In this document: in pieces, positions 1 to 64,000 of the stretch
Layout: each line of letters opens with the position of its first letter
Position numbering within the stretch: position 1 is the stretch's first letter
Assembly (NCBI GenBank): GCA_951406725.2
Contig: OX597814.1
Location: 35,340,001-35,404,000, forward strand
DNA length: 64,000 nt
From: Octopus vulgaris
Taxonomy: Eukaryota
Direction: 5' to 3'
Position numbers and translations under genes: made by a program
Notes under the pieces: generated by a model
What the model was told of the DNA's origin: nothing
Seen by the model: only the letters and a program-made list of their open reading frames with translations
The model's database searches: none

Positions 1-201
1 AAAGGTCATAAATCGAATATTTTAATCATCGGTCTACTTGATAAGAGTCAGCTGAGGGTTAAACAACAACAACAACGACGACAACAACAATAACAACAAC
101 CAAATACTAAATTCAAGAATTCTTAAAATGTATAAGAACTACTTAGACATGCAGGGTGCAGATTTAGTAGCGGCAGCTAATTCTGACCTCCACAAAGCCT
201 T

Positions 202-462
202 AAAATAAAATAAATGCGTCCTTTTAAAGCCTAGCCAGGCTATTGGGCCCGATTTCCCGGTTTCTATGTCGTATGTGTTCCCCAGCTGGACGGGACGCCA
301 GTCCATCGTAGCGTTACTCATTTTTGCCGGCTGAGTGGACTGGAGCAACGTGAAATGAAGTGGTTTGCTCAAGAACACAGCGCGTCGCCCGGTCCAGGAA
401 TCGAAACCACAATCTTACGATCATGGTGCTGATACCCTAACCATTAAGCCACGCGCCTCAAC
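202..462 (-). mobile_element. tRNA-headed SINE, family C (V-domain-like core)
   Basis: Minus strand has A-box-like TGGCTTAATGG, B-box-like GTTTCGATTCC and GATGGACTGGCGTCCCGTCCAG. 12-bp TSD CCACAAAGCCTT at 190-201 and 463-474. Second copy at 59767-60015. Confidence 0.85.
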
Positions 463-598
463 CCACAAAGCCTTGCAAGCACATAATTCATAATTCACTC
501 TCACAATCACAGAACAAAAACATTAAACCTTCCTCACAGTCATGATTAATATCAAGAAATGCATATTCAACAAACACAGCATCAAATCCAATAGTTTT

Positions 599-657
599 GA
601 CGAAATACCGCTAGCATTTCGCCCGGCGTGCTAACGTTTCTGCCAGCTCGCCGCCTT
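599..657 (-). mobile_element. SINE family A, 5' fragment
   Basis: Reverse complement of the GGCGGCGAGCTGGCAGAAACGTTAGCACGCCGGGCGAAATG head seen at 31800, 34620 and 34931. Confidence 0.8.
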
Positions 658-1039
658 ATGTTTCAGCAGACTCGTCTGTCGCCACTATGGTCCAAGTGAA
701 GCTACAAAGTTCACAGAAGCACTCTGAGAAGTGGATAAATTGCCAATAGTGCATACAGCACCGCAGCTATAAACTATTGTATGTAATAAGTAGGGTGAGT
801 CATGGTATATCTGGAAGAATGGACGGGTAAGCGGCAAAATTATAGCGGTGGAGAAACGAAGTAATTTGAGAATTTTGCTGCTGGTATAACATAACCACCT
901 GACACAAAGGTTACTGAAATATGGAAAGCAGCGGAAACCCCAAGGGAAATAAAAGAATTAAATATCTAAGCTCCCATCTGAGAGCGGAAATGATATGGAG
1001 TCCAACACCCTAACTACTAAGCCATGCGTCACCACAAGC

Positions 1040-1310
1040 TTTGCAATATCATATGATAACAGATTGTAAACTAGAGAAATCTGAAGAAATTGAAAAAAGT
1101 TGAGAAATACCAGAGAAATGAAGAGATTGCAAACGACAAAGGGGACGACTGTTTCTGTGGTAGTTGGTATACTTGACGCAGCATCCAAACTATTACCTAA
1201 GTAGCTAAAGGATATTGGAACTGAAACACGCTTTGTTGACTTGCAGAAAAGTGCCATTTTGTATTCTGCATGAATTCTGGGAAAGAATGCTGAGATTTGA
1301 GGAATCTTGT
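1040..1310 (+). mobile_element. Decayed C-terminal restriction-like endonuclease segment of an R4/Dong-like non-LTR element
   Basis: Broken translation FAISYDNRL...EKVEKYQ...TVSVVVGILD...LQKSAILYSA*IL resembles the end of RLE-type ORFs. Confidence 0.55.
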
Positions 1311-4300
1311 TTTCAGCAAACTTCGCCGGAAGCGACCGTTCCTCTGCACTTACTACTCTTAAGTAGGGAAATAGAGGAAGAAAATGCTAGTGTGTCGAGC
1401 ACTTAGAAAACATGAAGAAAATATTTGTCCTTGTTCTTGAGTATTGAGAAATAGAGAAAGACCACAAATAAAGCGTAAACGTATTGTGGAAGAGAGAGAG
1501 AGGAAAAATATGTGAAGAACGAGTTTGGATATGACTAAGCAAATAGCTCATAAATGGCTCAGATTCTCTGAAAGTGTGATAGTATTATTGTCTTATTATG
1601 TAGAGTAGGTTAAGCTTAACATAAGCATACTGTCATGGATTTCATTTTAAAGATGTGCGGCTTTGCTGAGGGAAATTTGCCTATTATGAAGTTGTTATGT
1701 CGATCTACAGAAGAATATTAGAATAGTGTAGTGGGTGTTTGAGGAGCAAGGAATCTATCCTTTCTATTCCTTAGCCACTTAATGGTAATTTAGCAGAGAA
1801 ATATCTATCTTTATGGAAGAGTTTAAAGAAAATAATAAATGTTAAGCTGAATTCTTCTGTAGTTGAGAATATTTCTTTTATTGTCACCTTTCTTCTGAAC
1901 TTTATCAATCAATGTTAGACAGAACTAATAGTGTGAAATTCCCATAGTATCAGAGAAGTCTATTATTATTAAGGCTGTATTTGATTGCTACAAAGAAAAT
2001 AATACTATCTCTCACTGCTGCTGAGCTCAATGCATTTTCTGATTTTGTCAGGTTAAGAACAGAGTAAAGGAGAGAACATAGAAATAAAAAGAAAATCCAA
2101 TAGACTAAAGCATATACAATAAATATGGCATAACACTCGGAAGGGGAGGAGAAAAAGAAATACGAAGAAAAACAAAAAGAAAGAGAATAAGATGAAAATA
2201 AAAGAAGAAAAGAGGAAAAGAAGTCAAATAAGCCGAAGAAGAAAGAAGATCGATGAATTGAATTAAACCAAACAGTAAAACCAGTGAGGAGGGAACAATA
2301 ATGTACGAATGTCCACAAAAGCTATTGAATCAAACTGGAGTTCCTGTCATTTACATGCCTGAAATTATAAGCAAATAAAAGGGGAAAATGGAACATTTGC
2401 AAAAGTCATCACAGTAGCAAAGTCAACACTGAGACAATAAACAGAAGTCTATTTGCCCTTACAGTGACGAAACATGCAATTTTAAAGCTACACTGATACC
2501 GGATTATTTGCCCAGCTTCAAGGAAAATTGCAAAGATGAGGCAAATAATTAGAATTATGTTTCAGACTGCTACTCGAAGATATCTTGGCATGAGAAAGAG
2601 AAATAAAATGACATGAAAATAGCGACTTAAAATAATTCGTTGACCCTTCATTTCTATTTCGTGTCTGTTTTATTATTTGATCCAATGACTGTTTAATACT
2701 TAGTTTCTTCATTATCCAATAGCTATTTTTTTTTTTAGAATTGTCTTCTTCGATCATTTACTTTTTATTATTTTTATAAGATCTCGTTAAATTTCTATTT
2801 TATGTAATCCTATAAAATCGTTATATAGCCATTTGGTGCTGGAAACGTTAGTTTAATGAGGTCGTGAAAGAAAGAGAATCAACATCAAGACAAGTAGATG
2901 TTGAAATGGTAACTGTTAAAAAAAAAATCTTTTTTTTTTAAGTAGCAATTCGTATAGTTTAAGTATTTATTTATTTATTACGTTTAGAAACGCTTCGATA
3001 TTAAGAAACCTTCTACAGCGTCTAATACAAAAATGTAAATAATGGAATTGGTAATTTCCTTTATATTAGACTCAAGAACAATATTATTAAAACGGAGACG
3101 TTACTATTGATTAAATCAACCCCAGTATCTTACAGGTACTTAGGTTATCAAAAACCAGATAGTTATATGTTAAATTCAATATTTAATAGGAATTAAAATC
3201 TCGACAATGCTAAATGCTCAATATTTTTTGTTTTGTGCTCTTCGATCTTGATCATTTTACTTCACTTAACAGAAATGTGATAGTACTATTGAGTGTGGAT
3301 GAATAGCTCTTCAAATTAAAATATTCATGTTTGCAAAATGAGTACATTTTTGAAGTTAGCCATTCGGCTACAACGCGTTATTCACATTAGATCTTTCTAA
3401 CGGAATTACAACACATTAGCTGTATCTTGTGTATCTTGTTATTATTGTCGTTCTGGTTGTTCTTGTAGTACCCCATACTACTTTTATTTGGGCACATTTG
3501 TATCATTATGATAAACAACTGAATGAAAGATTCGTCTCTCGTTATCTGTTTTGGTTATTGTGTCGTTATCATAGATGTGGCTCAGGGAGTACAATTGATG
3601 TTCCCAATTTCAATGATAGCAAATTAGTTTTAAGATGGAGAGAAGAAAATAGCAAGATGAATGAACGGAGGAAGACAGGATAAAAGCATGATGATGATGA
3701 TAATGATGATGATTATTGTGGTGGTGCTAGTGGTGATGGTGGTGGTTATGATGATGATGATGTATCAAAGACAATAATATAACAAAGAAATACAACTAGA
3801 GATAGAAAAGGGAACACATACATTAGAAGAGAAGAAATAGGAGAGAATTTGGATAGCAGAAACTCATCTCTCAGGTGGCAAAATTTCATCTAACGTTTTT
3901 ACAAAGATAGTTTCTAACAGAAACAGCAATATGAACAGGAAAGCTAATTTCATAAATTATAAAAAATTACCAAACAACTAAAGGACCAGAATATTTAGAA
4001 ACAAAAGTTGTAAAAATTATTGAGAAGATATAAATCTAAAGCATTAACAAATATATAGGTTAATATAGATATAAAATGAAAATATTGCAAGACCTCATTT
4101 AAAGGTATAAAAACTCACAAATGTGGATGAGATCTCGATACTTCGAGACTGAAAGATATCTAAGTTGAGAACTGAAATAATAAAGGATGAGATATATAAA
4201 AAACATATAAATAAACAAAATGAAATAAAACAGTTGAATCAGGCAAAATACAATGTGCGCTGGAAAGGGAAGAAAGAGATTGTGAAGTTGAACTGGATTG

Positions 4301-4736
4301 ATGGCAGAATAGTAGACCCTCCACTATTAATGGAACTCTGGTTGATAATAACAGCGAGGACAAAGACTACGATCATGACGATAATCATAACGATAATGAT
4401 AATGGTGATACCCGTTTATAATATCAACAAAGCGATATAGTTAAGTATAGCTTTTGTAGATTCAGTTAGTGTGCCAGTATTATAGTAATTTTTGAGTAGG
4501 TTGTTCAAGCGTTGGCCGATATATGAGACGAGTAAAACGATAAATACTAACTTTGAACATACAACGTGAATAATAAATTAAGCACTGAATCTCAGGAATT
4601 CTTTGATGACATAGCTGACATTTAATTTATTTTCTGTATTTGACCAGCTACGTATTATGACTCCAAACTAGGAATTGGTTTATTTTTGAAAGATAAAATT
4701 ATTTTTCTGTATTAAAGATATGAGTTGATTGCTTCG

Positions 4737-5127
<391 letters not shown>

Positions 5128-6914
5128 AATTTTTTCTTCTCTCTAAGTCAACTACTGCTGACATTTACATGTCTAACTCTGGTTCCAGTGGTTCTCTTCA
5201 AACTTGACCTGTCAAAAATCCTCTTGCCACATCATAAATGTTTTAGTTACTTTCCCAGATAAAGTAATATGTCTGTATTTAATACAAGATTCAGTTAGAA
5301 ATTTGCTATGTGAGTGTGTTTTCTTTCTCAGCAATGAAATATAAAACTTTGTCACAAAATATTAGTGAAGATACTATGGTAATAAGATCCACATCTAGTT
5401 AAGAATCTGCCCACCTATTAATACGTTCGTGCGACGATGGAAAATCATCAAATACTACGAAACAATAATGGTGGAACATGAATGGTGTGAAAATACGGAA
5501 AAATCATATGCCGCTATATAATAAAGTTTACATTGTAGTCAAAGAACTACATCATATAGTCAAATCAATAAAGCCTGTTCTGTATTCAGCACAATATGGC
5601 TGCCAGAAAGGGGAAAAGGAGTTAAAATATCTCATAATTTAAAATAAATATGCATTACTTGTCCATGGTATAGAGGATAAGAGTGTAATAAAGTTTTGTG
5701 AGTTCATCGACATGTTCCCGTGTGCATTGCCATGACACCTGATGACCAGTGGAGACTAAATCGTTAAACTAAAAGACAGGAAAATATCAGATGAATACAT
5801 TGAAAGATTTTTCTATCCATAATACTTAACGCATTCTGAAAACAATTGTTGCGGTTATTAATAAACCTTAGATCATCGCTAATCAAACAGAACCATGATC
5901 AAAAGTGTTTTAACGTGACTATTCTGTCTTTTTGTCGCATATAACCATTTCTTGTTTGATTTAAAGTAGATTATGATCATTCTTTATTTCTTTCCTCCAA
6001 TTCTGTCTGTATCCTATTTCGCTTTTGCCATGTTAAGGTTATCGGTCAGCTTTTATCTTCTTAGGTAACTAACTGAATTTATATATTCATAAATAACTAA
6101 CCCTTAAACTAACTATTTATACCAAGAAACCAATCTTCTACACTTCCTCTACCTAGAGAAAAATATACCTAAACCAATTATCTCACATTCACAACGTCAC
6201 GAACACTCTGTTCCCTTTTTCAAAACCAGAAAGTGCATCTGCTCTCACCTGTGGCTCACTGTGAATAGAAGTAAGCGTTCATGCCCGGCCTTGTTTCTAA
6301 ACATTTTCCTTTCCATCCAGGTCACAATATACAAACTTTCTGACTCCACAAATCTCAACCGAGGCCACATGTGAGATGGTGTTGTTGCTACGCATACGAT
6401 AATCTAAAAAGAAGAGCTACTTGACTAACTGACCAATTCACTTTAACCAATAAACCCACAGCGTTTTCTGCTGTCAATGCAAATTTCTCAGTCCTCGAAC
6501 CACATACACTGGACCGAGTGAAGGTGGACCACCTCGGAATAGGGGACCAGTAAATCTTTACAATCGGGTTGGTCTCTCCTTGTCTCAGAATAGTTCTGAA
6601 GCTGAACCAGGGATTTCACATGCCAAGTAGTATTTTTCGCCACACTATTCAAACTTACTAACGAATGACCTATAATTAGCATCCCACAATTCTATCCGGG
6701 CATCATTTAGCTTTTTGACCATGCACATTAGGGGTCAGTTTCTTACGTTTAAACAATTTATATCCATTCATAAAAATCTTGAGGTTCACTGAACCAGTTT
6801 TAATTCTTATTCCCTTTTTTAATTCCCCTATTCATTTTAATATCTAACTATCTGTCTGTCTATCTGTCACAAACACACACACACACTCACATGTATACAC
6901 CTATGGGTGTGTGC

Positions 6915-7115
6915 CCTTGTGTCTGTGTTTGTCCCACCATCACTGCTTGACAACCGATATTGGTGTGTTTACATCCCGTGGGCTAGCAGTTCGGCAAAAT
7001 GACCGATAGAATAAGTACACAGCTTAAAAAATTAAGTCCCGGGGTCGATTCATTCGACTAAAAACCCTTCAAGGCGGAGCTCCAATATGGCCACAGTCAA
7101 CTGAAACATGTAACA

Positions 7116-7120
<5 letters not shown>
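6915..7120 (+). mobile_element. SINE family B, 3' half
   Basis: Matches the 3' half of copies at 39351 and 57158 (GCTTGACAACCGAT...GACCGATAGAATAAGTAC...CTCCAATATGGCC). Confidence 0.8.
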
Positions 7121-7162
<42 letters not shown>

Positions 7163-7257
7163 CATGCATGCATGCATGCATACATAATACATACATACAT
7201 ACATACATACATACATACATACATACATACATACATACATACATACATACATACACA

Positions 7258-7945
7258 CAGGGGTTGGACAAAATAATGGAAACAACTTAAAATTTCAAAC
7301 AAATTTATTTTAATATGGAGTAGGCCCGCTTTTGGCAGTAATTAATGCTTGAATTCACGAGGTTTGGGCTCGTACAAAGTTTGAATTGTTTCCAAAGGAA
7401 TTTTTTCTACATTCTTCAGCTAAAACAGTCTCCAGTTCTTATAGTGATGATGGTGGAGGATATCGACTCCTTGTTTTTTCAAAAATGTACCATCAATGTT
7501 CAATAATATTGAGATCTGGGGACTGTGGCGACCAGATAAGATGTTCAACTATACTAGAATGTTCCTCGTGCCATTCAGCTGCAACTTTAGCTGTGTGAAT
7601 TGGTGCATTATCATTCTGAAAGCTTGCGTTTCCCCCCGGAAACAGTTCTACAACAATAGGATGATTTTGATCAGATAAAATGCTTAAATAGTCTTGACTA
7701 TAAATTCTGCTATGAAGGGACACCATTGGGCCGGCGCATTTCCAACATATAGCCTCCCAGATCATCACGGATCCTCCTCCACATTTAACAGTTGGAAGAA
7801 GGCAGTCTGGGTCAAATGCTTCTTTTGGCTGTCTCCACACGGATAATAGGGTAAAGGATGACTCGTCCGAGAAAATAACATTCTTCCACTGCTCTAGCGA
7901 TCAATTCTGCAACCATCAGAAACATTTTACATCTTGCATCGAATT
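7258..7945 (-). mobile_element. Tc1-like DNA transposon remnant with DD36E spacing and 3' TIR
   Basis: WKNVIFSDES, PTVKCGGGSVMIW, QNDNAPIH...SPDLNIIEH in and around ORF 7493-7840. TIR-like CAGGGGTTGGACAAAATAATGGAAAC at 7258. Confidence 0.9.
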
Positions 7946-9220
7946 ATTTTATTTCATGTGTCTCTATTTGAACTTATTATCGATGTATCTCCAATATACA
8001 CAGCTATTCCTGCCTCTTCCACCCTTCTCATGCTGACGTTACTAGTGTAGAGATCGACTCCTTTGCCATTCTAAACAATCTACAACAGTTAGCATTCACG
8101 TCTATCTGTTGAATAATCATGCACCTTTTAGCGTATTGATAATTCTACAAATAAGAAGAAAAAAGACTTAAAGCATTTCCTGGCTGTAAATGAAAAGTCC
8201 AGTTTGAAGTGGCAGGCTTGTTGAGATCTGATATTTTAAAAACTTTTGAAATTTCTGGTTGTTTGTTTAATTTGCTAAATAATCGGAGATTTGGCAGATT
8301 TACGCTGATTACCCCTTGGAGCAAATGCGCTTCTCATCTAATCATCTAAGTCAGCTAGTTTGGTGACTAAAGCAAGCCTCTTAGACACGCTCCCTTCCAT
8401 TACCCACACAACTAAAATCATAAGCAATTATCCTTCAGATATTTCATCCTCACTTGCTCTATAGCAATATAAAGAAAGATCTGTTTACAATACTTTGAGA
8501 GAGACATCAACCCACATTTGAGAGGCTTTTGCTCACCTCCGAAATGTCTGCAACACTGCCATAAAAAGTACTCTGCATGCTTTCCCTACTTCCAAATTTT
8601 AACAAACTTTTCTGGACATTTGCGAAGAGTGTATATATCGGTCTATCTCATACTACCCACATTAATCATCCAAGATTATCCTGTAGGCTGGAAGTCTACA
8701 GAAGAAAGCCTTTATAATGGCTCACCGTCTTACTAAACTTTTCATTAGGTTTTTGTTTACGTTTTTCAACTTAGAAAGCAATTTCAGTCAATTAATAATT
8801 AAATTCATAGAGCATTTGGTACATCAACCTTTAAATTATTTACCTTCTATAAACATATCAGTATTCCTATATTTTTATTCACAAAATACAGAATAGAACA
8901 TTCAGGTGACTAAAAAATTACGCTGGTGCACATAAATTTATAATAGTTTAACCTAAAATAACTTCTGTGATTATCTGCGCATAAATAATTAATGAAATTT
9001 TGTGCTGTATGACTTTAAACACATTTACACCAAAGTTGAATCATATATTTTCTCAAAATTTATTTTAATCTATTTGAAAATAAAAACTTGAGGAAAGAAA
9101 ATAAGAAGTGTAAATCCGGCATGCATTTTATCACTTTATTTGAAAATCTAATATATTTTTTAAGGTCACAATTTGAGAAAAATATGTACATAGTATTTTT
9201 GTGCTAATATATGTTTTGCT

Positions 9221-9436
9221 AAGGCGGCGAGGTGGCAAAAATGTTAGCACGCCGGGCGAAATGCTTAGCGTTATTTCGTCTGTCTTTACATTCTGAGTTC
9301 AAATTCCACTGAGGTTGATTTGCCTATCGTTCTTTCGGGGTCGATAAATTAAGTACCAGTTGCACACTGGGGTGTATCTAATCGACTGGCCCACTTCACC
9401 AGAATTTCGAGCCTTGTTCCAAGAGTATAAAAGAAT
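9221..9436 (+). mobile_element. SINE family A (alternative 3' tail)
   Basis: Family A head, B-box GAGTTCAAATTCC and CTTTCGGGGTCGATAAATTAAGTACCAG core. Confidence 0.85.
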
Positions 9437-10921
9437 ATATATTTTGTTGATGTTTAAGTCACTTGGAATTATTGTAAGGTTAGAATTTTTCGTAAGATAC
9501 TTTATTGCTATTTTAGATAAGATCTAGAGTAATATGTTTCAGAGGAACATCATTAGATCGCTTAAAATGAAGAACTGAACGTGCTGGGAGAAAAGAAACC
9601 TATTATCATTTTATCTATTTGTTTTTCTATTTATTACCTGTGTTGTTGCTTTCAAATCTTTTAGTGACTTATGACAGCAGATTTCTTTCCGTTAGCAATT
9701 GGAAAATAAAATCCCTTGCCATATTGTAGCTCAGTTATAGACTGAAATAAATATTAATATGTACGCACTGGCACATACATGCATATGTATGTATGTGTAC
9801 TTGTATGTATAATATGAAATATAAAAATTCACACAACGGTTTCATGGCATTGTCGAGGCCATTTGTAAAGAGTCAAACCTAGCACGAAGAAGGAAAAGGC
9901 GATGTTAATATCAATGAATGAAGTCATATAAACTTTTCAAACTCTCAAACAGTAATAGAAAACTGGAACTAATTCTAGTTTTCAGTAATACCCAAATGGC
10001 CTGCTTGGTTTTAGCATTGATAATGATATGTATATTATAATACAAGAACAAATGTCAAAAAGACACTTTGTCTGTGTAGCCCTTCTGTCAATTACAAACA
10101 AAATTATCGCAGCAGACATTCTTAACAGAATTATTTTTCTGTTTGTTAACACTATCCTTTCGGAATTATAATGCTTTTTCTGTGATGTACAATGTTGCAT
10201 TGATACATTCTCTGTACTAAGAGAATTACAGAAAATATTTGTGCGCAAACCCAAAACATTTTAATTTTATTTGTTGACCTGGCGAAGAACATATACTAAG
10301 CAAGTTATAATGGGGAAATGGCTATTTCAACAAAAACATGGTATTCTAAAGCTGATGATCAAAAGTGTCATTCTGAAGTCAAAGATGACCTATGTCCAAG
10401 AGGACAAACCATACTCTATACGGTTTAGAATGAACGGTGACATAAAGTAGCATTGGTGCAATTTACCTCTTTATGGTATTTTCCGGGTTACTTTCGAATA
10501 TTCTTCTCTTCTATTAATCACAAACTAGTGCTTAGTGTCTCTTCAATATCTATGATTCAATTCTGGTATAAAATTAAAGTGTGCAATATTCTGGGAATAG
10601 CACTTTGCTAATAATACTTCTTTAAAAGTATACTCGATAGTGATATGAAGTGTATAAAACACCAGGAAATAAAAACTCATTGAAATTTTGAAAAAGTAAA
10701 TTAATTGTGATATTCTCTCGTAAATAAACACTCTAACTACAGAGTTTCCTGTTTAATTCACTCAAGATCAAAATCTCAAGGACATACTTTCTACCTCAAC
10801 AATTTGTCGTTTCGTGTCTCAATTTATGATAAGAATCCACTAAGTAATGCAAAATAAGCAAACACTTGAAGATATTAGTCGTTGTTTTTGAAACTTCAGC
10901 GTCATCTTGCTGGCAAATATT

Positions 10922-11318
10922 CTTTTCCATTCTAGGCACAAGGTCCAAACTTTTGTGGGAGGGGGCCAGTCGATTAGATCGACCCCAGTTCGCAACTGAA
11001 ACTTAATTTATCAACCCCGAAAGGATAAAAAGCGAAGTCGACCTCGGCGGAATTTGAACTCAGAGCGTAGCGGCAGACGAAATACCTATTTCTTTACTAC
11101 CCTAAAGGGGCTAAACATAGAGAGGACAAACAAGGACAGACAAAGGGATTAAGTCGATTAGATCGACCCCAGTGCGTAACTGGTACTTAATTTATCGACC
11201 CCGAAAGGACGAAAGGCAAAGTCGACCTCGGCGGAATTTGAACTCAGAACGCAGCGGCAGACGAAATACGGCTACGCATTTCGCTCGGCGTGCTAAAGTT
11301 TCTGCCAGCTCGCCGCCC
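10922..11318 (-). mobile_element. Dimeric SINE family A insertion
   Basis: Full monomer plus a headless second monomer, bounded by one 17-bp TSD TCTTGCTGGCAAATATT (10905-10921, 11319-11335). Confidence 0.9.
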
Positions 11319-11779
11319 TCTTGCTGGCAAATATTATCAAGAACAAGCAGGGATACTGCAAATATCCCCCCATAATATTTTTATGGATGTCAACTTCAGG
11401 AAACATGTAGGAATGCTGGGTATTTTCAAGGTAGATTATGGAGGATTTGATATCAGATACTGTGGTGTCCAGAGATTTAAAATGCTGTACTTGCAAATAT
11501 TTTAAATACAAAATCAGTCTTAGTTGGTTTTCAAAACGCCCCAAAGAAAAACATCTGTTGCAAGATCTTTATTCAATGCAAGATGAACAAACAGTAAAAT
11601 GTGAAAAATACTACACAGAAATACATACAATATATGCGCCATTCGGAACAAACATTTGATGATCAATGTAGTATAAATCCCAAAGAGGCTGTGCGAAAGA
11701 TCATATACATGAGGTCCCGAAATTTAGAGAAATTATTTGCAGTATGTAGCTTAGAGTAAAACCCGCTTTTTAATTATCA

Positions 11780-12080
11780 TTATCGTTCTTAGCTATTTTG
11801 TTTTTATTATAGGATGTGGTTTTCTAAAATATGATGGTGAATATTGGAAGGTTGTGGATGCCAGTTTTTCTGCTACATAAGGAGTAGAGATCTTTTCATA
11901 GAAGCTTTTTTTGCAGATGTAGGTTAACTTTCAAAAGTTATTTTATGATTAGGTGATGAAGGATTGGATAAAGGGTGTTCTGATACATTTCTCTGTTAAA
12001 TCACATTATAATAAATAATGAGGAATTGCTTGAACTTATTTGATATATTTTGTGAGAGGGCAAAGTTCATATGTTGCTGG
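11780..12080 (-). mobile_element. Possible highly decayed Penelope-like fragment
   Basis: Only weak similarity (KLTYIC-like motif) to the PLE RT-endonuclease linker. Confidence 0.25.
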
Positions 12081-13903
12081 ATTCTCTCTAACTTTCCGCT
12101 TTGTAGAGTTTTTAAGATCTGTACCAGTTAAATACTGAGGTCAAATCAAGTACATACACTCTCGTATTGTGAAAATTAAAGAAACAAAATACACGATATA
12201 AGAAATATTTTAGCAATATAGTATTCAAATACAAGTGATTATGAAATAAGTGAAGAAGAAAACAAGCTTGATTTTAATCACCTTTTGCCATATTTATTCT
12301 ATCTTCTCTTCCTGTTTTATCAGCCTTACTAGTCTCAGAATTTCCTCATTGCTTTGTTCTTTTCTATCTAAATAATTTTTTTACCAATTGTTTTTGTTAC
12401 GGCACACACTGCCTCACACTTATTTAATTTCAATAATAATTCAATGACAATTTTCTCATCCATTGAACAGATTACCGCTGGATTATTATTGAACAATTAT
12501 TCAATTTATAATATCTACCATATCATAGTTTTTTGCTCAACATTATCGTTATTACTGATGTCACCCTCTTTGTTACCATTACAGCTGTCATCTTCATCAG
12601 CACTCTTAAACTGTTGCCGTTGGCGCTATCATTACAGTGTTCCTTCTCCATCTTCCGCCTCCTCAACTTCTCATCACCATCTCTGTTAACATCACCACTT
12701 TCACCACTGCTACCATTCCCACCGCCACCACCAGCAACACAACCAATATTATCATTATTGTTACGAAATCAATGTTAATAATTAAATATTCTTTACAATT
12801 TTGTCTTACTAATTTATTCTTTTGTTCATCAGAATCACATTCATCACGATCATCATTAACATCACGATTATTACGACGGTCCTGTTCATCCTCCTCACCA
12901 TCATCGTCGTCAATATTGTTGTTGTATCAGCATCATTAGTGCAGTTACTGCGTCTGTGACTGTCAGTGGCTGCGAGCTACAAGGTTATTGCATATCAGAT
13001 TATGTTATATCACACCTCGCCCCAATCTGCCTGTTCAAATATACATTCTTCTCTTTCATGAAATCTCCCGCTCATATTTTCTTCCTTTTCCCTTTCTACT
13101 TAAAGTATTTGCTGAAACTTGTTGCTGTTATTCTCCTTGTTGCTGCAATTAATCTTTATTTTCTCACTCGAAATTCCATTACTAAATTTTCACCTGAAGC
13201 TCTTTTATTGACCATATTGAAATATATTCAGCTGATAATATTAATGGAACACGTCTTTTATATTCGTAGGACAGTCCTGAAATGTGTTCAAATTAAATCA
13301 AAAATAAGAATTGACTCATTAATTTAAATATTAAAGCAGTTCCAATTTGTCTTCTTCTGATTATTTATTTTCCGTTTTTAGAATTTTCTTCTTGACCTTG
13401 AAATATGTTGAAGCTGTCATTTTAACATGGCTGCATCCTATCATTTGATTTTCTTGTACCACACTAGAATTTACAGGATGATAAAACTATTTCAAAATCA
13501 CTCTCACATACATAAATGCATATTCACTTACAGAGATATCCACTTATGCGTGAGTGTATGTACGTGTGTTTACGTGTATGAGCATTTGTGTCCATTATTT
13601 GAATGCGTAAATATGAATGTTAATGAATAATTATATTTCTTAAACATATTAAATCTATACTATATTTTTCTGCCACTTCTTTGGTGTACAATTGAATGTA
13701 CTTGAATTTGCATGCATCGGGATACAGCATGACACAATATTGTAGCTTTCATGTTACAGTCACTTAATATAAAAACAAGTACAGCAAACGCGATACGCAA
13801 TCCTAAAAATGTGTACTGAGCAATGCAGTATTTTCATAACATATAATAAAGGCTCATGCACACATCACACATACGTCACACACACACACACACGCACGCA
13901 TAA

Positions 13904-13941
<38 letters not shown>

Positions 13942-14054
13942 TTAAAATAGGATAAAATCTTTATAAGAATTTATCAAGTAGTTCTCGTGAAAAACCTCAT
14001 AAGAGAAAATATCCACCAATTTCTTCTCTTAAAAATATTTATTTATATTCTATG

Positions 14055-14242
14055 GAGGGCATTAATATACATAAATGCCACACGCTAAGAGGGACTCTTA
14101 AAGGCAAAACTACCAAAATAAATAAACACATCGTACCGAATGCGAGAGCATTTGCAGTCGGTACGATGTATTTATTTATTTTGGTAGTTTTGACTTTAAG
14201 AGTCTCTCTTAGCGTGTGGCATTTATGTATATTAATGCCCTC
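14055..14242. repeat. Long inverted repeat (~88-bp arms, ~10-nt spacer)
   Basis: GAGGGCATTAATATACATAAATGCC...CGTACCGAATGC mirrored by GCAGTCGGTACG...GGCATTTATGTATATTAATGCCCTC; about 4 mismatches. Confidence 0.95.
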
Positions 14243-14253
14243 TATATAATATA

Positions 14254-14310
<57 letters not shown>

Positions 14311-14324
14311 TAATTGCTCCATCT

Positions 14325-14985
14325 GTTGAGTTTCGCTCTTGTCAATGGCATTTCTGACCTTCCCTCTCGCTATGACCTCTCAGATGACTATTCAGTCCCG
14401 CTGCAAATCTGCATAGTTTGAAGTATTGATGATAGGCAAAAGCTGCAGGTCTCTCTGGATTGATCGGATCACTTTGTGAAATGTGATCCCTGTTAAGCGG
14501 CGTATGTCTCCTCAGATCTGAAATTGACTTGTGAGCCCTTTTTCGCACTAACAAACCTCGAACTGCACGGTCGTTGCATACAGTTAATTTTTCTTGGGAC
14601 GTCAGATGGGTGACATACCCAACATTAGAAAGGGATACACAGCCACACGTTACATACCTCCAGCACATTATGTTCTCATTGAGATTATGATGACACTCCC
14701 TCCGAGGCCAGGCGCTTTAGGCTTTTGTACTCAGGTCGAACCTTTTCAAAAGTCTTACAATCAGCCATAATACGCTTCCTCCATTCAGTTCCTTTCAAAG
14801 CTAGGTCTTCCCGGTTATTTACATTGATTTGCCGCCCTGGATATAGGACTCTTGTTCTTGCGCTCCAGGCTTTTGGGGGTGTATGAAAGCCCTTCTTAGC
14901 CACCATTATGTTCTTGTCCATTCTGATTCGGAGTAGTAGCACCTGTCAGGGTCCCAGCCATAGGCTAACCAGCATATGTTATGAC
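14325..14985 (-). mobile_element. RTE-clade LINE 3' remnant
   Basis: REDLALKGTEWRKRI and terminal KLCRFAAGLNSHLRGH, typical of RTE C-termini; frameshifted. Confidence 0.65.
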
Positions 14986-15156
14986 ATGCATACACACATG
15001 CATGCATATATACATACATACACACATACATGCATAATGCATGCATACATACATAATTACATACATGCATGCATACGTACATACGTACATGCATGCATGC
15101 ATGCATACATACATACATACATACATACATACATGCATAATGCATGCATACATACA

Positions 15157-15285
15157 TTATTATGGCTGCCCCATAGTTATCGAGTATGGCCATTGCACGA
15201 AGCTTAACAGTTACTGGTGCTGTGATCGAATGTGACTTTTTAGCCCAGCTAAAGAGCTACAATATCTTGTACAAAATTGGCAACT
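15157..15285 (-). mobile_element. RTE-clade LINE extreme 3' end
   Basis: CQFCTRYCSSLAGLKSHIRSQH zinc-finger-like terminus, short UTR, then an (ATGT)n tail. Confidence 0.65.
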
Positions 15286-15421
15286 ACATGCATACATACA
15301 TACATACATACATACATACATAATTACATACATGCATGTATACATACATACATTCATACATACATGCATACCATACATACATACATACATACATACATAC
15401 ATACATACATACATACATACA

Positions 15422-15453
<32 letters not shown>

Positions 15454-15459
15454 CATACA

Positions 15460-17875
15460 TAGTGATTTGAGATAGAGAAGAGAAACTGTTTGCAGTTACG
15501 AGAATCAGCTGCCCAGCGGATGTTAACATAAACCTAAAGATCAGCGGCAAAGAAAGCAGCTACGCTGAACTATTGAAGAATCTGCAGCTACTCTATCCAG
15601 ATTACAAGTTCAGGCTTATACCTGTAATTATTGAGGCGCTGAGGTATGTAACACACTGGTTAAATACCAATCTTCAGAAATGAGGCTTCTCAAAATCAGA
15701 AAGGAGAAAGCATGTTTAAACCTCTTCCTCCAGGACCATTCTGAAACTAATAACATTATTACAGCAGAACAAGCAGCTGGGAAGAAGGGAGTCTGGGCAT
15801 GAGGTGCGAGAGCATAGGAGGAAACTAGTTTCGATGTTGCTAGACTACAAGAAAGCCTTTGAGTCTCTTCCTCACTCATGGATGCTAGAAACCCTTCAAC
15901 TTGCTAAAGTTCCAGTGAAAATAGTCAAAGTCATAGCTTCATTGTGGGTCACCGTCTTGAAATTAAACACGTAGTGAATGCATTATCACCGATAGAATAC
16001 AGTATCGCAAACGTATATTCCAAGGAGACAGTCTCTGTGTGATGTTTCTGTAAACCCCTTGTCATTCATGTTAAGGAAATCTGAAGGATATCTCACTGGT
16101 TCACATGGAAAAAGAAATACCAAAATTACACACTGTTTCTTTGTGGATGACTTAAAACTTTATGCAAAGAATGTGCACGTGATAAAAAAAAGAGCCTTGA
16201 CCTAGTTACAGCATTCTCAAAGGATGTAGGATTGGAGTTTGGTCAGGATAAATGTTGTTATATGGTTGTGAAAAGGGGGAAAACTATAAACCAGACTAGT
16301 ATAACCACCATTAATGATTTGACTGTATCTGACGAGGAATGTTACAGTGGTGGATGAAAATATATCATACAGTGACACCTGTAACAAAACACGTGTCACA
16401 AATGAATATTACAGCCGAATAAAGAACATCTGGACCTCAGAACTCTCTGCATTCAATAAAACAGTGACCCACAAGGTGTTTGCAGCGCTAGTACGCATAC
16501 CAATATTTGGGCTGCTTGAATGGACGCTTGATGAGATCTGAGCCATTTGTGTGAAAACCCGGAAAATACTAACAAGCACACAATTTTCACATAAACAGTG
16601 ACGTAGACCACCTCTGCCTGAAACAAAAACAAGGTGGAAGAAGCTTAACATCGATCCAAAATGCCTTTGAACGTCGCATCATATCCCTTCAGCAACATCT
16701 TTTAACCACCAAGTGTCGAAGTGCATCTCTTGACCAAGTTTGCATGCATGAGGCTGATAACATCATAAGACTTGGAAGGCAGCTTCTTGAGCAACACTTT
16801 TTGTCTGATAACCTAGAATACATGCCCAAATAAGTCACATGATTCTACCGCAACGTATCATCAGATGAAATGATGAGCCTATATGAGCAGAAGACTATGC
16901 ATGATATGTTACTAGAAAGCTCTGTGATGATAGTAACATCGATCATCAAAGCAGTTTATCATGAACCAATAGCCAGATTACCACCTTCCACTTTATAGGG
17001 CATGAGTTTGTAATTCAGGAACAGGAAATATCAACAAGGTACCTGATGCACAAAAGGGATAGGGATGCAGGTAAAGCCGTAAAGTGTGACAACTGATGCA
17101 GACTTTATGGAGCTCACACTGAAGATATCACCCACATCATAAGCAGTTGTCCAAAAATGTCATCACGGTATTATCTAACGATGAGACATGACGTTGTAGC
17201 TATGACGCTCTATACAGAAATCCGTCGGAAGGATAATCTCGAGGACACAGAAATAAGAACCCACAATATGGTAGAAGCCATAGCCACCCATAATATAAGG
17301 GAATACTGGTGGAATGTATCAGTGAAGACCACAATAAAATGCAAGCATTTCAGACCTGATATAATGATTTGGGACAGAGAAGAAAAGCTCTGCACAGTTG
17401 TGGAAATTAGCTGTCCAGCGGATGTTAAGATAAACTATTGAGAAATTTACAGTTACTCTATCCAGTTTACAAGTTCATGTTTTTACCTGTAATTATTGGG
17501 ATCCTGGGATATGTAACTCACTGCTTGAATACCAATTCTGAGAAATTGGGCTTTTCAGGACCATAAAGGAGAAAGCTAATTGGAAAACTACAGATCCAAT
17601 CCATCACTGGAAATGTAAAAATCTGTAAAACTTTCCTGAAGTTTATCATTTAGATATATATGAGTATTCTAGATATGCAACTATATGCATGAGAATACAT
17701 ATATAAAGCAAAACATACAAATCTGCACATGCATACATACATATACGCTTACATGCATACATACAAACAAAAATACCCTATCGTTGATGCTGAAGTTCCA
17801 ATGAAGGAGCCTTGGATCTAGTTTAGAAACCGGTTCTTTCTCTATTGGCAAGAAATCTTGAAATAAACTGAATTA
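15460..17875 (+). mobile_element. 5'-truncated R4/Dong-like non-LTR retrotransposon pseudogene (RT, CCHC, RLE)
   Basis: QGDSL, PLSFML and FVDDLKLYA RT motifs; EDITHIISSCP...YYLTMRHD zinc region; RPDIMIWDREEKLCTVVEISCPAD RLE motif; many stops. 15460-15712 is an extra RLE segment. Confidence 0.88.
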
Positions 17876-17978
17876 TGACAAATATACATATATACATACA
17901 TGCATACATAAATACATACATGCATACATACATACATACATACATACATACATACATACATACATACATACATACATA

Positions 17979-18340
17979 CGCCGCCGCCGTGGTGATCTCA
18001 TTCTCGCCCACATCATCATAAGCGGAAAGTGTAACCTCTCGAAAGAGCTGTTCTTCACTCCTGCTCCAGAGCGTCGGCTGCGGGGTCATTCCGAAAAGCT
18101 CTACCTGCGACGATTTCATCTCAATCGAAGGAGAGGAGTTTTCTCCGTCCGGGTTGCGGATCCGTGGAACAAGCTGCCAGACGAGATGGTGAAGATGCCG
18201 ACGACCGCTTTGTTCAAAGCCTCTCTGGACCTCAAGTGGCCTGAACTCTTTACATGAACACCACCCTGTACTTAACTCCATGCCCCCCTACATGGCCTTG
18301 CTATTTGCTTTTGAGCCAAATTAACTAACTAACTAACTAA
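17979..18340 (+). mobile_element. CR1-clade LINE 3' end
   Basis: Uninterrupted RRRRGDLI...RLRGHSEKL...FSVRVADPWNKLPDEMV...FKASLD reading, short UTR, (TAAC)n tail; embedded in (CATA)n. Confidence 0.88.
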
Positions 18341-19735
18341 CATACATACATACATACATGTAGTATGTATAATGGAGCAAGGATTTTAATATAAATCGCA
18401 TTAAAATTCTTCCATTAGAATGCATATTTGTGCATTTTAGTTTATCACTTGACGGTTACTATACAAAAAATTACTTACAAAACAATAATATTAATCATTG
18501 AATTAAATAGTTACTATTCCTTCGTGAAAAAAAAACAATAGCTATATTGTTATTAACAAAGCGGTGAGGAAAATACCACATTATCTCTGTTACTATTATT
18601 ATTTTTATCATTTAGTAAGTACAGGGGAACAATACTGGACATGACTGAATTTTCATAAATCTGCCTATCAAAGCAAGTTTTCACAGCCTTTTCTGAAATA
18701 GTGATGGGAGAATCACTAAGTATATGCACAATATTGTACGCGAGTAAAAAATATTGGCACATTAAAAAATATTCCAGACAAGATATTTAGATATGCCATA
18801 TGTATGAAAAACCATTCTTGAGTTGGTGTTCGCATACTTAATGCAATGAGTATCAAAAATCTAATTAGAAATAATCATGCGAGAAGGAAAAGACAGCAGT
18901 AACTCAATGAGCTGATATTAATCAATTTAGTAAATACTGGAGACAACTCTGGGCATGTTTCGCTCTTATTATAATTTAATGATTTTCTTGTTTGTTTAAA
19001 TATATTCAGTATCCCTGATTACACATACATAATATTGTATATCAACGACTTTTTTTTAGTGATTCTCTTATCACTATTTTGGCAAACGCGGTGATGGTTA
19101 TGCATTGCTGTAGAGTATCTAATAAAATCAAGGTATGCCTGAAGTTATTTCTTTGTATTTAGAGAAATGATTAAAATATCAGCTACTGAGCTAATATTAT
19201 CTTTCTCATCACCGCATAAGTATTTCTAATGTGAATTTTAATATTCACTAACAATATCAGTCTGATAATTTTAACCATAATATACTTACTTTGCATTCCA
19301 TTCTATCTCAACTTAGGCGTAACAGCCAATCTGTTTTGATCACCACCTAGATTCTTTCGCCACTTAGCGTTTGCTTTCTACTAATGTTTAACATAATAAG
19401 ATATTCTATCTTTAATCACTGTATGAATGAGAATTAACCTGTGAATAAATTTAAACTAAAGGCCTTTTTTTAAAAATTCATTGAGGTATAATGTTTAATA
19501 CTGTTTATATTAAAAATATCGTTTTAACCAAAACTTTTATCAGTTAGTTCCATAATATATTTCTATCAGGTTAATTCTTGCCGATATATAGAATCAAGAC
19601 GTTAAGCTTTTCCATCTTCCATAAAGTCTAAACATGATTCTATGTAGCGACGCTAAGTCACAAATGAATTATTAAGTAAAGCAAGAATATATGCTCTTTT
19701 GGATAAAAATTTGATTAAGTAGCAGAAATACATTT

Positions 19736-20875
19736 CTAACCAAAAAGCTCGTAGCGTTTTTTAAGTAAGATTCATTAACAATATTTAGATAGTTGTGCAT
19801 ACTTTTACTCAGCCACATACTTCCCATTTTGTTCTACTACATTTCACCATCTTTGAGGCAGCTTCGTAATCTCATCTCACAGAACTTGGCATTTTCCTGA
19901 GTCATGAACTGGTTTAAGTGATTTTTACACTATTTTAGAGAATCGAAGTTCTTCCCATTAAGAGAATTTTGCAAGGATCGAAATAAGTGATAATCCGAAA
20001 GTGCAAGGTCAGGTGAGTACGGTGGGTGGAGTAGGACATCCCATCCAAGCTGCAGCAATTTCTGCCTGGTCTGCATAGAAACGTGCGGTCTGGCGTTGTC
20101 CTGGTGTAAGACGACACCCTATCGGTTGGCCAATTCTGGGAACAATAACAGTCTGAATTTAACATCTGATTTCGTGGAAGTAGCTCGTAATGCACAATGA
20201 CCTTCAAATACTATCAGATACAGAGCATCATCTTCGAATACAGACCGGCCTTTTTGAGAGACTGACGGCGGCTCATCTCGTTTTCCCCCCAAGACCTTTT
20301 TCGATTTATGTTGTTGTAAATAATCCATTTCTCATCACACGCGATCATTCTTTTCCAAAATTAACTTTTTGTCTGAGCAGGGAATCACAGATGGAAATGC
20401 GTTCTATTAAGTTTTTCTTTTTTTTCCACGTTAAGTTATGAGGCACCCAAACATCGTAACGATTCATGCAATCAAGTGTTTGTAAATGCTTTATAACGCT
20501 CACATGATATACGTGGAAAATCTCCGTGACGTCTCAGTTTTTTATAGCATGAATTATTATTTTTTTTTATTAAAGTCTTGATTTGTTCATTATGAACGAC
20601 TGTAAACCTGCCAGAACGTTCACGATTTTCCAGGTAAAAAGTTTTTGTTCTAAACCTAGCAAACCATTTACAGACAGTGCTTTCAGCTATGGCACCATCT
20701 CTATAAACAGCACATATCTTCTTTAGTGTTTGTGCAGCGTTTTTATCTTTCCGGAAATAAAAGAGCATTAAATGACGAAAATGTATTTCATTTTCCTTCA
20801 TTTTCAATTTTATCGTAAGAACAGTAGAAGTAGATAATCCACACAAAATTCAAATAGAAAAAAATGCGTTCAGAA
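19736..20875 (-). mobile_element. mariner transposon remnant (DD34D)
   Basis: N-terminal HTH (HFRHLMLFYFRK...STVCKWFARFR) and HQDNARPH...HPPYSPDLALSDYHLF with 34 residues between the two Ds; frameshifted. Confidence 0.92.
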
Positions 20876-20876
20876 T

Positions 20877-21035
<159 letters not shown>

Positions 21036-21794
21036 TGCGCGCGCGATATGTACCTGTCACATGATAAAACAGATCAGCTGAAAAATCAAGAGGTAGAAAA
21101 CAGAATATATGAATAAAGTGGAGGAAATATAGATGTATGTGGAAATCTGTCATTGATATTAAAAATGGAAATGAAATGGAATAAATGATGGGAAAATATA
21201 TACGTAAAAATCGGAAACATTTAAAGTAAAAGATAGTGGAAGTATTGAAATATAATTTACTAGCTCCTATATTTTAAGAAGGAATAATCATATCATTTTG
21301 TGTGGTTATTATCTATAATTATTAACCACACACAACGATACTTAAAAATATTCTAATAAGTTATTAGCAAGAATATCTTAATCTTATATTTATATCTTAT
21401 ATATATAATTATGTATCTTATATATATTTATTTGCAATAATATATTATGCTAAGCATTAAGGTATTGTTTATGAATATATTTGAAACATTCTATAAACTA
21501 TTCGATAACACTATTTGAGATTTCGAAATATTACATGTATTTTAGTGCGTGAAGGAAGAGAAGTACCTGTATAGACTGTGTAGATTTCTCAGACTGATAA
21601 AAGCGATGAAGCAAATGTACAGCTTGATTTCTGCATGCTGATGCTTCTAAGTAAGCAAAGCCTGCGAGAAAATTGGTCCAATTTACCTTTGATATATTAT
21701 TCCCTTATTTCAGAACTACAAACACGACAGCATTTAACTTAAACCAAAATCCTACTCCGATTTTCTATTTCAATTTGGAAATTTGAATTCAGCA

Positions 21795-21965
21795 ATCATG
21801 ACGAGGGGTCCTCCACATTCTTGTTTGACTTGTTATAAATAACATGCAAACCTCCCTCAGATCAAACACTACAGTCATAAAAAATGACTGATATGATGGT
21901 CAAAAATGCAACGCCTTCAATAATAGATTACTTGATCAAAGCTGACATGGGGCCGAACAACAAAA
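21795..21965 (+). mobile_element. Old interspersed repeat with an (AAC)-type tail
   Basis: The TTGATCAAAGCTGACATGGGGCCGAACAACAA end resembles 30-70 and 33670-33720. Confidence 0.4.
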
Positions 21966-22509
21966 ATCGGTTTCAGATTTATGAAAAAGATTTATTTTAT
22001 GAAGAAGTTTGTCTAATAAAATATCAGTATGACCTCACTTAAAATAAGGATGGAATAATGGTTTATTACAATGTGCGCATTTATATATAATACGCGTCTG
22101 TACACTAGACCGTGGAAGATGATCGTTGCGAGATTTTTATCGTAAAAAACATTCACCTTATAGACTTAAAACACATTGTGCCGGGATCTGGAAAATGCCA
22201 GCAGACATTTAAACACGTGTTTTGGTATCGGTACACCGCCTCAGAAATAAAATTGTTTTAGTTGTTTATAGGCCGGTCCACACAGCAGTGTCAATTGAAA
22301 TAACGATGTATAGATTTATATAACAACTTCTTGTGTACTAGAACGTAGAAGACATTCACAGCATAGAGGACGTTCACTGCATTTGCCTCGAAGAGAAATT
22401 TCTCCTTACACACTTCCAGGTAAAATTTCATCTAGTGTACAGAAGCATGCTAAATATAAATGTACACGTCGTTATTTTGATTGTCACAGCTTCATGTACT
22501 TATTATAAA

Positions 22510-22997
22510 CGAGCAAAACGTCCCCCGTCCCGTGGACGGTGCTGAGTTGTCAAACATTTAAACCAAATGTTCTCAAAACAACTTGTCCGACCGTCTCATA
22601 GGCCTCCCTTTTGAGAAATACTGATTTAACCTAAATTTGAGACACCAGCAAAAGAAGAAATAAAGATAGACATTTTTGGTCTCTTAAATATACTGCATTT
22701 TGTGGCATTATTTCAAGCCAGCCGGCTTTTTTTGTGCAAACTGCACGTGCATTTTTCTCGCGTACGCGTAGTATCGATCGCAACAGCTGATGTACTTGCG
22801 CGTACAAATACATGTTCCCACGGCTTTATCGATCGCATTCTCACCTGGAATCAATGTTTGTAATGTTTTCAAGACTTATACACGCCCTGATACCGTCGGT
22901 ATCTACACATCAAATTTGAGCGCAATCGGATGGAGGATGCCCGAGATCCTAGAAGACACACACACACAGACAGACAGAACGGATTTTATATAATAGA
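22510..22997 (-). mobile_element. Non-autonomous Helitron-like element
   Basis: Minus strand starts TCTATTATATAAAATCC plus (CTGT)/(GT) microsatellite and ends with hairpin CCGTCC-ACG-GGACGG then CTCG. Sits between A and T with no TSD. Confidence 0.7.
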
Positions 22998-23245
22998 TTA
23001 TGAAATATAGTATCTATATAAATGCCAACTTACAGTAAAAAAATTCATCTTTCAGTGGAGAAGTACACCAAGTAGCCTGTAAGATTCTAATATAGTATTT
23101 TCATCAGAGACACATTTACTGTAATAGAAGTTAATTATTCAATGAATCTATTTAATTATGAACATTTATAGTTATATCAATCTCTCACTTTTTCTCTTAC
23201 TGTCTCTTTGTTTATCCTATGTCATTATCGCAATCACTCACTATT

Positions 23246-23439
23246 CTTTTCTATTCAAGGCAAAAGGCCCGAAATTTTGGGGGAGGGGGCTAGTCGATTA
23301 GATCGACCCCAGTATGCAACTGGTATTTAATTTATTGACCTCGAAAGAATGAAAAGTAAAGTCGACCACGGCGGAATTTGAACTCAGAACATAAAGACAT
23401 AAAGCCCGGCGTGCTAACGTTTCTGCCAGCTCACCGCCT
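23246..23439 (-). mobile_element. SINE family A (internally deleted)
   Basis: Family A head and core; 18-bp TSD TCGCAATCACTC(A/C)CTATT at 23228-23245 and 23440-23457. Confidence 0.87.
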
Positions 23440-24260
23440 TCGCAATCACTCCCTATTTCTCTATCACAATATTTACATATATAATTGTGTGTGAGTGTGT
23501 GTACATTTGTGCGCGCGTGAGGACAGATATAGGTGTGTACATGCATACAGATATGTCATAAATCTGATTTTTAACTACAAGTTTTCATCACAGACGTATT
23601 TTTAAACCAAGAAAATATATATGTATTTACTCACACGTGTACACACTTCTGTATATTCTGTTAGGTGAGGAAGGAAGTACACCCCCCCACACACACACGC
23701 TATATATGTATATGTGTGTGTGAGTGTATGTGTGTATATACACATGTGTGTGTGTGTATAAAGCATCCACACAGTTAATACACCCACGTACTCACATAAA
23801 GCAAGAAAAATCTCTTTTGTGATATACTTGTTCAGACTTGAAAATAACAGTGTAATCACTGTGCAGCCCAAAGCAGAAAAGACTGCAGAAGGTACTTGAT
23901 GATTTTGTCTTTGTTTAGTAAACAAAACGTGCTCACGTTGGCATAACACATAGAAATTACAGTGACCTTTCCTTGCCATCTATTTTTAAGATTCCTTCAT
24001 GTAGATACACACGCTGAAAATTATATACATTTATAATTTTCTGAGTGCTTCTCTGAAGAACACTTTCTACTTCATTGTTAGTCTCTTGTGGCTTAAAGAA
24101 ACTAAATCAAATCCGTTCCCCACGCTAACTTTCAAAGTGCGTGACGCATTTGGTCTGATATGTGCATATAGGTATACATATATGAGTGTGCGTGCTTATG
24201 TATGTGTGTGCACATGCATGTGTGTTCATGTATAAGCTTATAACTTATAAACTTATATTA

Positions 24261-24316
<56 letters not shown>

Positions 24317-25115
24317 TTATATCCATGCATGTGCGTATGTAAGTGTATATATGTGTATGTGTATGTGTATATGTGTGTGTAAGAATATCTGCGAATGCTT
24401 GTGTTATATTTATAGTTTATGACATACACATATACGAACACAGGTATCGCAGTAATTGCATGGTCTTTGTATATGTACACATCTGTATTTACATACTCAT
24501 GTAGTCATACATACTTGTATATATACCTAGAGATAAATATATTCCAAGTATAGAAAAGCAAAGCTTCTTTTAGATTCTTTTAACGCCTTCGATCAATGTT
24601 TACTAGTATGAAGAGGAATATACATGTATATATGTGAATATTTAACAAAAATAATCTTCGAGAAATAGCTCAGAGTGGCCAGCGGCGTGTATATGAACGA
24701 CATAGACAAATGAGGGTATGTCAAATACAATGCAGCCTACATTCTTGATTTATAAATATTTCTCCGACGCTAGAAACTGCGTCACAATTACTAAGCAGTA
24801 ATTGAGAACAGCTCTGCATAAGTAGGGAGATAATCACAAGAATCGAAAGTTCTCCAAAGCTGACATGCCATTGAGGAAGGAAAAGGCCAGGATTATTGTC
24901 TTGAGATAAGAGGACAGTCGGGGACTCGTGTTTCTACCGCAGTAGGCGTCGTCATCGCGACACTTGTCCTAACTTATCTCCAGCAGCCTTGGAACACAGA
25001 CGTACACTAAAAGAGAACACATTTATGGTCTAGGTAATTTGCATATATTAAACGAAACTGGGCAAAAAATATATAGTTGCGAGTATCACATTCGAAGACA
25101 TCTACACACACATAT

Positions 25116-25159
<44 letters not shown>

Positions 25160-25161
<2 letters not shown>

Positions 25162-27480
25162 GGCCGACCTCTCGTGACCAAGGAAGACCATTGCTGACCT
25201 TCAAGAACATTGTGCGATCTAGGACTAACTTATATTTTGCATTTGCGGCTCCATTGATGGCTAATAAGCCCTTGACAAGCATACACGATTGCAAGCATTG
25301 CAGACCAAGCTTTCCCTACACCAGTAGTGCGCTTTCGAGTAGCACGCTTAAGTTCTTCCTGCAGAATACGTGCTCTATCAAAAGTGTCAACCCTCTCTTT
25401 AACCTGCTTCCTCCATCTATGGCGATGACAGGCATTGCTCTCCCAGTCAGTCTCCTCCATATCACAGGTATTTAATGAGGTCTTCACATAGTCCTTAAAT
25501 CGCAGCCTTGGTTTCTGCCGGGGTCTCTTTCCATACACAAGTTCCCCGTATAGCATCTGCTTAGGAATCCTGTTATCCTTCATTCTAATAAGGTGTCTAG
25601 TCCTCAGTAACTGGTACTTGTGCACCATCGTCTCAATACTCAAGATATCAGCTGTCCTCAGGGCATGTGTGTCTGGAGTTTTTAAGGTTTAGCCAACATT
25701 CAGAATGTGTTTGAGACATCTCTGATAAAATCGTTCAAGGATCCTTAAATGACATTTGTAAAGGGTCCATGTCTCACATAAGTAAAGGAGCGATGTCAGT
25801 ACACGTGCACGGTACACAGCAATTTTTGTTTGTTTTGTGATGCCATGCTGGGATCAGACACAAGACTGAAGAGACCGGAAGGAATCAGTTGCTCTCTGCA
25901 GTCTGAAATATATTTCATCATCCAGGGAGCAAGAACGACTGAGCGTGCTGCCCAGGTAGACAAACTTGTCTACTACTTTCAGAATTGTTCCAAGATAGCT
26001 GGTTCTACTTATGGATTTCCTGGTGCAGGCTGGAACATTAGAACAGTCTTGTCCAGGCTAATGCTGAATCCAAACGCCTTGCAAGAAACAGAAATACGAT
26101 TCATAAGTAACTGCATGTTATCCACTGTATGAGTGACTAAGTCACAGTCATTTGCATAAAGGAGGTCACGAACAAGAGATTGAAAAACTTTTGAATTGGC
26201 AGCAAATCGGCGCAGATTAAAGAGGTGGCCAGAAGATCGATACCTGACATATATTCACAGAGAGCTAACCTTAGCAAAAGCATTAGTAAAAGCAGCAGCA
26301 AAGTACAAAGAAAAGAAAGGTGGGGCAAGGATGTCACCTTGCTTGACACCATTCTCTACAGGAATGGGCCCCGCCATGCCACCACCAACATTAACCCAAG
26401 CCTCCATCCCATCATGAAAGGATTTAATTATAGATACAAAATGATCCGGACATCCAACTTTGCCAAGTATTTTCCATAGCAAGGCTCTCTTCACAGTATC
26501 AAAGGCCTTCGTTGAATCAATAAATACCTGGACATGATCCATATTCTGCTCATAGCACTTCTCTTGCATCAGTCTTGCTGTGAAAATCATATCCATTGTC
26601 CCTCTACCAGACTGGAAGCCACATTGAGATTCAGATAGGACATCATTTACGAGACACCCATTCAGGCGAGTAAGGAGAATTTTTGTCAGAACATTGCCAG
26701 CAGCTGATAGTAGAGCAATACCTCTGTAGTTACCACATATTATTCTGGCTCCCTTTTCCTTTGTAGAGAGGAAGAATAAATGCACACTTCCAATCCTAAG
26801 ACATTACACCATCCCTCCAGACTGTACTAATAAGTTCATGAAGGGACTGTATGATATAATCACCACCAAATCACAAGACCTCAGTGCATATTCCATCCTT
26901 TTCAGGTGCCCAACTAAGATTCAATTTACTTATTGATGTCATTACTTCATCTATTGAGGGTGTGGAATTTAAGGAGCTAATGATAGGTCTTTGTTGCATA
27001 GTATCAATCAGTTTCATCCACAACTGACTCATGGTTTAGGAGTTCAGAGAAGTGTTCAAACCAACGACCTGTGGTTTCTGTTGATTTAGTAAATAGAGTG
27101 AAGAACTCTTTAGAAAGCGAAGAAGCTGATGTGGAGCTCTTAGGCCCATCAACTTGCTTCATAAGATGGTAAAGCTTCTTGCTGTCTTTGCATCAGCAGC
27201 AGCTTCAACATTACGAGCCTTAAAATCCCACCAAGTGCGCTGCATCACTGCAGTAGTGATTTTAAACTGCTATAGTGGGCAAGTGCCAGATTTCGCTGCA
27301 CAGCTGAAAATCCTCTGTGCAGCAATACGTTGTGGGTATGGTCCTTTAGAGCCAATAGTTGCTGAACTTCAGCATTATTTTTATCAAACCAGTCTCTGTG
27401 TCAGACAGTAGTATATCCCAGTGTTTCAACAGCACATTGAAGAACCTGGTCTATAAAATCTTCCCATACTGTAGTATTTT
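25160..27480 (-). mobile_element. RTE-clade (BovB-like) LINE remnant
   Basis: GNYRGIALLS, ESQCGFQSGRGTMDMIF, FIDSTKAFDTV, GVKQGDILAP, RMKDNRIPKQMLYGEL; 3' end abuts (TG)n. Confidence 0.93.
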
Positions 27481-27486
27481 CAATGC

Positions 27487-27590
27487 TGACCCAGACTGCC
27501 TTCTTCCAACTGTTAAACATGGAGGAGGATCTGTGATGATATGGGGGGGGGGGCTATATCTTGGAAATCCGCCGGCCCAATGGTTTCCCT
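27487..27590 (+). mobile_element. Tc1-like fragment, same family as 7258-7945
   Basis: DPDCLLPTVKHGGGSVMIW...WKSAGPMVSL, near-identical to the 7493-7840 protein. Confidence 0.88.
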
Positions 27591-28066
27591 CTCTCTTCTC
27601 TCCCCATGTGACCGGTGTTTCTTTCTTAGTTCGGCCGTTGTCCGTGCAACATCTATATTCTTCCCTGTGCCTGCAAAATCTTGTATCACTGCCGTAAGGC
27701 TTTGCTTCCACACACGCCAGCTTAATTTAATTCGTCCTTAGTCGAAAGACACCTGTTATTATGTCCTGTTATTTGTATTTGGGTAACATTCTCCGTTTTT
27801 CCGTCCTCGTTTTCGTATACATTCGCTGCTTTTTTTTCCCAAGCAATCTAATGCTCTTAGCTTATTTTTCCTTCGGACTGGCCAGATTGGAGCAATCTGG
27901 AGTATAACCAGCTGAAATTGTAAAGATAATCTGGAACTCAACTGAGAAAAAAACTCGGAATGACCTGTCCTTGTTTTCTTGATATCATCTATCTAGATGT
28001 TTTGTTGTCCCTTTCTTGTATCACCTAACTGTCTGGATGTTTTGCGTTCTTGTCCCATTTTGTATT
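27591..28066 (+). repeat. Non-coding interspersed repeat, copy 1 (possibly PLE terminal-repeat derived)
   Basis: Directly repeated at ~28350-28845 and partly at 41079-41281; each copy ends in (TA)n. Strand assignment is arbitrary. Confidence 0.75.
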
Positions 28067-28080
28067 ATATATATATATAT

Positions 28081-28845
28081 GGCGGAGTACGTACACTTTG
28101 GTCTCTTATATGTAAGTATATATTTATCTAAATCTTGTACGATTCTATTCTTTTATTCTTTTATTCTTTCCTTCTTTCTATTATCCCTTTCACGCTTATT
28201 TCGTTCATTCCACTCTTCATTCTTTTGTTCCCCCTCTCTCACATCCTTTGCCTTCTCTTCATGCTCACTTTCCCTCCTCTTTTCACTTTACAGTGTCCCT
28301 GTCATTTTTTCTCGCCTCTCCTTATTTCTTCTGCCTCTCTGCCCCTACCTCTCTCTCTTATCTCCCCACGTGACTGGCGTTCGGTCAAGCCTGATCTTTC
28401 TTTCTTTCTTGGTTCAGCTGTTATCCGTGCAACATCTATATTCTTCCCTGTGCCTGTAAAACCTTGTATCCCTGCCGTAAGGCTTTACTTCCACATTCGC
28501 CAGCTTAATTTAATTCGTCCTTAGTCGAAAGACACCCGTTGTTATGTCTTCTTATTTGTATTTGGGTAACTTTCTCCATTTTTTCTGTCCTTTTCATATA
28601 CATTCACTGGTTACTTTTAAGGAATCTAATGCACTTACCTTAGTTTTTCCTTGGAGCTGGCCAGATTAGAGCAATCTGGAGTATAACCAGCCGAAATTGC
28701 AAAGATAATCTGGAACTCGGCTGAGGAAAGAAAACTCAGAATGACCCGTTCTTGTTTTCTTTGTATCGTCTATCTGGATTTTTTGTTGTCCCTTTCTTGT
28801 ATCACCTAACTGTCTGGATGTTTTGCGTTCTTGTCCTATTTTGCA
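28081..28845 (+). repeat. Non-coding interspersed repeat, copy 2 (longer)
   Basis: 3' ~500 bp homologous to 27591-28066; extra pyrimidine-rich 5' part; (TA)n on both sides. Confidence 0.75.
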
Positions 28846-28858
28846 TATATATATATAC

Positions 28859-28891
<33 letters not shown>

Positions 28892-28893
<2 letters not shown>

Positions 28894-28931
28894 AAGTTTT
28901 AAGGTGCTTCCTTTATTTTGTCCAACCCCTA
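28892..28931 (+). mobile_element. Tc1-like terminal inverted repeat
   Basis: TTATTTTGTCCAACCCCT is the reverse complement of the TIR at 7258; followed by TA. Confidence 0.8.
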
Positions 28932-30019
28932 TACATATATATATAATAGTGTACAAATAACTTACGTATTCATACACAAAATAGGTGACCTTTAACAGGT
29001 CACCTTACACGCTAGAAAGAGCAGTTAAATCACTAAGAAACAGGTATCATCCATACGAAGGACTACTGTGCAAATTCCCTCACAAGATTACAGTAGTAAA
29101 AATTGGCTAAGTGAGAATTATGCTCATAATTAATTCTGGTTTATAGAATTTACTCTTCATTATACTATACAAAACATATGAATCTAATTTAATATTTTAT
29201 CTGACTTATTTAAAATATTAAAGTATTTACATTAACAAAAGTGAAACATCGGCAATCTGGATTCTTTTACTACAAAGTTTTGTCACAATTATATATCTAT
29301 AACAAAGAACATTTATATGTATTTACTCAGATTGTATAGCCTATATCCATACCATTATGTGTTAGGTTAGGAACAAAATATCATTAAATAACATCGTAAA
29401 ATCCTAAAATAAGAGTATTAAATGAACTAGTAATTAAGTGATGATAAAACAGCTTAGCATATGCTTTCCGAGGACTTTCCCTTAAACACAGGAATAATTT
29501 GATTAATAACAAATTTCTTAGCTATATTATCTTCTCCTTCTAATGTTGCTTTCGTATGCGTTTACTATATTTTTCAGCTAAGTAGACTACAATACAGTTA
29601 TTTATCTACAGCAAAACCTCGCCCTCTGTATCTGATAATTAACTGGTTGATAATGTTTCACTCGATTGCAAAATTCTGTGCCAAATACCATTTTTATGTT
29701 CTTTTTCTCAAGAGCTTTACTTTATTCTCACTCCTCTGTTTGATCTTCTTTCGTTAACTTTAGTATATAGACAGTATTAACTTACATACAAATGGGTGTG
29801 TATCATGGCATTATATTTTCAACTAATTATATAAACAAAGAAAAGTGTACGCAATATATGTAGAATAGGCAATATGTGTGTATGTGTATGTTTGCGTGTG
29901 TGTGTATTTATGTAGTCATGTATGTATGTTAGGATGGATGTATTTATGTGAACAAAGAAAAGTATGTAATACTTAGGACATTTGGTTGGTGTTATATGTT
30001 AATAGCTTGACTCAACTCA

Positions 30020-31430
30020 TCCATTTAAATTTTTCTGGCGAGTTAATACTAACGTCAGCCTTCAGGGGAGCATGAACACATTAACAGAAGCAGTCTGTAA
30101 GTGGGAGTAACCAAATTTGATAGTGTTGAGTTACAGCTGAGATTGCATAACCAGCATTGGTGGGTTGCAGTCTATACGAATGATAGGGATTAAATATCCT
30201 GCCCTTATATAGGGTCACCTATGTCTTGGGTGGTATATCCAAGTTGTCAGCTTGACGTTCATTAACAGGGTGTATCTCTAGTGGCAACAATATGAGAATT
30301 CACTCTTCCTGCTGATAGATACAATTCGTTGGTATAATATGTATTGTCTCTTACGAAGACAGAGTTTGAGGAGTTGCGAGTTTAAGGAGATGGCTCAGTC
30401 TATAATGCTCCGTTTGATGCTGGGAAGTCATTCCGATGATCACAGAGTTTCCATATGAAGCGGAAGAGCGAATTGGAGTTTTCCTTATCCCTACACCTGA
30501 AAGATTGCGTGCGCTGTGTATAACTTCCTTTAAAGTTATTGGCTGTCATGCCCGTGTAGTGTCTTGTAGTACCACTGGATGGTGTGTGGATTACTCTGAG
30601 AGTCAAGACTCTCTCAGTTAGCAGAAGGTTGGGTTTCTGCTGTTACAAGTTGGAGTTTGCGCCTATTGCAGCATACAATATTTGAAGCAATATTTTCTAA
30701 ACAGGAGTTGTTGATCATGACAATGCGGAGATGGAAGAGTTTACAATATAGGCTGTATAGAAATGCTTTTTAAACAACATCAAGGAAATTCCAGTTAAGT
30801 TAGTGGAACAGCTAGGTTAAATGGAAGACTGCACTAGATTAATTTTCTTTTTCAAATACTCTTTGGGTTCATGGGTGGGGATGGAGCTTTCTCCATATAT
30901 ACTAACTTATCAGTAAAGCCACTCCTAGTTAATGCCTCGTTATAGTGGGCCACAGATCAACTGAAGATTTCTTTGTCTGCTGGTCGATGAGAGATTCTTC
31001 AGCTGATGCCGTCACAAGATTTCTAATTAAAATTAGAAGGTGGTTGAGGTGATCACGAATATAAACAATCTCTTCATTTGACATTCTGTAACGATTGTAC
31101 TTGCCCATCATCAAGTCAACAGTTACGCCCAAGAAGTCCTTTGTCAAACTGGTGGTAACTGTTATAGTTAAGCTGAGTTTTTTGAAGATCATTATTAGAT
31201 TCTTCCGGAACTTGTCAATAGCTGAGCCGATCATGTAGTTTGAGATTGGCAGACCATCATCATTCTACAGGAACTGTGCAGTGAGGATATGTGCATTTCC
31301 ATAGAGTATCCAGCACAATTAACCCGAAGGGGCCGGCGATCTTAATCCCTTCAAACAAATGATCACCTTCTCCTTTTTTACTAAGTATGAATCATCGTGA
31401 AATAGGTTTGACAATTTAGCGTTTATAATG
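30020..31430 (-). mobile_element. Penelope-like element remnant (RT and GIY-YIG)
   Basis: IDKFRKNLIMIFKKLSLTITV...DFLGVTVDL (PLE RT) and VIH...YTGMTANNFK...SFR...IWKL (GIY-YIG) in ORFs 30929-31234 and 30400-30606. Confidence 0.85.
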
Positions 31431-31442
31431 ATATATATATAT

Positions 31443-32090
31443 ATGGAAACCTATACTCGTGAACAAAGACTCCTTGAACTCAGATCAATATTCACCAAAA
31501 GACATTACCAAATATAATTAATAAATGATGGCATTAAACGAGCTAATGAAATAGATATACGAACATTAAGGGAAGTCAACCGAAATACTACACCAGACTT
31601 TAAAATACTCTCATTTCCACACATAACCCTAGAAACAAAGAAGCCTTCAACATTATCATCCAAAATCTACCCATCCCCACAGGAAATAAAACAATGAACA
31701 AAATTTTTAGGCTCACACAAAATTATCAAAAGTAAAATGCAACGTAAATCATTGAAAAAAATATTAACCAGCGCAAGACTGTATCAATTAACAACAGAAA
31801 GGCGGCGAGCTGGCAGAAACGTTAGCGCGCCGGGCGAAATGCTTAGCAGTATTTCGTCTGCCGTTACGTTCTGAGTTCAAATTCCGCCGAAATCGACTTT
31901 GCCTTTCATCCTTTCAGGGTCGATAAATAAAGCACCATTTTCGAACTGGGGCCGATGTAATCGACTTGATCCCTTTGTCTGTCCTTGTTTGTCCCCTCTA
32001 TGTTTAGCCCCTTGTGGGCAATAAAGAAATATATATCCATTAACAACAGAACCAAAAGTGAAAAAATGTGTGGTCGACCTAACTTCCACA
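31443..32090 (+). mobile_element. Penelope-like fragment (RT thumb/linker) interrupted by a SINE
   Basis: REQRLLELRSIFTKRHY...LINDGIKRA...THNPRN...KSLKKILTSARL...PKVKK, continuing across the SINE. Confidence 0.75.
31800..32033 (+). mobile_element. SINE family A, full length
   Basis: 18-bp TSD TATC(A/C)ATTAACAACAGAA at 31782-31799 and 32034-32051. Confidence 0.92.
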
Positions 32091-33833
32091 ACTCAATATG
32101 AACACAAAACTTAAAAAACTGTATACTCTATCCAGAATCCTCGAGTTCAAATCAACTGCTAACGTTTCACTATCTTTTGTGTTGAATACATTTTATATTG
32201 CTTGGTTTTATTTTTAGACAGGTAATAGGCAATATGTCTTCTAGTAATGACGTTACTGTAATGTTTATCTACGATAGACTAGTAACTAGTCCCGCAGATA
32301 TTTGTTTTTCATCCGGTTTATACCATTAAAACCAAAGCTATGTACTGGCTCTTAAAAGCTATTGTGTTCGTCTAAGGCATTTGCTTTTACATTACATTAA
32401 TGCTGCGAACGTTCCATACACTAGAAGCTGTACATTCAAAGTATTTGTGTAAACGTAATGGAATTGGTATTCAACATGCAGAAATGTTTTCATCTTGAAA
32501 CTCAATTTTAGCTAGATAGCATTGCATGGATTGTATAAAATTAACATGTCTACAAATTTAAAATGTCTGTTGAATTCCTCTGCGATGTCAATCGCTTTGA
32601 ATGATCTGTGTAATTTTGTCTTCTAAGTTAAATGTATTTTTGCATTTATCTAGTCCTGCAAATAGCGACCGTTTAGACATAATAAACTGAAACAAACTAA
32701 AGAATTTAATACTCATGTGTCTTAAACTGCATGTGTGTGCATGTGTGTCCGTGTGTATATTAGAAACAAATGAACATTTACATAATATTTGCGTTCTTAC
32801 GTCAGCGTCAGCGTCGCCGCCACCGCCGTCGTCGTCTTTGTCATCATGATCATTCATAATTACCGCATTTGTGATTTCAAATATCCAGTTGTACATTTTG
32901 AAATTGGTTTCATAGATTTGTCGTGCAGCATATCTCCGTTCATTACTATCCTTTGGCATCTCGTCTGTGAATCCAAATAACTTAAGATCTTCCTACACTA
33001 CTTCATGTCATGTTTCCATTGATCCTCTTCAACGTGTACCTTTCACTGTCAGCATTTGGCATTTTATAACCTAGCACTATTCATCCATTTGCATTTCGTA
33101 TTCATATTAGCGTATGTATACATCAGTGATGCATTTAATCCCAAGCCAGTTTCTCAACTCACTTATCGTCCACCTTTCATGCAAATCAACATTACAGATC
33201 CAATAAATTTACCGGACAATGCTCGTACGCTACCGTCTTAAAAAAAAATACATTACATAATGTGATATAATATACACTATAACTTAAAAGTGATAAGATA
33301 ATCAAAACTGCTAAGTTTTGATCATCGTTATGCTTGTTGGTGCCAAACAATACTAACAAAATAACAATAATACTTACATCTATTTTCCTTTTCAAGAAAC
33401 ATCACAAGAGTCCGCATGTATGCTTCATAGACGATGTTTCATTTTACTTTTCCATCGGATAGTAATTTTTCACCACAAGGAGTAACTCCTCTCTTAAAGT
33501 CTCATTTACCCTTGCTGTCTACAAATACCATAGGGCCAATAAGAAATTGAGCAAAACCTCTCCCTACCTCGGTCTGTTAGGAATGGCAGTCAAATATCAC
33601 ACTCTACTGCTTCAAAACAATCAAAGGATATATTGAATACTGGATAAATCATAACCGAAAAGAATATCTTTGACCATAAGCCTATTAAATCAGAGCCGAC
33701 TTAGGGCTAAAAAAACAATACCTCTAAGGCTAGATAATTTACGTAAATAATAGAATTTATCTCACCGGTTATCGAGCTATGGAAACAATAGTTTATGTAT
33801 AATATATGCGTGTGGGTGTGTGTACGAGTGTGT

Positions 33834-33922
<89 letters not shown>

Positions 33923-34031
33923 AAAGTTATCTCTTACTTGTATCAGTCATTGGGCCGCGGCCATGCTGGAGCATCGTGTTATATATATACACAACATTAA
34001 TATGTATACTTATATATGTATTACGTGTGTA

Positions 34032-34086
<55 letters not shown>

Positions 34087-34134
34087 GTGCCCCAGCATGG
34101 CCACAGTTCGTGAGCTGAAACTAGATAAAATAAA

Positions 34135-34186
<52 letters not shown>

Positions 34187-34211
34187 GTGTGTGTGAATGT
34201 GTGTGTGTTTA

Positions 34212-34287
<76 letters not shown>

Positions 34288-34619
34288 CTCAAATCATGAA
34301 ATGATAGCTAGGAGATCACAAGTTGGGGTGCACGTTGAAAATTTTGACCGGTCACTCCTGAATTAAGGGCCAGGATGTCCTTTTTCAAGAAACGACTGAT
34401 GCTGGATTGAATAACCTCAGTCATCATATAACTGTTATAACGAAAGTAACAAACCCAGGCAAGAGGTGAGAGTGTGTTACATTTCTGGTTATTGTATTCT
34501 CTTATATTAGCGATGCTCAATTAAGCTTAACTCCAAGTAAAAAAAATAGCAAAGAAAGTCATTTGTAAATCTCGTCAAACATTGGAGCTGATCTTTGATC
34601 AACTATATAGCTAACAATT

Positions 34620-34852
34620 AGGGCGGCGAGCTGGCAGAAATGTTAGCACGCCGGGTGAAATGCGTAGCCGTATTTCGTCTGCCGTTACCTTCTGAGTTCA
34701 AATTCCGCCGAGGTCGACTTTGCCTTTCATCCTTTCAGGGTCGATAAATTAAGTACCAGTTACGCACTGGGGTCGATATAATCGACATAATCCATTTGTC
34801 TTCCCTTGTTTGTCCCCTCTGTGTTTAGCCCCTTGTGGGTAGTAAAGAAATA
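34620..34852 (+). mobile_element. SINE family A, full length
   Basis: 16-bp TSD TATATAGCTAACAATT at 34604-34619 and 34853-34868. Confidence 0.93.
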
Positions 34853-34930
34853 TATATAGCTAACAATTGGTATTGCCATGCAATTACGAAATGCAATACA
34901 CTTATTCTAACAGCAAGATACCTTAGGTTT

Positions 34931-35161
34931 AAGGCGGCGACCTGGCAGAAACGTTACCACACCGGGCGAAATGCTTAGCGGCATTTCGTCTGCCGCTACG
35001 TTCTGAGTTCAAATTCTGCCGAGGTCGACTTTGCCTTTCATCCTTTTGGGGTCGATTAAATAAGTACCAGTTAAGAACTGGGTCGATATAATCGACTTAA
35101 TCCGTTTGTCTGTCCTTGTTTGTTCCCTCTGCGTGTAGCCCCTTGTGGGCAGTAAAGAAAT
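34931..35161 (+). mobile_element. SINE family A, full length
   Basis: 16-bp TSD AAGATACCTTAGGTTT at 34915-34930 and 35162-35177. Confidence 0.93.
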
Positions 35162-35669
35162 AAGATACCTTAGGTTTTAGATGAATCACTGACTGCACTT
35201 TATATGCACGTTACCTTCCGATGTCGGGTAATCTTTCTTTTGTTCAACCTTTAAGTCACACAGTCCCCCTACAAACACACGCGCACACACACATACACAC
35301 ACACACTCTCTCTCTCTCTCTCTCTCTCTCTCGTATTCATACTCGTATGCGCACTCATCTATATGTAAATATATGTATGTATATACATTTGATATTTTTG
35401 TATATTCATATCATATATATTCATGTGGGAGACGAATGGTAGAACTAAATATATTCCTTTGGGATAAAACACCCCAAACTCTTAATAAATTGTTGCCATA
35501 TCGCAAGCAAAAGAAACGCTAAAATTTGTCTTTCAGTGAAACCCTCACAATGAGGGTGAAGACAAAAAAAAAACAAATAATTATTCCATTTGTAGCCATC
35601 TAAAATCTTAGAGACCATAACACCTTACGTTCGGCCAAACCGATATCTTGCGAATTCTACATCAATCAT

Positions 35670-36170
35670 TTTACCTCAGAAAAATAATAAAAGAATCACA
35701 AATTATCAACAGCCACTAAATCTCAAAAGACTCTTAACAAAAGCGAGATTCATATGAAAGAAACAAATGATGCAAGTGACAAACTGTGGAGATTCTCGTT
35801 GTGAGTGGTATGAAATAATTAAACAAAGAGCGGCCAAATGATTAAAGAATGAGAAGGAATTGAATGTTAATACAAATGTAAAATGTAAAACAACACATCT
35901 CATTTACTGCATCATTTGCTCACAATGCAGTGGCAATTATATCAGTCAAACAAGATCAAAATTAATACATCGGGTTAGGGATGATAAGCAACGAAACAAA
36001 TATTCATATCTTAGAAGTGTTCCATTTTTGAACACCAAGACATTTGTGCAATTGGAAACTTCAAAATATATTCTCTTTTTCAAAATAACGGAAGAAAATG
36101 ATCAAGAACGAAAGTAAAAAGATTAATACCTTATAAGAATTCTAAATCACTAATTAAACCAGAAATGGTC
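35670..36170 (+). mobile_element. Penelope-like GIY-YIG endonuclease remnant
   Basis: QQPLNLKRLLTKARF then KCKTTHLIYCIICSQCSGNYISQT (LIY...YIG-like). Confidence 0.8.
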
Positions 36171-36449
36171 TACACCAGTATTAAAAACAACTTTCTCTAT
36201 ACGGATTACACCATAAAATGTACGTTTGAAAAGCAATAACAACGAATATACTAAACACTATACTACGAAAACTTCCTTCTGAACGGTTCATGTCATAATG
36301 TTTCTTTAAATAGTTTTTATATTATCAGTAATGTTTAATTTGAGTATTACGAAGATGTACTTGCATAGCAAGTGTCTTGATATGAGATCGCATGTTGAAA
36401 CAAAAACAATTGCAGCTTGGAAGATGTTTACAAACCATTTAAGAATACT

Positions 36450-37210
36450 TACCTCGAGGAATTCGTTCCTAAATTTACTGATTTCACCCAAAGAATTCGT
36501 TGGATAGCCTACCACCATAGCAGAAAGCTTAAACTACTCTCGATAGTAGTACCAATGCCACTGCCAACATCAATACCTACAACAACAATATGGATGATAA
36601 GGAGAATTTTCAGAACTAGGAAAACACCACCGCCAAATAGTCACCTTGAAGCTTTTGAAAATGAACTCTGGTCTTTAATTAAGGACATTAAGTTGAATAA
36701 CCACTCCCTTAGGCACAATAAGTACAAAAGGAAGCTTAAGGATTTGGTTCTTGAGCTAAATTCCAAGAAAGGAATAATAGTACACTCAGACAAACATAAA
36801 ATACCTATAACATGAACATTGTCTCTTACCATAAACTTATTCACCGTGAAATCCTTAAAAAATATAAAGTGGTCCCTAAGAGTACACTCAAAACAATCAA
36901 CGTAGAGGCCAACAAGATTATGTTTGAGTATAATATTGATGACAGGATTGCACCATTTACACCGATTAGACCTCGTATAACTATTAAGGATCAAAAAGAT
37001 AATTATCTACATAACACCCAGGTCAAATTAATATGCCCCAATAAGTCAGACGTAGGTAAGCTTAGCATAGCAATCATGGATAAGAATATACCAACCCTTA
37101 AGAAAAAGATTAAACTGAAGTTATGGACAAACACCCGAAGCGCAATAGAATGGTTCTCTAACATAAGATATAAGGATAAACATAAATGTTTGCAAATTGA
37201 CATTCAAAAG
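36450..37210 (+). mobile_element. Penelope-like RT N-terminal remnant
   Basis: LEAFENELWSLIKDI, VHSDK, ITIKDQKDNY...KLICPNKSDVGKLS, WTNTRSAIEWF...QIDI. Confidence 0.85.
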
Positions 37211-38469
37211 AAATTAACGTAATCTTATTGGTCCGTACATTATCAGCCCTACATATATGTGAACAATATTACTCCAATGTTTGATTTTTCATCCTTTTCA
37301 TTTTATTTTATTATGTTTTATATTTTCGCTACTTTATTGTACTCTATGCCCACCAGTATGTTTTTTTTTTTGCATCTACTTGGAGTTAATATATCTTTGT
37401 TTATAATTTTATTGACTAGATTTAATTAATATTTCTCTCTTATCTTAGGGCATTTGTTTCTGCTTTTTAGGCATACTTGGTAAATTGCTTGATTCAAGGT
37501 AACTTTTCTCATTGTGCCAATCTTCTTGTGGACCCGGCATTGATTTGCCCCTATTAGTACCATTATATTCTTCTAAACTGTTTTATGATAATAGGAACTA
37601 TATACTTTGAAGACTATGTAATGCTTATGAAGCTTACTTAGGACATTGTTGACAACTAGGGAGTTTCGTTATTTGATATTATTTCAGCATGTGACTTTTA
37701 TTTCTGCATTGCAGAGCACCTATGAGAGGAATTTTTCTTGCATACCTGTATGTACCTAATTACTACTACAATTCACTATATACGAGGTTTAGCTCAATTT
37801 CTTTCCCTAGTAGTTTTCATTGAAACACTGAATTACCAGTACTAGTTGCCTCCCCCTAACCACTACCTCGAAGATTCCCAAATTCCTCCCTCATGCATGT
37901 TATAACGTTAAGATGCTGAAGAACATAAACAGCCCCACACTATCTATTCATTGGCTCATCCCCTATCTTTTTTCCTTTTGCCTTTCTTGATTATTTTATA
38001 AACAAATTCTTTTTTAACGGTTTTAACTTTGTGACCTCAGTTCAAATTGTAACTGATCAATTGTAGAGACCGCTGGACTTAGACTTGCCCCATTGTGGAC
38101 CATAGGTGGGACTCTGGGTATTAATTTCTATAAGTAAATTTTTCTTTAGCGCCCCACGATAATTCTCTACTTTTACTTGAGTTTACTCTGTTAGCAATAC
38201 TAATCATATTAGTATTTTCTTTATATATAGTTTCTTGATAACTTCTTTTTTAAAACATCCTGACCCCCCACTTCTAATTGAACCTACCCGTTAATAAATA
38301 GTAGTATTCCCTAGACTATTACTAGCTCACTCTTTTAACTACTGACCCTGTAGCCCCTGTTGGTAAATTATCTGCTCTTAATATATTGGGCTTCTAGACT
38401 ATTTGTCTGAGCCCTGTTTTCTTTTTTCCCCTTCTTCCTTTTATTTTTGTATCGTATGATCTTGTATTT

Positions 38470-38583
38470 CTTTCTGATGAAGATCCATTGCCTTAATTCG
38501 AATGCCCTATGAAAAGGTTTTTTTATATATGTATTCAATTATTGACGGCCTTTAGGCAATCCGATCATTTAACGGCCGTAAGA
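38470..38583 (+). ncRNA. Degenerate hammerhead-like motif downstream of a PLE remnant
   Basis: CTGATGA, long stem II (GATC..ATTGCCT/AGGCAAT..GATC), palindromic ACGGCCGT then AAGA; the GAAA box is damaged. Confidence 0.45.
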
Positions 38584-39350
38584 TATGTTACATCACCTAT
38601 TTTGTTATGTCATGCTTTGTATTAGAAAATAAGCTATAAATGTGGTCCAATCGATGTGTTGGTTAATCTATGGTTTTCTCCATTTTCTAATTATTTGCAT
38701 TATATATATATATAGAGAGAGAGATAGAGAGAGATAGAGAGGGGGTGGAGAGAGAGAGAAATATAGATAGGGCGATGGAGAGAGAGAGGGGGAGGGAGAC
38801 AGAGAGACTTGCAAATATTTAATATACTTGTTAGTATATATTATGGTTGCAAAGCGAAATACATTGTCTTTGCATGCAATTAATATGTACGTACCAGGTA
38901 ACAGGAATCTGTTTAATATGTAAATTGATGCATCCAATTGCATTAAACCGATAAACTTAGTAGGAATTTAGGAAATGAGTTCTTAGATAATCGATGGGTT
39001 GGATGTGGTGCTGATGAAATAGCAATAACTCTTGAAATATGCATACACACTCATTACTTATTTTTATCTATTTTGATCGCATTGTTTTCAAAGTCATATT
39101 CGTATACGAAGCTGGCTCTGAAGTATGCTGGCTCTGAAATTTATAGAAAATCCATTATTCACGTTATCAACTGTCAATACCATGAAAACTATGATAAATT
39201 GCGTATCTTAAATGCGTTTAGGATAGTGTTATATTTTCTGTTCAATATTATCAAGCGGTTAATGTTATCTAAATTGCTTCATTCCGAAATGAACTCGATA
39301 AAAGTCTTCCCCTGATACACGGAAACATATTTAAGTAAGTGTGTGTACAT

Positions 39351-39518
39351 AGGCGCAGGAGTGGCTGTGTGGTAGGTAGGTTACTTACAAACCTCATGGT
39401 TCCGGGTTCAGTCCCACTGCATGGTACCTTGGGCAAGTGTCTTCTACTATAGCCACGGGTCGACCAAAGCCTTGTGAGTGGATTTGGTAGACGGAAACTG
39501 AAAGAAGCCCATCGTATG

Positions 39519-39555
<37 letters not shown>

Positions 39556-39735
39556 CTGTGTTTGTCCCCCCAACATCGCTTGACCGTAAATTGCGGTTTG
39601 GCAAATGAGACCGATAGAATAAGTAGTAGGCTTACAGAGAATATGTCCTAGGGTCTATTTGCTCGACTAAAAGCGGTGCTCCAGCATGGCCTCAGTCAAA
39701 TGACTGAAACGAGTAATAGAATAAAAGAATAAAAT
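39351..39735 (+). mobile_element. SINE family B, full length, with internal microsatellite
   Basis: tRNA-like head TGGCTGTGTGG...GGTTCAGTCCC, CCTTGGGCAAGTG core, internal (TA)n(TG)n, A-rich repeated tail. Confidence 0.9.
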
Positions 39736-41078
39736 GAATGTATCTACGTTTGTGTTGAAAATTATTTTATTTTAATTTTTGTATTCAATATCATATGCTG
39801 GAGTAGATCTTGCACATTGAGAAAAAATATGGTTTTTGCCAATAACAGATACTTTCAAAGATTGCAGTTATTGATTACTTCTTTACCAATTAAGTAATTA
39901 TTTTCTTTCTGTACTTTGTACTTAAGCCTATATATTGCTACTCTGATCTGTTCACTGATCTGTACTAAATCAATGCATTTGTAGTTAACAGCTCAAAGGT
40001 GTTGTGAAGAAAAGCTTTGCAAATAATTATAATGTCGAAAAATATTTTATCAATTAATTAATTAATTGATTGATTAATTAAGAAATGAATGATGACTAAA
40101 ATCAGCGTATATATTTTTTTTCATATTACTGACGCACACTGTCACAAATATACGCACACACTCAAATACATAGACTCATGCACATAATTCCATGAATATA
40201 TTTATACTTACATGCATTACAAACAAGCGTTCATATATAGTTTCTTTATATGCATACATAACTGCATGCATGCGCGCATGCACACACATACATGCATACA
40301 AATGTGTCAATCAGAAATAAGAAACCCGGACATGCTATATTGTAAATTCATTATCAAATAAATGACCAAGATTTATTTCCCATGTATTCCCTATATCTTT
40401 TTAGAGTTTCTATATTCAAAGATATATAAATATATGAATGTATGTCTATGTCTACAATATTACATGTGCATATGTATGAACATGGGTGGATATATATGTA
40501 TGTGTGTGTGTATGTGTGTATAGCTACCTTTACGATTATAGCCCAATTTCTAGTTATTATCTCCCCTTGACTTCAACTTCTCTTATAATATTATTTTTAG
40601 AGTATTTTTCAGAGTATTTTATCTTATTCTTTTATATTTTACCAAATTCCCATAATACTTAGCGTCCGACAGTGGGGGCGGCCATTTGCACTTGAACTTG
40701 CAGAATTAAGCCTTATGCCATAAAGTAATCTACTTTTTAACTTTTTTTTACTTCTTTTATTCACTAAGTTTCTAACGTAAGTAGTTGTATTTACGAATTA
40801 ATCTTTATTCCACACTATTAAATCTCATATGACATAAAATATGTTTTATTATACTAGTATTGACAGGAGTATAATTTACACTAAATTATTAACTTCTATA
40901 ATATTTATTTAGATATATTATAAGATTTGATATGTTTCTAATTTAATCGTTAATAATTTCCTTAGGTAGACCATTTTCAATATATATATATATCTTAATT
41001 GTACTTTAAGCATTTAATATTTTAAAGTATATTTGTAATTTTTATTTTTAATATGATTTTTAACTTTTATATCATAAA

Positions 41079-41281
41079 GCTTAGTTTTTCCCTGGGGCTG
41101 GCCAGATTGGAGCAATCTCGAGTACAACCAGCCGAAATTGCCAAGATAATCTGGAACTCGACTGAGGAAAGAAAACTCTGAATGACTCGTCCTTGTTTTC
41201 TTTATATCGTCTATCTGGTTGTTGTCCCTTTCTTGTATCATCTAACTGTCTGGATTTTTTGCGTTCTAGTCTCATTTTGTA
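41079..41281 (+). repeat. Non-coding interspersed repeat, copy 3 (3' part)
   Basis: Homologous to 28640-28845. Confidence 0.8.
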
Positions 41282-41307
41282 AATATATATATATATATAT
41301 ATGTATT

Positions 41308-41735
41308 GGCGCCGGTGTGGCTGTGTGATAAGAAGTTTGCTTCCCAACCAAAGTTTGTTCTGGGTTCAATTCCACTGCATAGCACATTGAGCAAGTGTGT
41401 CTTCTATAGTCCCGGGCCGACCAAAGCCTTGTGTGTGGATATGGTAGACAGAAACCGAAAGAAGCTCGTCGTATGTATATATACATATACATATTTGTGT
41501 GTGTGTGTGCGCGTGTGTGTGTTCATGTCGGTGTTTGGCCCCCACCACTGCTTGACAACCGCTATTGATGTGTTTTCTTCCCCGTAACACTAGCGGTTCG
41601 GCAAAAGAGATCCAATAGAATAAGTACCAGGCTTAAAAAATACAATTACTGGGATCGATTTTTTCGAGTAAAATACTTCAACGTAGAGCCCCAGCATGGC
41701 CAGTGTAATGACTGAAACAAGTGAAAAAAACATAA
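41308..41735 (+). mobile_element. SINE family B, full length (diverged)
   Basis: Collinear with 39351-39735. Confidence 0.87.
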
Positions 41736-43584
41736 CGGATGAAAGATATAAATATATATATTCACTCCATAAGCATTCATTTGTTTATGTGGGGATTTTT
41801 CTTTTTGTTTGCAGTGAGAGTGAGAAAGGGAGGAGAGAGAGAGAGAGAGCGGATAATATATATATATATATATCGTTGCTATTATGTTAAACTGTCGAAT
41901 GCCCAAATTTGTCAAAACGCGTTTTTTTTTCAATATTTATTTTTGCTTACAATAACCGGTCCTTTTCGTCAAGCTATCGTATCTCCATCAGATGCCAAGA
42001 TATCAAAAATTGTCAGAGTGTAGTAGAATGGTTTTGCTATGGAATGGTGAAACTATTTTTTCGTTTTCTGAAAAAGCAACGTTTTGGACTTGCGATACTA
42101 TTGCATAATAACAACAGTATATATAAATATATATACACACACACACATACATATATTTTCTCTATCTTTCTTCATCTTTCTCTATCTCTCACCTTCTCTC
42201 TCCCTCTCTGTCTGCAAACAAAAGACGCAACTTTACGGAAAAAGCATTCAGATGAATTATCTTTGCTGGGCATAACGCAAACGTATCTTACAGCTGAATG
42301 ATTCAATTCACCACAACATTGTTCCGTGTTCCTTATCGAAAAAGGTTAGATATTTCTCGCGCGCAGAGAAGCAGAGGACATTTCCTTGTACTAAATGAAA
42401 GATATAGATTTATACACGGCATACATTTGTTTATGCAGGGGTTTTTCAACAAGTATATGAATATGTGAAATATATGCATATATATCTACTTTTGCTATCG
42501 CTCTCAGAATTTATCCAATTATCACCAAATCTTCCATCATTTCTTCCTGCATTGTGGATATCTATTTCGTTTCACTCCTCCCAAAATTCATCACTCGCGT
42601 TAAATTCATCGCTAGCAACACCTCTTGGCTTTCTCAAAACTGACGCTACCAGTGCAGAACCGAAACTTTGCAATTTTCAACTCACTACATAAACAATTTT
42701 TATACAGTGCACTATCACTGACCGATACATAGACACTCAGAATACAGCTGATCTGTTTCTTAACTATAAACTCAATATCTATCTCTGAATCTATCGGTTT
42801 ATGCGATGTTGTCCAGCCTATCCAGCACACAGGGTACACAACGCATCACACACTTCCTGGACCCTATGGCATATCAAATCTACTGACTCATGGGACCTCC
42901 TTTTTTTTTTTTTTTTTTTTGCTAAATATCAATGACAGCAAATGTGCTTCATCTCTTACTCACCGGAAACAACTAAGTAGTTGATTAAAACGATCCCCTT
43001 AGGCGAGTCCATTTACATCCCCTAATAACCAAAACTTGAAAGCTAGGTTCTGCAGGTGTTTCACTTACAGCTGTGATGCTAAAGATCAAGAAATAAATAC
43101 GATCTACAACGTTTGGAAAACACTACCCACTCTTAAAAACTAGCCGGTTTTTATCGAGCACCGTAAAGGTAATGTGAACAAATTTAAACCCTACAAGTTT
43201 TCCGGGTTGTAATCCTATGTAAATGCATAATCAATGATGCCCACGTACATATGTTTGTACATTTGATTAATTTAAGCAGAAAGAGAATGTTTGTGTGTGC
43301 GTGTTTATCATGAATAAAAGACTGACTCTTCAAAATTTCTTCGGCGATTATCTGCATCAGATTTCGAGTTCCACAGATGTACATACTTGTTATATATTTC
43401 AACCTAGTGTTTAGCTGGAAGAAAACACTCGGTAGATTTTTTATCGAATCAAGTGCAAGTCATCATGATTTGAAGTATGGTAGAAACTAAAAGTTAAGAC
43501 GTAGCTATAAAGACAAAATTTATTTCGAATATTATTTATGTGCGCGAGAAAAAAGTAACATAAGTGCACATGTATGTTCATGTA

Positions 43585-43646
<62 letters not shown>

Positions 43647-43649
43647 GGG

Positions 43650-43990
43650 CGGGTAAAATTCCCGAAATCCATGGACGAGACTCTCTCCAGCGGTCGTTGT
43701 CCTTCATCATCGCTGCAATGCCCTGTATCTTCCAGAGACCAGTGTCTGTCCTTAGGGCATCAACATATGTCATCCTCGGTCTCTTCCTTTCAGTGTGTCC
43801 TTGTAGGGGTTCCCACAGGAGTACTGAGTGCAGTATCAACTCTGAATGATGGTGAGCATCTCTAGCTAACCTTAGTCTCCTCTGTGTTATATTCGAGCTA
43901 ACCTTTGGGAAGCCCTCGTACGGCTCTGAGTTTTTCATCCTCAGTTATACTGATTAATGTTCAGAGCCATTCTCCCGAGGTTTCTTGTGA
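43650..43990 (-). mobile_element. RTE/RTEX-like LINE 3' remnant
   Basis: PKVSSNITQRRLRLA...VLLWEP...RPRMTYVDALRTDTGL...MKDNDRWR. Confidence 0.8.
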
Positions 43991-44848
43991 TCTGAATAGC
44001 GTAGCGCGCACACACACGCATGCATATATCTTGGAGGATACCTATATAGAGATATATAAATATATACCCATCGGAACTCTAACACGTACGACGATACTTA
44101 GCTACATAAATAACTGACAGATCTTCAAGTCGTACTTAGGTATTCATACCAGCAAACACATACTCCAGCATACAAAAAGCATATCTATGTACTCACATTT
44201 ACAAAAGCTTTTATATCCACTCAAAAAAAAAAATGCATACATATATACATACATACATACATACATACATACACACACGTACACACCTATTCTCATATAC
44301 GTACAAACTCGCATATACACACGTAGATATGCTGATGTATATAGACATACACAATAGTACGTATATCACACGAGTATACCTACAGAATTAATATTTTCCA
44401 ATTAATTTTGTAAGATATTTTTCTAGATTTCAAAGATCAGATGTAACTACATAATAAAGTTGTATTTTTTCTGCTGATATGTAAGTTGTGGAGTAGGTGA
44501 ATGTGTTCGTAATAATTCTTTAAGATTGACTGTCAAACCTACGTAAGATATCGAGATAGGGCTTATAGCATTGGTACTATAAGTTACTGTTGCATTATAT
44601 ATCATATTACTATCTAGACAGCTTCATTTTAAAAGACAAGATGGAGCATTGTTGCACTTACAGTATGTTGAGCATCTTGTGAGATTTTGGATGCTTGATA
44701 GGTTTAAAAAATGTTTTATTGGTATACTAGTGTTTTTGCCTTGTTATTGGTTTTCGAATGTGTTATTTTTATGAGTTTATTAATTAACTTACGGTATTTA
44801 CTTTTAGGTAGGAAGTGCTTTTGTATGATATGAAAGAACAGAGAAGTT

Positions 44849-44882
44849 ATCGTCCATTTAACTTGCAAGTTAAATGGACGAT
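44849..44882. repeat. Perfect 34-bp palindrome
   Basis: ATCGTCCATTTAACTTG|CAAGTTAAATGGACGAT, no spacer. Confidence 0.95.
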
Positions 44883-45089
44883 TAAATCAAATATTTTTAT
44901 TTATATTTCTCGTTTTCTTCTTGGGTATTAATGTAATGTTATATACGCATTATACTTGGCGTTTATATCCGATATTAAATATTGTGACATTATCAGGAAG
45001 AAATTACGTTCATTGGAAGAAAGGTTAGAGAGTTTGGAGGAGATAATGAGATTCTTTCAGAAGCTTTAGGGTAACATACACAAACATAC

Positions 45090-45148
<59 letters not shown>

Positions 45149-45341
45149 AATATATACACTCACACATACATATACATATATACATACATACGTACATACA
45201 TACATATGCACACCTGCGTACACGTATATATGTACATCTTTATATGTACGAATACAAATACATGTATATACCTCGTATTTACAACCATAGGCATATATAT
45301 AACAGACAAATACAAGTACATGAATACATATATATTTATAC

Positions 45342-45370
<29 letters not shown>

Positions 45371-45373
<3 letters not shown>

Positions 45374-46600
45374 GAGAAGTCCTTGTTTCTGTGATTTATT
45401 AAAACAAAAGCAGAGGTTGACTAATTACATCATTTTTTCGACATAATCTTCTTGCTTTCCGATGGACTTCTTCCAGCGGTCCACAAGCTTGTTTATCTCA
45501 TCGGAGATTTTCGAATGGACGCGCATCCATTTATGCTCTGCTTTCTGCGCTTCTTGGTTCGTAGCAAATCGACAACCTCATAAAGGATGTTTAAGCAGTT
45601 CTAAGAGTGACAGGAGTAGTGGGATCTGAAATGTATACAAGGTGTTCCAGCGACTGGAAAGCCAATTTTTCAATGGCTTCAACGGTGTGGGTAGGCTTGT
45701 GTGGGCTTGCGTTGACGTGCAACGATAACATTTACTTTGACAATAGACCTCGGCCTTTGGTGCGAATTGCTGGTTTCATTTTGTGAGCCAGCATTTCACT
45801 ATAGACCAGTGCTCCGCAAGCAGTATGCCGGAGTACACTGGTGTGCCACGATACGATGCTAGGTGTGCCGCGGTGTAACCTGAATATAGGTTTTCCCTGT
45901 ACTTTTATTTATAATTTTAGTTCAGATGTGCCACCGAATTTTGGAAAAAATATAAGTTTTCCGCAAGGGACAAGAGATTGTAGAGTACTGCTATATGCTA
46001 ATTGGTGATCGTAGACACCTTTAAAGGCTCTTTCACGTTCCAAATAACGATTTACATCACTTCTTCTGCGGAGAGTTGAGTCCTGAATCTCTTTGTCGCT
46101 GGCGATTCCGGGTGTTTTCACGCCATACTCTGCTTTTGGATTCTGGCTCAAAGAGACAGACCCAGACTTCATCTCCAGTAACTATTCTCTCCAAAGAAGC
46201 TTCACTTTTATTGTTGTAGCGGTCGAGTAAGATCCCCACGCGATTGCACTTATGCGCTTCGGTAAACTTTCTTAGCACCCATCTTACACTGACTTTACAG
46301 AAGCAAAGCTTGTTGTGGATGATTTCGTGTGCAGAACCCTGAGTAATTTGCAGAGAACGTAACTTCATCGATGATCATTTATCGGTTTGCCGGAAGTTAG
46401 TGCTCCTTCTTTGGCCATTTTAAGACTTCCCAGTCCTCTCTTACTTCTACGCGGTAGAGCACTGTTCCCGTATTGTACCGAAAGCCTGCAATGAATGTTA
46501 GTCTTTGATACATCTCCAGACCAGAATAATTTGTGAAACATTCGTCTGTCCCTGTCGGAAAGATTAAAAATGCGACTGTAGCATCTATGACACTGACAGG
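45371..46600 (-). mobile_element. mariner transposon remnant (second family); right boundary approximate
   Basis: GSAHEIIHNKLCFCKVSVRWVLRK...LERIVTGDEVWVCLFEPESK; interrupted by a MITE. Confidence 0.85.
45807..45990. mobile_element. hAT-type MITE nested in mariner
   Basis: Imperfect TIRs CAGTGCTCCGCAA/TTGTAGAGTACTG, subterminal GTGTGCC repeats, 8-bp flanks CTATAGAC/CTATATGC (6/8 identical). Confidence 0.7.
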
Positions 46601-47683
46601 GAGTCCAAAAAGATATGTTGCATTAAACTGCAGATGTGTATTTCGATTTTAGTCGTAATCTATCAATGTCTAACAGTAGTGGCTTCGGAAATAAAATCAG
46701 TGGCATGATATAAATCTCAGGTAATTGCATTTGACATAGTTTTAAGACAACTGAAAAAGATCAAAGATGGTAAACCGTTTTCTAAAATTCGTCGTGAAAA
46801 TGAAGATAACCTACCTATCAGAGGTGACATAGAGGTTTGTTTGTTCATCGTTCCATTGCTTGTCAACATAGTGACGTGTGTCTATCTGTCAATGACGAAT
46901 TTTAAGCCTTTCTGCTACATTCTGTAAAAATATTACTTTAGGTCATTTGTTTAGTGATATTTCTTGTTTTGCTAAGCAAATAGTTGGCATTTCAGTCCAG
47001 ACATACCATTTGAGAAAATGATTGAATAATTTACGACTTCATTCAGTTAAACACTTGTCATATAATGTGAGTAACTAGACGAAAACTTTCATCTGGAGTA
47101 GACGTACGGCTGTTGTAAATATACTAAGAAGGATGAGTAACTGCAGGGTGCAATGTGGATTATAGCAACAACGGACATCTGTTTATATGATCTATGTTTA
47201 TGCAATTTACCGAGGCAACCACAGGAATGTAAAATGTGTGCACAAAACCGCTAATTACGCTTGGTGAGCTGTTGTTTTCAGCAGGGTTGGTCGTTAACAG
47301 GAACTAAATCATGGTCAGTAGCGTTATTTGCTGGTGCGTGGTAATATTGGTAATTGGTAACAAGTCGCCATACATTGGAGTTACAAAGAGCTGCGAACTT
47401 TTGTTAGATTCATTAGTTCGAGATACCTTTGGTGGACGAGGCACAGCGATGTCCAGTCACAGGATGTTCCACAGTCCACTTACCCTTATAAGTCATGTGT
47501 GTTATGAACACTCATTCGTCTGTAAGGAGTCGTTCTCCAAGGACGAGGCACAACAGTAATTGATATGTTCATGTTCGAATCTATCAGAAAGTATGAAGAA
47601 TAAATATGCCCGTCATTGCTATATATCTATGTATACATGTGTGTGCCGGCTTGTGTGCGCTTGTTTTTGCGCGTGTGTGTATT

Positions 47684-47717
<34 letters not shown>

Positions 47718-48449
47718 ATCTCTACATATATCTATATAGTCATACACAACTATAGTCCATAGGAAGCCTCATACTTATTGGCTTACATAGCAGCACATAT
47801 ATATATATTCACTTACAAAGCATAGGGAGACCGAGACAGTCATATTAACACAGATACAGGCATACTAAGAAGCACATACATATTCAACACGTGTTTGCCG
47901 ACACACAGACGCGTTCATCCAAACACAGGCACACGCACCTGTACATGTATGTGTGAACAAAGCAACAAGTACGTATACACCGACATATATGTGGTCGTAC
48001 ACATATATACATGCACGCATGGTTTCTCGCATGGTTATATAAGTTCGAAGTCCCTGAGCTATTTACACATGCTGGGGCTGACATCTAATTATATATGCAT
48101 TTCCTTGCAAAGAAATAAGCAAATAGACAAGCAAATGTACGTATATGTATGGACGAAAACAAGATATACATAGACATACAAATACCTCTCCACACAAGTG
48201 CATATGTGCATGTGTGTGTATGTGTGAACAAATATTTTAAATCGCACATAAATTAGGCATATCTTAAATTACATTCATATATATATATATATATTTATGT
48301 GCATCTTCACACATTTATTCGTACATATACGCATTAACCTACATGCATAGTCGCATCTATCTATCTATCAATGTATATATGTAACCACGTGAGTACCACT
48401 GGCGATTTTTTTTCCTGTCTTCCCTTCTCGGGATCTTTCCTTCTCCTAT

Positions 48450-48484
48450 GTTTCCGACGAAGAGCTCCGCTCGAAACGTTAAAC
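48450..48484 (+). ncRNA. Minimal type-I hammerhead-like motif (U4C variant) inside a ~200-bp TA-flanked element (48380-48585)
   Basis: GTTT-CCGACGA-A-GAGC(TCC)GCTC-GAAA-CG-TT-AAAC. Confidence 0.7.
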
Positions 48485-48581
48485 CCTCCTTCTTCCCTTC
48501 TTGCCTGAGCGTCCAATAATTCTTTATTTGTTCCACGTCCTCGCGTTGTTGTGTTTTTTTTATTTTTTCTTGTTTGGATTA

Positions 48582-48629
<48 letters not shown>

Positions 48630-48949
48630 TATAATAGCATATTGGATTGGATGTCCACTTAGTGGTCATCCCATTTATACGCATGTACTACAATTCTTCT
48701 GAATTTTCCGATTTTTATATATGCTAGGGTACTGGTCTTAAATTGATATTAATTAAATTAATATTCAATTTATCACCATCATTGTTTAAATATATATATA
48801 TATATATATCAATAATAAAGTCACTTTGATCCGTGTAAGAGAGGTGCAGCCAAAGAGTAGGTGTCCTTAGACGTAAAAAAAATCCAATGGAGAGGTAGTG
48901 TCCGTCGAGGAAAGGTAAGAGTTGGTAGTGGTAGAATATAGGATCAGGA

Positions 48950-49110
48950 CGCCATGATAGATCGTTAGCTCCTACACGCATTTTTTTCTCTCCTTGTTTT
49001 TTTTCTGTGTATCTTTTCTATTTCTATTCCTGAGCGCTATACTAATACATTTGTTTGTTTGTACTCCACCTGCCTTCGTCTTTTGTTTATTTTCGTAAAC
49101 TTTCCCTATA
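48950..49110 (+). repeat. Short repeat, inverted homolog of 49672-49852, lacking the hammerhead segment
   Basis: CATGATAGATCGTTAGC...GAGCG..TAATACATTTGTTTGT...GTCTTTTGTTT shared with the reverse complement of 49672-49852. Confidence 0.65.
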
Positions 49111-49129
49111 TATATATATATAAAGCGAG

Positions 49130-49595
49130 GGAGGAATAGCTTCGGTTATTTCCGTACTTGTTGAAAAACATAGATAATGTAACAAATATCATCTATGTTT
49201 TTCAACATTCTTCTGGGCGCCTGACACAATGACCACCAATTCTCATTCTTCTCGGCTACTCATTGGTTAAATGAGCTGTCCATGTATCATGCAGAGGCAT
49301 TCTTAACATCATCCTATATATTGATTTCAAGAAGTTTTTTGATTCTATCCACACAGGCAAGATGCGCAAAATCCTGAAAGCATATGATGCCTCTCCAAAT
49401 CTCAATGCGATAGCAAAGCTTTATGAAGATACAAAAGTAAAAGTTATAAAACCCGATAGAGAGACAGGTTTCTTTAAAATAACAACAGGAATACTTCAAA
49501 TGGATACACTTGCACCATATCTGTTTCCTCTAGTACTAGACAATGAAATGCACAAGACCTTAGAAGGAAAAGCCGAGAAACTGGGGGTTTAAATT
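49130..49595. mobile_element. RTE/RTEX-like LINE pieces in opposite orientations
   Basis: + strand 49315-49595: IDFKKFFDSIH...GILQMDTLAPYLF. - strand 49130-49310: RRMRIGGHCVRRPE. Confidence 0.75.
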
Positions 49596-49597
49596 GG

Positions 49598-49671
<74 letters not shown>

Positions 49672-49761
49672 TTAGAATTTACAAAAAAAAAACAAAAGAC
49701 TAAGACGGGTGTGTAAACGACAAACAAATGTATTAATTTAACGCTCGGGAAGTGAGAAAGA

Positions 49762-49797
49762 CTTTTACGTTTCGAACCTACGCTCTTCGACAGAAAG
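49762..49797 (-). ncRNA. Minimal type-I hammerhead-like motif (A6U variant) inside short repeat 49672-49852
   Basis: Minus strand CTTT-CTGTCGA-A-GAGC(GTAG)GTTC-GAAA-CG-TA-AAAG. Confidence 0.6.
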
Positions 49798-50040
49798 GAA
49801 CAGAAATAAACAGAGAGAAAAAAAAAGATTTAGTGGCTACCGATCAATCATACATACATAAATGCAGAGAGATAGCTATGGTCATGTGATAAAGAAGTTC
49901 GCTTCCTTCACAACTATATAACTATGCAGTTTCGTGGTCGGTCATACTGCGTGGTATTTACAAGAATTGTTTGCTGCTACAACCCCGGGACACCTTGTGG
50001 GTGAATGTGGGAAGGAAACTATTTAGAACGTCGTTGGATA

Positions 50041-50605
50041 TACGCAAGGTGCATTCCAAAAGTTTTGATACACATCTTCAGGAGAGACATTTACTAACTC
50101 CAAAGTTAAGGTATCCACGTCGCCTGTCACAACCACTTTCATCTACAATACCACTACCTCTGAGGTACCCCTTCAGCTTGAGAAACAACCAAAAGTCGCG
50201 GGAACTAAGGTGTAGCCTGTTGAGAAGGTGAAGGACAGTTTGATACCCGTTTTTTGCCAAGTTTAATACAAAATGTATTGCCTAGCGAACTTCCTAATTA
50301 ATTTTACGTCCCGACTGCCACTGCACTAATCTTTATAAGTTTGGTACTTATTATATCGGTCTTTTTGCCGAGCCGCTAGTTTACGGGGGCATAAACAAAT
50401 CAACATTGGTTGCCGGACATGATTGGGTGGAAGAATCAATGCAAACACATACGTGGGGTGTTAAAAAGTTCTTGGCTTTGGGTAAAAGAAAATACTGGAG
50501 GATTAGTTAATTTGATTCAATGAAGACTCCTCTCGGGTTCACACACTTATCGCAGCGGTTCTTCAGTTTTTCCAAGTCCTGTAAAAGAACTTAGAAGGTT
50601 GGGAA
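50041..50605 (-). mobile_element. Two mariner 3'-end fragments separated by a SINE B tail fragment
   Basis: RDFWLFLKLKGYLRG (50078-50260) and KLKNRCDKCVNPRG with a TIR-like TACGTGGGGTGTTAAAAAGTTC at 50450; SINE B piece at ~50330-50450. Confidence 0.6.
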
Positions 50606-51034
50606 AAAGTTGACTTAGAATCCAAAAAAGAAAACCATATTGATTTCTAAATACCAAAAATTATCCAGATATTTTATTAGCAGCCTCAATTACAAACGGG
50701 TCAAAGTTGAAGAAAATTTATTGAAAAAAACCTGTCACCTGACATATATTTCAAACTCTTTAAACTTCAATGACAACAACTAGGCTGACAAATATTTGAT
50801 GCAACAGTACAAGATGATAATGCCATACTTGCAATGAAATGACTTCAAACACGTAGTGTGAAAATCAGAAATGAGTCTTTTTACCCCTGTTATCAATTTT
50901 GCCCTACTCTTCTAAGTAAGGGAAGTGTGAAATAAAGAAATGTATTGTACTTTGACACTTCTATTTTAATTAGATTACTCATATATATTTCATATTAAAT
51001 AACACTAATATATATTTATTATGCATGTAAGAAC

Positions 51035-51210
51035 AACGACCTGGAAGAATCGTTGACATGACAGCATTTCGACGTTCTGAGTTCAAATTCCGCCGAGACG
51101 GTCTTTACTTTTCATCCTTTTAGGGTCGATAAAATATGTACCAGCTGACCTAATTAAATAATCCCCTCCCCACCAAAGTAATGGCCTTGCACCAAAATCT
51201 GAAACCTATA
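51035..51210 (+). mobile_element. SINE family A, degenerate
   Basis: GTTCTGAGTTCAAATTCCGCCGAG...TTCATCCTTTTAGGGTCGATAAA. Confidence 0.75.
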
Positions 51211-51707
51211 TTTCTTACTCATGTATATGTTGTGTGTAGAAAGCACTTCACACAAACACAAACGTATAACACGTATATATACACGGGCAATGGAAATAAT
51301 CAAGCTAGACTATAGTTTTGCCGTTGTGGATTTTTAATATTATTTATTAACGAAGTTACAGACAACTAAGCATAAAATGAAACTTTCAAACAAAGGCCAA
51401 TTATATCGAAAGGCTATAAAAGATATAAAGTTATAAACTATAAAAATACTATAATAGAAAAATGAGGACATCTTTGTTTACTAGTTCAAAAAATCTAAAT
51501 GCCGCATAACATTGTGCACCTAAAAGAACTCGACAAACGACTATTTTAAAGAGATAAATTCAATTAGATATGTAACGTTTCTTTTCTGATTAAAGCATTG
51601 TTCGGGTATAAAATTTAAGTGAAAGATTTTATTAAAAGAAATAGAAATTATATTGTAAAAAATTTTAAACGGTTTATCCCTGTAAAATTATTTAATTCTA
51701 TATAATA

Positions 51708-51848
51708 TTAGGTTGTCCCAAAAGTTCGTAAACACTTGCGAAAATTGAATTTTTACTCGCCAAGTACTAACAATAACAACAAAAATTATTCCTCAAAATA
51801 AAGACCATTATTTTCCAAGACTTTCTACGAACTTTTGGGACAACCTTA
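51708..51848. mobile_element. mariner-type MITE (141 bp)
   Basis: Perfect 21-bp inverted repeat AGGTTGTCCCAAAAGTTCGTA (51710-51730, 51826-51846); TA on both sides. Confidence 0.85.
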
Positions 51849-52344
51849 TAAAAGTAATATCACAAATTCAAAACCAAAACTCACTAACGTCTCCTTAAAA
51901 ACAACATATCTTTAAACGAAGCCTCAGTTTACCAGGTTCTTCAGAAGCTAGTATGTTTATTAACTGAAGACTTATAAATAATGTATGAATAATATGTGAT
52001 AAATCATAAATGGTAATCTAAGTAAAATTTAAAATACAAGGTTTCCACCTCAAATTCGGCATTCTCAAATACAAACTCATCAATATCTATCTCATATTCT
52101 AAATCGTCAGTCTCAGTTGTGCTGCCGTTTACCTCTATTTCTTCATCCTCAACTTAAATGACGTTACTGTAGGATAGAGCGAGTATTTTTGTTTTAAACA
52201 ATGATTGCGATATTGTAAAAGTTTGTAAATAATGAAATATTTTGTAAAGGATGACAAGTTTTTCTATAGTAATAAAAATTGTCACACTGCCGTAGACAAA
52301 CGTACATATATTTAGTACATTAGGTATAAAACTATATACTGTAC

Positions 52345-52444
52345 NNNNNNNNNNNNNNNNNNNNNNNNNNNNNNNNNNNNNNNNNNNNNNNNNNNNNNNN
52401 NNNNNNNNNNNNNNNNNNNNNNNNNNNNNNNNNNNNNNNNNNNN
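52345..52444. other. Assembly gap (100 N)
   Basis: Run of N. Confidence 1.
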
Positions 52445-55400
52445 ATGAAAACTGGTGTAAGCTGATGATTGGAACATAGCAAAGATGTACTTCTGTTTAA
52501 ACCATGTATGGTCATGGGAAAATATTGCCATACAGGAAAACTGGTGTAAGCTGATGATTGGAACATAGCAAAGATGTACTTCTGTAAAAACCATGTATGG
52601 TCATGGGAAAATATTGCCATACATGAAAACTGGTGTAAGCTGATGATTGGAACATAGCAAAGATGTACTTCTGTAAAAACATGTATGGTCATGGGAAAAT
52701 ATTGCCATACATGAAAACTGGTGTAAGCTGATGATTGGAACATAGCAAAGATGTACTTCTGTAAAAACCATGTATGGTCATGGGAAAATATTGCCATACA
52801 TGAAAACTGGTGTAAGCTGATGATTGGAACATAGCAAAGATGTACTTCTGTAAAAACCATGTATGGTCATGGGAAAATATTGCCATACATGAAAACTGGT
52901 GTAAGCTGATGACTGGAACATAGCAAAGATGTACTTCTGTAAAAACCATGTATGGTCATGGGAAAATATTGCCATACATGAAATACTGAAACTGTAAGCT
53001 GATGACTGGAACATAGCAAAGATGTACTTCTGTAAAAACCATGTATGGTCATGGGAAAATATTGCCATACATGAAAACTGGTGTAGCTGATGCTGGATGA
53101 TGAAAACTGGAACATAGCATAAAGATGTACTTCTGTAAAAACATGTATGGTCATGGGAAAATATTGCCATACATGAAAACTGGTGTAAGCTGATGATTGG
53201 AACATAGCAAAGATGTACTTCTGTAAAAACATGTATGGTCATGGGAAAATATTGCCATACATGAAAACTGGTGTAAGCTGATGATTGGAACATAGCAAAG
53301 ATGTACTTCTGTAAAAACATGTATGGTCATGGGAAAATATTGCCATACATGAAAACTGGTGTAAGCTGATGATTGGAACATAGCAAAGATGTACTTCTGT
53401 AAAAACATGTATGGTCATGGGAAAATATTGCCATACATGAAAACTGGTGTAATGGTCATGATGATTGGAACATAGCAAAGATGTACTTCTGTAAAAACCA
53501 TGTATGGTCATGGGAAAATATTGCCATTGAAAACTGGTGTAAGCTGATGATGGAATACATGTAAAAAATGTATGGTCTGGTGTAAGCTGGTGATGATTGG
53601 AACATAGCAAAGATGTACTTCTGTAAAAACATGTATGGTCATGGGAAAATATTGCCATACATGAAAACTGGTGTAAGCTGATGATTGGAACATAGCAAAG
53701 ATGTACTTCTGTAAAAACCATGTATGGTCATGGGAAAATATTGCCATACATGAAAACTGGTGTAAGCTGATGACTGGAACATAGCAAAGATGTACTTCTG
53801 TAAAAACATGTATGGTCATGGGAAAATATTGCCATACATGAAAACTGGTGTAAGCTGATGATTGGAACATAGCAAAGATGTACTTCTGTAAAAACCATGT
53901 ATGGTCATGGGAAAATATTGCCATACATGAAAACTGGTGTAAGCTGATGATTGGAACATAGCAAAGATGTACTTCTGTGAAAACCATGTATGGTCATGGG
54001 AAAATATTGCCATACATGAAAACTGGTGTAAGCTGATGACTGGAACATAGCAAAGATGTACTTCTGTAAAAACCATGTATGGTCATGGGAAAATATTGCC
54101 ATACATGAAAACTGGTGTAAGCTGATGATTGGAACATAGCAAAGATGTACTTCTGTAAAAACATGTATGGTCATGGGAAAATATTGCCATACATGAAAAC
54201 TGGTGTAAGCTGATGATTGGAACATAGCAAAGATGTACTTCTGTAAAACCATGTATGGTCATGGGAAAATATTGCCATACATGAAAACTGGTGTAAGCTG
54301 ATGACTGGAACATAGCAAAGATGTACTTCTGTAAAAACATGTATGGTCATGGGAAAATATTGCCATACATGAAAACTGGTGTAAGCTGATGACTGGAACA
54401 TAGCAAAGATGTACTTCTGTAAAAACATGTATGGTCATGGGAAAATATTGCCATACATGAAAACTGGTGTAAGCTGATGACTGGAACATAGCAAAGATGT
54501 ACTTCTGTAAAAACATGTATGGTCATGGGAAAATATTGCCATACATGAAAACTGGTGTAAGCTGATGATTGGAACATAGCAAAGATGTACTTCTGTAGCA
54601 AAAAAACCATGTATGGTCATGGGAAAATATTGCCATACATGAAAACTGGTGTAAGCTGATGATTGGAACATAGCAAAGATGTACTTCTGTAAAAACCATG
54701 TATGGTCATGGGAAAATATTGCCATACATGAAAACTGGTGTAAGCTGATGACTGGAACATAGCAAAGATGTACTTCTGTAAAAACATGTATGGTCATGGG
54801 AAAATATTGCCATACATGAAAACTGGTGTAAGCTGATGATTGGAACATAGCAAAGATGTACTTCTGTAAAAACCATGTATGGTCATGGGAAAATATTGCC
54901 ATACATGAAAACTGGTGTAAGCTGATGATTGGAACATAGCAAAGATGTACTTCTGTAAAAACATGTATGGTCATGGGAAAATATTGCCATACATGAAAAC
55001 TGGTGTAAGCTGATGATTGGAACATAGCAAAGATGTACTTCTGTAAAAACCATGTATGGTCATGGGAAAATATTGCCATACATGAAAGCTGGTGTAAGCT
55101 GATGGTTGGAACATAGCAAAGATGTACTTCTGTAAAAACCATGTATGGTCATGGGAAAATATTGCCCATACATGAAAACATAGCAAAGATGTATTCTGTA
55201 AGCTGATGACTGGAACATAGCAAAGATGTACTTCTGTAAAAACATGTATGGTCATGGGAAAATATTGCCATACATGAAAACTGGTGTAAGCTGATGACTG
55301 GAACATAGCAAAGATGTACTTCTGTAAAAACATGTATGGTCATGGGAAAATATTGCCATACATGAAAACTGGTGTAAGCTGATGACTGGAACATAGCAAA

Positions 55401-56030
55401 GATGTACTTCTGTAAAAACATGTATGGTCATGGGAAAATATTGCCATACATGAAAACTGGTGTAAGCTGATGACTGGAACATAGCAAAGATGTACTTCTG
55501 TAAAAACCATGTATGGTCATGGGAAAATATTGCCATACATGAAAACTGGTGTAAGCTGATGATTGGAACATAGCAAAGATGTACTTCTGTAAAAACATGT
55601 ATGGTCATGGGAAAATATTGCCATACATGAAAACTGGTGTAAGCTGATGATTGGAACATAGCAAAGATGTACTTCTGTAAAAACCATGTATGGTCATGGG
55701 AAAATATTGCCATACATGAAAACTGGTGTAAGCTGATGATTGGAACATAGCAAAGATGTACTTCTGTAAAAACCATGTATGGTCATGGGAAAATATTGCC
55801 ATACATGAAAACTGGTGTAAGCTGATGATTGGAACATAGCAAAGATGTACTTCTGTAAAAACCATGTATGGTCATGGGGAAATATTACCATACATGATAA
55901 CTGGTGTAAGCTGATGGTTGGAACATAGCAAAGATGTACTTCTGTAAAAACCATGTATGGTCATGGGAAAATATTGCCATACATGAAAACTGGTGTAAGC
56001 TGATGGTTGAAACATAGCAAAGATGTACTT
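52445..56030. repeat. Tandem array of an 88/89-bp unit, ~40 copies
   Basis: Unit ATGAAAACTGGTGTAAGCTGATGA(T/C)TGGAACATAGCAAAGATGTACTTCTGTAAAAAC(C)ATGTATGGTCATGGGAAAATATTGCCATAC, head to tail, no spacers. Confidence 0.98.
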
Positions 56031-56186
56031 ACATAAATTTATGGTAGGAGATTTTGATTTAAATAAGAACATAATTTTGTGACATGCTAGTCATAAAATA
56101 AATGGCATACATAGCATGAAAACTTTTTTTAAAAGTCTGTTTTACAAAGTGTTTCATGACAATGAAATACATGCAATGACTTAGGC

Positions 56187-56407
56187 CCCTTTTGTTACCG
56201 TATTTATTTTGAGATGCTCTGTGTTTCTTTCAATTATTTTAGATGTAACAAAGTATTTAGTAAAATAACTTCGTTATCATTAAGCTAATGTTAGGAACAT
56301 AAATTGTGACTAAGGTTTGGTAGAAGATTTTGATTCAAAGTTTATGAAAACAAGACATTTGTACTACAGAGCCAGAGCCGGTTTCAGCCGGGTTAGTAAC
56401 GAAAGGG
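56187..56407. mobile_element. piggyBac-type MITE
   Basis: TIRs CCCTTTTGTTAC/GTAACGAAAGGG; TTAA on the right, degenerate TTAGG on the left. Confidence 0.7.
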
Positions 56408-57157
56408 TTAAACAAATGTGGATGCAATAAGATGGTGTCACTTGGCATATGACATGATTATCAAAGACAACCCTTTCACAACAGTTCCTTGGACATCTCA
56501 TTTCCTGATTCAGCGATACCCGTTGACTGTCATCATCACTGGATCTAACCCCAACTGGTAATTTCCTTTGGGTTTTACTTGCCAAAAAACCTGCACACAT
56601 TTAGACCTCACTGCGTATGGAGAAATGTAGTTTCCATGACAGCTACAACTGGGAAAACCTGGGTATGTTTTGCTGCTGTCACCATTGCCTTCTTCACTAC
56701 TACTGCTGTTGTTGTTGTTGTTGTTAAGCAACAAGATGGGTAAGGGTTATTAGGTGATGGTCTAGGGCTTAGGAGTGGGAGACCGCAGACCTTGGAAAAA
56801 AAAAACTTTGGTTGTCTTGTTGTAGTCGAGGGCTCTTCGTTGATGCCAGAACCATTGAAAGGTGGGCCTCGAAGTTGCTGGAAATGGAGATCTCCAGGTC
56901 CAAATTCTTGAACGGCAACTGCTGCTGCCACTGCCATCACCACCACCACCACCACCACCACCACTATCATCTTAGCCATCTAAAGGGTGTGATATTTAAA
57001 TTTTGAAAATTGTTATGAACTCTCGTACTTTAACTATAGACATTTCTTAATGAGTTTTCTTGTTCTAGTCTTAGCTACTTGCATTTGAAATGAGTCTTGA
57101 AATTATGAGAAGCCATGGAAAGCTAAATATACAGGAAAATAAAATAAAGAAAACTAT

Positions 57158-57381
57158 TACTCTTTACTCTTTTACTCTTTTACTTGTTTCAGTCATTTGA
57201 CAGCGGCCATGCTGGAGCACCACCTTTAGTCAAGTAAATCGACCCCGGGACTTATTCTTTGTAAGCCCAGTACTTATTCTATCGGTCTCTTTTGCCAAAC
57301 CGCTAAGTGACGGTGACTTAAACACACCAGCATCGGTTGTCAAGCAATGCTAGGGAGACAAACACAGACACACAAACACAT

Positions 57382-57412
<31 letters not shown>

Positions 57413-57584
57413 CATATATACGACAGGCTTCTTTCAGTTTCCGTCTACCAAATCCACTCACAAGGCATTGGTCGGCCCGGGGCTATAGCAGAAGACACTT
57501 GCCCAAGATGCCACGCAGTGGGACCGAGCCCGGAACCATGTGGTTGGTTAGCAAGCTACTTACCACACAGCCACTCCTGCGCCT
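57158..57584 (-). mobile_element. SINE family B, full length
   Basis: Reverse complement of the 39351 copy; (AAAGAGTA)n tail. Confidence 0.92.
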
Positions 57585-57691
57585 ATTGTTTGTGTTGTTT
57601 ATTTATCACACCTGTGTACAGCAAAATTATCAGCAACATATATATTTCAAGTTGCTCAAGCATTAACATAGGTTTCAAAAAGCCTGAAATT

Positions 57692-57851
57692 CATCATCAT
57701 CCTCATCATCGTTTAACGTCCGTTTTCCGTGCTAGCATGGGTTGGACAGTTCAACCAGGGTGTGGGAAGCCAGGAGGCTGCACCAGGCTCCAGTCTGATC
57801 TGCCAGTGTTTCTACAGCTGGATGCCCTTCCTAATGCCAACTCTCCGTGAG
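57692..57851 (-). mobile_element. Probable SINE 3' part (family D) with (GAT)n tail
   Basis: Minus strand GTTGGCATTAGGAAGGGCATCCAGCTGTAGAAAC; related fragment at ~58862-58897 on +. Confidence 0.55.
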
Positions 57852-58474
57852 TATCAATAAAAGTATATATGGTACACCCAAATACTCTATGCAGTATACC
57901 AGTGTAATACTGCACACCAATGAATTGCAGCGTGCTATTTCAAAATAACTACTTTCAATAATATAGATGTACAAACCTCTAAAAGAGCAGAATGATGACA
58001 GCTGGATGGCCTTTTATCATTGGTCTACTTCACAACAACATCAAGAATGACAACAACAACAACAACAATAACAGTACCATTATTAATAACTTGTATCTCA
58101 GGAAATATGATTACCAATGCACTAGAATGCTATTTCTTTAGATTTATGTTGTTTCATAGCAATAAACAAAAAGTAAATGTCATGGGAATAGAAGCAGTGA
58201 TAACCAAGCAATAACATTCCACAGATTCCAGTGTTACTGATTTTGCTGCTCCATTACCAAGCATTCACCTAGATACTTTTAGATTATATACTTTTCTTTC
58301 CGAAATGACAGGAGATTCCCCCCCCCCCCACCTTCCTCATCACACCACCATCACCATCATTGTTTATAACAGCAGCAGCAGCAACAACAACCACAACAAC
58401 AGTGACATCAACAGTGGAAGTAACACACTATGTCTATGGCATAAACACTACATTACATTACGGTAAATCTGTAA

Positions 58475-58650
58475 TATTGGTTTCAAATTTTAGCACAGAC
58501 CAGCAATTTTGGGAATAGATTAAGTTGATTATATTGATCCTAGTGATCAACTGGCACTTATTTTATCGACCCTGGAAAGATGAAAGGTAAAGTCGACCTC
58601 AGCAGAATTTGAACTCCAGTGTGCTAATAAGTTTGTCACCTCACTGCCTT
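58475..58650 (-). mobile_element. SINE family A, CpG-decayed and internally deleted
   Basis: TTTATCGACCCTGGAAAGATGAAAGGTAAAGTCGACCTCAGCAGAATTTGAACTC. Confidence 0.8.
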
Positions 58651-58899
58651 GGGTAGATTTCTATTACTGACACACTAGCTTTTAGGGGCTGAAGGCTGGG
58701 TATTGCGAAAGACAATACAGTATGAATTAAATGTAGAAAAAACTCAAAGAAAAAGTGAGATAAAATATTACAAAACATTTCTCTTTGTTCTCTCCACCAT
58801 ATACATCCCCAATTTTAGAATAAATAGACTGCATCCCTGTATATTGTTGAGGGTAACTAAAAGAGTTGGTGACAAGAAAGGCATTCGGTTGTAAAACAC

Positions 58900-59700
58900 T
58901 GCTTTACTGTCATTTTTTGGTTTTGAAGTTCTCCCTCTTCCTCACTTTGAGATGTGGTGATACCATTGTCTGTGGAATCTGTCTCAGGTATGGGTGGGAT
59001 TGTGTTTATTTTTGCGTGAGTGTCTATGTGTGTGTTTGTGTTTAGAGGAATTAAAGAAAGGGAGAAGGTGAACTCTGTTGGGAAATCAGGGGGTTTCTGA
59101 TGTCTTGTTTTACTTTCTGCTGTTGCTGGTGGTAATTTTACCCCTGCTACTGGTGTTGGTGGTGTTGTAGGTGGTGCTGTTGCTGGTGTCAGTGTTGCTC
59201 CTGCAGTTGCTGGTTTTGCTGTTCCTGTTGTTGATGTTGCTGCTGTTACCAGGGCTGGTGCTGCTGTTGTAGTTGTTGTTGTCACTTTTGGGGTCCTGGT
59301 ATTGACAGTAAGAGGACCCTATGGTTTGCCTTCTATTGAAGGCAGAAAACTTTCAAGTGGCCAGTTTCCCCACACAGATGGCAACAAAGCCTTTTTTCCT
59401 CATCTGTAACATGTGACTCCACCCCTGTATGTTGAGCATTATTTTTTCAGTGCTCTACATCAGTCTGATTACCTGATTCTGCCCATTCTTGTCTGCATAC
59501 ATGTATTTATTACTTACAATTTTTGAGAATGTTTCTGCCAACACCTTGGTGATGGGATGGCTATGTCAGCCCATGATTCTTCTAGTTTGATCAATTTGGC
59601 CGTTTGGGACAAATATGCTTCTTTTTTCCCAAATGTTCATGTTAAAAGTTTTGTTCCTTTGGCATTGGTTGCTTGTAGTTATTTATTATTCATGTTGACG
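58900..59700 (-). pseudogene. Decayed ORF1/gag-like retroelement sequence with a CCHC zinc knuckle
   Basis: Minus strand ~59340-59420 reads HVTDEEKRLC-CHLCGETGHLKVFC (C-X2-C-X4-H-X4-C), followed by a Thr/Pro/Ala-rich tract. Confidence 0.6.
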
Positions 59701-59766
59701 TTGTTATTTGTGTTGTTATCTGTTACTGTTGTTTTATTTTTTTTGCTTCTGTTATATGTTGCAGTG

Positions 59767-60015
59767 TGGAGGCAAGTGGCTTAGTGGTTAGGGTGTCAGC
59801 ATCATGATCGTAAGATTGTGGTTTCAATTCCTGGACCATGTGACACGTTGTGTTCTTGAGCAAAACACTTCATTTCATGTTGCTCTAGTCCACTCAACTG
59901 GCAAAAATGAGTAACGCTGCAATGGACTGGCGTCCGGTCCAGCTGGGAAACACTTACGACATGGAAACCGGGCCCATGAGCCTGGCCAGGCTTTAAAAGG
60001 GTGCATTTATTTTTT
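59767..60015 (+). mobile_element. SINE family C, full length
   Basis: Homolog of 202-462; 14-bp TSD TATATG(T/C)TGCAGTG at 59753-59766 and 60016-60029. Confidence 0.9.
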
Positions 60016-60359
60016 TATATGCTGCAGTGGTGGTAGTGATGGTGTTGGTGATGGCAATGTTCATGGTAGTGTTGTTGTATTTTGTTATGTTATTTTCATA
60101 TTATTTTGAAGTTCTTGTGATGGTGCAGGAAATTTATGTCAATTTTTCTGTGTAGAGTTGTTGTTGCTGTTGTTGATTTTGTTGCTATTGTTGATGGTTG
60201 TTTTTGTAGTGGTGGTGTTAGCAGTGATGCTGGAGTTGTGTTTTGAGCATTTTGCTGCTGTTGTGAATCATTGTTTGCACATGTGAAATATCTTTGCAGA
60301 TTTTGCAAGTGTGGAAGGGGATGATGACTTCTTTTTTTTATTTTATAATTTTGTGGTTG

Positions 60360-60563
60360 AGATGCAGCACGGATTTTTGTCAGTGAACAGGTCGCGGATT
60401 TTAGTGACGAAAATATTTTGACAAATTAAACTTAAATGTTGAAGTGAATCGAACGGCTTTTGTGTGTTTCTTAAATGGCTTACAAACACCTTCCACGCTG
60501 CAATTGTTTCCGTTTCAGCACACAATCTCAGATCAAATCACTTGCTATGCGAGTACATCTCCG
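60360..60563 (+). mobile_element. 204-bp non-coding element carrying a hammerhead motif
   Basis: 14-bp direct repeat TAATTTTGTGGTTG at 60346-60359 and 60564-60577; right half is homologous (inverted) to 36347-36445. Confidence 0.8.
60376..60425 (+). ncRNA. Minimal type-I hammerhead ribozyme motif with G3-C8 swapped core
   Basis: TTTGTCA-GTGAACA-G-GTCGC(GGATTTTA)GTGAC-GAAA-ATAT-TT-TGACAAA: 7-bp stem I, 5-bp stem II, palindromic stem III. Confidence 0.75.
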
Positions 60564-60825
60564 TAATTTTGTGGTTGTAATGTGTTTAAAATTTGTACTA
60601 ACAGAGACTTTGGCCCAAATATTAAAAGGTGTCAGAGTAATGTAGGGTGTTCCCTTTACAGTTTGTAATAAAAAATGTTAACAAGAAATATTATGTAAAC
60701 AAGTGAAAATCAACAAAACTTATGGAGCAAAAGTATGTGATGACTAATTAAGAAACCAATAACGACAACAATAATAATAATAATGATGATGACGATAATA
60801 ATAATAATAATGATAATAATAATAA

Positions 60826-61394
60826 TTGATGCAGTACCTTGCCCTGATACAGTACCAGACAGTGGCTACATGGCTTTTGCTTTTTATTGATTGGAAGTGT
60901 TATCATGTGCATTGATTTGTCTTGGTATGAAAGATGGGCTGCAGCAAATATTCTGCTCAATACTACAGATTTGCTTGTCAGTTGTTTGACTTCAACCAGT
61001 TGAGCATGTCCCTTAGTGGCTGGCGACATGTGCATCTCTGATCATGAGCAGAAGTAGTGGGGGAGCATCATAGCCATGTGTTGAGAGGAATTCTTTAGTT
61101 TGAGTAATTCACCTCTGGAAACATGGGTGTATCGTTCAACATCCTTAAATAACCCTTATTCAGGGACCTTTTGAGTGAGATGGGTTACTCGACTAGAAGA
61201 AAATTCTAACTGGGCCCCACCTGTGAGGTCATGTGCTGTTTATCTTAATATGAGATCACCATGTCACGCACATATGGTTGTGATGCATGTGCCTAGTGTA
61301 CCCTTATTAGATGGGTAATCATAATGGATATAATGGGCTTTGTATATTTTTACCCCAGTGTCACTTTGATGGCATGCATTACTCTCTCACTCAG
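60826..61394 (+). mobile_element. Probable unclassified insertion within an (AAT)n tract
   Basis: GC-richer ~570-bp block with (AAT)n on both sides; single copy in the window; no protein motif recognised. Confidence 0.4.
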
Positions 61395-61463
61395 TAATAG
61401 TAATAATAATAACAATAACAAAATAAAAAGTTTGGTAATAATAATTCAGTGTTTTTAATATAG

Positions 61464-61547
61464 AAGGAGCTCCATCAAGATTTGGGATCCCCTCAGTTAC
61501 CAAAGACATGTGCACTTTTCTCTTTGACCGACAAGAACATGCTGAAT
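61464..61547 (+). CDS. Candidate 84-nt internal exon of an unidentified host gene
   Basis: Acceptor TTTTTAATATAG, donor AAT|GTAAGT, length divisible by 3, two open frames (KELHQDLGSPQLPKTCALFSLTDKNMLN or GAPSRFGIPSVTKDMCTFLFDRQEHAE). Confidence 0.45.
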
Positions 61548-63100
61548 GTAAGTACATTCCCTCTTCCCATTTTCACTATTGTTGTTTGTGTTTTTCCAAG
61601 TGGAATATGAAAAGTTAAAGAAAGCTTGATCAAAGATGAGTCAGCCTTCAGCCCTTTCAGCTTCACCCTCCTCTCAACCTATTTAGCCAAAGCTACCAGA
61701 TAGAGGAAAGTTAGTAATTCTTTCTGACTAAAAGTGGGGGGCTGGGAAATTTATATGAGAGATTTTGTTGATAGGCAAATCTATTTTAAATGCAACAACA
61801 ACTGCTTGACATATAATTCCTTAAGTCAGTAATGCCTGGACACTGAATGAGTACAAGAAGGATGATCTCTTGACCCTCTGATAGTACTTTTGCTGATAAA
61901 GATGATGATAGTAATAAAATTAAAATTGATTTCTAAAAATTAGCAATTCACAAATATTTATGGAAGTATAATCAAATAAATCAATTCAAGAACATGACAG
62001 ATGCTATATTTTAATTGATGCAGGAAATTTGAAAGATAAAATTGATCATGGTTAGATTTTGACTTACAATGTAAAGGGTTGTAACTTAATACAGCAAAGT
62101 ATTGTGTCCAATAGATAACAACAACTAATATAAATAAAAACAATTATATCTATATAGAGTAGAGTTTGTGAAATTAAGTAGATATTCCTATGAACCTGAA
62201 CTTTACATTTAGAAATATTTAATTGGATGTAAAATTGTCCTTAAGATACTAAGGAAAATTTAAATAAGAAAGAAAACCTAATTGAAATGTATTTCTCCAC
62301 CAGAGAATTCATCTTTCACACTAGCAAAGTTCTGAAGTTTTTCTAAGTTAAAATTAAATCAATAACTAATGCACAATAGTGATATCATATTGTATGTTGT
62401 GTTATATATTAAATTTTAATTTTTATTTAAATTTTATTCTTAAACCTATAATACCTTTTGCTAATAATTCTAAAATCTTCTAATATTTTGTAGAGAAAAT
62501 AGCAAAAATGAAACCTAGTATTTTATATTTGAACAATATTTTGGTTGCAAGCAATTATAACATCTAATAGGTGTTACAGAATTATTAATATTTCAATAAT
62601 ACATGTGTATGTCTAAAAAAACATATTTTAAAAAATTAAACATTTTCTAGAAGACAAATGAATATTTTGTGCATAGTGATAATTTAGGCATCAAAGGATT
62701 AATTTCAATATTGAATATGAATTATCTCTATCTTTGAAATTTGAAGGGGATAGAAGTGGAAAATAGCTCCAGAACATTGCAGCAAGCTATTAGAAATATG
62801 AGAAAAGGTGGTAAAAGGATACAATGTCTGGAACTAAGAGTTCTATTTGCATTGTTGAGTGTTCTGTATTGAAAATTTATTCAAAGTTTCTTCATATAGA
62901 GTATCTGAGAATTATCTCATATTAAGATAATAACACCTGATTTTATATACATGCTTTATATCTGAAACAGAAATTTAGTTGTGCAAGCTAGCAAAGCATT
63001 CAGAAAGTTTTCAGTAACTCAGCTCCCCTATGTACACCCCCATCTTTAAATATCATATTTAGTGACCTCTGCCAATTAAAATTTTTCAGAATGCTAGGCT

Positions 63101-63290
63101 AAGCGCAGGAGTGGCTGTGTAGTAAGTAGCTTGCTTACCAACCACATGGTTCCGGGTTCAGTCCCACTGCATGGCACCTTGGGTAAGTGTCTTCTACTAT
63201 AGCCTCGGGCCGACCAAAGCCTTATGAGTGGATTGGGTAAACGGAAACTGAAAGACGCCTGTTGTATATGTGTTTGCATATATATATATA
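63101..63290 (+). mobile_element. SINE family B, 5' half
   Basis: Matches 39351-39530 and stops at the internal microsatellite. Confidence 0.87.
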
Positions 63291-64000
63291 TAACAAAGTT
63301 GAGTTGTGGGGTATCGCACGAGTGGAATTATATATGAAAGAAGGTTTGAAAATGCAATTTAAAAGATGTTTATTTACTTTACCGGTTTCACTCTTTGGAA
63401 AAAGTTTATCAAAAGTAACATGTGGAAGTTTGGTTGCGTTAAGTATTGGTTGTTGCAAATTGCTACATTACATATATATATATATATATATATATATACA
63501 GTATTTGGAAACAGGGACATGTTAAGGACATAAAAATGTACAACAGTATGTTGAGAATATAAAGAGGTTTAACAAGCTCATTGAAAAAATGGGCAGAAAA
63601 GATTAAAACAAATATATTATACATCTCAGGATAATTTCCAGGAGGAATTATTAAAAAAGTTCAGTACAGAATATTATGAATTCAAAAAGATTTACATTAA
63701 TGTGGTGGCGAGGTTGTTACTGACCTGTCCGTTTTAGCAGAGATGTGGAATTGAAAAGGATGTACCCGATTTTTCTTTTTTTGGCTTTCCTTCAAGCATC
63801 AATGATTTTGGGGTTAGGATGAGGTGAATATGTGTGTCTCTGCGTGTATGTGTGTATGCATACATATACATGTGGTGTGAATAGATGTGTCTGTGTGTCT
63901 GTAGTATTTGGTCAGATGGTGTCTGTTTGTCAAACGTGTGTGTGGTTGTCATGGTGTTGTGTGTGTGTGTGTGTGTGCATGCGCACGCATGTATGTGTGT

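What the first reader, a model, noticed from the sequence alone, without database searches (positions are those of the whole stretch)
60346..60577. Discrete 204-bp element carrying a hammerhead with a swapped G3-C8 core pair
Seen: a 14-bp perfect direct repeat flanks a non-coding element containing stem I TTTGTCA/TGACAAA, core GTGAACA, stem II GTCGC/GTGAC, GAAA, palindromic AATATT and a UU site. Its ends are weakly self-complementary (GAGATGCA/TACATCTC), and its right half recurs inverted at 36347-36445, next to a PLE RT remnant. Established: C3-G8 is a tertiary Watson-Crick pair, so G3-C8 is compensatory and invisible to CUGANGA searches; such variants have been noted in PLE hammerheads. Inference: a mobile, retrozyme-like or PLE-dependent mini-element family, which with the motifs at 48450, 49762 and 38470 points to a diverse set of variant ribozyme elements in this genome. 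Novelty cannot be confirmed without a database search.
Basis: partly seen in the sequence, partly recalled or inferred. Interest (0 to 1): 0.75.

Follow-up and report, generated by a model that had tools for sequence, protein, structure and literature searches.

The report
Penelope retroelement start with swapped-core hammerhead
This 208-base insert is the front end of a Penelope-type jumping gene, found in thousands of short copies in an octopus genome, and it carries a predicted hammerhead ribozyme whose key core base pair is reversed (G-C; sister families have C-G and U-A); the copies likely arise when the element's own enzyme starts copying near the capped start of its RNA.

Summary
The motifs are real, but this is not a separate non-coding element. 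Window 60360-60567 is the 5' module of an autonomous RT + GIY-YIG Penelope-like element (PLE, family A): 115 nt of 5' leader with the hammerhead, then ORF codons 1-31. One 21-mer of it has 8,090 exact hits. The copies show PLE marks: two 3' ends 60 nt apart, inverted pairs that are one long plus one short in 36 of 42 (never two alike), (TA)n targets, and 9-14 bp TSDs. Solo copies start at one site; 25 of 30 carry a non-templated G there, against 5 of 49 at internal breaks. This suggests a capped sense RNA as template (inference). Sister families hold the same hammerhead with C3-G8 (B) and U3-A8 (C), so the 3-8 pair covaries through three states. No pile-up of ends at the predicted cut was seen; cleavage is untested. 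A small tandem, retrozyme-like offshoot exists. Verdict: new variant of a known kind; natural G3-C8 was not found in the papers searched, but the key paper could not be read.

The parts
60346..60359 (+). Left target-site duplication (14 bp); its last G coincides with the non-templated G seen at most solo starts, so it may be 13 bp plus that G
60360..60567 (+). Solo 5' module of PLE family A, from the common start site (A+1, inferred transcription start) to the long 3' end
60376..60425 (+). Type I minimal hammerhead: stem I 60376-82/60419-25, core G3-U4-G5-A6-A7-C8-A9 60383-89, extra G 60390, stem II 60391-95/60404-08, GAA 60409-11, palindromic stem III 60412-17, U17 60418 (predicted cut after it)
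   Evidence: sister-family covariation
60475..60567 (+). Codons 1-31 of the PLE ORF (94% identical to the N-terminus of the full-length copy in L133)
60504..60509 (+). Position of the short 3' end used by about half of all copies (inferred inner reverse-transcription start)
60508..60567 (+). PLE 'tail' of about 60 bp between the short and long 3' ends
   Evidence: definition in PMC8557442 and PMC11167929
60564..60577 (+). Right target-site duplication; its first 5 bases also match the element's own sequence (microhomology at the priming site)
36346..36445 (-). Second, older, 5'-truncated copy of the same module (long 3' end, no hammerhead), inside an unrelated PLE remnant

Best explanation
This insert is the 5' module (leader with a G3-C8 hammerhead motif plus ORF codons 1-31) of an RT + GIY-YIG Penelope-like element, and it was likely made when the element's protein nicked AT-rich DNA, began reverse transcription inside a capped sense transcript about 208 nt from its start, and copied back to the cap. 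Shown: identity with the parent's 5' end, two fixed 3' ends, one-long-one-short inverted pairs, 9-14 bp TSDs, (TA)n bias, a fixed start with an extra G, and covariation of the 3-8 pair across families A, B and C. Inferred: the start is a Pol II start and the G is the copied cap; the two 3' ends are two internal RT starts, each primed from one target strand; the two cDNAs are joined by microhomology at their ends; most pairs use one RNA and a minority a second RNA. The hammerhead is predicted to fold only as a dimer, to cleave slowly if at all, and not to be needed for insertion.
For: Parent: 11 of 11 fetched family-A RT loci carry the module about 1 kb after the ORF; in L133, L152, L153 and others the module runs on into the ORF; Pfam GIY-YIG in the ORF; CX3CxxC linker and YIG motif. 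Ends: of 98 sampled pattern hits, 76 start within 6 nt of +1 and 22 extend upstream; 25 of 30 starting exactly at +1 have a non-templated G, against 5 of 49 internal breaks (p 5e-11); 11 of 15 in copies without an inverted partner. 3' ends are bimodal near 149 and 208. 42 inverted pairs: 36 short+long, 0 short+short, 0 long+long, 6 other. TSD 9-14 bp in 19 of 25 unique-flank insertions against 1.2% of 600 control pairings; 42 of 67 insertions touch microsatellite. Five of five large solo haplotypes also occur in extended copies. Hammerhead: B has C3-G8, C has U3-A8 in 29 of 30 copies, with compensatory stem I and II changes, an extra G and the same place before the ATG. In vitro, an Anolis PLE cleaves and extends both strands, starts RT at two internal sites that define the tail, and does not need its ribozyme (PMC11167929).
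Against: No RNA evidence for the start site, cap, strand or cleavage. The sequence before +1 also resembles a branch point plus 3' splice site. No intact family-A ORF was found among the copies fetched. Short arms vastly outnumber ORF copies (8,090 hits of a 21-mer; 53 family-A hits among 150 scored RT hits), and an ORF-less lineage has moved in trans, so some solos may be source elements themselves. Three small solo haplotypes (3-4 copies each) had no extended match, in a sample of extended copies biased to young ones. Depletion of subfamily changes in the structure is only borderline (1 of 35 against 12 of 74, p 0.058). Six of 26 pairs differ in loop 2 between arms, which one template cannot explain. 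Family B carries C at position 9 in the lineage sampled, so core conservation is imperfect. The cap-to-G reading rests on recalled L1 knowledge; I retrieved no paper for it.
Confidence: 0.8

Rival explanations
1. The solos are a self-propagating, SINE-like non-autonomous family: solo copies are transcribed from an internal promoter and mobilised in trans by family A protein.
For: Very high ratio of short arms to ORF copies; the spacer-tagged ORF-less lineage at C2, C15, C22 and C28 shows the module alone supports mobilisation; three small solo-only haplotypes.
Against: All five large solo haplotypes, including the window's, are shared with upstream-extended copies; none of the 12 subfamily-level changes in codons 1-31 is a stop or indel. 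Not exclusive of the best explanation.
Confidence: 0.12
2. The fixed 5' end is a splice junction: the start site is a 3' splice acceptor and the extra G comes from an upstream exon.
For: Branch-point-like and pyrimidine-rich sequence ending in CAG or TAG lies right before the module; PLE leaders often hold an intron (PMC2377424).
Against: Sequence upstream of the G differs in every copy; the G also follows starts 1-4 nt further upstream; no shared exon was seen in upstream flanks of 60 loci or among the listed loose ends.
Confidence: 0.05
3. It is a retrozyme: tandem transcripts self-cleave, monomers circularise, and circles are copied by rolling-circle reverse transcription.
For: Hammerhead with dimer-type stem III; tandem arrays of a 166-bp unit, about 30 units on C2, 27 of 28 scored units with an intact motif; animal retrozymes are proposed to derive from PLE ends (10.64898/2026.07.22.740005).
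Against: The window copy and nearly all sampled copies are single or inverted, not tandem; only 2 of the arms tallied among 342 copies begin at the cut site; array L380 keeps both the G start and the tail, which a cut-to-cut circle lacks; the 204 nt has no special fold.
Confidence: 0.03
4. Separate axis: the hammerhead motif is catalytically silent in vivo and is kept as a fold or pairing surface.
For: G3-C8 only partly rescues activity in engineered form and ribozyme mutants do not affect insertion (PMC11167929); U17 extends the palindrome into A13-A14 in A, B and C (10-bp duplex -3.8 against -0.2 kcal/mol for the 6-bp one in A); genomic copies come from uncut RNA; B has C9.
Against: The 3-8 pair stays Watson-Crick in three families at about 40-55% protein identity, with G5, A6, G12, A13, A14 and U16.1 kept; no subfamily-level change in 13 core positions.
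Confidence: 0.35
5. MITE with short terminal inverted repeats.
For: 7 of 8 match between the two ends.
Against: Variable 9-14 bp TSDs, 5' truncations, two 3' ends and an RT-endonuclease parent.
Confidence: 0.01

Closest known systems
Endonuclease-containing Penelope-like elements with the CX2-5CxxC linker (Nematis/Neptune; PMC8557442, PMC3846280)
   Same: One ORF with RT then GIY-YIG; linker Zn-finger; pseudo-LTR that includes the first codons; partial tandems; inverted 5'-truncated partner; tail at one end only; (TA)n bias; TSD near 8-10 bp; hammerhead in the pseudo-LTR; solo pseudo-LTRs noted.
   Different: Tail about 60 bp instead of 30-40; ORF about 1,310 codons in sister B; DKSG and GAIG motifs; solos dominate and start at one site with an extra G; G3-C8 core. 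Endonuclease spacing looks like Nematis rather than Neptune by eye only; no tree was built.
PLE minimal hammerheads (Cervera and de la Pena 2014, PMC4209133)
   Same: Type I, extra base between 9 and 10.1, G10.1-C11.1, short palindromic stem III, predicted dimer; U3-A8 covariation already reported there and in PMC3088659.
   Different: G3-C8 is not reported in the parts read; here three related families in one genome show all of G-C, C-G and U-A, and A and C have U17.
Anolis Poseidon PAc in vitro system (Frangieh 2024, PMC11167929)
   Same: Two internal RT starts defining the tail, both strands cleaved and extended, AT-rich target; inner start about 85-92 nt after the ribozyme cut there and about 89 nt here; C3G/G8C double mutant partly active.
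   Different: Different clade; G3-C8 is natural here; the parts read do not report a cap-derived G, the strict long+short pairing count, or arms from two templates.
Non-LTR (animal) retrozymes (PMC7229834; 10.64898/2026.07.22.740005)
   Same: Short, hammerhead-bearing, PLE-derived; the 166-bp tandem offshoot fits the structural description.
   Different: The window copy is a dispersed monomer with PLE ends and coding sequence; no circular RNA or cleavage shown.

Membership tests
Penelope-like element (EN+) | Single ORF with RT and C-terminal GIY-YIG endonuclease | tested here: met
   ORFs in L131-L141 and L133; Pfam PF01541 hit; YVDD and YIG motifs. Pfam RVT_1 did not hit the 217-aa RT piece scanned.
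Penelope-like element (EN+) | Pseudo-LTR from partial tandem, including the first ORF codons | tested here: met
   L133: module at 5220-5426 runs into the ORF, second module at 9481-9682
Penelope-like element (EN+) | Inverted 5'-truncated partner and a tail at one end only | tested here: met
   50 of 77 hits with an adjacent inverted arm; 36 of 42 pairs long+short
Penelope-like element (EN+) | RT phylogeny within the PLE clade | not tested
   No named reference proteins were available as sequences; only 24-28% identity to another PLE ORF in L091
Nematis/Neptune clades | CX2-5CxxC linker before GIY-YIG and (TA)n targeting | tested here: met
   PMC8557442
Nematis clade specifically | Grouping with Nematis in an RT tree | tested here: inconclusive
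   By-eye match of endonuclease spacing to Nematis rows in the PMC8557442 supplement; no tree
Hammerhead ribozyme (type I, PLE minimal variant) | Core N3-U4-G5-A6-N7-N8-A9, G12-A13-A14, A15.1-U16.1, H17 with Watson-Crick 3-8 pair and stems I and II | tested here: met
   covariation in families B and C
Hammerhead ribozyme (type I, PLE minimal variant) | Canonical C3-G8 / Rfam model match | tested here: not met
   G3-C8; no hammerhead among 127 Rfam matches at E<=5
Hammerhead ribozyme (type I, PLE minimal variant) | Site-specific self-cleavage | not testable with these tools
   Needs an in vitro assay; genomic copy ends show no peak at the site
Non-LTR retrozyme | Head-to-tail tandem units each with a hammerhead | tested here: not met
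   Not met for the window copy and the sampled copies; met only by the spacer-tagged offshoot
Non-LTR retrozyme | Abundant circular RNA | not testable with these tools
   Only assembled contigs were offered
MITE | Terminal inverted repeats with a fixed short TSD | tested here: not met
   TSD 9-14 bp, variable; truncations

The most novel reading that the evidence does not exclude
The PLE hammerhead has become an RNA-pairing device: its core pair drifts freely among G-C, C-G and U-A while U17 lengthens the palindrome, holding two capped RNAs together in a dimeric RT complex. Each insertion fires once from the inner and once from the outer start on opposite target strands, and RT can switch to the partner RNA at the palindrome, which would explain arms of different subfamily inside one TSD-flanked insertion (6 of 26 pairs differ 5' of the palindrome, 2 of 33 differ 3' of it; p 0.12).
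Probability: 0.15. Interest if true: 0.82.

Novelty: new variant of a known kind. Interest (0 to 1): 0.56.

Why it matters
How Penelope-like elements insert is still open: an antisense self-priming model was proposed (PMC3846280) and internal initiation was shown only in vitro (PMC11167929). Thousands of young, very short insertions in one genome give a natural record: a likely cap-derived G points to a sense, capped template; the strict long+short pairing points to two different starts on two target strands; mismatched arms point to a second RNA in some events. Each is directly testable, and sister family B has intact ORFs. For ribozyme work, three related natural hammerheads with G-C, C-G and U-A at 3-8 form a ready comparison set, and show that CUGANGA searches and Rfam miss high-copy families.

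Tried and rejected
Rfam scan: no hammerhead. No RNA holder listed as such; the eight runs laid were contigs, so start, strand, level and cleavage could not be read. Peak of copy starts at the cut site: none. Link to the neighbouring PLE remnant: no similarity. Terminal self-complementarity as TIR or circle-closing stem: rejected. Pol III boxes: a B-box-like match by eye on the minus strand of young copies only; not pursued. ViennaRNA dimer folds did not recover the catalytic dimer as the minimum-energy form. Folds of the 48450, 38470 and 63412 motifs were not better than shuffles, and the 49715-49775 window missed that motif's core. Terminal-transferase origin of the G: not supported by internal breaks, though many of those abut a partner's start and so are not fully independent. 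Searches for natural G3-C8 (passages) found only engineered G3-C8; searches for cap-derived G or two-RNA models in PLEs found none. Lunse et al. 2017 and Przybilski and Hammann 2007 were not held, so prior report of G3-C8 is not excluded. Earlier findings of the scan: none returned. No Dfam or Repbase was available.

Full report
Observation. One unpaired G lies between A9 and stem II; PLE minimal hammerheads are described with such a base and with a palindromic stem III (PMC4209133). The 61 nt around the motif fold into stems I and II (z -2.3). Rfam misses it. The window copy's G-U pair in stem II is private; most copies have G-C.

Copy number. The element gave 3,598 first-look candidates, the best 40 at 96-100%. 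A 34-mer of the young form has 853 exact hits and a 21-mer shared with older forms 8,090, with 0 control hits. Runs from four coded organisms hold it, with no variant at 8% or more in core positions 60383-60390 or 60409-60418. A protein 99% identical to sister family B is labelled Octopus vulgaris.

The parent. [quoted passage not shown] All 11 family-A RT loci fetched carry the module after the ORF. In L133 and other loci an upstream module runs straight into the ORF: window 60475-60567 is codons 1-31. The copies fetched have stops or frameshifts or lack the start; the longest open frame was 1,025 codons. The linker CX3CxxC places it with Nematis/Neptune (PMC8557442); spacing looks Nematis-like by eye, untested by a tree.

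Anatomy of insertions. I fetched 98 of the first 100 listed of the 853 hits. The script scored 21 as extending upstream and 77 as starting at the module; one of the 77 proved extended, giving 22 and 76. This sample requires the 5' part. In the first 30 of the 8,090 hits, 13 start at +1 (within 4 nt), 1 a little upstream and 16 inside (read by eye). 3' ends cluster near 149 and 208. Of 42 inverted pairs 36 are one short plus one long, none two alike, 6 other. Sister families B and C show two ends and mostly the same pairing by eye, with one possible long+long case in C, L361. After 3 rows were dropped, 67 insertions were scored: 42 touch microsatellite; 19 of the other 25 have 9-14 bp TSDs, against 1.2% of 600 control pairings. 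Module-start arms pair with partners that begin within 30 nt of +1 in 34 of 42, and extended arms paired with extended arms where a partner was seen.

The extra G. Extended copies read C or T before +1; 25 of 30 copies starting exactly at +1 have G, as do several starting 1-4 nt earlier. Internal breaks have G in 5 of 49. I read this as the copied cap of a Pol II transcript; that RTs copy the cap as G is recalled from L1 work, not retrieved. A splice acceptor reading is less likely because nothing upstream of the G is shared. Family B starts are spread over about 50 nt and most B copies extend upstream, so the sharp start is particular to A.

One or two templates. Arms of a pair agree more than chance (15% against 39% discordance). 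Yet 6 of 26 informative pairs differ in loop 2, four by a multi-base haplotype with an indel (L177, L256, L264, L278), and two of these sit inside 14-bp TSDs. A second RNA, or later gene conversion, is needed for these.

The ribozyme. Family B (about 55% identical to A over RT and endonuclease; ORFs of 1,310-1,312 codons in 9 of 9 loci; 2,748 hits) has the motif 101 nt before its ATG with C3-G8, C at position 9, and C17 or U17 in 15 and 15 of 30 copies (the search pattern fixed the B core). Family C has it 73 nt before its ATG with U3-A8 and U17, each in 29 of 30. In A the distance is 56 nt. Stems I and II change in compensating ways. Within A, subfamily-level changes hit 0 of 13 core, 1 of 35 structured (keeping a G-U pair) and 12 of 74 other positions (p 0.058). 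Only 2 arms start at the cut site, so copies come from uncut RNA. Activity is untested.

A tandem offshoot. A 166-bp unit (short form plus a TA-rich spacer) gives 79 junctions on four contigs, 28 of them in one array. Its insertions keep PLE ends, so the module alone was moved in trans. The same junction occurs in a run from another coded organism. This is the part that resembles a retrozyme.

Mechanism. Shown: parentage, ends, pairing, TSDs, extra G, covariation. Inferred: transcription from +1 of an upstream module; the protein binds the module, makes a staggered cut in AT-rich DNA, primes cDNA from both strands at the inner and outer starts, copies to the cap or breaks off, and the arms join by microhomology. 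When the bound module is the first one on the RNA the product is a solo such as this one. This matches the in vitro behaviour of the Anolis element (PMC11167929) and argues against the antisense model (PMC3846280). Confidence 0.8.

Literature seen. Parts 1-3 of 5: 10.64898/2026.07.22.740005. Parts 1-2 of 4: PMC4209133 (plus a supplement search; one file not searchable) and PMC11167929. Passages: PMC8557442 (plus supplement rows), PMC3846280, PMC2377424, PMC3088659, PMC3884650, PMC7229834, PMC6765202, PMC6155905, PMC13282606, PMC2881922. PMC4619696: search without hits. Not held: Lunse 2017, Przybilski and Hammann 2007. Figures and bioRxiv supplements were not visible and may show G3-C8 variants. 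Known already: tail at one end, inverted partners, solo pseudo-LTRs, U3-A8, engineered G3-C8. Not found in my searches: natural G3-C8, three core states in sister families, cap-type G in PLE copies, two-template arms.

Verdict. A real feature, correctly seen and partly misread: a new variant of a known kind. Interest 0.56, mostly for what the family shows about PLE insertion.

Noticed in passing
Parent not traced.
   Followed up: partly
window 48450 (+), 49762 (-), 38470 (+): C3-G8 motifs with a 4-nt palindrome and U4C or A6U changes (48450, 49762) and a decayed one (38470); the first two match a class seen in several loci. Not family A.
   Followed up: partly
window 35695-37222 (+): Decayed PLE remnant with an endonuclease-like piece upstream of an RT-like piece, the Naiad order (inference); unrelated to family A.
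   Followed up: partly
L142-L150 (family B): Very young PLE family with many intact ORFs of about 1,310 codons and 2,748 pattern hits, although its hammerhead has C at position 9; an older relative (L331) has A9. Good substrate for biochemistry.
   Followed up: partly
L379 (G000:C2:17907300-17913900), L380, L383, L384, L375: Tandem arrays of the 166-bp hammerhead unit with a shared spacer, up to about 30 units; candidate retrozyme born from a PLE module.
   Followed up: partly
L091 2427-4865 (+): A nearly intact PLE of another type (RT plus GIY-YIG with a long-spaced linker) beside a family-A insertion.
   Followed up: no
window 52445-56030: Satellite array of 88-89 bp units with higher-order repeats.
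   Followed up: no
L266 (G000:C2:23578946-23580046): Short head-to-tail repeats of module positions 1-56 only, ending just before the palindrome's end.
   Followed up: no
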